Source: Spirochaetaceae bacterium (GTDB taxonomy: Bacteria; Spirochaetota; Spirochaetia; DSM-27196; SLAA01). Taken from it: a DNA stretch of 56,919 nucleotides. Positions 1 to 56,919 of this stretch are shown one piece after another; position 1 is the stretch's first letter, and every line of letters begins with the position of its first letter. The notes beneath the pieces were generated by a model. It did no database searches. It had not been told where the DNA came from and saw only the letters and a list, made by a program, of their open reading frames with translations. A program made the translations under genes and the position numbers. The stretch lies in the NCBI GenBank assembly GCA_003556605.1, contig PWQX01000264.1, forward strand, positions 1 to 56,919, in the 5' to 3' direction.

Positions 1-2138
1 CCGCTTTCCTCAAACTCCAGGGTGGGCTGCGAGAACTGCAGTCCGCGCTGAGAATGCCGTAATCCTAGACGGTACTCGCCGGTACGAATGCGGTCGATCA
101 GCACGCCGCTGATGCGCTGGTCACTGTCCAACTCAAACTCACCGTCTTCGGCTCGTAACACGTAGTCGTACGGCGCTGCTCCCTCGCGATCAAGGATGAT
201 TTCCTCTATTTGCCCTTCGGCCGTAAAACCGCGTCCGAGAATCTCGAGGCTGTAACGCCCGAGCATGTCGCGGCTACTGCTGACATTCCAGATCTCGGTC
301 GTCGGGATGTACTTGTTGGCCCGAAATACCAGAGTCTGCGTCTCTCCGACATTGCCTACGTCGTCGATAGGCATCACGCTCAAGGCGTAGATACCGTCGT
401 CGATGTTTCGGCGCGAGATATTTGGCGAGCGCGTCAGCACAGTTTCGGGAGGCGCGGGAATATCAACCTCCTCCGGCTCGATCTCGAGCTGCGGGCCGCC
501 GAGCCGTGTCAGCGACACCGAGTACCCTTCGAGGTTATCGTCGTCCGGTGGTTCCCACGACAACGTAAACGTGTTCGACAACAAGTATCCGTCCTCGTCC
601 GTTGGCGGCGGCATAAACGCCACCGGATCAGGAGGTGTGCGGTCGCGTTCGTACGCGACGGTGGCAGGTACCGACCAGTTTCCGGCACCGTCCTTGGCAA
701 CGATCCTGAAATACCAGCGGCCGTCTTGTTCGGCAGTCAAGCGCGCACGAAGCGTCCCGGCGTCGAATCGCGGCTCCAACGGAATCTCGGCTTCCGGATC
801 TTGGCTCCAAACATAGTTAAACGCCTTGATCCCGGACGGGTCCGGCGGCGGCCTCCAGGCTATCTCCACCTGTTCCCGCCGCGATCGACCACCGGCAGCG
901 AAGTCCACCGGCGTGACAAGCGGCGGGCTCACCCTTTGGTCCGGTTCCAGATAGGTCAGCGCGCTGCGGGTTCGGGTTTCCCAGTTGTGCCAGAACACGT
1001 GGATGCGTTCCCGGAACCGCATAGGAGCGGCGAACCGCGAAGCCCCGGCAATCAAGCTGAGATTCTGCTCCGCCCACACCTCACCGACTCGTCGCGATAA
1101 GTACACGTTACTGTTACCGCGCGGATTGTCGAACCACAGGACATATACGGTTTCGTCGTCGATGAGAATGCGCGGGTTATTCGCGATTTCGAGTCGCGTA
1201 GTAACCGGCTCGGGCCCTACAACGAACTGCGCATCGCCGTCAAGCTCCGCGTAGTACACCTGCGGAGTACCTCCGGCAACACGGCGCTCCCAGGCTAAAG
1301 CCAGGCGCCCATTTCTGTTTTCCAACACCGGGCGCTGATTATCGTATGCCAGCGAATCATCGGCCTCGCTTGGGTTGTAGAAATCGGTGAGGTGACGAGG
1401 CTCACTCCACGTCAGTCCGCCGTCGTCACTGCGGCTGTGAAACAGCTGATAGGTCGTCCGTTCACGCGGGTCGACGCTCTGGAACACCACATGCTCACGC
1501 CCGTTGAGCGAGGCGTGTGCTGGAAGGAAGCTGAGACCAAACTCGCGCCGATCGGCGAGCGGCTGCAATGACGCCCATTCGCTACCGTCTTCGGAGGTAC
1601 TGTATAAGATAGTTTGAATTAGACCGATGTTTTGACTCACGAACAGCAGCAGCCCACCGTTCGCCGTCTTGAATAATCGCGGTGAGACTATCGTAGTGTC
1701 GGACTCTACACCGCCGACATCCTCGAAACTACGACCGCCGTCGGTTGAGCGCAGCACACGCGTTTCGGTCGGTGACGTGGACGCCGCAACGTATAAGTGA
1801 TCACGGTTATCGATGCGTGCCGCGAACACCACCGGCGCCGACTCGCGACTGTACTCTATAGGGCCGGCGAAGCGGCGTTCCACCTGCCAAACGCGGCCAT
1901 CGACCGTTCTTCGGAGACTGAGATAGATCTCGCCGCGATTCTCTCCGGTTGGCACGATCTCCTGATAGACCACAACGGCGAAATCTTCACCGGCATGACT
2001 CTCGGGAAACCGCGCGTTGTCGGTCTCAACGTTGCGCGGCGGCTCGAAAAACAGGCTCTCAGCGTCTGCGAGCGCCGGCGCAGCGATTATGAGCACAATA
2101 GCGAAAGTTACCACCAGGTACAGCAGCCGCCTCGGCAT
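1..2138 (-). CDS. Large secreted/periplasmic protein with BNR/Asp-box propeller and FnIII-like repeats, N-terminal part only (runs off window start); resembles spirochaete BNR-HAMP-SpoIIE sensor phosphatases
   Basis: Not in the ORF track because there is no stop in the window. Manual translation from ATG 2138 (GTG 2144 possible, AGGGA SD upstream) gives signal peptide MPRRLLYLVVTFAIVLIIAAPALA, Asp-boxes STDGGRSF, SEDGSEW and SDDGGLTW, and FnIII-like segments WRPPPDPSGIKAFNY...DGAGNWS and ...DDVGNVG. The frame is still open at position 1. Confidence 0.85.
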   Translation of the reverse strand, partial: MPRRLLYLVVTFAIVLIIAAPALADAESLFFEPPRNVETDNARFPESHAGEDFAVVVYQEIVPTGENRGEIYLSLRRTVDGRVWQVERRFAGPIEYSRESAPVVFAARIDNRDHLYVAASTSPTETRVLRSTDGGRSFEDVGGVESDTTIVSPRLFKTANGGLLLFVSQNIGLIQTILYSTSEDGSEWASLQPLADRREFGLSFLPAHASLNGREHVVFQSVDPRERTTYQLFHSRSDDGGLTWSEPRHLTDFYNPSEADDSLAYDNQRPVLENRNGRLALAWERRVAGGTPQVYYAELDGDAQFVVGPEPVTTRLEIANNPRILIDDETVYVLWFDNPRGNSNVYLSRRVGEVWAEQNLSLIAGASRFAAPMRFRERIHVFWHNWETRTRSALTYLEPDQRVSPPLVTPVDFAAGGRSRREQVEIAWRPPPDPSGIKAFNYVWSQDPEAEIPLEPRFDAGTLRARLTAEQDGRWYFRIVAKDGAGNWSVPATVAYERDRTPPDPVAFMPPPTDEDGYLLSNTFTLSWEPPDDDNLEGYSVSLTRLGGPQLEIEPEEVDIPAPPETVLTRSPNISRRNIDDGIYALSVMPIDDVGNVGETQTLVFRANKYIPTTEIWNVSSSRDMLGRYSLEILGRGFTAEGQIEEIILDREGAAPYDYVLRAEDGEFELDSDQRISGVLIDRIRTGEYRLGLRHSQRGLQFSQPTLEFEES

Positions 2139-2156
2139 CACCACGGTTCGCTATCC

Positions 2157-5100
2157 CTATATCCCCAACCGGGAGGTGATCCGCCGGTGCAGTTGCTGCA
2201 GCGGAGGATACCCGGCGTTAGCTTCGTCTTGCATGAGATTCTGCACAATAGAGTACGCCTGTGCAACGCTGCCCTGAATAAACAACGCTTCGGCCCGGCG
2301 GTACCGCTGCTCGGCAGTTGTCGACAGCGCCACTGTCGCCTGCCCGCCGGTGCGAATACGGATTTGGTCCAACAGTGCCTGCGCCTCGCGATTGTTCGGA
2401 TTGAGATTCAGCGCCTGTTCCAGCAATTGCATCGCCGCACGATCTTGCCCCAACCCGCCTCCGGCGATGCCCTGCGCCTGCGCCAAGAGCTGGTTTGATT
2501 CCTGCTCCTGAGCGACGGTCACCGGATCGGGCCGCAACCCTGCCTCGATTTCCAGCTCGACGATGAGATCTTGTAGCCCGGGGTAATCGGGATTGATTTC
2601 GCGCAGCACTTCCAACTCGGTGAGAGTTGTAATCGTGTCGGTGGTATCACGCTCATCCAACACATCCTCGAGCCTTCGCTCGAATACCTGCATGAAGTTA
2701 TCGCCTTCCCGGAGCTCAATAATACGCAGTTGCAGCAAACGCGCTTCCCAGTTGTTCGGCCGTACCGCGACAACGTTTTCCAGATTGCGCTCGGCGCGGT
2801 CGAGGTAATCCTCGGCCTGTTCAGGCGAGGCGTTCTGCTGCAATTGGCGACCCCGTTCGAAGTCCTCCTGCGCAATGTTGAGGTAATTCGCCAACACCGG
2901 GTACAGCGGGTCGGCTTCTGTGAGCACCCGCTCGTCCTCAAAGTTCAGCGCGGCGTTCACAAGCCCCAGCAACCTTTCGATCTCGGTGTTCTCGGTAACG
3001 TTGGTTTGCTCCCACAAGCGACGCGCCTCCAGCAGCTCGCCCTGAGCGGGGATATACTCCTCGTTCGTGTAGTATTCGTTCGCGATCCGGATCCGTTCAC
3101 GCACCTCCTGAACGATGCGCTGGTTTTGCGCCTCTTGTATCTCGAGCCCCAGTGCGACGATGCGCTCATCGATCTCAGAGCGAAACTCCGGATCGTCCTT
3201 CAGCTCCAGCGACTCGTAGAGTTTGCTGCGCGCCTCTTCCCACAGCTCGCGTGCAGTCTCGACCTCAAGGGCCGCAATCGCTTGCTCGGTTTGCGCGAGC
3301 AGCTCCTCACCCTCGGCGCGCAACTCCTCAGCCCGCGCGAGGAACATATCGCTCGTGTCAAGTATCTCCGCCATCCGTGCCGACACGTCATCGAATAGCC
3401 CGGCGAAAGCTACCGTTCGCTCAATCCATAACTCAACTAAGGGTTCCTGCCGCACCTGATCGTCGCTCGCGCCGACCAGCTCCGCATACCCCCGAACCCG
3501 CGGAGCCAGCTCCGCAAGCTGCGGGATTAGCGGTATGATCAGCTCCCGGGCCTCCACCGGATACTGCAAAACCGGCACCTCTTCAGCGATTAACGGCGCA
3601 TCAACACTCGGGACCAAGTCCGGAAGAGCCTCCGGCGCCGGGTCGTCGATCGGCGGGGGGTCTTGCCCAAGTTCCGCCGCTGAGACCGGTTCCGGTGGCT
3701 GGGCACCGGGAGGGCGTTCGCGTCCCGTTAAATAGCGTTCAGCCCGTTCCACGTTTTCCACGATTTCGTCGAATCCCCGGCTGGCATCGCTATACTGATA
3801 CTCGGCGAGCTGCACAAATGCTTCACCCTCACGTTGCAGCAGGGTTTCTCGATACGCCGTGAGTTGATCGAGCGTCTCGGCTACGACACTCTCGCTCAAG
3901 GCGGTACGTGTATCCTGTAAGCTCGTTTCAAGCAACCCGGCGCGCCGCTGCCACAGATCGAGACGCTCAGAGGTTGAGACTCGGCCTTCACTCAGGTCCT
4001 CATAGGAGACCAAGAGCGCCGAACGCGTTTCGTTGTATACCTCGCGCTCGTCGGGAGCAATCGCCGGCTCAACGGCTACAGGTATTTCGGACGCCGATAG
4101 GGTCTGCGCGACCTCGGCATAAGCATGGGCCTGTTCTCGTTGTAGCTGTGTTTCAAGGTATACCGGAGCCATACCCCGCGCCACACGCTCCAACTGGTCA
4201 ATCAGTGCATCGTGGGGGTGAAGGTCCTCGGTCTCCTCGCCTTCAGCGGGCTCAAGCACCTCGGGACCCGCCTCATCGAGATCCGGTCCGGACCGCTGCA
4301 GCACAGCAGTCACCACAGCCTCGAAATCCTGTTCGGCGTCTGTGAAGAGCCTCAGCGCATCGAAATAGCGTTCTTCCTCTACGCGCAGCACGCCGGCCTC
4401 AATGCGGTCACGCCCCACCACCTGCAACGGCGCGCGGAAACGCGCGACCGCCTGATCAAGCAGGAGTGCAGTTGCACCCAACACCCCTTGATAACGGCGC
4501 TCCCGGATGCTACCCACCGACAAGACACGCAGAAACGTTACGTGCCAGTCAACCGGTTCATCCGGGAACTCGTCCGCCACCCGCTCCCGCGCCGCCATCG
4601 CCTCAGAGGCCGCCGCCCCGAGCTCCTGCTCAAGCACTACAATTTCCTCGAGCGCAGCCATCAACCCCGAGGAGGCCTGCTCGAGCGTCTGCGCCGAGCG
4701 CGTGTCGGGGTACCGCTCGGCTTGTCCGACAGCCGTAAGCACCGCATCAACCGAGCTAATCACCGCGTCGGTCCACGTTATTAGCCCGCTACGCAAGCTG
4801 CTGATTTGTGCTACAAACTCCGCGTCGTACCCGCGCTCCTCGAAATTGTCGCGCCGTAGCTCAAACCCTTCACGATAGCGCTCGAGAGCATCCCCATAGC
4901 GCTGTTCTTCAAGCAACGCAACCGCGTCGACGAGGATACGACGCACCAACTCGCGGTCATAGGCGAGCTGGGCAACGAAGCGTGCGGTCCGAATCTGTTC
5001 GCGAATCTGCGGACTCGGATGAGATTCTAATGACTCCATTTCATCTATAATGCTTAGTGTAGTCTCAAGATCTTCAGGACTCTCGTCTAAGTGGTCAAGT

Positions 5101-5360
5101 AGACGATCAAAAAGCCGGTTGTAGTCGGTACGAACCGCCCGAATTCGGCGCAGCAGCGCTTCAGCTTCATCTATGCGCTCCGGATGCGTTGAGATCACCT
5201 GCTGCAGCACAACCACGGCTTCGTTGTAACGCTCTTCGTCCATGAGGTCCCGGGCCTGCTGCACTGGATCCTCGCGCTGCCCGGCTGCAGACACAGCTTG
5301 CCCGCTGATCAAGACGAAAGAGCACAGGGCGAGAATTGTGACGATGCGTCGACGCCGCAC
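2157..5360 (-). CDS. Large exported alpha-helical/TPR-like protein (1067 aa), very acidic
   Basis: Long ORF with signal peptide and TPR-like helices (RYNEAVVVLQQVI, LEQALNLNPNNREAQALL), plus a Pro-rich linker; translationally adjacent to the BNR gene. Confidence 0.85.
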   Translation of the reverse strand: MRRRRIVTILALCSFVLISGQAVSAAGQREDPVQQARDLMDEERYNEAVVVLQQVISTHPERIDEAEALLRRIRAVRTDYNRLFDRLLDHLDESPEDLETTLSIIDEMESLESHPSPQIREQIRTARFVAQLAYDRELVRRILVDAVALLEEQRYGDALERYREGFELRRDNFEERGYDAEFVAQISSLRSGLITWTDAVISSVDAVLTAVGQAERYPDTRSAQTLEQASSGLMAALEEIVVLEQELGAAASEAMAARERVADEFPDEPVDWHVTFLRVLSVGSIRERRYQGVLGATALLLDQAVARFRAPLQVVGRDRIEAGVLRVEEERYFDALRLFTDAEQDFEAVVTAVLQRSGPDLDEAGPEVLEPAEGEETEDLHPHDALIDQLERVARGMAPVYLETQLQREQAHAYAEVAQTLSASEIPVAVEPAIAPDEREVYNETRSALLVSYEDLSEGRVSTSERLDLWQRRAGLLETSLQDTRTALSESVVAETLDQLTAYRETLLQREGEAFVQLAEYQYSDASRGFDEIVENVERAERYLTGRERPPGAQPPEPVSAAELGQDPPPIDDPAPEALPDLVPSVDAPLIAEEVPVLQYPVEARELIIPLIPQLAELAPRVRGYAELVGASDDQVRQEPLVELWIERTVAFAGLFDDVSARMAEILDTSDMFLARAEELRAEGEELLAQTEQAIAALEVETARELWEEARSKLYESLELKDDPEFRSEIDERIVALGLEIQEAQNQRIVQEVRERIRIANEYYTNEEYIPAQGELLEARRLWEQTNVTENTEIERLLGLVNAALNFEDERVLTEADPLYPVLANYLNIAQEDFERGRQLQQNASPEQAEDYLDRAERNLENVVAVRPNNWEARLLQLRIIELREGDNFMQVFERRLEDVLDERDTTDTITTLTELEVLREINPDYPGLQDLIVELEIEAGLRPDPVTVAQEQESNQLLAQAQGIAGGGLGQDRAAMQLLEQALNLNPNNREAQALLDQIRIRTGGQATVALSTTAEQRYRRAEALFIQGSVAQAYSIVQNLMQDEANAGYPPLQQLHRRITSRLGI

Positions 5361-5532
5361 GCGGGTGTTAGACCTCCACCCTATAGGGAAACAAGCTTAT
5401 CACTATAATACTACATGAAATATCGGCATAACTACCGGTCGGACCAACCACTACCCGCCGCGTATACCTCTATCGCGGCGCCCTCCCGCGGCCGATAATG
5501 AAGTAAGCGACTATTTGCGCCGTAACACGGTG

Positions 5533-5561
5533 TGGATAATCAAATAACGGGGCGATATAAT
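5533..5561 (+). promoter_or_regulatory. Sigma70-type promoter for the UPF0164 gene
   Basis: TGGATA (5533-5538), 17 nt, TATAAT (5556-5561); ATG at 5574. Confidence 0.6.
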
Positions 5562-5573
5562 CTATCGGGTGAA

Positions 5574-6890
5574 ATGAAAAAGTCGGTACTTTTCCTGGTA
5601 TTTGCCTTCATCTCCCTCCCGGCTTCAGCGAGCGACTTCGCAGACGCCTACGGTGACGTCGCTGGTTTGTTCGGGATCGACGCCGCACGCAGCACCGGTT
5701 TGACCGCATTCCCGGTGCTCACCATACCGGTGGGAGGCCGCTACGAAGGCCTCGGAACCGCTTACACGGCGGTATCGCGTGATACCGGGTTCTTTGACGC
5801 CAATCCTGCGGCCAGCAGTTCCATCGAACGTACCGAGCTGGCGCTGCAGCACACCAATCTCATCGCCGACGCTAATATGGAGTCTATTGCGTATACGAGC
5901 CGGTTTACGAACTTCGGATTCGGCGCAGCCGGCAAGTTTCTGCATGTGCCGTTCACCGAATATGATGCGCTCGGCGACCAGGTTAACACCATTCGCTACA
6001 CCGAGAGCGTTGCCGGTGTGAACGCCTCGTACCGCTTCTTGAGCTCATTCTACTCATACGGGCTGGCGGTTGGTACCAACGTCAAGACCGCCTACCGGCA
6101 CATCCCCGCGGCGATTGAGCCCGGCCAGTCGGCGTTTGCCTACATGGCCGATTTTGGTCTACTTACGCGCTTCAACTTCCTCAAGTTCTACTCCTCCCGG
6201 GAACGCAATTTCTCGGTAGGGCTGACCGCGCGTAACGTTGGCCCGCCGGTGCTCGACGACCCATTGCCGACCAGCATTAACGCCGGCATCGCCTACGCTC
6301 CGCTCAGACCGGTTGAGTTTTCCTTCGACCTGCAGGTGCCCATCCAACCGTTCACCGATTTGCCGACTGAGCCGATGGCGTACGCGGGCGGGATCTCGGC
6401 CTCAATCACCCGATTCTTTGGGCTGCACAGCGGATTTCTGCTCAAGGGCGGCAACCCGCGCAGCACGATCGGAGGCGTGTTGGATTTTGAGAACACACGA
6501 TTCGTCGCCAACTACACGCTCGACATGACCACTCAAGTCGGCACTGTCGACCGCTTCAGCGTCGAGGCGGCGTTCAAGTTCGGCGACCGCGGGCGCGCCG
6601 AACGCGCCGAGCAGGCCGAAGAGTACTACGTGCAGGCCCTGCTGGCGTTCGCCGACGGAGAGCTGGAACGCACGGTGACCCTCACCGAACGCGCGCTTGA
6701 AATAGACGCCGGTTTCACACCTGCTGAGGAGACCCTGCGCACGGCCGAGCGCTCGCTTGCAATGCAGCGTCGTCTGGAGCAAATCCAGCTCGATGAGACC
6801 ATTCCGGCTCCCGACTTCGACGAAGGATTCGAGGATTCACCGCTACCCGGCGGCGGCGCGCCTGACGAATCCAACGAGACCAACACTTAG
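5574..6890 (+). CDS. UPF0164-family (FadL/PorV-like) outer-membrane beta-barrel protein with C-terminal TPR-like helices
   Basis: Signal peptide MKKSVLFLVFAFISLPASA; N-terminal GGRYEGLGTAYTAVSRDTGFFDANPAAS motif typical of FadL/PorV-like barrels; alternating beta strands; helical tail. Start placed at ATG 5574. Confidence 0.8.
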   Translation: MKKSVLFLVFAFISLPASASDFADAYGDVAGLFGIDAARSTGLTAFPVLTIPVGGRYEGLGTAYTAVSRDTGFFDANPAASSSIERTELALQHTNLIADANMESIAYTSRFTNFGFGAAGKFLHVPFTEYDALGDQVNTIRYTESVAGVNASYRFLSSFYSYGLAVGTNVKTAYRHIPAAIEPGQSAFAYMADFGLLTRFNFLKFYSSRERNFSVGLTARNVGPPVLDDPLPTSINAGIAYAPLRPVEFSFDLQVPIQPFTDLPTEPMAYAGGISASITRFFGLHSGFLLKGGNPRSTIGGVLDFENTRFVANYTLDMTTQVGTVDRFSVEAAFKFGDRGRAERAEQAEEYYVQALLAFADGELERTVTLTERALEIDAGFTPAEETLRTAERSLAMQRRLEQIQLDETIPAPDFDEGFEDSPLPGGGAPDESNETNT

Positions 6891-6938
6891 GGTCTAGACG
6901 CCACCCAAAGCGTGTGGACGGCCCCGCAGAGAGGCTCC

Positions 6939-7751
6939 TTAGTTGGCAGGGGAGCGGTTACACTGGCGTAAGGCCGCTTGCACCGACACAAGCAGACCGA
7001 ATAAGGCTATATCGCCGGTCGCATTGACGGCCCAACTCTTGATCGCTGTGACCTCGCGTCTACTGACCTCGCGCGTACCCCCGGAGTCGGCGGCGAGCCG
7101 TACCAGCTTTCGCGCTTTGCGCCGATATCCGGACCCGCTGAAGCGCAGCGCCAGAAGCCGGACAAGCTGCTCGGCGAGCTCATATTCATGATCGCGAACA
7201 AGCTCGCCATGTTGCGCCAGCAGTCCATCAACGACTGCCTCCGGACTCAAAGACTCCAAATGATGGAGGTGCTCCTCGAGACGGTACACAAAGTCGTGTT
7301 CGCTGAACACGATTCGATCGAGCTGCTCACGCAGTGTCTCGCGCTTCTGCACCGTTGACTCCGCTGCGAGCCGGCGGCGCGCCAAAGCTTGATGCGTGGC
7401 AACGCCTGCCAAGACTGCTCCAACGAGATGCACTGCAATTGGGACTGCGCCCCTGAGCAGAAACGAAAGCACGAAGTAACTGAGAACAAACGCAGCCGCG
7501 GCGGTCACGAATCGCGGAATGAAGCTGCGCTCTAACGCCCAGCGAGCCACTGCATTATCAAGACAGGAGTACAGCTCGTCGCGAAACCCGTGCAGCGCCG
7601 CCAGCTGCGGCTCACGCCCGTACACGCCCTTAACCGCACCTTGTTCCAACACTTCAAGCATTCTGTGCGGATCATTCATGGGATGCAGGAATAGCGAGGC
7701 GCCATTCCCCCGTGCAATGTGGAAGATCACGAGTGGTAGACCGTCTTCCAT
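6939..7751 (-). CDS. Hypothetical membrane protein with two TM helices
   Basis: 270-aa ORF with a central hydrophobic hairpin; TTGACA(7789-7784)-17-TAAGTT promoter just upstream. Confidence 0.7.
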   Translation of the reverse strand: MEDGLPLVIFHIARGNGASLFLHPMNDPHRMLEVLEQGAVKGVYGREPQLAALHGFRDELYSCLDNAVARWALERSFIPRFVTAAAAFVLSYFVLSFLLRGAVPIAVHLVGAVLAGVATHQALARRRLAAESTVQKRETLREQLDRIVFSEHDFVYRLEEHLHHLESLSPEAVVDGLLAQHGELVRDHEYELAEQLVRLLALRFSGSGYRRKARKLVRLAADSGGTREVSRREVTAIKSWAVNATGDIALFGLLVSVQAALRQCNRSPAN

Positions 7752-7916
7752 AGCATTTCAAACTTAGCCGTGCACACGTCGACTGTCAAGCAAAGCGAAC
7801 CTCAAAAGGGGACGGTTTCAGGACGGGATGCCGGCGCGGGCCGAGCCCCGGCGACTGTACATCCGCACCGCCGGTGGGTGGACGCGCCCGCTCACCGGCA
7901 CTATGCTATGGCCGTC

Positions 7917-8729
7917 ATGAAGCTATTCGAAATCCCCGAAGACACCGTGATTCGGCCTCCCGCCGCGCCGCGCTTCTTCCCCGGCGATGCGCGCGCCGTA
8001 CTGTTGTTGCACGGGTATGCCGGCAGTGCCAAAGCGCTCGAGTATCTCGGCGAGCGCATTCACGAGTCGGGCTGCACCGTTTCGATTCCACGGTTACCTG
8101 GGCACGGCACCAACGCGGCTGATTTTGCCCAGACATCAGCCGAAGACTGGCTTCGCAGCGCCGTAGACAATTACCTCGAGCTTAATCGCACTCATCAGCA
8201 GGTCGCGATCTGCGGTCTTTCAATGGGAGCTGTACTTGCGCTGTTGTTGGCGGCCCGCTTTCGCCCTGCGGCGATCGTAGCGCTGGCTCCGGCACTCGTG
8301 GTGCAGAAACGGCTGTTCCCCATGACCCGGGCTGCGCGGTTCTTCGTGAAACGGGTTTCGAAGCCGTACACGCCCAACGAGGATGAGGATGCCGATCTGC
8401 AGTATCTGCACGAGCAGTACTGGTCGCATCACTGGATCGAACAGTTGGCCGGGTTACACCGGCTCATACGTTTGGCGCGCACCTCGCTTGGGCGTGTAAG
8501 CGCGCCAACGCTGACGATCTTATCGGAGCAGGACCAGACCGTCCCGGTCACGGTCGCCGGACTAATCGAGGAAGGAATCGGCGCGCCGATCAACGAGTAC
8601 GTCCTGCTCAGCGAATCGGGACACGTATTGTCCAACGACGTGGAGCGCGACCGTGTCGCCGATCTGACAGTTGAGTGGTTCAACCGTCATCTCACCATTA
8701 TACCGTACAGCGACCCCCTTGCTGATTAG
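7917..8729 (+). CDS. Alpha/beta-hydrolase carboxylesterase / monoacylglycerol lipase-like
   Basis: LLLHGY, LPGHG, nucleophile motif GLSMG, EQDQTV Asp and SGHVL His; start at ATG 7917 or 7908 rather than the ORF-track 7770. Confidence 0.9.
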   Translation: MKLFEIPEDTVIRPPAAPRFFPGDARAVLLLHGYAGSAKALEYLGERIHESGCTVSIPRLPGHGTNAADFAQTSAEDWLRSAVDNYLELNRTHQQVAICGLSMGAVLALLLAARFRPAAIVALAPALVVQKRLFPMTRAARFFVKRVSKPYTPNEDEDADLQYLHEQYWSHHWIEQLAGLHRLIRLARTSLGRVSAPTLTILSEQDQTVPVTVAGLIEEGIGAPINEYVLLSESGHVLSNDVERDRVADLTVEWFNRHLTIIPYSDPLAD

Positions 8730-8755
8730 GGTGCGCAGAATCTATAATGGATGCG

Positions 8756-9538
8756 ATGCTCGGGTTTATGATCAAAAAAGCGTTTTTCGACACGTGGGAC
8801 AACCTGCTGCCCATCATGGGGTTGAACTTGTTGTTCTTGGTGCTGATCGCGATTCCCTTCAGCGCCGCGCCGCTGCTGGCGGCTGCGACGGAGCCGGGCG
8901 CCGCCGTAGTCTTTGCGATCGGGCTGCTAGTTATGTTCGTGTACGCCGGTGCCGTTTCTGACGTCATCTGCAAAGTGACGGACTACCAGAGTATAGAGCT
9001 GCGCGAGTTGTTGGCGGCATTTCGGAAGACCTACGCCGGCAGCCTGTTATTTGCCGCAGTGTTCCTGGTGCACCTAGTTGTGTTGGCGATCTCGGTTCCG
9101 GTGTACTTCGCGATGGAGCATCTCTTGGGATTGCTCGCGTTGGTCGTATTGTTCTGGGTGAGTATCATCTGGTGGTTTTCGTGCCAGTTCTACTTTCCCA
9201 TCCGCTCACGGCTCGGTGACAAGCCGCTGAAGGCTTTGAAGAAAAGCTTCATTGTCTTCTTCGATAATCCCGCTTTCGCGGCGTTTACCGGCGCCGGCTG
9301 CTTCTTCCTCATCCTCGGCTCGTATTTCATGCCTTTGTTCTTATTGATCCCCGGCCCTACCGGGCTCATGGTCTGGATACATGTGGGGTTCAAGATGCGC
9401 TTATACAAGTATGACTATCTCGAGGAACATCCCGGAACTCAGCGCAAGAGAATACCGTGGCGCGCGTTGCTCAGTGAGGATCGCGATAAGGTCGGTCCGC
9501 GGACCCTGCGAGGGATGATCTTCCCGTGGAAGGAGTAG
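8756..9538 (+). CDS. Conserved-looking polytopic membrane protein
   Basis: About 6 hydrophobic segments; ends in MIFPWKE. TATAAT at 8743-8748 overlaps the track's ATG 8747, favouring ATG 8756. Confidence 0.75.
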   Translation: MLGFMIKKAFFDTWDNLLPIMGLNLLFLVLIAIPFSAAPLLAAATEPGAAVVFAIGLLVMFVYAGAVSDVICKVTDYQSIELRELLAAFRKTYAGSLLFAAVFLVHLVVLAISVPVYFAMEHLLGLLALVVLFWVSIIWWFSCQFYFPIRSRLGDKPLKALKKSFIVFFDNPAFAAFTGAGCFFLILGSYFMPLFLLIPGPTGLMVWIHVGFKMRLYKYDYLEEHPGTQRKRIPWRALLSEDRDKVGPRTLRGMIFPWKE

Positions 9539-10238
9539 CTGCACTCTCGTCTGCGGATATCGTCCCTGCGTCGTACCAGAAGCGTGCCAGATACACAAAC
9601 GGCGTGTCCGCCACAGCCACCAGCAGTTTCAGCACATACGTGGTGATCACGATCTCGAGCAGCACCGTGGCCTGAAACACGCCGAGAAACGCAATCAGAG
9701 TAAAGATGACCGAATCCAAGAGCTGACTCACAGTTGTACTCGCGGTGTTGCGCAACCAAATGAACCGGCGTCCCGGGAACCGCCGCCGCCAGGCCCCATA
9801 AGCCCACACGTCGTGCAGTTGGGCCGTGAGATAGGCGATCAAACTCGCAACAGTGATTCGCGGCAAAACCCCAAAGATGGTCACCAGTGAGTCGTGTGCA
9901 AAATCGTCCGCCGCCGGTTCAAACCAAAGCGCCAACACCATCAAAGCGGTGAATACTAACAGACCGGCGAACCCCAGGTAAGTCGCGCGCCGTGCCGAAC
10001 GTGCGCCGTAGTTCTCCGACAGGATATCGGTCACGAGGAACGATCCGGCATACACGATATTGCCGAGCGTCGCCGTCAACCCAAACAGCTCAACAGTTTT
10101 CAACACCTGGATGTTTGCCGTAATAGCCGCCAGCGGCATCCAGGCCAGCAGCCCTACCCGCCCGAAGAGGCGATATACCACGAGGATCGCGCCGAAGTTA
10201 ACCAGTAATAAGACCGACCATAAGAGCTCATTCGTCAT
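9471..10238 (-). CDS. Queuosine-precursor transporter, VUT/YhhQ (DUF165) family
   Basis: Motifs ANIQVLK, TLGNIVY..FLVTDILSENYG, ASLIAYLTAQLHDV, WLRNTASTTVSQLLDSVIF, DTPFVY. Confidence 0.9.
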   Translation of the reverse strand: MTNELLWSVLLLVNFGAILVVYRLFGRVGLLAWMPLAAITANIQVLKTVELFGLTATLGNIVYAGSFLVTDILSENYGARSARRATYLGFAGLLVFTALMVLALWFEPAADDFAHDSLVTIFGVLPRITVASLIAYLTAQLHDVWAYGAWRRRFPGRRFIWLRNTASTTVSQLLDSVIFTLIAFLGVFQATVLLEIVITTYVLKLLVAVADTPFVYLARFWYDAGTISADESAATPSTGRSSLAGSADRPYRDPH

Positions 10239-10268
10239 CTGCGTGCCGCCCTTCCATGAAAACCGAAA

Positions 10269-10886
10269 TCAGAACGGTAACGGAGAGGTGACAAACACCA
10301 GAATCCAATTCACCGACAACAACACGCCCATCACCACATAACCGACCGAGCTTGTCGGCCGCAGCGCTTCGCGCGTCGTTGATCGGCGTTCCCCGGGTTG
10401 ATAAAGATCGAACAAGACCTCATCGAGGCTTTCAATCAACCGCCGCGGCCGGATGTGCTTCTTACCTTCGATCACCCGTTCAAAGTAGTAGAATACCCGC
10501 CCGATCATGCCCCCCAAACGTCCGGGAAGACGCAGATCGGGCCGTATCGAAGCCAAGGACACAAACACCAGCCCCACGATAGTGAACCCCTTCTCGAGAC
10601 CGCTGCGCAGCGCACCCAGAGTCACCGTTAGCGGCCCTACAGTAAACAGGATCTCGCCAAACGGTGTGAACAGATTGAATATCGTGATTGAGCTGACCAT
10701 GATTACGAAATACATCCATTTGATGCGTTTGCCGTTCACAGTAGCCAAGAAAGCGAACAGCAACACCTGAGCGACTCGCACCACGAGATTCGGCTGGAAC
10801 AAGAACGCCGGGATCAGAAGCGCGCCGGTAAGAAACAGATGGTGAGGCGCAAAGTGGCGGCCCAGAAAGGTCTCACGAGGCTGCAA
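10269..10886 (-). CDS. Membrane protein resembling a shortened ECF transporter T component
   Basis: Hydrophobic N-half with FNLFTPFGEILFTVGPLTVTLGALRSG, similar to EcfT/CbiQ; overlaps the end of the Gx gene. Start uncertain (TTG ~10886; track gives 10940). Confidence 0.55.
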   Translation of the reverse strand: MQPRETFLGRHFAPHHLFLTGALLIPAFLFQPNLVVRVAQVLLFAFLATVNGKRIKWMYFVIMVSSITIFNLFTPFGEILFTVGPLTVTLGALRSGLEKGFTIVGLVFVSLASIRPDLRLPGRLGGMIGRVFYYFERVIEGKKHIRPRRLIESLDEVLFDLYQPGERRSTTREALRPTSSVGYVVMGVLLSVNWILVFVTSPLPF

Positions 10887-11439
10887 AGTAGGCACGAATA
10901 CCCCCAAGCCAACGAGACTGCTCGTAGAACTGCTGCGCAAAAAGTCCGACGAGAACGCCGCTAAAAACCCCTAATCCCACAAACAACGGCGCGATTACCC
11001 ACGCGGTGAGCCCGAATATGAAAGTCACCGATAGATAAATCTGCACAACGTTGCTCGCGATCGCCCCGAATACGCTGATGCCCACCAGCGAAATATTGCG
11101 GCCGCCGAGCCTATAGGCTGCGAGCATCGCCACAGCACTCGCGAACGAGCCGCCGAACGAAAACAGAAACACGTAGGAGGCAAGCGTTCCGTTGATAAGG
11201 CCGTGCCCGAGCACCTTGAGGAGCACCAGCAGCAGCACGTACCGTGCCCGGACGAGCTTAATCGTCAGAAGAACCGGTAGATTCGCGAGCCCCAGCCGGA
11301 AGAACGGGAAAGGCTTGGGGAACAGGTACTCCAGAGTGGAAAAGAACAAACACAGCGCCCCCATGAACGCGATGAACTCAAGCGTTTCAGCTTTACCGGG
11401 GCCGGCGCGCTCCTCTCGGCGTGGTGCATCAAACATCAT
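10873..11439 (-). CDS. Gx transporter family protein (heptaprenyl-PP synthase component I-like, ECF S-component-like)
   Basis: LEYLFPKPFPFFRLGLANLP, FLFSFGGSFAS, SLVGISVFGAIASNVVQ motifs. Confidence 0.85.
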   Translation of the reverse strand: MMFDAPRREERAGPGKAETLEFIAFMGALCLFFSTLEYLFPKPFPFFRLGLANLPVLLTIKLVRARYVLLLVLLKVLGHGLINGTLASYVFLFSFGGSFASAVAMLAAYRLGGRNISLVGISVFGAIASNVVQIYLSVTFIFGLTAWVIAPLFVGLGVFSGVLVGLFAQQFYEQSRWLGGIRAYFAAS

Positions 11440-11457
11440 ACCGCGCCTGCCGAGCTC

Positions 11458-12219
11458 TCATTCAGGTGCTGCCTGCAACAGCGCAACCGAGATGTTGTCT
11501 GTACCTCCGGCTTCATTCGCGGCCGTTACACACTCGTGCACCGTGCTGCCGAGGTCGGCCCCACGTTCGGCGAAGGTGGCAGCGATACCGGAGTCGCCGA
11601 GCATATCGGACAACCCGTCGCTGCACAGTAGAAGCAGGTCACTATCGGGACTCAACGGGTCGAGCCGGAAGAAGTCGAGATAGAACTGCTCCTCGCTGCC
11701 GAAACAGTTCACAATAATGTTGCCCGGAATAGTTGGATCGCCGAGCTGCTCCCGCAACGTGTGATCTCGCGTCAACTGCCGAAGCCCTTCCTGATCATAG
11801 CGGTACAGCCGCGAGTCACCGGCGTGCAAGCAGAACAGGCCGCCTTCATAGCCGAACACCGCAGTGTAGGTAGTGGACATCCCTGCGCCCCCAGTCCTCA
11901 GCCAACTCTTCTTGATGAGGTCGGTGTTCACCTGCAGCGCTACTGATCTCGCCGCATCTGCCAAACTCTCGGGACTGAGCCCTACCTCCAGCGCTTCAAG
12001 CTGACTGAGCATTTGACCGGCGACGATCTTACTCGCATGGTCACCCCCGGGCGCTCCACCGACACCGTCGGCAACCGCAATCAAGAAACGGCCGTCGGGG
12101 AACTCCACTCGCGAGGTCTTCGCATCGTCCCGAATCAACCGAGATCCAATTGCGACTACGTCTTCGTTCTTTCTACGTACTCTTCCACGATTGCACGAAA
12201 CCGCTATTTCAAATGCCAT
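11458..12219 (-). CDS. PP2C-family Ser/Thr protein phosphatase
   Basis: GRVRRKNED, AVADGVGG, STT, HAGDSRLY, LTRDHT, LLCSDGLSD, GGTDNISV. Confidence 0.95.
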   Translation of the reverse strand: MAFEIAVSCNRGRVRRKNEDVVAIGSRLIRDDAKTSRVEFPDGRFLIAVADGVGGAPGGDHASKIVAGQMLSQLEALEVGLSPESLADAARSVALQVNTDLIKKSWLRTGGAGMSTTYTAVFGYEGGLFCLHAGDSRLYRYDQEGLRQLTRDHTLREQLGDPTIPGNIIVNCFGSEEQFYLDFFRLDPLSPDSDLLLLCSDGLSDMLGDSGIAATFAERGADLGSTVHECVTAANEAGGTDNISVALLQAAPE

Positions 12220-13102
12220 AGGAGCTCTCCTTCGTGGACCAAGCCTTCAAGTCGATTGCGCGAATGGGAAAGCGCTTCAGATAACTGGGTGACGAATATC
12301 CGGTACCGAAGTCGTCGATCGCAGCTTGGATATCCATTTCACGAATCCGGTGAATCTTGTACAACGAATTCTCCGCTTCGTCCATCATACTGCTTTCGGT
12401 AATCTCCAAGCGCAGGTTATCCGCTGCGACCCCTGCTCGACCCAACGCGCCCTGTATATTCGACAAAAGATACTCGTCTTTGAGCTGGCGCGGCGAGACG
12501 TTCACCGTAACAAACAGCGAAACAAGCTGCTGATTGGTCCAAGCGGTGAGCAGTGACGAGGCGCTGTAAAGCACCCATGTGCCGATCGGCACGATCAAAC
12601 CGCTTTCCTCGGCAACCGCAACCGCGATGAACCGGTCCGGCGGCACCAAGCCGTGGGCCGGGTAGATGATCCATTCCGTGAGACTGAAATCCAACGATCG
12701 CTTCGTATCCTCAAAGCCCTGATCCAGCGCGATGATATACACGGCAACCTGCCGCGGCGTGGCCGTGACATTTGCGTCCTGGAGAAAGCTGTTGATGTCA
12801 TTGTCAAGCACGCTGTGATTGGCAAGTTTGGTCTTCTCGTTGTAGATAAGCCGCATCTCGAGCTCTTGTTCCCGACGTTTACGCGTTTGGATTTGCTCTC
12901 TCAGATGGTTCCGCGTTCGAGATGTATCGTCGAGCTGCTGTTCGAGCTGCACCTGATGGCCGCGAAGCAGCATATAGCGTCGCTTGATATCTTCAGGAAC
13001 ACCGTGCCGCTGCAGCACCTCTTGCAGTTCGTCCGGCGCATCCGAAGAGAGCTCACGATCACCAATTAGATCCCTCACACTCATACGATTCCTCTTCCGC
13101 AA
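12209..13102 (-). pseudogene. Internally deleted and truncated GGDEF-EAL (c-di-GMP signalling) gene
   Basis: GGDEF-start remnant (YNEKTKLAN) runs straight into mid-EAL sequence (PAHGLVPPDRFI..AEESGLIVPIG, VNVSPRQL, LEITES, IDDFGTGYSS). No GGDEF motif, no E-x-L motif, no KIDxSF or AEGVE. Confidence 0.75.
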
Positions 13103-13105
13103 CCA

Positions 13106-13597
13106 TCAGAGGTCCAATCGGGGATCTCCAAAGCGTATCACGCCCCACTTACGCATGATCTCGGCTATGAGCAACGTGATAATCGCCGGCAGCACGAAAT
13201 GCAAGAGCACGATCCCCGGAATCCCAGAGCTGCCCATGACCTCCAGAGTGGCAACCTGTCCAACCAAGCCCTCCGTCCCCATTCCCGCTCCGACAGCACT
13301 ATTCTCCATTTGGAACACTATCGTGACAAGAGGACCCAAGACCGCTGAAGTAAAGATGGCCGGAACCCAGACGAGTGGCCGCCGGACGATATTCGAAAAC
13401 TGCAGCATCGAGGTACCGATACCCTGCGCGAGCAATCCACCGGCCTTGTTTTCACGGTAGCTGCTCACCGCGACCCCCCACCATCTACGTTGCGCAGCGC
13501 ACGCCACGCTCGCGCCGACCGCCATGCCGCTGATGACCGAAACCGGGTGCCGCCCGAAGCTACCTATATGATGCAGGAGAGAGATGACGAGCGCCAT
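13106..13597 (-). pseudogene. C-terminal fragment of a PTS EIIC-like (PfoR-type) membrane protein
   Basis: SYRENKAGGLLAQGIGTSMLQFSNIVRRP and AGMGTEGLVGQ are C-half motifs; the N-half is missing and the QMVG motif survives only in a shifted frame. Confidence 0.7.
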
Positions 13598-13614
13598 GTG
13601 ATATTATGAGTTAC

Positions 13615-13688
<74 letters not shown>

Positions 13689-13786
13689 GGGCTTATGCTG
13701 CCGCACGATTTACCGGCACAGCTGCAATCATCTGCAGATACCGTACGCGTTTGCCGGCCCGCTGTCAAGCTACGTGCGACCAGCGG

Positions 13787-13814
13787 TTGACAGCGCGGGC
13801 GGCGTCATTACAAT
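13787..13814 (+). promoter_or_regulatory. Sigma70-type promoter for the small-membrane-protein/maf pair
   Basis: TTGACA (13787-13792), 16 nt, TACAAT (13809-13814); ATG at 13824. A divergent TTGACA (13768-13763, minus) faces the tRNA. Confidence 0.65.
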
Positions 13815-13823
13815 CAAGCGCGT

Positions 13824-14054
13824 ATGAAATTGAACGCGGGTACCGTGGTTGGAATAACCCTGTTCTGTCTTGCGGCAGGTACGCTGACGTGGGAGATTAT
13901 CGAGCAATTCGCAGAGCACGTCACCGGCGTCAGCCCGCAGCTTGCTGTCGGGCCGTACGGATTCGACATCGGAGTACTCGCGATCTGGATACGCTTGAAT
14001 CCCGGCAGCGTTCTCGGCATACCAATCGCCATAGTGCTTCTGAGGCGCTTGTGA
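13824..14054 (+). CDS. Small membrane protein, DUF4321-like
   Basis: 76 aa, hydrophobic, C-terminal IRLNPGSVLGIPIAIV; its stop overlaps the maf start (GTGA). Confidence 0.65.
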   Translation: MKLNAGTVVGITLFCLAAGTLTWEIIEQFAEHVTGVSPQLAVGPYGFDIGVLAIWIRLNPGSVLGIPIAIVLLRRL

Positions 14055-14695
14055 GTCGAATCAATAAACGCGGCGCGAGCCACGGCACCTCCGACCCCGG
14101 CGCCGCCGGCGGCGGCGATTGCATTGTCCTCGCTTCTGCGTCACCGCGGCGGGCTGCGCTGTTGCGCATGTTGGATTTGCGGTTTCGCGTTGCACCGCAC
14201 GGCCTTACCGAGACGCTGCGGCCCGGCGAGCCGCCTATTGAAACCGCGCGCCGTCTGGCGGCTGAAAAGGCCGCCGCAGCGCAAACTATGACCGAGCTCG
14301 AACCGCGCGAGGTGCTCCTGGCGGCCGACACTATCGTGGTGCTTGACGGGCGGGTATTCGGCAAGCCCGCAAGTCGAGCGGAAGCGCGCCTTACCCTTGA
14401 ATCGCTTTCCGGACGCGAGCATCAGGTCATCTCGGCAGTGGCGCTCTACGCTCCGGAAACCGACAGCATGCACGTGGACCATGACTTCAGCGCGGTGCGC
14501 TTTCGTTCCATGTCACCGGCGGACGTTGAATGGTACCTCGATACCCGCGAGTGGCGTGATGCGGCCGGCGGATACAAGGCGCAGGGCCGGGGCGCCTGGT
14601 TTGTAGAGGCGGTTCACGGGTCGTTCTACTCAGTGATGGGGTTGCCAATTCACTGCTTATATTCTATTCTTAGGCTCGTTTCGTTCCGGTTCTAG
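14051..14695 (+). CDS. maf: Maf-family nucleoside triphosphate pyrophosphatase (YhdE-type)
   Basis: VLASASPRR, AADTIV, GKP, LSGREH, AGGYKAQG, SVMGLP. Confidence 0.92.
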   Translation: MSRINKRGASHGTSDPGAAGGGDCIVLASASPRRAALLRMLDLRFRVAPHGLTETLRPGEPPIETARRLAAEKAAAAQTMTELEPREVLLAADTIVVLDGRVFGKPASRAEARLTLESLSGREHQVISAVALYAPETDSMHVDHDFSAVRFRSMSPADVEWYLDTREWRDAAGGYKAQGRGAWFVEAVHGSFYSVMGLPIHCLYSILRLVSFRF

Positions 14696-14736
14696 CCGCT
14701 GTGTGAGCATTGTACAGCATGTGCCGCTCAGAACCG

Positions 14737-14855
14737 GAGCCGCGAAATCCAGAACTTCCGGCCGCGACTTATCGTCTCGTGATACCGCCGCGGCTCGAGA
14801 AACAAAACGAAGGAACACGGCACCGCACCGGTGTCGTACCGGGTAGGAGGCAGTT
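14737..14855 (+). promoter_or_regulatory. Possible structured rpsB (S2) autoregulatory leader
   Basis: GAGCCGCG (14737-14744) pairs with CGCGGCTC (14789-14796); a second hairpin lies before the AGGAGG SD. Confidence 0.4.
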
Positions 14856-15872
14856 GTGGCAGTTGTTACGATGAAAAACTTGCTGGAATCTGGGGTGCAT
14901 TTCGGCCACCAGACCAAGCGCTGGGATCCGCGAATGAAGCAGTACATCTTTGCGGAGCGCAACGGTATCCACATCATCGATCTGCAAAAGACAATCGTGG
15001 CGATCAAAGACGCCTACCAAGCCGTCCGCGAGACGGTTCTCGCCAATAGGTCGGTGCTCTTTGTCGGCACCAAGAAGCAAGCTCAACAGGCAATCGAACG
15101 TGAAGCTCAGAACTGCGGAATGTTCTACGTCAACAACCGCTGGTTGGGCGGCATGCTCACAAACTTCACAACCATCAAGAAGTCTCTGCTTCGTCTCAAG
15201 AAGCTAGAGAAGATGGAAGTCGACGGAACCTACGAAAGCCTCAGTAAGAAAGAGATTTCACGCGTTGAAAAAGAGCGCGCCAAGCTGGAGAAGAACCTCG
15301 GCGGCATCAAAGAGATGAAAGAGCTGCCGGGCATCGTTTTCGTAATCGATACCCGCAAGGAAGCGATTGCAGTCGCGGAGGCTCAGCGGATCGGTATTCC
15401 GATTGTCGCGGTAGTCGACACAAACTGCAATCCCGAGCCGATCGATTATCCGATCCCGGGAAATGACGACGCCATTCGCGCGATTACTCTGTTCACCCAG
15501 ATCATTTCCAAGGCCGTAATAGAAGCGGACAACGAAATGGGCCTACAGGTCATTGAAACCTTACAGGAGGAAGATGAAGAAACGGGTGAGCCCGTGGAAG
15601 TCGCCGCCGGAGCCGCAAAGCCCGAGGAAGCTACCGAAGCTACCGAAGCTACCGAAGCCGGGAGCAGCCTGGAAGGGGACGCTGAAACGGCGCCGGTCGC
15701 TGAGCTCGCCGATTCGGACACAGTCGAAGATGAGCCAGGGTACAGCGCTGAAGATTACTCTGAGTATGAGCCGCAGGACGACGATAGCAAGCAGGCCGCT
15801 CAAGAAGTAACCACTGAGGATCAGATGGCCGACCAGGCCGGGATTGATCAAGACGAGCTGTACCGGGAATAG
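14856..15872 (+). CDS. rpsB: 30S ribosomal protein S2 with long acidic C-terminal tail
   Basis: [36 protein letters not shown]. Confidence 0.98.
15627..15658 (+). repeat. 9-bp tandem repeat GAAGCTACC x3.5 (EAT repeats) in the S2 tail
   Basis: Read directly from the sequence. Confidence 0.9.
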
Positions 15873-15891
15873 GCAGACAAGGAGCAAATCA

Positions 15892-16737
15892 GTGCAAGTA
15901 ACGGCAGCAGATGTAAAGACGCTCCGCGATAAGACCGGAGCCGGAATGATGGACTGCAAGAAAGCCCTCACCAATGCCGCGGGAGATTTCGCGAAAGCTG
16001 AGCGCATTCTCAAAGAACTTGGGCTCGCAGCGGCAGCCAAACGCAGTGGCAAGCCGACAAACGAAGGTCGCATCTTCACCGCGGTAACCAATCACGGTGC
16101 CGCTTTGCTCGAGCTTTCGTGCGAAACCGACTTCGTCGCGCGAAATGCCGATTTCATCGCGCTCGGCAACGCGATTGTCGACCGTGTAGCCCGTGAAGAT
16201 CTGACAATCGATGACCCCCAGATTGCCGCAGAGATCCAAGCGGCGATCAGCACGATAAAGGAGAATATGGCGGCTCGTCGCGCTAAGCGGCTCACAGCCG
16301 AAGGCAACGAGCGCATCGTGCAATATGTGCACGGCGAAGGCGGGAACATCGGCGTGCTGGTTAAGATACGCGCCGGTACCCCCGGAACGCTGCAGAGCGA
16401 AACAGTACAGCGGTTTGCTTTCGATTGCGCGCTGCATGTGGCCGCATTTAACCCGAGCTTCCTGTCGAAGGAAACAGTTCCCGGCGAGTACTTGAAAGAA
16501 CAAGAAGAAATCTTCATGCAGCAGGCGCGTAATCTCGGCAAACCCGAGAAGGTACTCGAGGGTATTGTGAAGGGTAAGTTGAATAAGCACCTGTCCGAGA
16601 TCTGTTTTCTCGAGCAGCCGTTTGTGAAGGACGACAAGCGCTCGGTGGCGAAGGTAGCAGCCGATATCGGCAAAGAGACCGATGACGAGATCACCGTCTC
16701 GGATTTCGCGTACTTCAAGGTCGGCGAACAGGAATAG
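15892..16737 (+). CDS. tsf: Elongation factor Ts
   Basis: VKTLRDKTGAGMMDCKKAL, CETDFVARN; GTG start after AAGGAG. Confidence 0.98.
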   Translation: MQVTAADVKTLRDKTGAGMMDCKKALTNAAGDFAKAERILKELGLAAAAKRSGKPTNEGRIFTAVTNHGAALLELSCETDFVARNADFIALGNAIVDRVAREDLTIDDPQIAAEIQAAISTIKENMAARRAKRLTAEGNERIVQYVHGEGGNIGVLVKIRAGTPGTLQSETVQRFAFDCALHVAAFNPSFLSKETVPGEYLKEQEEIFMQQARNLGKPEKVLEGIVKGKLNKHLSEICFLEQPFVKDDKRSVAKVAADIGKETDDEITVSDFAYFKVGEQE

Positions 16738-16795
16738 CTTGCAGCCAATCCGCTTCCGGCTATTTGGTCGGGAACTGCGTTAAGAGGAGCCTGAT

Positions 16796-17350
16796 ATGGA
16801 TGCCATCATCGCTGATGGGAAAAACAGAATGAGCAAATCGGTGCAGACTTTGAAAGACGAGTTCAGCGGCTTGCGAACCGGTCGCGCGACCTCCGCGATG
16901 TTTGAACGCATCAAGGTTGAGTACTACGGCAACCCCACTCCCTTGAATCAAGTCGCTACCATCTCGATTCCTGAAGCGCGTCTCGTGGTGATTCAACCGT
17001 GGGACAAATCCGTGATCGGAGAGATCGAAAAGGCCATCCAAAAATCCGAACTGTCATTAAACCCTAACAACGACGGCAAGGTCATTCGAATTAACATCCC
17101 ACCTTTGACCGAAGAGCGTCGCAAGGAATACGTGAAGCTCGCCAAGCAAATGGCCGAGCAAGCGCGCGTCGCTGTGCGCAACATTCGCCGCGATGCCAAC
17201 GACTCGCTTAAGAAGGCGCAAAAGGACGGCGAGATCAGCGAGGACGAGGCCAAGCGCGGGGAGGACGAGATCCAGAAGCTCACCGATCAACACATTAAGG
17301 CAATAGACGAGCAGTTAGAGGCCAAGGAACACGAAATACTGGAACTCTAA
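16796..17350 (+). CDS. frr: Ribosome recycling factor
   Basis: [27 protein letters not shown]. Confidence 0.98.
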
Positions 17351-18084
17351 TGAGCACTGCGCGAGATTCGGCACAGTCCCTCACCGAGTCCAACCTGCCG
17401 GTTCATGTGGGGATTATCATGGACGGCAACGGCCGTTGGGCTAAGCAACGCAAGCTCAAACGCACGCGCGGCCATACCGAAGGGATAGAGGCGGCAAAGC
17501 GCGTTGTGGTTGCGGCCAGAGAGATCGGTATTCGCTACCTCTCGTTGTACTCGTTTTCAACTGAGAACTGGAAACGCGCCAAGGACGAGGTCGCGTTTAT
17601 TCTGGCGCTGGTGGCCAGGAATCTGCGTGAGCAGTACGACTTCTACCGTGAAAACCACATCCGGCTGTTTCACAGCGGCAATATCGAGGGGCTGCCGCCT
17701 GATGTACGCTCTGAAATCGCCGCGGTAACGGCCGATACCGAGCATTACGACGGCATTTACGTCAACCTCGCGGTCAACTACGGCGGACGCGATGAAATCT
17801 TACGAGCGGTGAACGGGTGGATTGCCGATCACAATCAGGCGCCGGCACAGTATCTCACGCTCGACGGACTGCGGGCGTACCTTGATTTGCCGGAGTTTCC
17901 CGACCCCGACTTGATTATCCGCAGCGGCGGTCACAAGCGCCTCAGCAACTTCTTGTTGTGGGAGTCGGCGTATTCGGAGCTGTACTTCAGCGATCGTTTG
18001 TGGCCCGACTGGACTAGGGAAGACTTGATCGCGGCAATAAAGGACTTCCAAGTGCGGCAGCGAAACTACGGCGGGGCGGAATGA
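17350..18084 (+). CDS. uppS: Undecaprenyl diphosphate synthase
   Basis: HVGIIMDGNGRWA, FSTENWKR, NYGGRDE, PDLIIRSGG..RLSNFLLW. Confidence 0.97.
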   Translation: MSTARDSAQSLTESNLPVHVGIIMDGNGRWAKQRKLKRTRGHTEGIEAAKRVVVAAREIGIRYLSLYSFSTENWKRAKDEVAFILALVARNLREQYDFYRENHIRLFHSGNIEGLPPDVRSEIAAVTADTEHYDGIYVNLAVNYGGRDEILRAVNGWIADHNQAPAQYLTLDGLRAYLDLPEFPDPDLIIRSGGHKRLSNFLLWESAYSELYFSDRLWPDWTREDLIAAIKDFQVRQRNYGGAE

Positions 18085-18932
18085 GCAACGTCACGGTCCG
18101 GTTGCTGGTATTCTTCATCGGCTTACCGATACTGCTGGCAATTGTGGTCGTGTTCAACGAGCCGTACCACATCGGCTTCAATCTGCTTGCGATCGCTACA
18201 TCGGCGGTGTGTACCGTGGAGGCCGCCAATTTATTCGCGCACAAAGCAAAGAACTACCGGATTCGCGGTATCGGACTGCCGTTGCTCGGCACGGTTCTTC
18301 CGATCTCGGCTTTTCTCGCGGTCGTAGGTGTGGTTCCCATCGAGAGCCAGCTCGGTATTCTTGCAATCGCGACGATGGCGACGCTGGGTGTTGAAGCGTT
18401 CCGCAAGAACCCGACGGAGTTCTCCGAGATCTTGCCGCACGCCACGACCACTCTGGTGCTGCTGCTCTACCCGGGTTTCTTCTTCGCCTACTTGGTTCGT
18501 ATCACAGCGCTTCCGCATGCCACCGCGTTGGTATTGGTGTTCCTATGTGCGGTATATTTGAATGACAGCTTGGCGTACGCTACGGGTAAAGTGTTCGGGC
18601 ACCGCAGCACAAGCGTTCTCGCAGTGAGCCCAAACAAGACGCTTGTAGGGTTTCTCGGCGGTTTCGTCATGTCGCCGATCTCAATTCTCGCGGCTGCGGT
18701 ACTTGATCCGAATCTCTTCCCGGGGGGGCCGGCGCAGCACTTAGCGCTGGGGACGGCGGTCGGAATTGCGGTTATTCTCGGTGATCTCGCCGAGTCGGCT
18801 CTAAAACGGTCGGCTACCATAAAGGACAGCGGCAGCGTTATCCCAGGTCGCGGTGGGCTTCTCGACTCGGTTGATTCGGCATTGTTTGCCGCACCCGTAT
18901 ATTATTATCTTTATCAAGTGCTGTACATGTAG
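18081..18932 (+). CDS. cdsA: Phosphatidate cytidylyltransferase
   Basis: SPNKT, GDLAESALKR, KDSGSVIPGRGGLLDSVDS. Confidence 0.95.
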   Translation: MSNVTVRLLVFFIGLPILLAIVVVFNEPYHIGFNLLAIATSAVCTVEAANLFAHKAKNYRIRGIGLPLLGTVLPISAFLAVVGVVPIESQLGILAIATMATLGVEAFRKNPTEFSEILPHATTTLVLLLYPGFFFAYLVRITALPHATALVLVFLCAVYLNDSLAYATGKVFGHRSTSVLAVSPNKTLVGFLGGFVMSPISILAAAVLDPNLFPGGPAQHLALGTAVGIAVILGDLAESALKRSATIKDSGSVIPGRGGLLDSVDSALFAAPVYYYLYQVLYM

Positions 18933-18944
18933 GGGTATCCACGC

Positions 18945-20312
18945 GTGATTGGGCTGAATATCGTCATCGGACTCATCGGACTAGGGCTTGTCGTTTTTGT
19001 GCACGAGCTCGGACATCTCCTCGCCGCAAAGGCAGTCGGGATTGGGGTTGAGGCGTTCTCGGTCGGCTGGGGTAAGAAGCTCTGGGGCTTCACCCGCAAA
19101 GGCACCGACTACCGTGTCTCGCTGATCCCCATCGGCGGCTACTGCAAAATGAAGGGCGAGGAGATGCTCATCAAGGCGTGGGAGTCCGGCGAGTCGACCA
19201 TCCCCTCTGAACCCGGGACCTTTTACGGAGCTACCCCATGGCGCCGAATCGTTGTAGCAGCCGCAGGGCCGATTGTGAATCTGATGTTTGCAGCGCTTGC
19301 TCTTTCTGTTGTGTGGTTTGCCGGATTTACGATTCACACGTTCGAGAATCGCATTGTACTTGCTTCGGAGTACGGGAATTACAACCAAGTGCAGGCGCGT
19401 GTTGCCACTGACGCCGGACTCGAAACCGGCGACTACGTCGTCGCAATCAACGACGAACCAATCGAGCACTACCGCGAGATTCAACAGCGTGTTGCCCAAT
19501 CTCCCAATCAGCCGTTGCTCTTTCAGTTACGTCGCGGAGATCGGCAGCTCGAGCGTGAGCTCACCCCGCAGCTTAACCGCGAGACCGGCGCCGGCCAGAT
19601 CGGGATCCTGCCGTGGGTAGAGCCTGTCGTAGGATCAGTGCGTCCGGGCTCCGGTGCGCGGCTTGCAGGTGTGCAGCCTGGTGATCGCATCGTAGCTATC
19701 AACGGCCAGCGCGTAAAGCACTCGGTAGATTTCACCGATAAGCTGCAGGACACCAGCGGCTACGTACAGCTCAAGGTGATGCGAAACGGTGAAACGCAAG
19801 AGAAGCAGATCACACCGGCGCGCAGCGAAGACGGCCGGCGGGAAATTGGTATCAGCTTTCAGCCGATTCAAATGAGCTCGCCCGATCTCGGGCCGGTCGG
19901 CGCGCTCGCCACCGGTATACGCGAGACCGGAAACACCGTTGTTTTGTACGTTCGCGGGTTGGGCATGCTATTTGCGGGTATCGATCTCACCCAAGCCTTA
20001 GCAGGCCCGGTGCGCATCACTTACATCGTCGGTGAGGTCGCAACCGAAGGCTTCACCCTGGGCATTGGAGCTGGATTCACCGCTGTGTTTAACTTCCTCA
20101 GCCTTCTGAGCGTCGCGTTGTTTATCATGAACCTTCTTCCAATTCCAGCCCTCGACGGCGGTCAGATTCTGCTGTTCGTTTTTGAAGGTGTGACGCGCCG
20201 GAGGCTCAGCCCGAAACTGGTGTACCGGTATCAGTTTATCGGAACAGTTTTGATCCTTTCGCTGATTGTATTCGCGCTTTTCAGTGATATTCTATTTCTT
20301 ACCGGCCGGTGA
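18945..20312 (+). CDS. rseP: RIP metalloprotease RseP with two PDZ domains
   Basis: VHELGH, IPIGGYCKM, AAGP..N, NLLPIPALDGG. Confidence 0.97.
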   Translation: MIGLNIVIGLIGLGLVVFVHELGHLLAAKAVGIGVEAFSVGWGKKLWGFTRKGTDYRVSLIPIGGYCKMKGEEMLIKAWESGESTIPSEPGTFYGATPWRRIVVAAAGPIVNLMFAALALSVVWFAGFTIHTFENRIVLASEYGNYNQVQARVATDAGLETGDYVVAINDEPIEHYREIQQRVAQSPNQPLLFQLRRGDRQLERELTPQLNRETGAGQIGILPWVEPVVGSVRPGSGARLAGVQPGDRIVAINGQRVKHSVDFTDKLQDTSGYVQLKVMRNGETQEKQITPARSEDGRREIGISFQPIQMSSPDLGPVGALATGIRETGNTVVLYVRGLGMLFAGIDLTQALAGPVRITYIVGEVATEGFTLGIGAGFTAVFNFLSLLSVALFIMNLLPIPALDGGQILLFVFEGVTRRRLSPKLVYRYQFIGTVLILSLIVFALFSDILFLTGR

Positions 20313-20353
20313 GTCGTTATTCGGGCTGCACCGGCCCGCACAGGAGTAGCTGA

Positions 20354-22438
20354 ATGACTCGACCTGTCCGCATACTGGCCGTCATGGTTGCGCTGCTGAT
20401 ACCCGCCGCAGCTCAGGCCCGCGAGCCGCGGGTGCTCGTGAACTCCAGCCATCATGGGGCGGTAACCGGCATCGCATCGCAAAGCGCTACGGACCGCGCC
20501 TTCACCGCAGGAAGCGACGGAACGGTGCGGGTCTGGGACAGCGAAGAGCACAATCTCCAGCGCATTCTGCCGGTTTCACCGTTCGAGGTTCTTCAACTCA
20601 CCGCCGCGCACAACCTCTCGTTGATTGCAGCGGTCTCGCCTGAGGGACGGACCGGATATCGACTCGGTATTTGGAACTGGCGCACCGGCCGCGAGATTTA
20701 TCATTTCACGCTCAACCGCGAACCGCTCACGATTGAGTTCTCGCCGGGAGGCAACTTCTTGGTATACACCGTTCCCGAGTTTCGCAGCCTTCGATTCGTG
20801 AACCTGCGCACCGGGGAACACGAGGATTGGGTGCCGCGCGGTTTCGGTATCACCTCGTCGGTTACCATAGCCTCGAGCGAAGCGCGTATCATGACATACA
20901 TCCCGGCCGGTGGGCGGATACAGTACTGGGATCTGGAAACCGGCGACGAAATAGAGCGGGTGACGACCTACCATGATCTTGAACAGCTCACCCTGTTGAG
21001 AAACCGGCGACACGCCGTCGGTGCCACGAGGAATGATCTGGTAGTGGTCGATGTCGTTAACGGTGAGACCCGCGCACAAGCGGCCCTATCCGAGGTTGTG
21101 GCGATTCGCCGTGACCCTGAAACCGACCAACTCGGCGTTGTGCGCCGCTCATCCGGCAGCTATGAGTTCTCGCGCTGGGAATACGCCGGCGGTCGGCTAC
21201 GCCGAATTGCTGCGTCACGTGCCTTAGGTACAACGTTCTCCGATCTTACGTTTCATCGCGGTCGTGTACTTGTCGCGCATAGCGACGGGCAAGTGACGTA
21301 CTTCTACCCGTTTAGCCGCGTTGACCGCGTATTTGCCGAGCCTCGCACCCGACCGGTTGAAAGTGTAATTGCGGCGGGTCACGATTTACACTTGACCGTA
21401 GGGTCTGAGTTACTGAGTTTGAGCTCCGACTTCTTCGGCGTGCCGGGTACTCTCGTACAGGACGCCCGCTTCTTGCAGTACGACAGTCTTTCGTTGCCCT
21501 ACGAACAGCAACTTGAGCTCTCTCTCCTGAAACCGGATGAGTATATCGTGTGGAGCGGTGCAATCGAGAATTCCCAGCTGTACTTGCTTCATACGCGCCG
21601 CGGCGAAGTGGCCGACACCCAGATTGAAGTTCCCAACCGGATACGCCGTGTCGTACCGTCAGGTGATTCGTACGCTGCCTACATCCTCGACGACACCGGC
21701 GTCATCCGCCGCTACGACTTCAAGACCGGAGACTCGGCAATCGTATACCAAGCGCCCGGAATCCAGACCTTTACGCGCTTGGATGAGGGCCGCTTACTCA
21801 TTGCCGGCAGCACCGATCATGCTTTTGATACGCCGGTCGTCTCCGTGGATACCCAAACCGGCGAAACGGTCCCCATTACCGTGAACGGCTTTTACATCCT
21901 GGATATGGACTACGATGCTGATGGTGACACGCTGTACGTGCTGGCGCTGGAAGGGATCGGTCCTCGCAACGACACACACACCACACTGACTTCTTACCGT
22001 AGACTGGGGCTTGCAGCGGGCACCCGCTTGGTTTCGCATCCGGGCGAAGACCTCGGAGCCACACTCCGCTACGACCGCGCCCGCCGCAAACTCTACACCA
22101 CCGTAGGGTTTAAAGGTGTACAGGTATTCGACGATACCGGCAGGGTTTCCACCCTCGAGCGCACGGTTGAAACACCCGAGCGGGTCCACGTATATCAAGA
22201 CCGGGTCTTCGGCATCAATCGCAGCGGATCACTCTCAATCTGGGACGCACAGTCCGGCGCGCATGTGCTTGAGTTCCACTCCTTTCAAGACGGTAACTGG
22301 GCGGTTATCACCCCCAAGGGTCAGTTCGCGATGGCGCGCCCCCAGTTCGCCGACGAGTATCTGAGCCTTATACCCGGGCGCGTTCAGCCTACCGACCTGC
22401 GTGCGTTCGAGCTGAGCATATCGATTCAAGAACCGTAA
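20354..22438 (+). CDS. Exported WD40/beta-propeller protein
   Basis: Signal peptide; HHGAVT...TAGSDGTVRVWD; SGSLSIWD. Confidence 0.85.
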   Translation: MTRPVRILAVMVALLIPAAAQAREPRVLVNSSHHGAVTGIASQSATDRAFTAGSDGTVRVWDSEEHNLQRILPVSPFEVLQLTAAHNLSLIAAVSPEGRTGYRLGIWNWRTGREIYHFTLNREPLTIEFSPGGNFLVYTVPEFRSLRFVNLRTGEHEDWVPRGFGITSSVTIASSEARIMTYIPAGGRIQYWDLETGDEIERVTTYHDLEQLTLLRNRRHAVGATRNDLVVVDVVNGETRAQAALSEVVAIRRDPETDQLGVVRRSSGSYEFSRWEYAGGRLRRIAASRALGTTFSDLTFHRGRVLVAHSDGQVTYFYPFSRVDRVFAEPRTRPVESVIAAGHDLHLTVGSELLSLSSDFFGVPGTLVQDARFLQYDSLSLPYEQQLELSLLKPDEYIVWSGAIENSQLYLLHTRRGEVADTQIEVPNRIRRVVPSGDSYAAYILDDTGVIRRYDFKTGDSAIVYQAPGIQTFTRLDEGRLLIAGSTDHAFDTPVVSVDTQTGETVPITVNGFYILDMDYDADGDTLYVLALEGIGPRNDTHTTLTSYRRLGLAAGTRLVSHPGEDLGATLRYDRARRKLYTTVGFKGVQVFDDTGRVSTLERTVETPERVHVYQDRVFGINRSGSLSIWDAQSGAHVLEFHSFQDGNWAVITPKGQFAMARPQFADEYLSLIPGRVQPTDLRAFELSISIQEP

Positions 22439-22541
22439 CGCAGCTGATAGAGCCGCTGCGCTCGATAATCACTTGGATGTGCCCGCAAACTCTCGTGTGC
22501 CGGCAGGCCGTTCGCGTCAAAGCGCTGGAAGCATCGGGGAT

Positions 22542-22835
22542 TCAGCTAATCGGCGGGTTTGCGCGCACCCTGGCAATACCTTCCGCGACCGCGTCGCGCA
22601 CCTCGCGAGCGTGCTTCTCGTGGAGCGTGTTCGCGTAGATGCGTCCGAGCAAGTTAACGCGATACAGCGGGGTGACATTGTTGAGAGCATACGCGGCTAT
22701 GTCGAGAACCGCGTCCTCGGTCTTGCAGGAGTCGGTATCCGGAAGCTCGCTGAATTGGCGCTCGAGCTCCTCAAACACCATACGTTCCGCTTCGTTTACC
22801 AAATCCTCGAAGCTGTAGCGTTCAAACAGGCTCAT
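22542..22835 (-). CDS. ComFB-family protein
   Basis: N.AE..V, LDIAAYALNNVTPLYRV, terminal VRANP. Confidence 0.85.
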   Translation of the reverse strand: MSLFERYSFEDLVNEAERMVFEELERQFSELPDTDSCKTEDAVLDIAAYALNNVTPLYRVNLLGRIYANTLHEKHAREVRDAVAEGIARVRANPPIS

Positions 22836-22867
22836 GAGTTAATCCTCCTCGCGGTTACCGGTAATCT

Positions 22868-24190
22868 CTACACCGGTTCCTCCACGAGCGTTTCAAAGCG
22901 CGTGTAGCGCGGAATAAACGCTACACGGATGGTACCAACCGGGCCATTGCGCTGCTTCTCCACCACCAACTCGGTTTCCACACCGTTTTGTTGCTCTTCC
23001 TCTTGTTCGCTGCCCCTATCACGGTGCAAGAACATCACCACATCGGCATCCTGCTCAATAGAACCCGATTCGCGCAGATTGGCAAGCGTGGGGCGCCGCC
23101 CTTCAGACTCACGGCTCACTTGGGACAACGCGATGATCGGAATGCTCAACTCGCGCGCCAGCGCTTTGAGCGACCGCGAGATCTCGGCGATCTGTTCGTG
23201 CCGCGGTATTTCGGTATTCTCGGCGCCTACCAAGGTGAGATAATCCACAAACATAATGCGAATCCCGAGCTGAGACCGCATTCGCCGCGCCTGAGCTCGC
23301 AGATCCAGGAGCTTAATGTTCGGTGTATCGCTGATCCACAGCGGCGCGTCGTAGATCAAGCCGGCCGCATCGGTAAGGTTCTTAAAGTCCGAGGGCCGCA
23401 GCATCCCGGTGCGAATACGCTGTGAGCCTACACGAGCCTCGCTGGCGATTAATCGCTGCATGAGTGCCATATCCGACATCTCAAGGGTGAAAAACCCAAC
23501 TGGGATCTTCTGATGGATCGCCATGTTTGCGGCCATACTGAGTGCGAGCGCTGTCTTTCCAACCGACGGCCGCGCACCGATAATGATGAACTCCGCATCC
23601 TGGAAGCCGCTGGTTAGGTTATCGAGCGCCGGAAGCCCGCTGGGAATACCGGTGTAGTCTTCCTGCGCATGGTAGAGCCTCTCTATCGCCTCAATTGTCC
23701 TGCCGACAATCTCACCGGCCTTGAGAAAACTGCCCGTCTGATATTGGTCGGTGATATCAAAGATCTTACGCTCAGCTTCCTCCACGAGCATCCGACTCTC
23801 GGTACCGTCGTCGTAGCCCTGAGCGATAATCTCACTCGCGATACGGATGAGCTTGCGCCGCGCGGAGTGCTCTCGCACGATGCGCGCGTAGTACTCCACA
23901 TTGGCGCTGGTTGGAACAACCGAGGTGAGCCCCGAGACATAACCTGCCCCGCCCACGCGTTCCAACTCCCCGCGCGCTTTGAGCTCATGCGTGAGGGTTA
24001 TGAGGTCAATCTCTTCACCGCGATCGGAAAGCGCCAAGATTGCGCTGAAAATATGCTGATGAGCGTTCTTGTAGAAGTCTTCAGCGCGAAGATAAGCGAG
24101 CACCCGCCCAAGCGCTTCAGGGTCAAGGAGGGTGGCGCCCAGTGTCGCCAGCTCCGCATCGTTGTTATGCGGTGGAACACGATCTCTCAT
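22868..24190 (-). CDS. dnaB: Replicative DNA helicase
   Basis: PPHN..AE, GARPSVGKT, LANLRESGSIEQDAD, KQRNGP; no intein. Confidence 0.98.
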   Translation of the reverse strand: MRDRVPPHNNDAELATLGATLLDPEALGRVLAYLRAEDFYKNAHQHIFSAILALSDRGEEIDLITLTHELKARGELERVGGAGYVSGLTSVVPTSANVEYYARIVREHSARRKLIRIASEIIAQGYDDGTESRMLVEEAERKIFDITDQYQTGSFLKAGEIVGRTIEAIERLYHAQEDYTGIPSGLPALDNLTSGFQDAEFIIIGARPSVGKTALALSMAANMAIHQKIPVGFFTLEMSDMALMQRLIASEARVGSQRIRTGMLRPSDFKNLTDAAGLIYDAPLWISDTPNIKLLDLRAQARRMRSQLGIRIMFVDYLTLVGAENTEIPRHEQIAEISRSLKALARELSIPIIALSQVSRESEGRRPTLANLRESGSIEQDADVVMFLHRDRGSEQEEEQQNGVETELVVEKQRNGPVGTIRVAFIPRYTRFETLVEEPV

Positions 24191-24215
24191 TGCGCCGCTT
24201 CACATCGTCCGCCGC

Positions 24216-24833
24216 TTACGAACGTTCCCCGTTGTTTTCCTCAGACACGCTTGCGTCGCCGGCCGACTCCTCAGCGGCAGGCGCTTCCTCAGTCTCGGCA
24301 GCCGCCTGGGACACTGCGTTATCCTCCGGCTCTTTGGCTTCTTCACGGGCTTCCGAAGCACTTGCGCCCGATTCACCTTGTGGTGCGTTGGCAGCGCTGA
24401 CCCGAACGGTGATTTCGGTTTCTTTGTCACCGTAGAGCTTGACGCCGACCTTGTGGGTGCCGACGGACTTGATGGTGCCTTCGGGAATATCTACGTTCTT
24501 GCGCTCTACCACAACGTCTTGTTTGCCGAGCTCTTCAACAATCATCGCGCTGGTGACGGCACCAAACAGCTTGCCGCTTTCACCCGCGTTCATGCTGAAC
24601 ACCAACTCTTGTTCCGTGAGGCGTTCGCTGATCTCCTGAGCCGCTTTGCGCTTCTCCCCCTTGCGTTGCTCAATGGCCGCGCGCCGTGCTTCAATCTGGG
24701 CGACGTTAGCGCGATTGTACAGCATTGCGAAACCCTGCGGGACGAGGTAGTTGCGGGCATAACCGCGTGCAACTTCGCATACGTCGCCTTCTTCACCAAG
24801 GTTCAATACATCTTGTTTCAGGATCACCTTCAT
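24216..24833 (-). CDS. rplI: 50S ribosomal protein L9 with acidic tail
   Basis: MKVIL..DV.NLG..G...V.RGYARNYL, GKLFGAVT. Confidence 0.97.
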   Translation of the reverse strand: MKVILKQDVLNLGEEGDVCEVARGYARNYLVPQGFAMLYNRANVAQIEARRAAIEQRKGEKRKAAQEISERLTEQELVFSMNAGESGKLFGAVTSAMIVEELGKQDVVVERKNVDIPEGTIKSVGTHKVGVKLYGDKETEITVRVSAANAPQGESGASASEAREEAKEPEDNAVSQAAAETEEAPAAEESAGDASVSEENNGERS

Positions 24834-25822
24834 AGGTTCTCTCCACTCCTTTCAAAACGATTAAACTGCACCCAATTCTCGGAAACGCCGAGCAGTGCGA
24901 TGCCGAGCACCAAGATCATGTTGATCCCGCGCATAAACAGCATCAGTATCATCCCGCCGAGAATGACCGCGCGCAATACGCGACCAAACCCGTACCTATC
25001 AAACAGAAAGCCCATGATGCTCAATCCCTGAACGGCGTACAGCATCACGCAGATCAGCCCGAAATTCCACACCAGATACTCCAGCGCGCCGATACTCACG
25101 AACCTCGTAGTTAAAGCACCGGCCCACGCCAACAAGCTCGGCCACAACAGCCGGCTCGGCACTTGGAAACGCTGCAGCCGGCCCGGATTGCGTGCCCAGT
25201 TTCCGGCAAGCGCGTTGCCGACAAACCAGTTCGCCAACAACAGTAACGTAAAGCCGAACACGTAGGTGCGCAGCAGAATCTGCATCGCCTGCAGGAACAT
25301 TCGCTCGAACTCCCCTTCCTCAAACTGCGGCATCGCCGCACCGGCATCTCCGGCAGTCTCGCGCACCAGCTCATAGATCTGCTCAAACTGCACGATAACG
25401 GTCTCGGTCAGCTCGGGCGAGCGAGATACAACCCACACGAACGGACCGGTAAGTACCGCAAGCAACCCGCCCGCCAGCAGCACCCGGTAAACCGCCTGCA
25501 GGTTCGGAAACACTGAGAGATTTACCAGCGCAAGCCCGCCGAGTAACCCGAGCGGGATCACAAGGTCTGCGCCCAACAGAAAAAAGCTCAGGCCCTCGAC
25601 CTCGGCGGTGATCATCATGATCTGAAGCCCTCGCATGATGACGAACCCCAGAAACACACACCCAAGCGCAGCAAGAAACGGGCGTACCCCTCGGCGAATG
25701 TACAGGACCTGTAACGGCACCATAAATAGGAACAGGAGAAAACCCAACCGATAAAACAGCAGGGCCAATGCCGAGAGAGCTACCGTCTCAATTACAACCC
25801 GCCGCCGGGCCGTTAATACCAT
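24830..25822 (-). CDS. DUF2232/YybS-family membrane protein
   Basis: Polytopic, YAVQGLSI motif, canonical position between rpsR and rplI. Confidence 0.85.
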   Translation of the reverse strand: MVLTARRRVVIETVALSALALLFYRLGFLLFLFMVPLQVLYIRRGVRPFLAALGCVFLGFVIMRGLQIMMITAEVEGLSFFLLGADLVIPLGLLGGLALVNLSVFPNLQAVYRVLLAGGLLAVLTGPFVWVVSRSPELTETVIVQFEQIYELVRETAGDAGAAMPQFEEGEFERMFLQAMQILLRTYVFGFTLLLLANWFVGNALAGNWARNPGRLQRFQVPSRLLWPSLLAWAGALTTRFVSIGALEYLVWNFGLICVMLYAVQGLSIMGFLFDRYGFGRVLRAVILGGMILMLFMRGINMILVLGIALLGVSENWVQFNRFERSGENL

Positions 25823-25833
25823 ATCACCTCACG

Positions 25834-26256
25834 CTATGATAGCGGCAACAACCCGATTGCGCGAGCGCGCTTAATCTCGCGTACCAGGCGACGCTGGTTC
25901 TTAGCCGAAGTCCCGGTTATGCGGCGCGGCAAAATCTTGCCATTGTCGGTGATGAAGCGTTTCAGCACCTCCGGGTGCTTGTAATCAATAGTAAGACTCT
26001 GCGTCTTGATCTTGTCGACTTTCTTTCGAAAGTAGGCACGGCCGCGCGGCCTCCCGCCGGAACGGTCATCGCGGTCATCACTGCGCCTCCCCCCTGAGTC
26101 GCCGTCACGCCTCGGTGGCCTACCACCGCCGCCCGGACGTGCACCCTCGCCGCGCGGGGAGCCTGAGCGGTACGGCTGGGTTTGCCGCTCGTCACTCTGA
26201 CTTGTTGCAGTCTTTTCTCTGCTCGTATCTTCACTGCTCGTATCTTCACTGGACAT
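25834..26256 (-). CDS. rpsR: 30S ribosomal protein S18 with long low-complexity N-terminal extension, Cys-free form
   Basis: IDYK...[35 protein letters not shown]. Confidence 0.95.
26219..26251. repeat. 15-bp tandem duplication at the start of rpsR (SSEDT x2)
   Basis: CTGCTCGTATCTTCA at 26219-26233 and 26234-26248. Confidence 0.9.
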
Positions 26257-26280
26257 GTATTCCTCCTGTGATTATCCGGC

Positions 26281-26706
26281 CTAAAACGGAACGTCGTCTT
26301 CAAAGTCCGGAGCCGGCGTGGGCGCCGCGTTGTCTTGCGCGCCGAATCCGCCGTCCGAGTACTGGGCGCTGCCGCCTTCGGACCGGCCGCCTAACAGCTG
26401 CAACTCCGACCCGATAACCTCGACTTTGCTGCGGCGCTGTCCGTCTTGTTCCCACCGGTTTTGTCGAAGCTCGCCCTGAACGGCCACTTGCTTACCCTTT
26501 TTCAGGTAGTTGGCCACAGCCTCGCCCTGGCGCCCGAAAACCACGACATCGAAGAAGTTTGCTTCCTCGGTCCATTGATCGCCGGATTTCTTACGGTAAT
26601 TGTTCGCGATCGAAAAACTGCAAATCGGCATACCGCTGTTGGTGTATCGAAGCTCGGCATCACGGGTTAGCCGTCCGACTAAGGAAACGGTGTTTAGGTC
26701 TTTCAT
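26281..26706 (-). CDS. ssb: Single-stranded DNA-binding protein
   Basis: N.V.LVGRLTRDAELRYT, C-terminal FEDDVPF. Confidence 0.98.
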   Translation of the reverse strand: MKDLNTVSLVGRLTRDAELRYTNSGMPICSFSIANNYRKKSGDQWTEEANFFDVVVFGRQGEAVANYLKKGKQVAVQGELRQNRWEQDGQRRSKVEVIGSELQLLGGRSEGGSAQYSDGGFGAQDNAAPTPAPDFEDDVPF

Positions 26707-26735
26707 TGGAAGCCTCTATACAGCGTAACCGGCCG

Positions 26736-27020
26736 TTAAGACTCTTCGCGCCGCACCATTAGGAAACGCAGCAGCTCATCCTTGAGCCGCATTGCGTCTT
26801 CAGTTTTGTGGGCTTTGGCCGGGTCCATCTCGACTACGTAATAATAGTAGTGAGCCTGGTTCATGTTCTTGATGGGATAGGCAAGCGTTCGCTGCCCCAT
26901 ATCCTCTTCTTTGAGGATGTTAGCCTCGAGCTGTTTCAGCTCCTCGCGAACCACATCCTTCCCCCGGCTGAACTCTTCTTCTTCCGGACGAAAGACGCAC
27001 ATCGCCTCATACGTTCTCAT
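26736..27020 (-). CDS. rpsF: 30S ribosomal protein S6
   Basis: MRTYE, MGQRTLAYPIK, LLRFLMVR; ATG 27020 after GGGAGG SD. Confidence 0.95.
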   Translation of the reverse strand: MRTYEAMCVFRPEEEEFSRGKDVVREELKQLEANILKEEDMGQRTLAYPIKNMNQAHYYYYVVEMDPAKAHKTEDAMRLKDELLRFLMVRREES

Positions 27021-27122
27021 TGGAATATCCTCCCTGTGGGCGTCTGACCATCGAATCCGGCCCTTTCCGGCCCGATGGTAAAGAGGCTTGGTGACGGTAG
27101 CACAACGGGTATCGAGTGTCAA
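27021..27122 (-). promoter_or_regulatory. rpsF promoter and probable S6:S18 autoregulatory leader
   Basis: TTGACA(27122-27117)-17-TACCGT with extended TG; leader CCTCTTT-ACCATCG...CGATGGT hairpin, CCC motif, then GGGAGG SD. Confidence 0.6.
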
Positions 27123-27536
27123 CACAGCAGCAACCGGCTATTGAAGCCGCTCGCGCGGAGGGCCTCTCGACGTAGTATGCCCGATCGGAGCGGACTCGGT
27201 TCTTCGTGTGGCGCCGAAGGATCGATTCGAAGCAGTCTTGTCGTTTTATAACGATTAAGCGCGCAGCGCCGCCGAGACATGCAATTCTTACAACGCGGTA
27301 TCGGTGACGCTCGCCATGCTCATATTACGCATTTTCAATAGACCACGGCACCATCTTCGACGTGGCGCGGCACCGGGTCAGCCGGCGCCGCGGGTATCAC
27401 CTAGGCGATCCTCCCCGCTGCAGGCTATACCGGTCCGCTCGGCGGTACGGACTAGCTCACAGGGAAAGACTCCACCTGACCGTCAGGCTGCAGGAAGCGG
27501 TGCGGCTTGAGGGAACACGCTGAGGGCCTACCCTGT

Positions 27537-28205
27537 TCACTTTTTCGACGCAATGTCCTGCTGTGCGAGCGCTCGTTGTGCTTGCGCCAAGTTGCTTCGT
27601 AACCACGGCAACGGCGACCACGCGCATGCACCCTTAAATGTCTCCAGCGCTCGGGCGGGATCCTCTAGCTGGTTCAATTGAATCGTTCCGATATTATTCA
27701 GCGCCTGGATATTCGTTTCATCGGCGGCGACCGCGGCGTCAAACGCTTGTAACGCTTCCTGCCAGCGCTCCGCAGCAAGTAGTTCGTTGCCTTCCGACAG
27801 TCGCTGCAAGGATTCACGTGTACGTTGAAACCGCTCTTCATCCTCCGTTATCTCGAGGCGCCGGCGAACCAGTGGTTTTTCCTCGGCCGGGCACTCCGAA
27901 TCCAACGCTCGGCGATAAAACTCGCCGGCAGGCTTTTGCTTGCCCCATGTATAATACAGGTCCGCGAGCGCCTTAACGCGCGGATAATACTCGCCGTAAT
28001 CCGATAACTCTTCAAGCAGTAGCCGTTCACCTTCTCCGAAGTTCTCTTCGGCGATATACGTAAGTGCGATGTTATGACGCATGCCGGGAGTACCGGGCTC
28101 GGCCTCGTACAGCTTGAGAAACAGTCTGCGAGCCTTTTCAATCTCACCGCCGAACAAGTAGTTCGTGGCCTTTCTTTGTCGCCGGCGTTTAATTAGTTGA
28201 AGCAT
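27537..28205 (-). CDS. TPR-repeat protein
   Basis: TPR-like helices (EALQAFDAAVAADETNIQALNNIG). Confidence 0.8.
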   Translation of the reverse strand: MLQLIKRRRQRKATNYLFGGEIEKARRLFLKLYEAEPGTPGMRHNIALTYIAEENFGEGERLLLEELSDYGEYYPRVKALADLYYTWGKQKPAGEFYRRALDSECPAEEKPLVRRRLEITEDEERFQRTRESLQRLSEGNELLAAERWQEALQAFDAAVAADETNIQALNNIGTIQLNQLEDPARALETFKGACAWSPLPWLRSNLAQAQRALAQQDIASKK

Positions 28206-28208
28206 GCG

Positions 28209-29099
28209 TTACGCCTGCTTGCGGACCTGTACCCCGGCAAGCTTTTCAAAGAACTGTATCAGCCCGCCATGATCGTCTTTTTCTTTCCCGTCGACTTTGA
28301 GCGCCTGCATGAACTCCATCACCTCACCGGTCAAGGGCACCGGCACTCCGATTTCGTGAGCGGTATCCAAGGCGTTCTGCAGGTCCTTAATGTGCAGGTC
28401 TATCCTGAAGCCGGGCCTGAAATTGCCCTCAAGTATCATCGGCATTTTGGCGTTCATCACCGTGCTACCCGCAAGCCCGCCTTTTATCGCGTTGAACACC
28501 TTCTCGGGGTCTACTCCCGCTTTGGTCGCTAGGACCATCGCCTCCGATACCGCAGAGATATTCAATGCCACGATGATCTGATTAGCGAGTTTCGTCACGT
28601 TACCGCTGCCGATTTCTCCGCACCGAATCGCCGAGGCGCCCACCTTGAGAAGGATCGGCTCCACCTTTTTGAAAGCGGTCTCCGAACCGCCGACCATTAT
28701 GGCGAGCGTCCCGTCTACTGCTTTCGGCTCGCCACCACTTACCGGCGCGTCGAGCATCTCAACGTTCTTCTCCTTGAGCCTACCGGCGACCTTTTGAGAA
28801 ACGAGAGGAGCGATCGAGCTCATGTCCACTACGATCGCACCGGCGTTTATCCCCTCAATCACCCCGTTCTTACCGAGAATTACCTGTTCCACCTCCGGTG
28901 AGTTGGGAAGCATAGTAATAAGGCAGTCACTGTGCTGTGCTACCTCGCGTGGCGATGACGCTTTGGAGGCGCCGGCCTGCACCAGCTCTTCCACCGGCTG
29001 CGACACGATGTCGTGGACCACGAGATCGTACCCTGCGCTCCGGAGATTCTTCGCTATGGGCTTCCCCATAATACCGAGTCCAATGAACCCAATTCGCAT
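28209..29099 (-). CDS. garR: 2-hydroxy-3-oxopropionate (tartronate semialdehyde) reductase
   Basis: IGFIGLGIMGKP, MLPNSP, DAPVSGGEPKA, TKLANQIIVALNI, PGFRIDLHIKDL. Confidence 0.9.
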   Translation of the reverse strand: MRIGFIGLGIMGKPIAKNLRSAGYDLVVHDIVSQPVEELVQAGASKASSPREVAQHSDCLITMLPNSPEVEQVILGKNGVIEGINAGAIVVDMSSIAPLVSQKVAGRLKEKNVEMLDAPVSGGEPKAVDGTLAIMVGGSETAFKKVEPILLKVGASAIRCGEIGSGNVTKLANQIIVALNISAVSEAMVLATKAGVDPEKVFNAIKGGLAGSTVMNAKMPMILEGNFRPGFRIDLHIKDLQNALDTAHEIGVPVPLTGEVMEFMQALKVDGKEKDDHGGLIQFFEKLAGVQVRKQA

Positions 29100-29167
29100 A
29101 ACCTACATCCCCTATGTTAGAACAGCGCTTCTGCAAATTGCGTGTAGCAATAGCAACGATCCAACCG

Positions 29168-29196
29168 GTGGAGTCGGTGTCGAGCACCGACTCCAC
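29168..29196. repeat. Perfect 12-bp intergenic hairpin between the permease gene and garR
   Basis: GTGGAGTCGGTG-TCGAG-CACCGACTCCAC; no U-tract. Confidence 0.8.
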
Positions 29197-29218
29197 ACGC
29201 CTCTAGCTTACGAACCGC

Positions 29219-30553
29219 CTAACCGATGAACAACGACATGATCAGAACAATAATGAAAGATGCCACACCTTGCACAAGCGTAGAGGTAGTCCAGACCTTG
29301 TACGCCAACTCGGTCGGCATTCCCGCAAACTGCGAGACCACCCAGAAATACGAATCATTGGCGTGCGAAACGATAACAGCTCCGGAACCGATCGCTAAGA
29401 CCGTGAGCACGGGGTTGAGTCCGAACGGCTCAATCAGCGGTGCCATAATGGCGGCAGTGGTAATAATCGACACCGTTCCGCTTCCCTGAGCAGTCTTAAG
29501 CACCACTGCAATCGCGAACGGCAAGAAAAGCCCGAGCGGCAAGCCCTCCATCGCCTGTTCGATGAAAGGAACCATCGGTGAGGCGCGTAGGATATTACCA
29601 AATGCTCCACCGGCGCCGGTAATCGCTATGATCAGCCCGGCGTTGCGCACCCCTTGCCCGATCCATTGGTCGCGGGCTTCAGGTTGCGCCTCTTTGACAA
29701 CCAGCGTAAGCGCTACGAAAACGCCGATCACAAGCGCCGTTGCCGGTGACCCGAGGAAAGTCACAAGATTGTAAAACCCTCCTACACCGAACGGCTCCCC
29801 CGGAAACTGGGCGACTGAGTTGAGAAGGATCAAGATAATCGGTACCAACAGAGGCAGCAATGAATGAAACGTCCCGGGCAAATGCCCGTATTTCTTCAGC
29901 AGTTGGTCATAGGACTCTTCGAGCTCCATTCCGATCTCGTACTTGCCGCCGACACGTACCGCAAAAACGTACCCGGCAGCCATGCTGAACACAGCCGCAA
30001 TCAGCCCAAGCCCTATAACCGCCCCGAGGTCGGCGTTCAGCTCCGCTGCAGCCGCGATCGGCCCCGGCGTGGGCGGCACCAAAGCATGGGTGGCGTGGAG
30101 TCCGGTTCCGAGAGCGACCGCCATGGTCACCATCGAGCGCTTCGCTTGCACCGACAAAGCTTTGTTCAGAGGCGTCAATACAACGTAACCGGAGTCACAA
30201 AACACCGGTACCGAAACAATGAACCCGGCGACGCTCATCGCCATAGGAGCGCGCTTCTCACCGACAACGCCGAGAATAGCCTGCGTGATCGAGAGCGCCG
30301 CCCCGGTTTTCTCGAGAATGTTTCCGATTATCGTTCCACAGATGATCACGATACCGATCGCAGCCATTGTGCCCCCGAACCCGCTGGTAACGGTCTCCAC
30401 GACTTCCGGGAGCGGTAAACCGATTCCCAGGCCGTACAGGAACGCGACGGTTACGAGAACAATAAACGGATTCATCCTCAGCTTCGCCGTAGCGTACACG
30501 ATGAGGATAACTGCAACAATTAACAGAACAATCGCAACAGGACCCGAAACCAT
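29219..30553 (-). CDS. GntP-family sugar-acid permease
   Basis: GFGGT, LEKTGAA, PVFCDSGYV, HALVPPTPGP, KTAQGS, SHANDSYFWVV; ATG 30553 after AGGAGG. Confidence 0.95.
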   Translation of the reverse strand: MVSGPVAIVLLIVAVILIVYATAKLRMNPFIVLVTVAFLYGLGIGLPLPEVVETVTSGFGGTMAAIGIVIICGTIIGNILEKTGAALSITQAILGVVGEKRAPMAMSVAGFIVSVPVFCDSGYVVLTPLNKALSVQAKRSMVTMAVALGTGLHATHALVPPTPGPIAAAAELNADLGAVIGLGLIAAVFSMAAGYVFAVRVGGKYEIGMELEESYDQLLKKYGHLPGTFHSLLPLLVPIILILLNSVAQFPGEPFGVGGFYNLVTFLGSPATALVIGVFVALTLVVKEAQPEARDQWIGQGVRNAGLIIAITGAGGAFGNILRASPMVPFIEQAMEGLPLGLFLPFAIAVVLKTAQGSGTVSIITTAAIMAPLIEPFGLNPVLTVLAIGSGAVIVSHANDSYFWVVSQFAGMPTELAYKVWTTSTLVQGVASFIIVLIMSLFIG

Positions 30554-30938
30554 ATGCACCTCCTGAAATGATTGTATGAAACGCACCCTGTGCAGCTTAT
30601 AAGTTTACCTGCACATTTCGACAAACGCAACTATAGTATTGCACGGTTGCACGGAATTACCGTTTCTTACTGGGCTGTACATACAACCAACAGTTCGGGG
30701 CGCATCTGTTGGACGGATCAATCTGCGCTCCCGCCTGTCACCGTCACGCTCATTTTGCCGTGGAGTTCGGCACTTTTCTGTTTGCATCCCATGAGAATAC
30801 GCTCAGCAGTCTCCAAGAGTGATACGACCGTAGACTTCTCCTCCTACGCGAACTCAACCCGCGGCCTGCCGCAACGGTGACGGTGACGGACCTTGCCTTC
30901 ACACCGCACCGCGCGCGCCAAGCGCAAGTACCGGCCCC

Positions 30939-31946
30939 CTATGCTTTACCGGCAAAGGACGGAGCGTAGCGCGCCGCCGAGAGAATGGCTTGCTTCATTC
31001 CGGCAGCGTCGGCTTTGCCGGAGCCGGCCACGTCGAACGCGGTACCGTGATCTACCGAGGTGCGCAGTATCGGCATGCCTAGCGTCACCGACACCGTTTT
31101 ATGGAAGTCGTAGGTCTTGGCTGCGATATGTCCCTGATCGTGATACAGCGAGAGCACCGCACCGAAGCGGCCCTGCAATGCCATGTGAAACACAGAATCA
31201 GCGCCAATCGGCCCAACGACCTCATGCCCCCCGGCACGAGCTGCCTCTATAGCGGGCTCGATCTCGGTCGTCTCTTCGTCCCCGAACAGACCGTGTTCGC
31301 CGCAGTGCGGGTTCAGCCCGGCCACCGCTATTGCTTTCGCTTCTTCCGACACTCCCAACTGCCGGAGAGCGGTACTGCAACGGCGGAGATAGTCCAACAC
31401 GCGGTGTTTCTTGACCATGTCAATCGCTTGCCGAAGCGAAACATGACGAGTAAGGAAGAAAATGCGCATGCTCTCGATCTCGAACAGGGTCAGAGGATCG
31501 TCTGTCTCGGTTAGCGCCCCGATGATCTCAGTATGGCCGATGAACGGCACATCCGCGGCCCGCAGCGACTCCTTGTTAATTGGTCCGGTCGCGACTGCGT
31601 GCGCCGCTCCGGCTTGGGCAAGCTCAACCGCCTGCACAATATAGTCATAAGCGGCTTGCCCGCACATCGCCTGTACCTCACCGATGCGAAGCGCAGCCAT
31701 GTCGATCTTCTGCATATCGAGCACGTCGATCGTGCCATGACGAAAAGCAGCCTCGGCCGGATCGGTGATTGCGTTCACCTCAGCGGAGAGGTTCACAAAG
31801 CGCAGCGCTTGATTGACAACCGCCGCATCGCCGATTACCAGCGGTCTACATGCATCATACACCTCTGTAGACTGGAGAGCGCAGGCTACAATCTCCGGGC
31901 CGATTCCCGCCGGATCGCCGATCGTTATAGCTATTACGGGTTTCAT
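30939..31946 (-). CDS. pdxA: PdxA-family dehydrogenase, PdxA2 type (D-threonate/erythronate-4-phosphate dehydrogenase-like)
   Basis: GDPAGIGPE, GHTE, GLNPH.GE.GLFG.EE, YHDQGH, RTSVDHGTAFD; ATG 31946 after AGGAGG; catabolic context. Confidence 0.92.
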   Translation of the reverse strand: MKPVIAITIGDPAGIGPEIVACALQSTEVYDACRPLVIGDAAVVNQALRFVNLSAEVNAITDPAEAAFRHGTIDVLDMQKIDMAALRIGEVQAMCGQAAYDYIVQAVELAQAGAAHAVATGPINKESLRAADVPFIGHTEIIGALTETDDPLTLFEIESMRIFFLTRHVSLRQAIDMVKKHRVLDYLRRCSTALRQLGVSEEAKAIAVAGLNPHCGEHGLFGDEETTEIEPAIEAARAGGHEVVGPIGADSVFHMALQGRFGAVLSLYHDQGHIAAKTYDFHKTVSVTLGMPILRTSVDHGTAFDVAGSGKADAAGMKQAILSAARYAPSFAGKA

Positions 31947-31999
31947 TCTGTCCTCCTTCTTATTTACCGGCTCGTATGTCCAGAGCTTTGCGGGCACGC

Positions 32000-32497
32000 T
32001 CACGCCGCTCCGGCGCGAATCTCATCCATTGCCTGAACAACCAGCCCGGGAAAATGGTTTATTTTGCGCACACCGCGGCGGACTGCTTCGACAATGGCCT
32101 CTTCACTAACGCCCGTAGCCCCGTACGACTCGGCTAACTCCATAACCTCAAGCGTAACTCTGCAATTGTCGTCGAACGGGAGCTTTGAACCGTCGATCAT
32201 AATCGAAGTGAACCCCAGCTCAAGAGCTTTCTTGATGAGATCAAGCTCCTGCGAACCCGCGTGGTCAAGATGAACCGCTACAGGAACGGCCGCACGGTCC
32301 GCGATTGCACGCAATCCTGGGGCCAGCGCATACCCGTCAATCGCCTCCCAATGGCGAGCGGCCATTCCGATGATAACCGGCACGCCCGGTTCTTCAGCCG
32401 ACGCAGCCACAGCCTGCGCCATGCCTAGATCAACGACGTTGAACGACCCTACTGCCCCTTTTGTCTGAGATAATACGCTAGCTAATGAGCTCAGCAT
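32000..32497 (-). pseudogene. Class II (fructose/tagatose-bisphosphate-type) aldolase with a large internal deletion
   Basis: AVGSFNV, VHLDH and GFTSIMIDGS joined directly to TGVSEEAI...GVRKIN; 165 aa; lacks the E.ELG, G..HG and PLVLHG segments. Confidence 0.85.
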
Positions 32498-32510
32498 GTC
32501 CGCACTTCCT

Positions 32511-33675
32511 TTATTCTGCTCTCAATGTGCGCATTCGCCGGTAGATTCCCCCGCTCTCGAGCGTATCGTGCAACTCGCGACGGAGATCCTTATTATCCTG
32601 AAGCGCACGCCGTCCGGCTTCGTCGGGGAAAACGTATTCCTCACTGTGACCGCTGAGACTTTGATAAGCCTGCAGGTGATCAGGATACACACCGAGGTTC
32701 ACCGTTGCGCTAATCATCGCCCCGAAAGCGGAGGCTCCTGGAACAGCGCTTAAACGGACCGGAGTATCGAACGAATCCGCCTGCATTTGATTAAATAATG
32801 CTATCCGTGTCAAACCGCCCGCCACGGCAACTTCACTTATATCACCGCACTGTTCCACGAGCAGGTCGAAGTTCATGCCGAGCTCCCTCGCGATAGACTC
32901 TAATACTGCTCGGGCCATGTCGCTTCGCGTTGTAGAGAGGCCGATATTCGCGATAATTCCCCGTGCATCGGCGTTCCAGAACGGCGCAGCAGCACCGGCA
33001 AAATGAGGTAATACCACTACTCCGTTGGATCCCACCGGTGATTGCGAGGCGATCTCGTTTAACCGCTCCATGTCGGCCTTCTGCACATCGCTTTGGTCTG
33101 CATCGCCCGGACCATCTCCCGCGCCGCGCCCGCTTCCGATCTCTCTCGCAAACCATTGATACACGATCCCGGTAGTGAGTATTCCGGCTCCGGCCATCCA
33201 TTTACCCGGCGCCCCTGCAGCGCTACAGAGTGTCCGCATCTCGGGATGAAATACCGGCCGTTCCACGGGAGTAATCAGAAACGATCCGGTGCCCGTATTC
33301 GCTACTGCAGTCCCGGGGTCAACAATACCCATGCCTACGGCAGACCCATGCCTACGGCAGCCAGCTGCTGATCTCCGCCTGCGAGAACTACAGGGACTCC
33401 GCTGGGGGATCCGGTTTCTCGCCTCAACGCAGCTGTTGTTGCGCCGATCCGTGCACCCGGTTCGACGGCATCGGGCAGTTTGTTTAACGGAACCTCAAGC
33501 TCCCGGAGAATCTCACAATCCCATCTCAGTCCGTTAATGTCAAACAGCAGCGTACGCGATGCCTGAGAATAATCCGTACAATACGAGCCGGTCATGAGGT
33601 ACGCGACGTAATCCTGAACTCCCAGCAGCCGTGAGCATGCGCGCAGCACATCGGGCGCATGCTGCTGCAGCCACA
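32511..33675 (-). pseudogene. FGGY-family sugar kinase remnant: N-terminus deleted, frameshifted by a 17-bp duplication
   Basis: TDYSQASRTLLFDI and GGDQQ in ORF 33335-33988; NTGTGSF, AAAPFWN..ARG, RAVLESIA and AGG..Q.QAD in ORF 32511-33332. Confidence 0.85.
33327..33360. repeat. Exact 17-bp tandem duplication causing the kinase frameshift
   Basis: ACCCATGCCTACGGCAG at 33327-33343 and 33344-33360. Confidence 0.95.
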
Positions 33676-34506
33676 TCGCGCATTCCGGACGATCAAGCAC
33701 TTCCGGATTCACCAGGAAACGCGGGGTTCCGTCACGGAACAACCTTGCGATATCTTCCATCAGCAGGAACGGAGAATTCGTGAGTGCTTCAGTGGTCGTC
33801 CCGGCGATATGCGTTGTCAGAGTAACGTTGTCCAGCTCACGCAGCTTGCTCTCTGCCGGTAACGGCTCGGTGGGAAAAACATCAAGGCCGGCGCCGGCGA
33901 TCTTTCTCTCGGCTAATGCGCGTTCAAGTGCATCTTGGTCAATCAGCCCGGCGCGACCGGTATTAATGAGGTACGCGGTGGGTTTCATTTGACTCAGCTC
34001 AGCTTCACCTGAAATCCGGAGAGCTTTCTAGCCACGAGTTGTCCGATATGCCCGAGCCCGACAATGCCCACAGTTTTCTCCTTGAGCTCAGGGATCCAGC
34101 TTGAGTTTGAGAATTCCTTGCGCCAGTCGCCGTTCTTAATCGACAAGTGGGCGCGAGCGATGTTACGAGCTTCGGCGAGATTGACGTTCTCCAGCCCAGC
34201 CCTGCATACGCCGACCACGCGCAGATCCGGCATCGACTCGAGGACGGTCGCGGAAACTGGAACAAACAGCCCTAACAGCACCTCGGCATCCGCTGCTTCA
34301 GCAACCTCTTGGGGAACCGATTCGATCTCCGGGCCGTTCTTCTCGACTTCCAGCCGGCGGTATTGCAGCTTGTCCCAATCCGGCTCCCATTCCCCAACCA
34401 CGGCTGTCTCTACGAACTCAGACAAACAGCGCTCAAACGCCGGAGCAAATAGCTTACTTGGAATCATTGCGTCACCGAGTATAAGCGCCTTGTGTATTGG
34501 TTTCAT
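33668..34506 (-). pseudogene. D-2-hydroxyacid (phosphoglycerate-DH-like) dehydrogenase remnant with two internal deletions
   Basis: CRAGLENV and GIVGLGHIG in ORF 33994-34506; MKPTAYLINTGRA, GAGLDVF.TEPL and THIAG in ORF 33335-33988. Confidence 0.85.
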
Positions 34507-34735
34507 GTAAGTCTGCTTTCCCTTAATGTTGTTGCTTCCGGCCGCCGGCGCTCAAGATTGTTTGACCCTGTGCCGACCTCCCGCGCTAAGCTCAATCGTA
34601 CATTGAACGCTGACAATGTCCACGATCATGAACTGAATGATGCGCCGGAGCAGTGCGGCGGGCCGATCCGGCTGGATCATAGTAAGAAAATGCGGTATCC
34701 TCAGACGCACCACTAGCAAAGAGACCGGTAATCAA

Positions 34736-36517
34736 ATGGCACCACTTCGAAAAACCCGTATTGTATGCACCTTAGGCCCGACGGTCGGAGACCAGGAGAA
34801 GATCGCCGCCTTGATCCGCGCCGGGATGAACATCGCGCGCTTCAATTTTTCGCACGGGGACCACAGCGAGCATCGTAGCCGGCTTGAGATGGTTCGAGCG
34901 GCCTCGGCGGATGCCGGAACCCCCATCGCTACGATGCTCGACACAAAGGGACCGGAAATTCGTACCGGGATGATTCGCAATGATGAGAAGATCCGACTTA
35001 TTCCGGGCAACGAGATCATTCTCACCACCGATGAGATTGAGGGAACCGCCGAACGGCTCAGCATCAGTTACAAGGAACTGCCGTCGAAGGTTAAGATCGG
35101 TGGTCACATCTTTATCGCCGACGGCTTGATGGACCTAAAAGTCGAAGCGGTTGAGGGCAACGACATCCGCTGCAGGATACTCAGCGGCGGTTCGCTTGGA
35201 AGCCGCAAGAACGTCAACGTGCCGGGAGTGCGCACCTCTTTGCCGGCGATGACTGCCAAAGACCAGGCCGACATACTGTTTGCAATTGAGAACGACATGG
35301 ATTTCATCGCCGCCTCGTTTATTCGCAAACCCGGCGATGTCGAGGCAATGCGCGAGTTCATCGATTCACATGAATCACCGATTCAGCTGCTCTCGAAGAT
35401 TGAGGACCAGGAAGGGCTCGACAATATCGACGAAATCATTCGGGTGTCCGACGGCATCATGGTTGCGCGCGGCGACCTCGGTGTGCAGCTTGAGCTCGAA
35501 GAGATCCCGATGGCGCAAAAGCGTATCATCGAGAAGTGCAACCGCGAGAACAAGCCGGTTATTACCGCAACCCAAATGCTGGACTCAATGATCCACAACC
35601 CCAGCCCTACACGCGCAGAGCTTACCGATGTGGCAAATGCGATTTTCGACGGCACCGACGCAGTGATGCTCTCGGGCGAAACCGCCAACGGCGCATACCC
35701 CATTCGCTCGGCTGAGACTCTCAACCGCATTGCACTGGCGGTGGAGGGCTCCGACGAGTACCGTAAGCGCTGTGCCGAGTACTTTTCGTTCCACAGCCCT
35801 TCGCACGACATCGGTCACAGCGTAGCAAAAGCCGCTTTCGTCGTCGCAGCCGACGTCAACGCTGCGGCGATCGTGACGCCGAGTCTGCGCGGCAACAGCC
35901 CCCGGATCCTCAGTAAGTTCCGGCCCATGCAGAACATCATCGCTGTGACTACCTCTGAGCGCGTGTGCCGGCAATTGCTGATTGTTTGGGGCGTGTGTCC
36001 GATCGTGACAGGCCACGTACGCGACTCGGAGCTCATGATACAGAACGCTCTGCGTATGGCGTTGAAATACGGTTACGTGCAGCGCCTCGACAAGGTCGTC
36101 ACCGCCGCCGGAATACCGGTCAACTCACCCTTGATGATGAACACCATCAAGGTGCATTTCATGGCCAAGATACTGAACCGGGGACACGTTGGCTTCGGCG
36201 CTGCGTGCTCCGGAAGAATTGTGAAACTGACCGGGGCGCAACAGGCGGTAAGCAAGCTCGAGGGCATTGAGACACCGCAAATTCTGCTGGTCCGCGCCCT
36301 CACCCGCGCGTACCTGCCGGTTTTGCGTAATGTCCGCGGGGTGATCTCCGAGAGCCGCGTTGAGCTCCGCGACTCCGAGATTCAAGCGGCTAATCCCGAG
36401 CTCGTGATGATCTCAGAGGTGCCGGAGGCCTATGAGCAGTTTGAAGACGGCTCGTTTGTCAGTCTGAACGGTGAAGAAAAAATTGTGTACGAAGGGTTGC
36501 TACCCGACGGTGCCTAG
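34736..36517 (+). CDS. pyk: Pyruvate kinase with C-terminal degenerate PEP-utiliser swivel domain
   Basis: RKTRIVCTLGP, ARFNFSHG, DTKGPEIR, IMVARGDLG, TATQMLDSM, DAVMLSGETA. Confidence 0.97.
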   Translation: MAPLRKTRIVCTLGPTVGDQEKIAALIRAGMNIARFNFSHGDHSEHRSRLEMVRAASADAGTPIATMLDTKGPEIRTGMIRNDEKIRLIPGNEIILTTDEIEGTAERLSISYKELPSKVKIGGHIFIADGLMDLKVEAVEGNDIRCRILSGGSLGSRKNVNVPGVRTSLPAMTAKDQADILFAIENDMDFIAASFIRKPGDVEAMREFIDSHESPIQLLSKIEDQEGLDNIDEIIRVSDGIMVARGDLGVQLELEEIPMAQKRIIEKCNRENKPVITATQMLDSMIHNPSPTRAELTDVANAIFDGTDAVMLSGETANGAYPIRSAETLNRIALAVEGSDEYRKRCAEYFSFHSPSHDIGHSVAKAAFVVAADVNAAAIVTPSLRGNSPRILSKFRPMQNIIAVTTSERVCRQLLIVWGVCPIVTGHVRDSELMIQNALRMALKYGYVQRLDKVVTAAGIPVNSPLMMNTIKVHFMAKILNRGHVGFGAACSGRIVKLTGAQQAVSKLEGIETPQILLVRALTRAYLPVLRNVRGVISESRVELRDSEIQAANPELVMISEVPEAYEQFEDGSFVSLNGEEKIVYEGLLPDGA

Positions 36518-36567
36518 GCGCGGTATCCCGGGCCTCGAGCTAAACAGAACCAGACGGAGGCGCGGAG

Positions 36568-38133
36568 GTGGACAAGAACACCATCCCTGCGACGGATTAT
36601 AAGCGCAATCTCGAAGAACTCTCGCTGCTGTTCGAAATCAGTCAGCTTCTCGATCAGAGCATGGAAATCAAACAGGTGGTGGTGCCGGTTCTGAAGGCGG
36701 TGACCGACCATCTGAATACCTTGCGAGCGACCCTCACGCTGCTCAATCGTGACACCGGCGAAATCCTGATCGAGGAAGCCTACGGACTGTCAGATACCGA
36801 ACGCGAACGCGGCCGCTATAAGCTCGGCGAAGGCATCACCGGGAAAGTAGTTGAGTCCGGCCAACCACGTGTTATTCCGCGCATATCAGAGGACCCGGCG
36901 TTTCTAAATCGCACCGGAGCGCGACGGAGTCAGAGCTGCAAGGACATCTCGTTCATCTGCGTGCCGGTGAAGATCGGCAACGAGCCTATAGGGGCGCTGA
37001 GTGTAGACCGCATGTCTGCCGGAGAATCCAAACTGCAGGACGATCTTCGGGTGCTCTCGGTCATTTCTTCCTTGATCGCGCAGGCCGTAAAAATACGCCA
37101 AGAAGCGCTTGAGGAGAAGGAGGAGCTGCTGCGCGAGAACACCCGCTTGCAGCAGCAACTGCGCGAGCGCTTTCGGCCGGCAAACATCATGGGCAAGTCT
37201 AAGGCGATGCAGGACGTGTTCGACTTGGTTGCACAGGTTTCGACGAGCGACGCTACCGTACTGGTCCGCGGGGAGAGCGGAACCGGCAAGGAGCTTGTGG
37301 CACAAGCTATCCATTACAACAGCCCGCGCAGCAAGAAGCCCTTCGTGAAAGTCAACTGCTCGGCATTACCCGAGACCGTGATCGAGAGCGAGTTGTTTGG
37401 ACATGAGAAAGGCGCTTTCACCGGTGCAAGCGCAACCCGCAAGGGCCGCTTCGAGATTGCGAACGGCGGAAGCATCTTCCTCGACGAGATCGGCGACTTG
37501 TCGGCAACTACTCAGATAAAACTGCTTCGTGTTCTCCAAGAAAAGGAGTTTGAGCGCGTGGGGGGAAACCAGACCATCCGCAGCAATGTTCGTATTATTG
37601 CCGCCACCAACCGCAACCTCGAAGAGCTCATGGAACAGAATGTCTTCCGCTCTGACTTGTATTACCGCTTGAACGTCTTCCCGATTCACATCCCACCGCT
37701 GCGCGATCGCCGCAGCGACATCCTGCTGCTGGCTGATTACTTCGTGGACAAGTACGCACGCCAGAATCACAAAGCGATCCGCAGGATATCGACTCCGGCT
37801 ATAGACCTCTTGATGGGCTACCATTGGCCGGGCAATGTACGCGAGCTGGAAAACTGTATTGAACGCGCCGTCCTGCTGAGTGTCGATGAGGTCATCCATG
37901 CACATCACCTTCCCCCTACCCTGCAATCGGCTGAGTCAACCAACACGCGGCCGCAAGGCAAGCTGGAGGAAGCGTTGAACGGGGTTGAGCGCGAATTGCT
38001 CATGGATGCGCTGAAGTCTACCAAAGGCAACATGGCGAAGGCCGCCCGCATGCTCGGAATCACCGAACGCCGAATGGGTCTGCGTGTGCAGAAGCACGGG
38101 ATTGACCCGCACACTTTCAAGACGCCGAGCTGA
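36568..38133 (+). CDS. NifA-like sigma54-dependent activator (GAF-AAA+-Fis HTH)
   Basis: GAF ([19 protein letters not shown]), [50 protein letters not shown]. Confidence 0.92.
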
Positions 38134-38251
38134 GCGGAAGCGTATTGCAAAGCTCGCTGGGCATTCTGACGCGCTACAACTCGGGCGGGCGGCTTCCCTG
38201 CACCAAGACATTCACGGGCAACTCTGGACAGACGCGTCGGATTCGTCGATC

Positions 38252-41200
38252 ATGAACACTGATATGGAACGCTTTATCGACGTCCCGACGGTCGAGCAAC
38301 TGAGGCCTTACTGCCCGGCGCTCAGCGAGGAGGAACTGGAGGCATTCCTGCGTGCCTTTCCTGAACGGTTCTATACTCGGACGCCGGCAGCGCAGATCGG
38401 GCATTACGCGAGCAGGCTCGCCGAGCTGCGACCGGATAACCCCTACGTCCTCGAGATCCAGGAGCTCGCTGATGAACGGGTCACCGTCACGTTCTACTCA
38501 TACGACTATCCGGGAGAGTTCTCGCTACTCGCCGGGATGCTCGCAGCCTGCGGGTTCAATATCGAGAGCGGTACAATCTCGACCTCCAAACCACCGGAGC
38601 TGGACCGTGAGCCGGGCGCAGCGCGAGTGAAGCACAAGCCGGGCAGCGCGCTCAGGGGCGAAGCCCGTCACGGCTCTCGCCCGCGCGGGCGCATAGACAA
38701 GCGCCTCACCGCCCGGCAGTTTCGGCGTGTCCTCGCCGGCGATTCGCCGCGGCGCACCATCATCGATACCTTCACCGGGCGCATCAACGCCGAACAAGGC
38801 CCTGACTGGTCTCAACACTTCACCGAGTATGTCGACAGCGTGATGCCTCTGCTGACGCAGAATACTCAGGAAGCGTTTGATGAAGCCAAACGTCTGGTCA
38901 ACGAGTACGTGGCTGCAGCGCTCTCGCGCACCGCAATCAGCTCCGAAGCGCTGCTATATCCGGTGGATGTGCAACTCGGCCAAGCCGAAGAAGGCTACAC
39001 GCGGCTCACAGTCATTTCCACTGATACGCCGTTCTTCCTCTACGCCCTCAGCACAGCCTTTGCACTGCACGCGTTGTCAATTGAGCAGGTTGAAATCCGT
39101 ACGCACGGCGAACAGATTGAGGACATCTTTGATCTGCTTGACGCAAACGGACAACCTATTCGCGATGAAGAAATGCTGCAGCAGGTGAAATTCTCGGCAG
39201 TCTTCACGAAACAGTTCACCTATTTCCTTGACCGGGCGCCCGACCCCTACACGGCGTTACTGCGCTTTGAGACTCTGCTGCAGAATGTCCGTCCGATGGC
39301 CGACACTATCAGCGAAACTAAGCTTCTATCCGATCCCAAAGTGCTAAAAGACCTTGCACGGCTGCTAGGTGCAAGCGATTTTCTCTGGGAAGACTTCATT
39401 CGGCTGCAGTATGAAACCCTCGTTCCGGTGCTAACGCGTGCCCGGCAAGACCGTTTGGTCAGCACGCCGCCCGAGGAGCTGGCGCAGCGGCTCCATGAGT
39501 TGCTCGACGACGCCGACTCCCCCGAAGCCGAACGCCGTGTACTCAACGAGTTCAAGGATCAAGAGACCTATCTTATCGACCTAGATCACATCCTGCACCC
39601 CGAGCTGGATTTTTTCTTTCTCAGCTCCCGCCTGACTACTCTCGCCGAGACGGTTGTGAGAACCGCGGTTGAGCTCGCGTCTCGAGAACTGGCGGCCCGC
39701 TACGGCGTTCCCCGAACCGCAGCGGGGCTCCGCGCGCCGTATGCAATTCTGGGCCTCGGAAAGCTCGGCGGGCAGGCCTTGGGCTACGCTTCCGACATAG
39801 AACTGATGTTTGTGTACAGCGACGACGGCGAGACCGACGGCGCCGAGGCGATCACGAATCGCGAGTTTTTCGAGCGTTTGTTTTCCGACGCGGTGAGCAT
39901 GATTGATGCGAAACGCGAAGGCATTTTCCAAGTAGATCTGCGTCTACGCCCACACGGCTCGGCCGGACCGCTCGCGGTGAGCATCGCGAGCTTCATTCGG
40001 TATTACTCCAACGACGCAAGCAGCCTCGAGAAGCTGGCCTTAGTACGTCTGCGGCCGATCGGCGGTGATGACCCGCTCGGCGCCCAGATTGAACGACTGC
40101 GCGATGAGCTCTTGTACGGCGCCGACAGTATTGACCGTGCCGAGCTCAAGCGGTTGCGCGCAATCCAACTGAAAGACAAAGGCGCGGCCAACCGCCCCAA
40201 CGCCAAGTTCAGCCCCGGCGGCTTAGTGGATCTGGAGTACTCGGTGCAGATCCTCCAGATTGTCCACGGGCGCAGCAATGTTGCGCTTCGAACGCCGGGC
40301 ATTCACCAGGCGCTCCGCGGGCTTGCGGACTCGGGTGCAATAGAGCCGGAAGAAGCGCAGCAGCTCGTTCAGGCCTACCGATTTCTGCGGACCGCGATCA
40401 ACGGCCTTCGAATGCTGCGCGGTAACGCGCAAGACCTGTTCTTACCCGCTCTTGACTCCATGGAATACATCCACCTCGCACGCCGCGCCGGTTATCAAGG
40501 CAAAGGCGAGCTCACGCCGGCAGCACAGTTGCACCTGGAGTTCGAGACAACCACGGCGCTGGTCCGTGCTTTCGTAGAGCGTGAGCTCGGCCGCGACGCG
40601 ATTCCGCACGACGGCGTTGCCGGCCTCGCCGACCTGGTCCTTGCCGACAGCAATCACGCCGCCACCCGGCTCGATGTGCTTGAGCGCCTCAGCTTTCGCA
40701 ACCCCGAGCGCGCGCTCGGCAATCTGCGGCGTCTCGCCGGCGCACGCGACCAGGCGTACCTGTTCGCCGAGCTTGCGGTGCTTGCGGCCGACTTGCTCCC
40801 GCGCACCCCCGACCCGGATATGGCGCTGAACAATTGGGAGCAGTTCGTCCGGCAGTTGGACGATCGCGAAGCGCACTACCGCGGATTGCTGCTGCAGCCC
40901 AAGCGCTTTGAAATCATGCTCCTGATTTTTGCCGGCAGCCAGTTTCTTGCCGACACCTTGAGCACGAATCCGCAGTTCTTGGAGTGGGTCACCACACCGA
41001 AGATCGTATCAAGCGTGCGGCGGCGCGAGCACCTGGCCGAGGAGCTCCGCCGGTTACGCGGAGCCCAACCCGAGCGTGACGCATGGCTCGCGGAGCTGCG
41101 CGATTTCCGGAAACGCGAGATCCTCCGGATCGGTACCCGTGACATCTGTCTGCGCGTCGACCAAACCGAGATCTTCACTGAGCTCACTAACCTTGCGGTG

Positions 41201-42112
41201 AGCATCGTTGCGGCGGCCTTGGACGCGGCCTGGCAAGGGTTTGAGCACGAGCCGGAGGATCGGCTGCGGTTCTGTTTATTGGCATTCGGCAAGCTCGGGG
41301 GACGTGAATTGAATTACAGCTCAGACATAGACCTGCTTGCGATCTTCGACCCGCGACAGTCGCCTCCATCCGAGCGCGAGAACACGCTGTACGCGCGGGT
41401 AATGCGGCGCTTGCGCTCGGACCTGTCTGACCATACCGAAAACGGCTACCTCTATCGGGTAGACCTGAGGTTGCGCCCGTTCGGAAGCTCAGGTCAGATT
41501 GTGCATTCGTTACCCGCGATGGTGAGATACTACAACGGGTCTGCAAGCTACTGGGAGTATCAGGCGCTGTTGAAGCTTACGCCGCTGGCCGGGAATCTCC
41601 ACGTCGGCGACCGGTTCTTGCAAGCGGTGCGGCCGGCGCTGCTGTCCGCCGGGGCCCGTACTGAGTCGGCCCGAGAGTCGGTGTTGGCGTTGCGGCGTGC
41701 CGCAGTTGCGCGCAGCTCGCCCGATGATGTGAAATCCGGCGAAGGTGGCATCCGCGACATCGAGTTTCTCGTGCAGGCGCTGCAGCTCATGCATGCTCGT
41801 CGCGCGCCGGAGCTCCTGAGCCCAAACACACTTACAGCGCTTGCCGAGCTTGAAAAACACGCGGTCCTTGACGCCGAACGCTGCCGGGTGCTTCAAGCCG
41901 ACTACCTGTGGCTGAGGCGCCTAGAGCATTATCTACAGATACTTGAAGATAGGCAGGTTCACAGCATCCCGAAGGATCCGGCGGGAAAGCTAACCCTCGC
42001 TCGCCGCCTGTTGGGCAATTCCTCCGATGAAACCGCGCTGCTGGAACAGCTGCATACTGTTCGCTCGCGAGTGCGCGATACGTTCAACCAAGTCTTGCAG
42101 AACGCTTCTTAG
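38252..42112 (+). CDS. glnE: Glutamine synthetase adenylyltransferase/deadenylylase with N-terminal tandem ACT domains
   Basis: Two GKLGG..L.Y.SD motifs, two VDLRLRP motifs and two K...GG..D.E..VQ motifs; the N-terminal ~320 aa resemble GlnD C-terminal ACT domains. Start at ATG 38252 or 38264. Confidence 0.92.
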   Translation: MNTDMERFIDVPTVEQLRPYCPALSEEELEAFLRAFPERFYTRTPAAQIGHYASRLAELRPDNPYVLEIQELADERVTVTFYSYDYPGEFSLLAGMLAACGFNIESGTISTSKPPELDREPGAARVKHKPGSALRGEARHGSRPRGRIDKRLTARQFRRVLAGDSPRRTIIDTFTGRINAEQGPDWSQHFTEYVDSVMPLLTQNTQEAFDEAKRLVNEYVAAALSRTAISSEALLYPVDVQLGQAEEGYTRLTVISTDTPFFLYALSTAFALHALSIEQVEIRTHGEQIEDIFDLLDANGQPIRDEEMLQQVKFSAVFTKQFTYFLDRAPDPYTALLRFETLLQNVRPMADTISETKLLSDPKVLKDLARLLGASDFLWEDFIRLQYETLVPVLTRARQDRLVSTPPEELAQRLHELLDDADSPEAERRVLNEFKDQETYLIDLDHILHPELDFFFLSSRLTTLAETVVRTAVELASRELAARYGVPRTAAGLRAPYAILGLGKLGGQALGYASDIELMFVYSDDGETDGAEAITNREFFERLFSDAVSMIDAKREGIFQVDLRLRPHGSAGPLAVSIASFIRYYSNDASSLEKLALVRLRPIGGDDPLGAQIERLRDELLYGADSIDRAELKRLRAIQLKDKGAANRPNAKFSPGGLVDLEYSVQILQIVHGRSNVALRTPGIHQALRGLADSGAIEPEEAQQLVQAYRFLRTAINGLRMLRGNAQDLFLPALDSMEYIHLARRAGYQGKGELTPAAQLHLEFETTTALVRAFVERELGRDAIPHDGVAGLADLVLADSNHAATRLDVLERLSFRNPERALGNLRRLAGARDQAYLFAELAVLAADLLPRTPDPDMALNNWEQFVRQLDDREAHYRGLLLQPKRFEIMLLIFAGSQFLADTLSTNPQFLEWVTTPKIVSSVRRREHLAEELRRLRGAQPERDAWLAELRDFRKREILRIGTRDICLRVDQTEIFTELTNLAVSIVAAALDAAWQGFEHEPEDRLRFCLLAFGKLGGRELNYSSDIDLLAIFDPRQSPPSERENTLYARVMRRLRSDLSDHTENGYLYRVDLRLRPFGSSGQIVHSLPAMVRYYNGSASYWEYQALLKLTPLAGNLHVGDRFLQAVRPALLSAGARTESARESVLALRRAAVARSSPDDVKSGEGGIRDIEFLVQALQLMHARRAPELLSPNTLTALAELEKHAVLDAERCRVLQADYLWLRRLEHYLQILEDRQVHSIPKDPAGKLTLARRLLGNSSDETALLEQLHTVRSRVRDTFNQVLQNAS

Positions 42113-42115
42113 CCT

Positions 42116-42601
42116 TCATTCCGTCCCGCCCGGTGTATCGCGATTCGATTGCCGGCCGTCAGTGTCAATAGCGTGGTCGTTGCGCGGCTGTTCACCGAGC
42201 TGGCGCGAAAAGCGATGGCGGCGCTCGTGCTCGGCACGCGCTTGGATTTCGGGGAACTCGTAGCTCATCATCCCACGGTCATCTACCTCCATACGAACGC
42301 GCGCGTTATCCACAAGGCTCTGCAGCAACTCTTCGGATTCATCGACACTCAGCCCGGTCTCAATCACGACATCCGAGACGGTAACACGCCCTCCGAGGCG
42401 GTAAGCTAGCTTAAACACCCGCGACTGCAGGACCGCCGGGTGATATAGCGCAGGGTCGTGATGGCCTCTATACAGGGGTTCACCGTCAAGGTACGGGCTG
42501 CGATCCGGACGCTGTTGCACCGAATAGAAGAGACTCATCCCCGCGCGGACCGCCAGGACCGTGAGCAGCAGAGGAAATAAGAATAGAAATGGACCAAACA
42601 T
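42116..42601 (-). CDS. Hypothetical membrane-anchored protein with winged-helix-like domain
   Basis: N-terminal TM; GGRVTVSDVVIETGLSVDESEELLQSLV...GMMSYEFPE. Confidence 0.7.
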   Translation of the reverse strand: MFGPFLFLFPLLLTVLAVRAGMSLFYSVQQRPDRSPYLDGEPLYRGHHDPALYHPAVLQSRVFKLAYRLGGRVTVSDVVIETGLSVDESEELLQSLVDNARVRMEVDDRGMMSYEFPEIQARAEHERRHRFSRQLGEQPRNDHAIDTDGRQSNRDTPGGTE

Positions 42602-42732
42602 GTACACGCGCTCCACCCCCAACACCAAAAGTATACTACGACCCTGGAATGAAATCAAAACCCTCTTGAGCTGTAGCGTATGGTATCGTTTCTGCAGCCA
42701 TTCGAGTCCCGGCGGGCCTGCCGGTGTCGCTT

Positions 42733-44166
42733 TCAGGGCTCATGAGGCCGGGTTATTGGGGGATCCCCGGCCGACAACGCTTCCCGAAACCGTGAGTACA
42801 GGCGACGATAGGTGTGGTAACCGGTAGTGTAAAGGCCGTGCACCTCATTCGACGGCTCGTAGCGTTGTTTTAGCGTAACCAGCTGCTCGGAGGCCTCAGT
42901 GACCGAGCCGAACTCACCGAGACCGGTGAGCGCAGCGCAAGCGTCACCCACCAGCTCGGCGTCTTCAACACGGGGAACTTCAATCGGCACCCCAACGATA
43001 TCACTCTTCATCTGGTTCCAGACGGCGTTTTTCGCTTGGCCGCCGCACGCCGTCAAGCTCCGGACCTCGCACCCATGCTCGCGTAGAATTTCAACCGCTT
43101 CGCGCACCGCAAACCCGATTGAATCCACCACCGCGCGGCCCATTTCGGCAGTTCCATGCTGCGCGCCGAGCTCAATAAACATACCCCGACTGAACTCCCA
43201 GGCGGCCCCCTGGTGGATTGACGGAAAGAACCACGGCTTCTGCGTGCGATGCGCCACACGCTTGATTTCGTTGAGCATCTGATCGTATGGGAGTCCCTCC
43301 TGTCCTGAGATACGTCGAAACCATTCGAATAGCCGGCCGGTTGAGGAAAGAATGCCGGCAACATTGTAGAATCCGGGAACCACATGCGGCAGACAGCGGA
43401 TTTGCGCGGTTGTTACCGGGGTTTCCGAACAATGATTTATGCCTTCCGAGGTCCCGGCGCGATCGCAGGTACGTCCCGGTACAATCGTCTTGGTCCCCAA
43501 CAGGCTGATCAGAAAATCATGTCCGGCGGCGCACACCGGCACACCCACGCGCAGCCCGAGGTACCCGGACGCCCTGGAGCTCACCCGGCCGATGCGATCA
43601 CCGATGCCGATGAAGGGCGGGAAGAGCTCAGGATCAAGATCGGCCGACCGCAGTTGTTCCGGCGTCCAAATGTAGCGGGAAAACTCTTCGCTCTGGCTGA
43701 TCGTCACCGCCTCGCCGGTAAGAAAGAATGAAACGAACTCGGGGCACGACAAAAAGTAGCGCGTACTTTCGAACAGTCTTGGATGCGCGCTTCGAAACCA
43801 CGCCACCTTCGGCAAAAAATAGGACTCACCGGCAACCGGCTCGCTCTCGTGCGTCTCCAACCACATTAATGCGTGTGACAGCGGTTCGCCGTCATGATCG
43901 AGCGGAATCACGGTTGGGCCGTGTCCGCTGACCGCGACCGCACTCAGCGTCTCTAAGAGTGTACGGGGCATACGGTCGAGCATGATTTGCAGCACGCGAA
44001 CCCAGGTCTTCGGATACCAGCGCGTGCTGTCGTGTTGATGTGCGAGAATGCGCTCGCGATCCCACCACAGCAACTCACCGCTGGTATCAACGCAGCCCAG
44101 CTTAACCGAGGTAGTGCCGACATCAACGCTCAAAACAAAGGTTTTTTTAGGCCGATGATTGCTCAA
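42733..44166 (-). CDS. FGGY-family carbohydrate kinase (xylulokinase-like)
   Basis: SVDVGTTSVK, AGHD, AGTS, CGGQAKN..WNQMKSDI. TTGACC-17-TAGCGT promoter overlaps the track start 44229, so TTG 44166 is preferred. Confidence 0.88.
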   Translation of the reverse strand: MSNHRPKKTFVLSVDVGTTSVKLGCVDTSGELLWWDRERILAHQHDSTRWYPKTWVRVLQIMLDRMPRTLLETLSAVAVSGHGPTVIPLDHDGEPLSHALMWLETHESEPVAGESYFLPKVAWFRSAHPRLFESTRYFLSCPEFVSFFLTGEAVTISQSEEFSRYIWTPEQLRSADLDPELFPPFIGIGDRIGRVSSRASGYLGLRVGVPVCAAGHDFLISLLGTKTIVPGRTCDRAGTSEGINHCSETPVTTAQIRCLPHVVPGFYNVAGILSSTGRLFEWFRRISGQEGLPYDQMLNEIKRVAHRTQKPWFFPSIHQGAAWEFSRGMFIELGAQHGTAEMGRAVVDSIGFAVREAVEILREHGCEVRSLTACGGQAKNAVWNQMKSDIVGVPIEVPRVEDAELVGDACAALTGLGEFGSVTEASEQLVTLKQRYEPSNEVHGLYTTGYHTYRRLYSRFREALSAGDPPITRPHEP

Positions 44167-44321
44167 GATCGATTCCGCTACGCCGTGGGTATAGAGCTCA
44201 TGCCGCGAGCGTGCGTGCAACGCTATCATAAGCGGTTACACCGGTCAAGATTGAACAAGCGGGAGGCTTAGGTGTAGGATATGAATGCACCACGCGTTAT
44301 ACCGCACTTGGAGGCATTATT

Positions 44322-45371
44322 GTGGACACGCACCGACTTGTGCGAACCGTATATGGGATTACTATCTTGGCCGCCGCTGTGCTTCTTGCAGCAACAGCTT
44401 GTGCCCCGGATGAAGAGCGGACCGTGAGTTTCTCGATCGCCGTATTCGTGCCCGGTGTAGTTGAAGGCAGCCCCACCTATGAAATGCTCGTAGAAGGGGT
44501 GAAACGCGCGGCAGAGGAGCGCGACGAAGTTGCGGTTCGTGTCATTGAGGGCGGCTTCAATCAGGCCGAATGGGGCGAAGGGCTTACCTCGCTCAGCGCA
44601 ACCGGCGAGTACGATTTGATCGTGAGCTCAAACCCTTCCCTGCCGGAGATCGCCGCCGAGGTGGCCGAGAGCTTTCCGGCGCAACGGTTCTTAATACTCG
44701 ACGGCTACGGTGACAATCACGAAAGCATGGCGACAGTGCAGTTTAACCAGCGCGAGCAGGCGTTTCTGAACGGTTACTTCGCAGGACTCGTCACCACGCA
44801 CGACGGATTAAAGCACACCCGCGACGAGCTGCGTATCGGGCTTCTCGCCGGGCAAGAGTATCCAATCATGAACGAGGTAATCGTGCCCGCGTTCACATTA
44901 GGGGCGCAAACAATAGACCCTGACATTGAAGTTGATTTCCGTGTTCTCGGCAACTGGTACGACGCCGGGACCGCGAACGAGCTCGCGGGCAGCATGATCG
45001 GCCGCGGCGCCGACGTAATCCTCACGATAGCCGGGGGCGGCAATCAAGGCGTGATAGCCGCCGCCAAGGAGCGCGGCGGCTACGTATTATGGTTCGACTC
45101 CTCTGGCTACGACCAAGAACCCGGTGTAGTGCTCGGCAGCTCGATTATTCGCCTCGACACCATCGCTTACGAGCGCACGCTGCAGGCGATTGACGGAGAT
45201 TTATCGTTCGGGGTCTCGGAAGTGGTGGGGGTCCGCGAAGGCTACGTAGATTTCGACACCGAGGACTCATTGTACCAGCGGCATGTCCCGACCGACATTC
45301 GCGCCGAGATTGGCAAAATCCTTGAACGCCTTCGAAGCGGCGATCTAGAACTCGAAATGCCGCGACTGTAA
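44322..45371 (+). CDS. BMP-family ABC transporter substrate-binding lipoprotein
   Basis: Lipobox-like ATAC, F.QREQAFLNGYFAG, GNWYDA, GADVI. Confidence 0.88.
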   Translation: MDTHRLVRTVYGITILAAAVLLAATACAPDEERTVSFSIAVFVPGVVEGSPTYEMLVEGVKRAAEERDEVAVRVIEGGFNQAEWGEGLTSLSATGEYDLIVSSNPSLPEIAAEVAESFPAQRFLILDGYGDNHESMATVQFNQREQAFLNGYFAGLVTTHDGLKHTRDELRIGLLAGQEYPIMNEVIVPAFTLGAQTIDPDIEVDFRVLGNWYDAGTANELAGSMIGRGADVILTIAGGGNQGVIAAAKERGGYVLWFDSSGYDQEPGVVLGSSIIRLDTIAYERTLQAIDGDLSFGVSEVVGVREGYVDFDTEDSLYQRHVPTDIRAEIGKILERLRSGDLELEMPRL

Positions 45372-45379
45372 CGGTAAAC

Positions 45380-46978
45380 GTGACCGCGAAAGCTTCGGAA
45401 CCGCCGATTGTAGAGCTCACAAACATCACCAAATGCTTTCCCGAGAATAACGTCTGGGCGAATCGTGAGGTGAGTTTCGCGATTCGTGCCGGTGAGATCC
45501 ACGCGTTAGTCGGTGAGAACGGCGCCGGCAAGTCCACGACAATGCACATCCTCTCCGGTGCGCTTGTGCCCGACTCAGGCAGTATTCGAGTTCGCGGGGT
45601 CAACACGCGTTTTGAACATCCGCGCGATGCGATCGAGGCCGGTATCTTCATGATACACCAGCATCCGCAATTCGTGCGCGAGTTGCGAGTTTGGGAGAAT
45701 CTCATGCTCGGAATCGAGCCGCGAGGATCGTTTGGGCTGATCAATCGTGGCGAAGCGGTTGACCGCATAACCGAGCTCGCCACCCGCTACCGCATGCCGA
45801 TTAACCCCAAGCACCAAGTTGAGCTTCTCGCCTCGAGCCAACTGCACCTCGCCGCAATCCTCGGCGCGCTTCTGCGCGACCCACAGGTCTTGATTCTTGA
45901 CGAGCCGACCGCGCCGTGCAGTGATCACGAGGTTGAGCTGCTGTTCGGTCTCCTGCGCAGTCTCGCCGCCCAAGGCCGCGCCTTGGTTTTGATCACGCAC
46001 AAACTGCGTGAGGTTTTTGCGATTGCCGACCGGGTAACCGTAATGCGCCACGGCGCCGCAGTGGCCGAGCGTCTGATCGAAGACACCACTATCGAGGACC
46101 TCTCAAACCTGATGATCGGCGAGGATGCTCAGACAGACGGCGAAGACCTGCCGCCTACCGCTGCCGAAAGCCGTGAGTCCGGCTCCGAGACAATTGAGGC
46201 CGAACGCTCACCGCTTTTCGCCCTACAGAACGTCTCGTTGTATGAAGGGCATTTTCCGCTGCTGCGTGACGTATCGCTTACAGTGCGTGCCGGCTCCATC
46301 GTGGGTATCACCGGAATCCGGGAAAACGGGCTCGAGTACCTTGAAGAGGTGATCTCCGGGTCTGCGATCCCTGATTCAGGGGAGATCATAATCGGCGATA
46401 AGCACATCAGTGATTTCTCACCGCGGCGCTTTCGCCAGCACGGCATCGCCTATGTTCCTACCGACCGCTTGATCCGCGGCGCCAGTATGGACTCAAGCGT
46501 ACAAGACAATCTCATTCTCCTGAGACGCAAACGCCTACAGCGTGGCGGGGTGTTTGACCGCAAGAGCCTGGACGGCTTTTTGGGCGAGCTGAAGCATCAG
46601 TTTCGGATCACCGCATCACTGCAGCAGCCCTTGCGCAGACTCTCGGGCGGTAACATCCAAAAGGTCATTCTCTCACGCGAGCTCTCAACCGGAGCGCAGG
46701 TGGTGATTTTCTCGGAGCCGAGCTGGGGACTGGATTTTCGCAGCAAGCAGTTCGTGTACCGCGAGATCCGGCGCCTGCGCGAAGGCGGCACCGCAATCAT
46801 TTTGATTTCAGCCGACATCGACGAGATCCTCGGTCTCAGTGACGAAATCGCAGTGATGTTTAAGGGCAGCATTGCAGCCGTGCTGCGCGGCGACGCTCGC
46901 ACCCGCGACAAGGTCGCCGAATACATGCTCGGACTTGAACATAAACTCGCCGATCCGCTCGAGGAAGCGCCGGTATGA
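45380..46978 (+). CDS. ABC transporter ATPase, tandem-domain nucleoside/sugar (CUT2) type
   Basis: GENGAGKST, LILDEPT, LSGGNIQK. Confidence 0.95.
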   Translation: MTAKASEPPIVELTNITKCFPENNVWANREVSFAIRAGEIHALVGENGAGKSTTMHILSGALVPDSGSIRVRGVNTRFEHPRDAIEAGIFMIHQHPQFVRELRVWENLMLGIEPRGSFGLINRGEAVDRITELATRYRMPINPKHQVELLASSQLHLAAILGALLRDPQVLILDEPTAPCSDHEVELLFGLLRSLAAQGRALVLITHKLREVFAIADRVTVMRHGAAVAERLIEDTTIEDLSNLMIGEDAQTDGEDLPPTAAESRESGSETIEAERSPLFALQNVSLYEGHFPLLRDVSLTVRAGSIVGITGIRENGLEYLEEVISGSAIPDSGEIIIGDKHISDFSPRRFRQHGIAYVPTDRLIRGASMDSSVQDNLILLRRKRLQRGGVFDRKSLDGFLGELKHQFRITASLQQPLRRLSGGNIQKVILSRELSTGAQVVIFSEPSWGLDFRSKQFVYREIRRLREGGTAIILISADIDEILGLSDEIAVMFKGSIAAVLRGDARTRDKVAEYMLGLEHKLADPLEEAPV

Positions 46979-48024
46979 ACAGAACGAGCCCACGCGGCAG
47001 CGTCCCCGCTATCGCTCTTGCGTTGGCCGCCGCAGTGGCCGTGACCGTCGTGCTGCTGATCGCCGGCAGCGACACTCCGGTCGCCGCGATACGAGCGTTC
47101 TTTTTCGGTCCGTTCAGCAACACCTACTACTTTGGAAACATGATCAACGGGGTCACCGTACTGGTACTCACCGGGCTTGGGGCTTCGCTTGCGTTTCGCG
47201 CCGGCGTATTCAACCTCGGCGGCGAGGGACAAGTATACACCGCTGCGGTTGTAACTGCAGTGGCTGCGAACGCCGCACCCCAACTCTCGGCCGCCGGTGG
47301 AATTGCGTTTGCGCTCACCGCCGGGGTGGTTGCCGCGGGAATCATGGCGGGGCTCTCGGGCCTGTTTCGGTTTCTCTGGGACACCGACGAGCTGATCACT
47401 TCGTTTCTGATCGCTTCGGCCTCTATCCCGATTATCGATTACATGATTGTCGGGCCCCTGAACGACCCGGCGAGCAATCTACTGACAACCCCGCGCGTGC
47501 CGGAGGCGTTTCGCCTGCTGCGCATTCTGCCGCCCTCGCGGCTGCACATTGGAATTCTGCTGGCATTGGCCGCAGCCGCGATCACGTTTTTCCTGCTTTT
47601 CTACACCGTCCGCGGGTACGAGTGGCGGCTGACCGGGCTGAACATTGCGTTCGCGCGCTACGGCGGAATCAACACCGGGATGTACATTCTGTTCCCGATG
47701 CTGATATCGGGCGCGCTGCACGGACTCGCCGGCGCGTTCCACGTGCTGGGCACGCATCACGCGGCTTTGGTCGGGTTCTCAGCCGGACTGGGGTGGAACG
47801 GGCTCGCGGTTGCCCTGATTGGGAGGAGTCACCCCTTGGGGGTAATCCCGGCCGCGCTGGTGTTCTCGTACTTGCAGGCCGGTTCGCGTACCGCGATTCT
47901 GCACACCGAGTTCACCTTTGAGCTGGCGACGATTATCCAGGCGGTGATCTTTTTCATTATCACCGCGCAGCATCTGCCTCGGATCTTACGGCGGCTGCGC
48001 TTGAAACGGGATGCGCGCGCATGA
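46975..48024 (+). CDS. ABC permease (nucleoside-type)
   Basis: AFRAGVFNLGGEGQ, GLGWNGLAVAL. Confidence 0.92.
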   Translation: MNRTSPRGSVPAIALALAAAVAVTVVLLIAGSDTPVAAIRAFFFGPFSNTYYFGNMINGVTVLVLTGLGASLAFRAGVFNLGGEGQVYTAAVVTAVAANAAPQLSAAGGIAFALTAGVVAAGIMAGLSGLFRFLWDTDELITSFLIASASIPIIDYMIVGPLNDPASNLLTTPRVPEAFRLLRILPPSRLHIGILLALAAAAITFFLLFYTVRGYEWRLTGLNIAFARYGGINTGMYILFPMLISGALHGLAGAFHVLGTHHAALVGFSAGLGWNGLAVALIGRSHPLGVIPAALVFSYLQAGSRTAILHTEFTFELATIIQAVIFFIITAQHLPRILRRLRLKRDARA

Positions 48025-48914
48025 TCGCAAACAGTCTCGGGATAATGGCCCCAATCTTGATCGCCGGTTTAGGCGGCCTGCTGTCCGAGCGCGCCGGCGT
48101 GCTGAATATATCGCTCGAAGGGTTAATGCTTACCGGTGCATTTGCCGCCATCGTAGTGACCGCCGCCACCGGCAGCGTGTTATTGGGCGTGCTCACCGCA
48201 GCTGTCGCCGGCGCGCTGCTCGCGCTGGTGTTCAGCATCATCAGCATAGATTTCGGCTCCAACATCTTCATTACCGGATTAGGCATCAACCTGTTGGCCG
48301 CAGGCGGGATTCCGTTTATCTCAAATCAGCTATTCGGCACCAAGGGCGTATTGCGATTCGCCGAGATGCCGGTGCTGCCGCGTCTGGATCTCACATTTGA
48401 GTTCCGCATCCCGCTCGTACACGATCTGTTGTTTGGACACCACGTAGGGGTATACCTCGGCATTGTGCTCACGGTGTTGGTGTGGGTGGCGTTGTACCGC
48501 AGCAGTTTCGGGCTTCGCGTGCGCGTGGTGGGCGTCAACCCCGAGACGCTGCGGCTGCGCGGCCTTTCGCCGGAGCGCTACAAGCGCATCGCTATTATTC
48601 TGTCGGGAATTGGGGCTGGTCTCGGCGGCGGGCTGCTGGCACTGCGCTTAGGCGTATACCTTCCGAACATTACCTCCGGCCGCGGCTGGATCGCCCTGGT
48701 GACCATTTACCTTGGCTACCGCCACCCGGGCGGCGTCTTGATCGCGGCCTTCGTGTTCGCGTTTGCCGAAACAGTCTCTATGGCTGCGCAAGGCGTAATC
48801 GCGTTACCCAATACTGTACTGTTGAGCCTTCCGTACGTGCTCACGGTGCTCGCAATGGTGATCTATTCGGCGGTACGGCACAGCAGCGCGCGCCGCGTAC
48901 GTTACCAAAGATAA
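48021..48914 (+). CDS. ABC permease (nucleoside-type)
   Basis: SERAGVLNISLEG, GRGWIAL, LPYVLT. Confidence 0.92.
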   Translation: MIANSLGIMAPILIAGLGGLLSERAGVLNISLEGLMLTGAFAAIVVTAATGSVLLGVLTAAVAGALLALVFSIISIDFGSNIFITGLGINLLAAGGIPFISNQLFGTKGVLRFAEMPVLPRLDLTFEFRIPLVHDLLFGHHVGVYLGIVLTVLVWVALYRSSFGLRVRVVGVNPETLRLRGLSPERYKRIAIILSGIGAGLGGGLLALRLGVYLPNITSGRGWIALVTIYLGYRHPGGVLIAAFVFAFAETVSMAAQGVIALPNTVLLSLPYVLTVLAMVIYSAVRHSSARRVRYQR

Positions 48915-48958
48915 CACACTGCGCGGCAGTCTGGAGTAACCGCACACGCGCGAGCTGA

Positions 48959-50335
48959 TCACGCAGGCGGCGCGTACAGCGGATAGGCCTGCCCAAGCAG
49001 GTTTTCGGCCACCGCCGCGAGCTCCCGCTCCTGCCCCGCTACCCAGCCGCTAAACGCCGCCAGCCGCGCGCGCGGCTCGTCAATCGCAAGATTTCCCGGA
49101 CTGCCCGGGGCGCTACGCGCTGCGATGACCTCCAGCGGCTCGCGCGCACCGGACGCTTCGGGGTTCTCGCCGACCTTGCGATAGGCATCGCGGAAGCTGT
49201 ACCCCGAGCGTACGTACTCGAGCGCAGCGTCGGTCGCGAACACCTCGGGGGTGAACGCCGCACGCAGCCGCTCGGGGTGTACCACTAACCGGTCTATCGT
49301 GAGTGTCATCACCCGCACGCAATCAAGCGCGGTTGCGGCGGCGGCGAGCAGTGGTTGCTTGGTTTCTTGAAAATCACGATTGTACCCCGAGGGTAATGAG
49401 CGCACCACGTTTTTCACCTGCGCCGCCCAGCCGGCGATCATACCCGACTTTGCCCGCACCAGCTCCAGCCCGTCGGGGTTGCGCTTTTGCGGCATGATGC
49501 TCGATCCCGAACACAGTTCCGGCGGTAAGCTGAAGTACCCAAACTCAGGCAACGCAAAAAGAATCAAATCGGTAGCGAGCTTGTTGAAAGTCAGTCCAAT
49601 TTGGTCGAGCAGCTCGAGCACCAAGCCCTCAACACGGCCCCGGGAGTTGTTGACGTACAGCACGTTGTTCTGCACGCGCGCAAACCCCAGAAGCTCGGCA
49701 ACGCGCCCGCGATCAAGCGGCAGCGGAACCCCGTAACTCGCGGCGGCCCCTAAGGGCGACTGGTCTACCAATGTATAGGTGCCCTGCAGCAACTGCAGCA
49801 GATCCACAAGCTCCTCGGCGTACGCCGCCATCCACAAGCCTACCGTGCTCGGCATCGCCGGCTGCATGTGGGTGCGGCCCACCATCGGCAGCTCGGCACT
49901 GTGCTCGGCACGTTCGAACAACAGCTCGGCGCACGCTGCGGCGCTCCCGCCGAGTGCCGTCAAATACGCTTTGAGGTACAGGCGCAGCGCAGTCACCACC
50001 TGGTCGTTGCGCGAGCGCCCTGTGTGAATCTTCTTCCCCGGCTCTCCCAGACGTGCAGTGAGCCGATTCTCGATCGCGGTGTGCCCGTCCTCGTCCTCGC
50101 GCGCGATCACAAAACGCCCCTCGGCCGCCTCCTCTGCAATCACGGCGAGCTCGCGCTCGAGTTGCACGCGCTCATCCGCCGAGATCAACCCCACCTCGGC
50201 GAGCATACGCGCGTGCGCCACGCTCGCCGCGCAGTCTGCCACCAGCAGCTGACGGTCAAGGAGGTAATCCTCGCCTACCGTAAAGCGCTCAATCAGCTCA
50301 TCGAGCTTGTACTGTTTCTGCCATAGCTTTGCCAC
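48959..50335 (-). CDS. argH: Argininosuccinate lyase
   Basis: HTGRSRNDQV, GRTHMQPA, GSSIMPQKRNPD, LPSGYNRDFQ. Confidence 0.97.
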   Translation of the reverse strand: MAKLWQKQYKLDELIERFTVGEDYLLDRQLLVADCAASVAHARMLAEVGLISADERVQLERELAVIAEEAAEGRFVIAREDEDGHTAIENRLTARLGEPGKKIHTGRSRNDQVVTALRLYLKAYLTALGGSAAACAELLFERAEHSAELPMVGRTHMQPAMPSTVGLWMAAYAEELVDLLQLLQGTYTLVDQSPLGAAASYGVPLPLDRGRVAELLGFARVQNNVLYVNNSRGRVEGLVLELLDQIGLTFNKLATDLILFALPEFGYFSLPPELCSGSSIMPQKRNPDGLELVRAKSGMIAGWAAQVKNVVRSLPSGYNRDFQETKQPLLAAAATALDCVRVMTLTIDRLVVHPERLRAAFTPEVFATDAALEYVRSGYSFRDAYRKVGENPEASGAREPLEVIAARSAPGSPGNLAIDEPRARLAAFSGWVAGQERELAAVAENLLGQAYPLYAPPA

Positions 50336-50361
50336 CGCCGTTCCCCTTTCGCGCGCCAGTA

Positions 50362-52944
50362 TTACGCGTTTTCGGGGACGAACTCAAGGCCTTCAGCCGC
50401 GCGCGAGACCACAATCGTACCGCCTTCGGCGAATCGTCCGGCCAACAGCTCCTTGGCCAAGGGGTTCTGCAAGTGCGTTTGAATAGCGCGCTTCAGCGGC
50501 CTCGCGCCGTAGGCCGGGTCAAAGCCCACATCAGCGAGGTACTGCTTGGCATCCGGCCTGAGCTCAATCGTGAGTTTCTTCTCGGCAAGCCTCTGCGCCA
50601 CACGCCGCACCTCAATATCAACAATCCTGAGGATCTCGTCCTTGCCGAGGCGGTGGAACGTAATGATCTCGTCGAGCCGATTCAGAAACTCAGGCTTGAA
50701 GGTTGCGTGCAGCATCTGGTCGATCTGTATCCGGATTTCACTGAGATCGGCAGCCTGCAGAATCAAGTCGCTGCCGAGGTTGCTTGTCAGAATAATAATG
50801 GTGTTCCGAAAGTCCACCACCCGCCCCTGGCCGTCTGTCAGCCGGCCTTCGTCCAACAACTGCAGCAAGATGTTGAAGACATCCGGGTGCGCCTTCTCCG
50901 TCTCGTCGAACAGAATCACCGAGTACGGACGCCGGCGAACCACCTCGGTGAGCTGCCCGCCCTGATCGTAGCCCACGTATCCTGGGGGCGCGCCGATCAA
51001 TCGCGAGACGCTGTGCTTCTCCATGTACTCGCTCATATCGATGCGCGTAAGCGCTTTCTCGTCGTCGAACAAGAACTCGGCCAGCGTCTTGGCGGTTTCG
51101 GTTTTTCCCACGCCGGTTGGCCCGATAAACAAGAAGGTGCCGGTTGGGCGATTGATATCAGAGATCCCGCTCTTGTTGCGCCGTATCGCGTCCGACACCG
51201 CCTGTATTGCCCGCTCTTGCCCAATAACGCGGCGACCGAGAATGTTCTCGAGGTCAAGGAGCTTCTCCAGCTCCGAGGCCATCATTTTGGCAACCGGGAT
51301 TCCGGTCCACGAAGAGACTACCTCGGCTATGTCCTCTTCAGACACCTCCTCGCGCAGAAGCGCCTGCTCACCCTGCATTTCTTCGATTTCTTTGCTCTTC
51401 TGTTCTAGCTCACGCCTGGTTTCCGGAATCAGCCCGTGCTTAATCTCGGAGGCACGCTCCAGGTTGCCTTGGCGCTCCATCTGTGCTTCTTCACGGCTGT
51501 AATTCTCGAGGCGTTGTTTGAGCTCACGAATTTCGTCGATGACCTTCTTTTCGTTCTGCCACTGCAGTTTCATCGCCTTATGGCGCTGCTGCAGTTCATC
51601 GAGTTCGCGGTTGAGGCTCTCAAGCCGGTCGTGCGAGGCTTGATCGGTCTCCTTCGAAAGCGCCTGCTTTTCCATGTTCAACTGCAGAATGCGCCGGTCG
51701 AGTTGATCGAGCTCGGTTGGTTGACTCTCAATCTCCATCTTGAGTCTGCTCGCAGCCTCGTCAACAAGGTCTATCGCTTTGTCGGGCAAAAAGCGCGAAG
51801 TGATATAACGATCAGAGAGTGTTGCCGCTGCAATCAACGCTTCATCGCGAATACGTACCCCGTGATGAACCTCGTAGCGTTCCTGCAGACCGCGCAGAAT
51901 CGCGACGGTACTATCTACCGACGGCTCACCGGTGAACACGGTTTGAAAGCGGCGCTCAAACGCCGCGTCCACCTCAATATGCTTGCGGTACTCATCGAGT
52001 GTAGAGGCGCCGATGGTACGCAACTCGCCCCGGGCAAGCGCCGGCTTCAGTAGGTTGGACGCGTCAACCGCCCCCTCGGCCGCGCCGGCCCCTACCACGG
52101 TATGCAGCTCGTCGATGAACAGAATGATCTGCCCGTTGGACTCGGTAATCTCCTTAATCACCGCCTTGAGGCGCTCCTCAAACTCGCCGCGGAACTTGGT
52201 TCCGGCGACGAGCGAGCCCAGATCCAACTGCAGCAGACGTTTATCCTTCAACGACTCCGGGACGTCGCCTTCTACAATACGCCGCGCGAGCCCTTCGGCG
52301 ATCGCGGTCTTGCCAACCCCTGGGTCACCAATCAGCACCGGGTTATTCTTAGTCCGGCGTGAGAGCACCTGCATCACGCGCCGAATTTCTTCATCGCGAC
52401 CGATTACGGGGTCCAGCCTCTCACGCCGCGCGAGTCCGGTGAGGTCGATGCAGTACTTCTCCAGCGCCTGATAGCGGTTCTCCGGATTTTGATCAGTTAC
52501 CCGTTGATTGCCCCGGATACTCTTAAGCGCCGCGAGGATGCCGTCGCGCGTGATACCCTTGTGCGCCAGCAGCTCAGCGACCGCACCCTCTTCTTCAAGG
52601 GTTGAGAGCAGTATGTGTTCGGTGCTGACGTACTCGTCGTGCAACTGCGATGCTTGCTGTTGGGCCTTCGACAGGATGCGCCCGAGTTTACCCGACATCT
52701 GCATCTGTGCAGTGTCGCCGTACACTTTCGGTTTGTTCCTGAGCACCCCGCGCAGCTCACCCTCAAGCTCGGCCGGCGAAACCCCCAGTCGCTGCAGTAA
52801 CGGAGGAATCACTCCGTCGGTTTGCTGCAGCATCGCAACGAGTAGGTGCTCGATCTCAAGGTTCGCATGATCGTACTGGTGTGCCACCGAGGTGGCGCTT
52901 TGGAGCGCTTCCTGCGCCTTCACCGTCATACGTCCGTAATCCAT
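50362..52944 (-). CDS. clpB: ATP-dependent disaggregase ClpB
   Basis: Two AAA+ modules ([16 protein letters not shown]), coiled-coil M domain, GARPLKR. Confidence 0.98.
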
Positions 52945-53016
52945 ACAGTTCTCCCGAGGAGGTCCCGATAGACCTCGTGGTTGTTCACGTTAGCCTTGTT
53001 TGCGTAAGTGCTTGTG

Positions 53017-53048
53017 TATAATATAGTGCTGAAACACTATATCACCAA
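53017..53048 (-). promoter_or_regulatory. Probable clpB promoter overlapped by an inverted repeat
   Basis: Minus-strand TTGGTG-17-TATATT; ATATAGTG-N6-CACTATAT at 53021-53042. Confidence 0.5.
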
Positions 53049-53139
53049 GTTTTCTCACACCATGCTATACTGCGCAAAACGCGGCGGCTCTTGAATTCGG
53101 CTACTGTTTATCCGTAGTATTCGCAGAGGGAGAAAACGC

Positions 53140-53394
53140 ATGCACGAGCAACCCCCGCAGTTGCGAAACAAAGTGATTGTCCTCAACGGTTTCAGCAACG
53201 ACGAGATCGCCCGCATCATGGCCGCTGTTAAGCCGTTGTTTGAACAGCCGCGCGACCTCATTTTCGCCAAGACAACCGAACACTCGCTGGAAATGAAGCT
53301 CAAAGATCTCATCGTTGATATCTCCGAGGATCACGAGTATCTGAAGAGAAATCCGCCGAACCTGAAGTCGGTTAACACAGAGGGCACGGCGTGA
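53140..53394 (+). CDS. DUF3783-like small protein
   Basis: VIVLNGFS..EI..IM, IFAKTT.HSLEMKLKDLI.D..EDHEY. Confidence 0.75.
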   Translation: MHEQPPQLRNKVIVLNGFSNDEIARIMAAVKPLFEQPRDLIFAKTTEHSLEMKLKDLIVDISEDHEYLKRNPPNLKSVNTEGTA

Positions 53395-54476
53395 CCCGCC
53401 GCGAAAACGCGCTGCAGCCCAGAGCCGCCTTAGAGCAGATCGGCCGGTACCATCCCGGCAGGAAGACCCCGGGCAAGATAAAGCTCTCTTCCAACGAGAA
53501 CCCGCTGGGCAGCTCCCCGGTCGCGCTCAAGGCGATACAGAACGCATTGGGTGGATTAGCGCGATACCCGAACGGCAGCGCTCCGCAGCTCCGCTCCGCG
53601 CTCGCCGATCGTTTCGGTGTTTCCTGCGATGAAGTCCTGGTGGGCAACGGCTCCGACGAGCTCATGATGCTCGCGGCGGGGGCCTATGTCGACCCCGGAA
53701 CCAACGCCGTGATCGGCGAACACACCTTCTCGCAGTACGAGTTTGTTACGCGTCTGTTCGGCGGCGAGGTTCGTGTGGCGGCTATGCCGGACGGCTGCTT
53801 CAACCTGGAAGCCATGCGGCAACGGGTCGACGGCCATACGCGTCTGCTGTTTCTGTGCAACCCGAACAACCCAACCGGACGCTATATTCCCGAGCGCGAT
53901 CTAACCGAGTTTCTTGAACGCCTCCCGAAGCACGTTTTAGTGGTGCTCGACGAAGCTTACAGCGAGTACGCCGAAGCGCCCGACTTCCCGCAAGGCGTGA
54001 GCCTGTTGCGCCGCTTCGCCAACCTTGTCGTCTTGCGCACCTACTCGAAGATTTACGGGCTCGCCGGTCTGCGCGTCGGCTACGGCTTTGCTCACCCGGA
54101 GGTTATCGAGACGCTCGCACGCGTGAAACAGCCGTTCACCGTCGGCAACCTCGGGCAAGCCGGCGCACTTGCCGCGCTCGAGGATAATGATTTCATCAAG
54201 CGATCGCTTGAAACCAACAGCGCCGGGAAGCGCTATATGTACGCCGAGCTGCAGCGCCTCCGGCTTTCCTTTTATCCTACGGAAGCAAACTTCCTGTGTA
54301 TTCAACTCACCGCCTCAGCCGAGATCGCGTTTGAGGTGCTGCAGTATCACGGCGTTACGGTACGGGCGCTCGGCTCGTTCGGGCTTCCGCACGCGCTGCG
54401 AATTACCGTCGGGACTGCGGAACAGAATCAGATGGTGGTTGCCGGCCTCGAGGACCTGCAACGCCGCATGGAGTAA
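53391..54476 (+). CDS. hisC: Histidinol-phosphate aminotransferase
   Basis: KLSSNENP, GNGSDE, CNPNNPTG, DEAY, RTYSKIYGLAGLRVGY. Confidence 0.95.
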   Translation: MTRRENALQPRAALEQIGRYHPGRKTPGKIKLSSNENPLGSSPVALKAIQNALGGLARYPNGSAPQLRSALADRFGVSCDEVLVGNGSDELMMLAAGAYVDPGTNAVIGEHTFSQYEFVTRLFGGEVRVAAMPDGCFNLEAMRQRVDGHTRLLFLCNPNNPTGRYIPERDLTEFLERLPKHVLVVLDEAYSEYAEAPDFPQGVSLLRRFANLVVLRTYSKIYGLAGLRVGYGFAHPEVIETLARVKQPFTVGNLGQAGALAALEDNDFIKRSLETNSAGKRYMYAELQRLRLSFYPTEANFLCIQLTASAEIAFEVLQYHGVTVRALGSFGLPHALRITVGTAEQNQMVVAGLEDLQRRME

Positions 54477-54481
54477 CTGCG

Positions 54482-55180
54482 ATGATGCTCGTCGCGCCGG
54501 CCAATTTGGTGCTCGCATACGCGCCCCCGCTGGCGCTGCTGCTCGTCTTCCGCCGGGCGGCGGCCCTTGCGGACAGCGACCCGCGCATCGTGACTCACGG
54601 GTTTCTCGCCGGCATCCCGGCGATCCTGCCGGCCGTCGCGGTGCTGGCCGCCGTGCTTGCGCTGGGCGCCGGGGTACCGCTTGGTCTGCCGGCCGCGCCC
54701 GTGCGAGTGCTACGCAGCTTCGGTCTTTCTGCCGGTGTTGAAGAGCTCAGTAAGTTGGCTGCTCTTGCGCTGGTGGTGCGCAGCCACCGATCGCGGCTCA
54801 CCGGGCGGGTGGTGGTTCTGGCGGGTGCCGCCGCCGGCGCCGGGTTCGCGTTCGTTGAAAACAGCTTGTACCTGATCGACCTACCGCGCGTCTTACTGCT
54901 GCGCCTGCTGACCGCGGGAGTGCTGCATGTATCTACTACCGCAATCTGCGGGTACGGAATCGCCATGGTCGCATATCGCTACGGGCGCATGCTGCCGTGG
55001 ATACTCTGTGCGATTGTTCTGCACGGCAGCTACAATCTGCTGATCGATCTCGGGGGCCTGGCCTCTATCTGGGCGCCGATTGTACCGGTGCTCGCCGCAC
55101 TTCTCGCGTGGTCGCGCTACAATCATGCCGAGCAGTTTCGCCTCCCCGGCCGCCGCACCCGCGCTTACCCCGACAGCTGA
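54482..55180 (+). CDS. PrsW-family intramembrane metalloprotease
   Basis: VEELSK, GFAFVEN, LH, LHGSYN. Confidence 0.85.
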   Translation: MMLVAPANLVLAYAPPLALLLVFRRAAALADSDPRIVTHGFLAGIPAILPAVAVLAAVLALGAGVPLGLPAAPVRVLRSFGLSAGVEELSKLAALALVVRSHRSRLTGRVVVLAGAAAGAGFAFVENSLYLIDLPRVLLLRLLTAGVLHVSTTAICGYGIAMVAYRYGRMLPWILCAIVLHGSYNLLIDLGGLASIWAPIVPVLAALLAWSRYNHAEQFRLPGRRTRAYPDS

Positions 55181-55276
55181 GCGCAGCAACACTGCATACC
55201 GCATGAACGCATTGGAACGGCGCACCACAGTCCGCGCAGCGCTTATCGCCGGATGGTGCCCCCTCCCCCTGCCACG

Positions 55277-56383
55277 TCAACCCAGTTCTCGAAGCTCGTA
55301 TTCCAGACTAACGCCGAACTGGCTGCGAGCATGATCAAACCCCGCAGCCGCCATAGGGTTATCCCAGACCTCCTCAAACACGTCTCGCTCTCCGACAATC
55401 TTTGCGTGATATCGACTAGAGACCTGTGCGCGCGCTGTGTTGATCAGGTCTATCGTGGCGCGGTCAAGGGCAAACGGATTAGAACCTGCGAGTATGCCCA
55501 CGTCTTCCACTACCGGTACATCGTTGGCAGGCCAGCAGTCGCAATCGGGGGTTATGTTCATCGCGAAATTGATGTAGAGCGCGTTCGAGCCGAAATAGTT
55601 GTACGCCGAGTACGCGTACTCGGCGACCTTCTCAATGAAGTCTTCTGTGTCGGCAGATGAGCCGGGGGTAATCGCCTCATAGTTACACGCTGCAACACAC
55701 TGCCCGCAGCCGATGCAGACATCGTAATCAATTAGCGCTTTGCCCTTGACCATTGAGACCGCCCCTACCGGGCATACACGGTAGCACTGCCTGCACCCAA
55801 CGCAGTGCACTTCTTTCATTACCGGTTTCGCTGCCGCATGCTGTTCCATCTTGCCCGCAACAGAGGCACAACCCATCGAGAGGTTCTTCAGGCTTCCGCC
55901 GAAGCCGGTCTCGATATGCCCTTTGAAGTGCGTAAGAAAGATGATCCTCTCGGCCTCCAGCACCCCGCTGGCAAGCTTCGTCTTCTGAAAGTGCTTACCG
56001 GACACGCCGACCTCACGGTGGCCAAGCCCCCGGATACCGTCGGCCGGAACAAACGGAGCGCCCACCGTCGCGTAGGAGTAGCCATGTTGGATGGCGGTTA
56101 TGCAGTGGTCGACGCCGTTGTGCCGCCCGCCGGAGTACAGCGTGTTCGTATCGGTAAGAAACGGCTTCGCACCCCGCGCTTTAACCTCCTCGGCGGCGAT
56201 ACGCGCGAAGTTGGGGTTCACATACCCGAGATTGCCGCGCTCACCGACATGTACCTTCAAGGCCACGAGCTGCCCCTGAGTGATCCCGTCGAAATAGGCG
56301 CTCTTTTTCAGTAGCTTCCTGAACTTCTGTTCCAGTGAGTTCCCGAACTCGGTTTGCATGTTGGTGAAGTAAATTGTTTCCAT
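55277..56383 (-). CDS. DUF362 domain protein with two 4Fe-4S ferredoxin motifs
   Basis: KVHVGE.GN, TDTNTLY.G.R, HFKGH, CVGCRQCYRVCP, CIGCGQCVAAC, PDCDC. Confidence 0.9.
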   Translation of the reverse strand: METIYFTNMQTEFGNSLEQKFRKLLKKSAYFDGITQGQLVALKVHVGERGNLGYVNPNFARIAAEEVKARGAKPFLTDTNTLYSGGRHNGVDHCITAIQHGYSYATVGAPFVPADGIRGLGHREVGVSGKHFQKTKLASGVLEAERIIFLTHFKGHIETGFGGSLKNLSMGCASVAGKMEQHAAAKPVMKEVHCVGCRQCYRVCPVGAVSMVKGKALIDYDVCIGCGQCVAACNYEAITPGSSADTEDFIEKVAEYAYSAYNYFGSNALYINFAMNITPDCDCWPANDVPVVEDVGILAGSNPFALDRATIDLINTARAQVSSRYHAKIVGERDVFEEVWDNPMAAAGFDHARSQFGVSLEYELRELG

Positions 56384-56617
56384 TGCCGCAAGGATAACGA
56401 ATGCTGCACTCGGTTAACAGCCTTTACCGCCCACAGCTTGCACATTCTCACGCCGGCGACACAGGCCTCACCGGAAATCAATGTACCCCTATAGAGCTCC
56501 CCAGCTGCGAGTGGGGCATCAACGCTTGACGGATACCCACCAGTCGAATAGGCCCGCACCGGATAGCTTCCCCCTACCGGATAAGCCCCCCGGCGCTTTG
56601 AGACTTGCCGGATCCCC

Positions 56618-56646
56618 TTGACGCTCCTGCAGCGATTGTGTAATTT
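56618..56646 (+). promoter_or_regulatory. Sigma70 promoter of tRNA-Met
   Basis: TTGACG (56618-56623), 17 nt, TAATTT (56641-56646) with extended TG. Confidence 0.75.
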
Positions 56647-56658
56647 AAGATCACACAG

Positions 56659-56731
56659 CGCAGGGTAGAGCAGTTGGCAGCTCGTCGGGCTCATAACCCG
56701 GAGGTCGCAGGTTCGAGTCCTGCCCCTGCTA
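56659..56731 (+). tRNA. Initiator tRNA-fMet(CAT), no encoded CCA
   Basis: C1 unpaired with position 72, GGG/CCC anticodon stem, CTCATAA loop, GGTTCGAGTCC T-arm. Confidence 0.95.
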
Positions 56732-56736
56732 AACAG

Positions 56737-56775
56737 AAAGCTGCATCGCCGGAAACGGTGGTGCGGCTTTTTTTT
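56737..56775 (+). terminator. Intrinsic terminator after tRNA-fMet
   Basis: AAAGCTGCATCGCCG-GAAA-CGGTGGTGCGGCTTT hairpin running into a T8 tract. Confidence 0.9.
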
Positions 56776-56776
56776 G

Positions 56777-56919
56777 GTGCGCCCGGCAGGGCGCACCTAC
56801 TTGGAGGTGAAAGTCCTCTACGGGCCCGACAGGGGGAACCGTTAGCCGAACGCCAAGGGTGTCCGTCGTGAGGCGGAATCTGAAGGAAGGCGAAGGCAAA
56901 GCGCTGGCCCGACGAACAG
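56777..56919 (+). mobile_element. 5' end (domain I) of a group IIC intron, truncated by the window edge
   Basis: Starts GTGCGCCCGGCA; contains GGTGAAAGTCC, GTTAGCC.AACG, CAAGGGTGTCCGT.G and GGAATCTGAAGGAAG...GGCAAA, the motif order of class C introns; sits 1 nt after a terminator U-tract. Confidence 0.9.

Follow-up and report, generated by a model that had tools for sequence, protein, structure and literature searches.

The glnE locus and its N-terminal module

The 56,919-nucleotide stretch of spirochaete DNA analysed here, referred to as the window, harbours on its plus strand a permuted glnE of the ACT type ('type A') at 38252..42112, which encodes 1286 aa and ends in a TAG stop (42110-42112). 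The translated reading frame is unbroken from a GTG at 38084 to 42112, and the likely start is ATG 38252 or ATG 38264, the resulting N-terminus being alignable with that of a congener. The GTG itself is an unlikely start, as it would overlap the upstream gene. This neighbour (36568..38133, plus strand) encodes a regulator with GAF, sigma-54-activator AAA+ and HTH_8 domains according to Pfam. The window also holds several fragmented genes.

The gene is present as a single copy in the genome, and its full-length homologues measure 1231-1392 aa with 46-78% identity. Pfam places both PF03710 (GlnE, E 2e-102) and PF08335 (GlnD_UR_UTase, E 2e-40) on two stretches of the protein, which comprises two tandem homologous halves, each with a GlnE nucleotidyltransferase and a GlnD_UR_UTase helical domain; a likeness of this degree cannot be put down to chance. 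All NCBIfam equivalog cut-offs compared were missed (PRK11072, 460.1 against 487 bits; PRK14109, 493.3 against 625; PRK14108, 392.2 against 724). The order of modules reads lead-in helices, ACT1, ACT2, adenylyltransferase-like (AT) half and adenylyl-removing-like (AR) half, and every peptide quoted in the first-pass annotation of this DNA was found in its place in the translation.

The helical lead-in (residues 1-60; 38252..38431, plus strand) has helices at 14-56, contains FPERFYTRT, is co-linear with the segment preceding ACT1 in GlnD and has an AF2 pLDDT above 90 over residues 11-110; FPERFYTRTPAAQIGHY constitutes residues 36-52 (38357-38407). ACT1 was delimited by AF2 secondary structure, pLDDT and VIA-align to residues 62-202 (38435..38857, plus strand), with modelled strands at 65-71, 76-84, 102-111 and 169-178 and helices at 89-99 and 186-202. 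Its strand-helix-strand element VTVTFYSYDYPGEF...GTISTS spans residues 77-112 (38480-38587) and IIDTF residues 170-174 (38759-38773), and the domain is broken by a basic insert predicted to be disordered (residues 112-153; 38585-38710). ACT2 (residues 237-325; 38960..39226, plus strand) was assigned from NCBIfam GlnD models, structural alignment and a weak Pfam ACT match (residues 255-300, E 0.004); its strands are modelled at 239-244, 250-257, 276-285 and 288-296 and its helices at 262-272 and 306-324, and YTRLTVISTD...IEDIFDL covers residues 249-295 (38996-39136).

The N-terminal part drew eight NCBIfam matches, every one of them a GlnD model, with a best E of 3e-11 for this part alone and 1e-19 in context. 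Residues ~225-313 match TIGR01693 at 752/754-838 of 850, the C-terminal end of GlnD (E 1e-19), PRK03381 is matched at positions 579-765, and TIGR01693 positions 612-845 match the ACT region of GlnE from relatives (E 6e-15 to 2e-18). Reciprocally, a profile of 17 type-A N-termini aligned co-linearly to GlnD 642-858 (E 8e-15, Z = 1e6), its positions 16-107 falling on the GlnD lead-in segment (642-731). The AF2 model of residues 1-333 (pLDDT 85.1, pTM 0.83) displays two beta-alpha-beta-beta-alpha units, and two ACT folds of the beta-alpha-beta-beta-alpha-beta type were recognized in the N-terminus. The best VIA-align match was the aspartate-kinase ACT tandem 3l76_B (Z 11.9, rmsd 3.7, 155 residues over model 72-325), with the IlvA regulatory domain next (Z 8.7) and CASTOR2 after it (Z 7.6). 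Many single ACT domains aligned to the ACT2 region, at residues 248-322 and overall within 237-324 (Z 4-6.4). The module is of GlnD-type origin and has an ACT fold. The HMM domain scan and the structure prediction agree on this point, and the two ACT-like units earlier read as mirroring the C-terminus of GlnD are borne out by the GlnD-model matches, the co-linear profile, the AF2 model and the structural matches alike.

The N-terminal 320 residues are thus co-linear with the last ~230 of GlnD, where the tandem ACT is C-terminal, whereas here the module is N-terminal and joined to GlnE halves. Further differences are the long disordered insert in ACT1 and the lack of a GlnD-type HD domain and of any full GlnD match. 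A full-length GlnD was rejected as the identity of the protein, as TIGR01693 gave 70 bits against a cut-off of 519, its matches being confined to the ACT end and one short stretch of the nucleotidyltransferase.

Order of the catalytic halves

The first half (residues 321-801; 39212..40654, plus strand) carries a Pfam GlnE match at 39347-40096 and is of the AT type by tree and motifs. Its nucleotidyltransferase motif reads G503-x-x-G506...D515-I-E517 with D562 as third acidic residue, and its diagnostic peptides are GKLGGQALGYASDIE (503-517), VDLRLRPHGSAG (561-572) and GGLVDLEY (656-663). The second half (residues 845-1286; 40784..42109, plus strand) has its Pfam GlnE match at 40922-41623 and is of the AR type by PDB scores and tree, its score being higher for the E. 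coli AR structure 1v4a (153 bits) than for the AT structure 3k7d (126 bits). It is characterized by GKLGGRELNYSSD1025-I-D1027, YRVD1071LRLRP and GGIRDIEF, found within GKLGGRELNYSSDID (1013-1027), within YRVDLRLRPFGSSG (1068-1081) and at 1165-1172, respectively. The catalytic G-x-G...D-x-[DE] and third acidic residue are therefore intact in both halves (D515/E517/D562 and D1025/D1027/D1071), and these residues are conserved across the 17 type-A proteins compared. All 30 ACT-linked AT halves compared have D-x-E where D-x-D is canonical, a variant that the polymerase-beta motif should permit. A model of 810 residues (pLDDT 76.9, pTM 0.63) leaves the mode of ACT-AT contact unfixed.

The signatures attributed to E. 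coli in the first-pass annotation hold for the K-12 GlnE sequence, in which the N-terminal half has ELNFSSDIDL, YRVDMRLRPFGESG and GGIREIEF and the C-terminal half ELGYSSDLDL, YEVDARLRP and GGITDIEF. Like E. coli GlnE (1V4A, N-terminal AR; 3K7D, C-terminal AT), the protein consists of two homologous halves of polymerase-beta-type nucleotidyltransferase plus helical domain with conserved AR-type and AT-type signatures, and its genome encodes a GS-I with the adenylylation tyrosine. It differs in having AT before AR, a GlnD-type ACT module of 320 residues in front, D-x-E against D-x-D in the AT half, and neither a PII nor a GlnD partner in its genome.

Phylogenies were built from 188 halves of 94 proteins (FastTree) and from 60 halves (IQ-TREE). 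The former contained a single AR/AT split (support 0.959), one side of which took in all 63 canonical first halves, all 17 type-A second halves and all 13 first halves of the AR-ACT-ACT-AT proteins described below ('type B'), the complementary sets falling on the other. Type-A first halves and type-B second halves made up an exclusive clade (support 1.0), which was recovered with IQ-TREE (UFBoot 100), while the AT side as a whole was moderately supported (82). The canonical order of AR followed by AT is consequently not that of the window's GlnE, whose first half falls with AT and second with AR, and the claimed ACT-ACT-AT-AR order stood up to phylogeny, signature motifs and topology test. On sequence grounds, the order of the halves in type-A GlnE is thus shown to be reversed. 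That it is canonical after all, with a motif likeness that is convergent or produced by uneven rates, is extremely improbable: taken separately, the halves drew mixed best stretches from the equivalog profiles, and the first half scored nearly equally against the E. coli AT (127 bits) and AR (122 bits) structures, but all 17 type-A proteins lie on swapped sides of the split, enforcing co-linearity costs 215 lnL units (AU p = 1e-4), the type-B proteins share both clades, and three independent signature motifs favour the swap.

Sister architectures and the distribution of GlnD and PII

Type-B proteins (AR-ACT-ACT-AT, ~1150-1320 aa) were found within the window's phylum as well as in MAGs of Chloroflexi, Planctomycetota and Fraserbacteria. 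They are built from the same three modules as the window's GlnE, and their AT halves share with it both the exclusive clade and D-x-E. In type B, however, the AR half comes ahead of the ACT-AT unit and not after it, and the type-A junction motif TKQFTYFL..APDPY is absent. The existence of this sister order identifies the type-A permutation as a true rearrangement of modules, and together with probable stand-alone ACT-ACT-AT proteins it designates ACT-ACT-AT as a conserved unit; the ACT tandem is always directly N-terminal to the AT half. The ACT-GlnE family is widespread and generically annotated as GlnE, and our literature search found no paper on a permuted GlnE of the ACT type.

A look-up of glnD, glnB and glnK in the window's genome, scored 99.4% complete, detected neither GlnD by profile search nor any PF00543 match indicative of PII, and AmtB was likewise not detectable; these absences rest on an assembly of 296 contigs. 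Full-length GlnD occurred in 0/30 type-A genomes, and GlnD either over the cut-off or full-length in 0/6 type-A genomes of the phylum sample and in 0/24 relatives with a glnE over the cut-off, compared with 9/10 canonical-type genomes, all of these counts coming from related and hence not independent genomes. GlnD was present in 4/13 type-B genomes of the phylum sample and in 1/4 elsewhere, the one being a planctomycete. PII, on the other hand, was kept in 22 of 25 relatives searched and, outside the genus, was encoded directly upstream of glnE in six of the eight loci compared. A same-strand amtB-glnK-glnE (type A) arrangement was found in a congener and in six relatives, which represent five families. 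In the congener, amtB-glnK lies between the GAF/sigma-54-activator/HTH_8 regulator and glnE, and this cassette is missing in the window (synteny with G204 and G202). PII was not found in three of the four congeners searched, nor in the window's genome, and glnE was kept in all.

It had been proposed that the GlnD-PII-GlnE cascade is collapsed into one polypeptide. With respect to GlnD this has circumstantial support from the 0/30 count, and the window's genome is devoid of detectable GlnD and PII; as a general statement it fails for PII. Since most relatives keep PII, such a collapse would as a rule do away with GlnD, and with PII in the window's genus alone, and the ACT-GlnE architecture does not replace PII in general.

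Proposed function and alternative readings

The window's genome encodes a single GS-I, 55% identical to E. coli GlnA, in which DKDIYDLPP aligns with E. coli DKNLYDLPP and Tyr402 corresponds to E. coli Tyr398 (counting Met1). The protein is probably a bifunctional GS adenylyltransferase/adenylyl-removing enzyme of the GlnE family, rearranged and sensor-bearing, and likely self-contained and ACT-regulated. The AT half would AMPylate Tyr402 and the AR half would take AMP off by phosphorolysis, both as in E. coli. The ACT tandem may bind glutamine, or some other amino acid that signals nitrogen status, and could shift the AT/AR balance towards adenylylation under plentiful nitrogen. Ligand sensing of this kind on GlnE would mean that the sensor of GlnD has moved onto GlnE in this lineage. 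Relatives would probably still receive 2-oxoglutarate/ATP information via the GlnK encoded just upstream, and loss of amtB-glnK in the window's genus may have left a one-protein GS controller. More tentatively, ACT-GlnE could here be a complete one-protein nitrogen switch, in which glutamine on the GlnD-derived ACT module toggles AT versus AR without GlnD and, in this genus, without PII.

GS adenylylation is a classic bicyclic signalling cascade, and to our knowledge glutamine binding by GlnE and the crosstalk of its opposing active sites are still not resolved structurally. With a recognisable, separable GlnD-type sensor beside the AT half, the family provides ready-made constructs with which sensing and signalling between domains can be dissected; it spans three module orders and genomes that have or lack GlnD and have or lack PII, and the loss of amtB-glnK provides a natural PII-null background. 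If the proposed switch is real, the textbook three-tier GlnD-PII-GlnE cascade has a natural single-polypeptide equivalent, and the permuted (ACT-AT-AR), inserted (AR-ACT-AT) and split (ACT-AT) forms would be successive evolutionary solutions for wiring one sensor to opposing activities. For annotation, it is relevant that these proteins of ~1250-1300 aa, generically named GlnE, score under the NCBIfam equivalog cut-offs and carry their AR and AT halves in the order opposite to expectation.

According to one report (PMC11190351), GlnD's ACT domains are needed for it to respond to glutamine, and a GlnD-like ACT domain confers activation by glutamine on an algal amylase. According to a preprint (10.64898/2026.09.02.748916), canonical GlnE senses glutamine directly in the AT domain without ACT, as in E. 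coli and H. seropedicae, and PII-independent AMPylation of GS with glutamine sensed by GlnE is possible in S. coelicolor and H. seropedicae, whose GlnE follows the canonical AR-AT order and is free of ACT domains. A GlnE that senses directly is thus not in itself a novelty, and the ACT module may therefore be redundant for glutamine or sense something else. Enzyme and GS target would then be as proposed, with glutamine sensed in the AT half and the ACT tandem serving another metabolite, oligomerisation or structure. Such a role is rather doubtful, but it is favoured by those ACT-free glutamine responses, by the variety of amino acids that ACT tandems bind (the best structural matches being aspartate kinase, threonine deaminase and CASTOR) and by the 40-residue disordered basic insert in ACT1, atypical of GlnD. 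It is opposed by the exclusive match to GlnD models (8/8 NCBIfam), co-linear with the GlnD C-terminus, and by the absence of GlnD from 30/30 type-A genomes, which fits a transfer of GlnD's sensor.

The amtB-glnK-glnE order in relatives from five families and a congener finds a parallel in the actinobacterial amtB-glnK-glnD operon, and a GlnD-type ACT module in genomes without GlnD could indicate a functional GlnD analogue that nucleotidylylates or de-modifies the PII protein GlnK instead of, or besides, GS. This is improbable, given that both halves are GlnE-type and not GlnD-type by Pfam and tree, that GS retains its adenylylation loop, that two Chloroflexi genomes without PII over the cut-off have an ACT-type GlnE, and that glnE persists in the three congeners in which PII was not found and in the window, where it is intact and under purifying selection.

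The proposed GS-modifying enzyme would be a mere relic if its function had been lost upon deletion of amtB-glnK. Undetectable PII and AmtB and the fragmented genes in the window could be read in this way, but the possibility is very slight, as the reading frame is intact at 1286 aa, all catalytic residues are present, and dN/dS is ~0.11 against a congener that has the same deletion and is also without detectable PII. Module by module, the ratio is 0.13 (ACT part), 0.06 (AT half) and 0.15 (AR half). These values are rough because dS is near saturation, and they indicate purifying selection on all three modules.

GlnE with an N-terminal tandem of GlnD-type ACT domains

The reading frame of glnE is unbroken across window positions 38084–42112 on the forward strand. 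Since the GTG at 38084 falls inside the upstream gene, which ends at 38133, and the N-terminus of a congener's protein (MDRF...) aligns onto MERF... of the window's glnE, the start is placed at ATG 38252, the first-pass choice, or ATG 38264. The gene (38252–42112) encodes 1286 aa and terminates with TAG at 42110–42112, and all ten peptides quoted in the first-pass annotation were recovered in place or no more than about 15 nt away. The sigma-54 promoter consensus (≤2 mismatches) had no site in the 118-nt gap 5' of glnE and was not enriched in the window (45 sites found versus 61 expected). Pfam recognized the GlnE nucleotidyltransferase domain twice (E 2e-102), the GlnD_UR_UTase helical domain twice (E 2e-40) and, weakly, an ACT domain at residues 255–300 (E 0.004), while the protein scored under the cut-offs of all three NCBIfam GlnE equivalogs.

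The proposed tandem of ACT domains of the GlnD type at the N-terminus was confirmed by profile matches exclusive to GlnD, a co-linear reverse profile, the AlphaFold2 fold and a structural search. Residues ~203–313 mapped to the very C-terminal end of GlnD models (TIGR01693 positions 754–838 of 850, E 1e-19). When residues 1–319 were scanned alone, all eight NCBIfam families matched were GlnD, and PRK03381 positions 579–765 aligned with residues 55–306, covering both ACT units. The corresponding region in relatives' glnE genes is matched by TIGR01693 positions 612–845. In the reverse direction, a profile built from 17 type-A N-termini (type A denoting ACT-ACT-AT-AR, the architecture of the window's GlnE) was compared with GlnD proteins from the same phylum and was co-linear with the GlnD C-terminus, positions 16–107 aligning to GlnD 642–731 and 166–272 to 753–858 (E 8e-15 at Z = 1e6). 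E-values were under 1e-5 for three of the four GlnDs and 0.34 for the remaining one.

The AlphaFold2 model of the module (36-sequence alignment; pLDDT 85.1, pTM 0.83) has a helical lead-in (residues 14–56) followed by ACT1 (strands 76–84, 102–111 and 169–178; helices 89–99 and 186–202), a linker helix and ACT2 (strands 250–257, 276–285 and 288–296; helices 262–272 and 306–324). ACT1 is interrupted by a disordered insert rich in arginine and lysine (residues 112–153, window 38585–38710; pLDDT 35–55), and the length of this basic insert varies among homologues. An all-against-representatives structural search with VIA-align returned the ACT tandem of Synechocystis aspartate kinase as the top match (Z 11.9, rmsd 3.7 over 155 residues, model 72–325), followed by the IlvA regulatory domain (Z 8.7) and CASTOR2 (Z 7.6), and many single ACT domains aligned to residues 248–322. 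Foldseek against the PDB gave mostly poor global alignments to this model (meganucleases, rmsd ~20), with informative rows from large GDH and aspartate kinase only, and was set aside for VIA-align. The best phmmer match of the N-terminal 319 residues in the PDB, an RNA helicase (E 0.005), was judged spurious.

An 810-residue model had a pTM of 0.63 and no confident ACT/AT interface, and was set aside. The best-conserved stretch of the type-A N-terminal third is the ACT2/AT junction TKQFTYFL..APDPY.AL.RFE (residues ~315–332, window 39212–39250). As a general marker of the ACT-AT unit its core, TKQFTYFL..APDPY, was rejected, being specific to type A and absent from type B (AR-ACT-ACT-AT).

Exchanged order of the catalytic halves

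In E. coli GlnE the N-terminal half is the adenylyl-removing (AR) domain and the C-terminal half the adenylyltransferase (AT) domain, according to annotation, PDB entries and a preprint (10.64898/2026.09.02.748916). Against the E. coli GlnE structures, the second half of the window protein scored higher with the AR domain (1v4a, 153 bits) than with the AT domain (3k7d, 126 bits), while for the first half AT was slightly ahead (127 versus 122 bits). NCBIfam scans of the separate halves were discarded for this assignment because their best stretches were contradictory: two models placed the first half on their C-half and one on its N-half, and for the second half the numbers were reversed. A tree of halves was therefore built from E. 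coli K-12 GlnE, 32 GlnE ORFs from the window's phylum, 12 full-length homologues and 72 complete ORFs drawn from 80 named loci of many phyla. Proteins with one half below 140 bits or 300 profile columns were excluded (24 of 118), among them all five whose second half is degenerate, three of type B, one of type A with a split domain and several spirochaete proteins of canonical length; 188 halves in 450 trimmed columns remained.

FastTree (LG+gamma) resolved the 188 halves into a single AR/AT bipartition with support 0.959. On its AR side were all 63 canonical first halves, all 17 type-A second halves and all 13 type-B first halves, with the complementary 63 canonical second, 17 type-A first and 13 type-B second halves on the AT side. 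IQ-TREE recovered the same split from 60 halves (ultrafast bootstrap 82), and a constraint joining all first halves was rejected, being 215 log-likelihood units worse (AU p = 1e-4; IQ-TREE -fast, 40 halves). The motifs ELN[FY]SSDIDL, YRVDxRLRP and GGIR[DE]IEF are common to the first halves of canonical proteins and the second half of the window protein, as is GGxVD[IL]E[FY] to canonical second halves and the window protein's first. Tree split, topology test and signature motifs thus establish the order ACT-ACT-AT-AR and bear out the swap of halves read from the sequence at first pass.

The window protein belongs to the GlnE superfamily and is predicted to work like GlnE, but it departs from canonical GlnE in two defining features, domain order and equivalog scores, and carries a GlnD module in addition.

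A family of rearranged GlnE proteins

Domain mapping revealed three forms of GlnE in the window's phylum: type A, type B and the canonical AR-AT form without ACT. Type-B proteins measure 1147–1583 aa with a full ACT profile between the two halves, and outside the phylum they occur in MAGs of Anaerolineales, Caldilineaceae, Planctomycetaceae and Fraserbacteria. The AT halves of the two ACT-bearing types cluster to the exclusion of all others (FastTree support 1.0, IQ-TREE 100), and D-x-E is found in 30 of 30 ACT-linked AT halves as opposed to D-x-D in 63 of 63 canonical ones. The type-A AR halves are also monophyletic (1.0 and 100, respectively) and in the smaller tree of 60 halves are sister to the AR halves of non-spirochaete type-B proteins.

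Residues 1–325 were searched exhaustively against 1.84 billion cluster representatives, of which 522 matched at E ≤ 1e-3, 202 of them at E ≤ 1e-10. The best 150 representatives comprised 51 with ACT followed by two halves, 12 with a half preceding ACT (type B, including truncated ones), 48 with ACT plus one half and 39 ACT-only fragments. About twenty of the ACT-plus-one-half proteins, 725–813 aa long, terminate directly after the AT half (P0173, P0179, P0190, P0194, P0201, P0203, P0207, P0210, P0215, P0217, P0218, P0224, P0225, P0230, P0237, P0245, P0256, P0258 and P0270). Judged from their sequences, they are probably true free-standing ACT-ACT-AT proteins, representing a split form whose AR half is encoded at another locus. 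Types A and B together with these proteins identify ACT-ACT-AT as an evolutionary unit with AR joined to its N-terminal or its C-terminal side, or perhaps absent. Type A may derive from type B, either through duplication with deletion or through fission with refusion.

A seemingly fourth architecture in a 1302-aa protein from Nitrospirae (L107) was an artefact of starting at the first methionine; the added stretch does not resemble protein sequence, and both the protein and the placement of its halves in the FastTree phylogeny are canonical. A degenerate form of 901–920 aa was observed in five genomes of the window's phylum (loci L067–L071 in G086, G103, G076, G146 and G191), where a GlnE-like protein pairs a strong AR-type first half with a degenerate second one (14–39 bits); GlnD was not found in these genomes.

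Type-A homologues are widespread, with named sources including Spirochaetota, Thermodesulfobacteriota, Kiritimatiellae and Lentisphaerota, and are publicly named 'glutamate-ammonia-ligase adenylyltransferase', some with a precomputed Pfam ACT match. A literature search, with most subscription journals outside its reach, returned no paper pairing GlnE with an ACT domain, nothing on permuted GlnE or otherwise on this architecture, and no paper on glnE with amtB and glnK in spirochaetes.

Partner genes and proposed function

The first-pass annotation had suggested that the cascade from GlnD through PII (GlnB/GlnK) and GlnE to glutamine synthetase (GS) may be collapsed into one polypeptide. In line with this, neither GlnD nor PII was matched in the window's genome (99.4% complete, 4.4% contamination, 296 contigs), the PII control being positive in 13 of 14 reference genomes, nor was the ammonium transporter AmtB. 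The window's glnE is the only one in the genome, and the single GS, 55% identical to E. coli GlnA, has the adenylylation tyrosine (Tyr402, DKDIYDLPP aligned to DKNLYDLPP of E. coli).

Of 201 genomes sampled from the phylum, 43 had GlnE, 138 had PII and 37 had GlnD-like matches. Full-length GlnD was found in none of six type-A genomes, 4 of 13 type-B genomes, 9 of 10 genomes with canonical GlnE having both halves recognisable, and none of five with a degenerate second half; PII was found in 5/6 type-A and 9/13 type-B genomes. Among the 25 nearest relatives, which are related genomes and not independent counts, GlnE with type-A spacing and lengths exceeded the cut-off in 24, PII was found in 22 and GlnD in none. 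All nine relatives' loci fetched had ACT, AT and AR in a single ORF. Four of five genomes of the window's genus yielded no PII match (completeness 99, 85, 91 and 76%), and two type-B Chloroflexi genomes, G226 (L099, Anaerolineales) and G228 (L120, Caldilineaceae), had neither GlnD nor PII over the cut-off.

Six relatives, representing five families of the order, have a 113-aa PII gene 84–223 nt 5' of their type-A glnE, with amtB ahead of it, giving amtB-glnK-glnE on one strand (L154–L159; G207, G220, G211, G205, G219 and G214). This order resembles the actinobacterial amtB-glnK-glnD operon. The congener G204 (L160, contig C149) has a sigma-54 activator, amtB, glnK and then the glnE N-terminus at the contig end, while in the window (36568–38251) and the congener G202 (L161, contig C181) glnE directly follows the same GAF/sigma-54 activator (89% identical) without amtB-glnK; the cassette has thus been deleted at the window's junction. 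Between the window and G202, glnE is under purifying selection with a dN/dS of about 0.11 overall (ACT part 0.13, AT half 0.06, AR half 0.15), rough figures given a dS of about 1.6, near saturation.

By the E. coli paradigm, the AT half would AMPylate GS and the AR half would remove the AMP. The ACT module may report glutamine, or another amino acid, to the adjoining AT half, because its counterpart in GlnD is required for the glutamine response of that protein, as stated in PMC11190351. The preprint (10.64898/2026.09.02.748916) describes canonical GlnE as sensing glutamine in the AT domain without ACT and some GlnEs as functioning without PII. Direct glutamine sensing by GlnE is therefore already known; the novelty lies in the rearrangement and in a dedicated sensor of the GlnD type. 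Conservation of the amtB-glnK-glnE order suggests continued use of GlnK by the relatives, and would also fit an enzyme acting on GlnK itself, but PII-less genomes keep the enzyme, which argues against GlnK as its sole target. An ACT-regulated GlnE that collapses the cascade is a plausible reading, based on module content and order, intact catalytic residues, the target tyrosine in GS and the absence of the usual partners, and is supported by gene content in the window's genus.

Elsewhere in the window, a run of fragmentary ORFs at 32000–34506 on the reverse strand includes a partial class-II aldolase, an FGGY kinase in two pieces and a 2-hydroxyacid dehydrogenase in two, with one ORF fusing the dehydrogenase tail to the kinase middle; these are frameshifts, decay or assembly errors. 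At 13106–13597, also on the reverse strand, a 163-aa ORF whose PTS_EIIC_2 match is confined to positions 190–324 of 327 looks like a truncated transporter gene.
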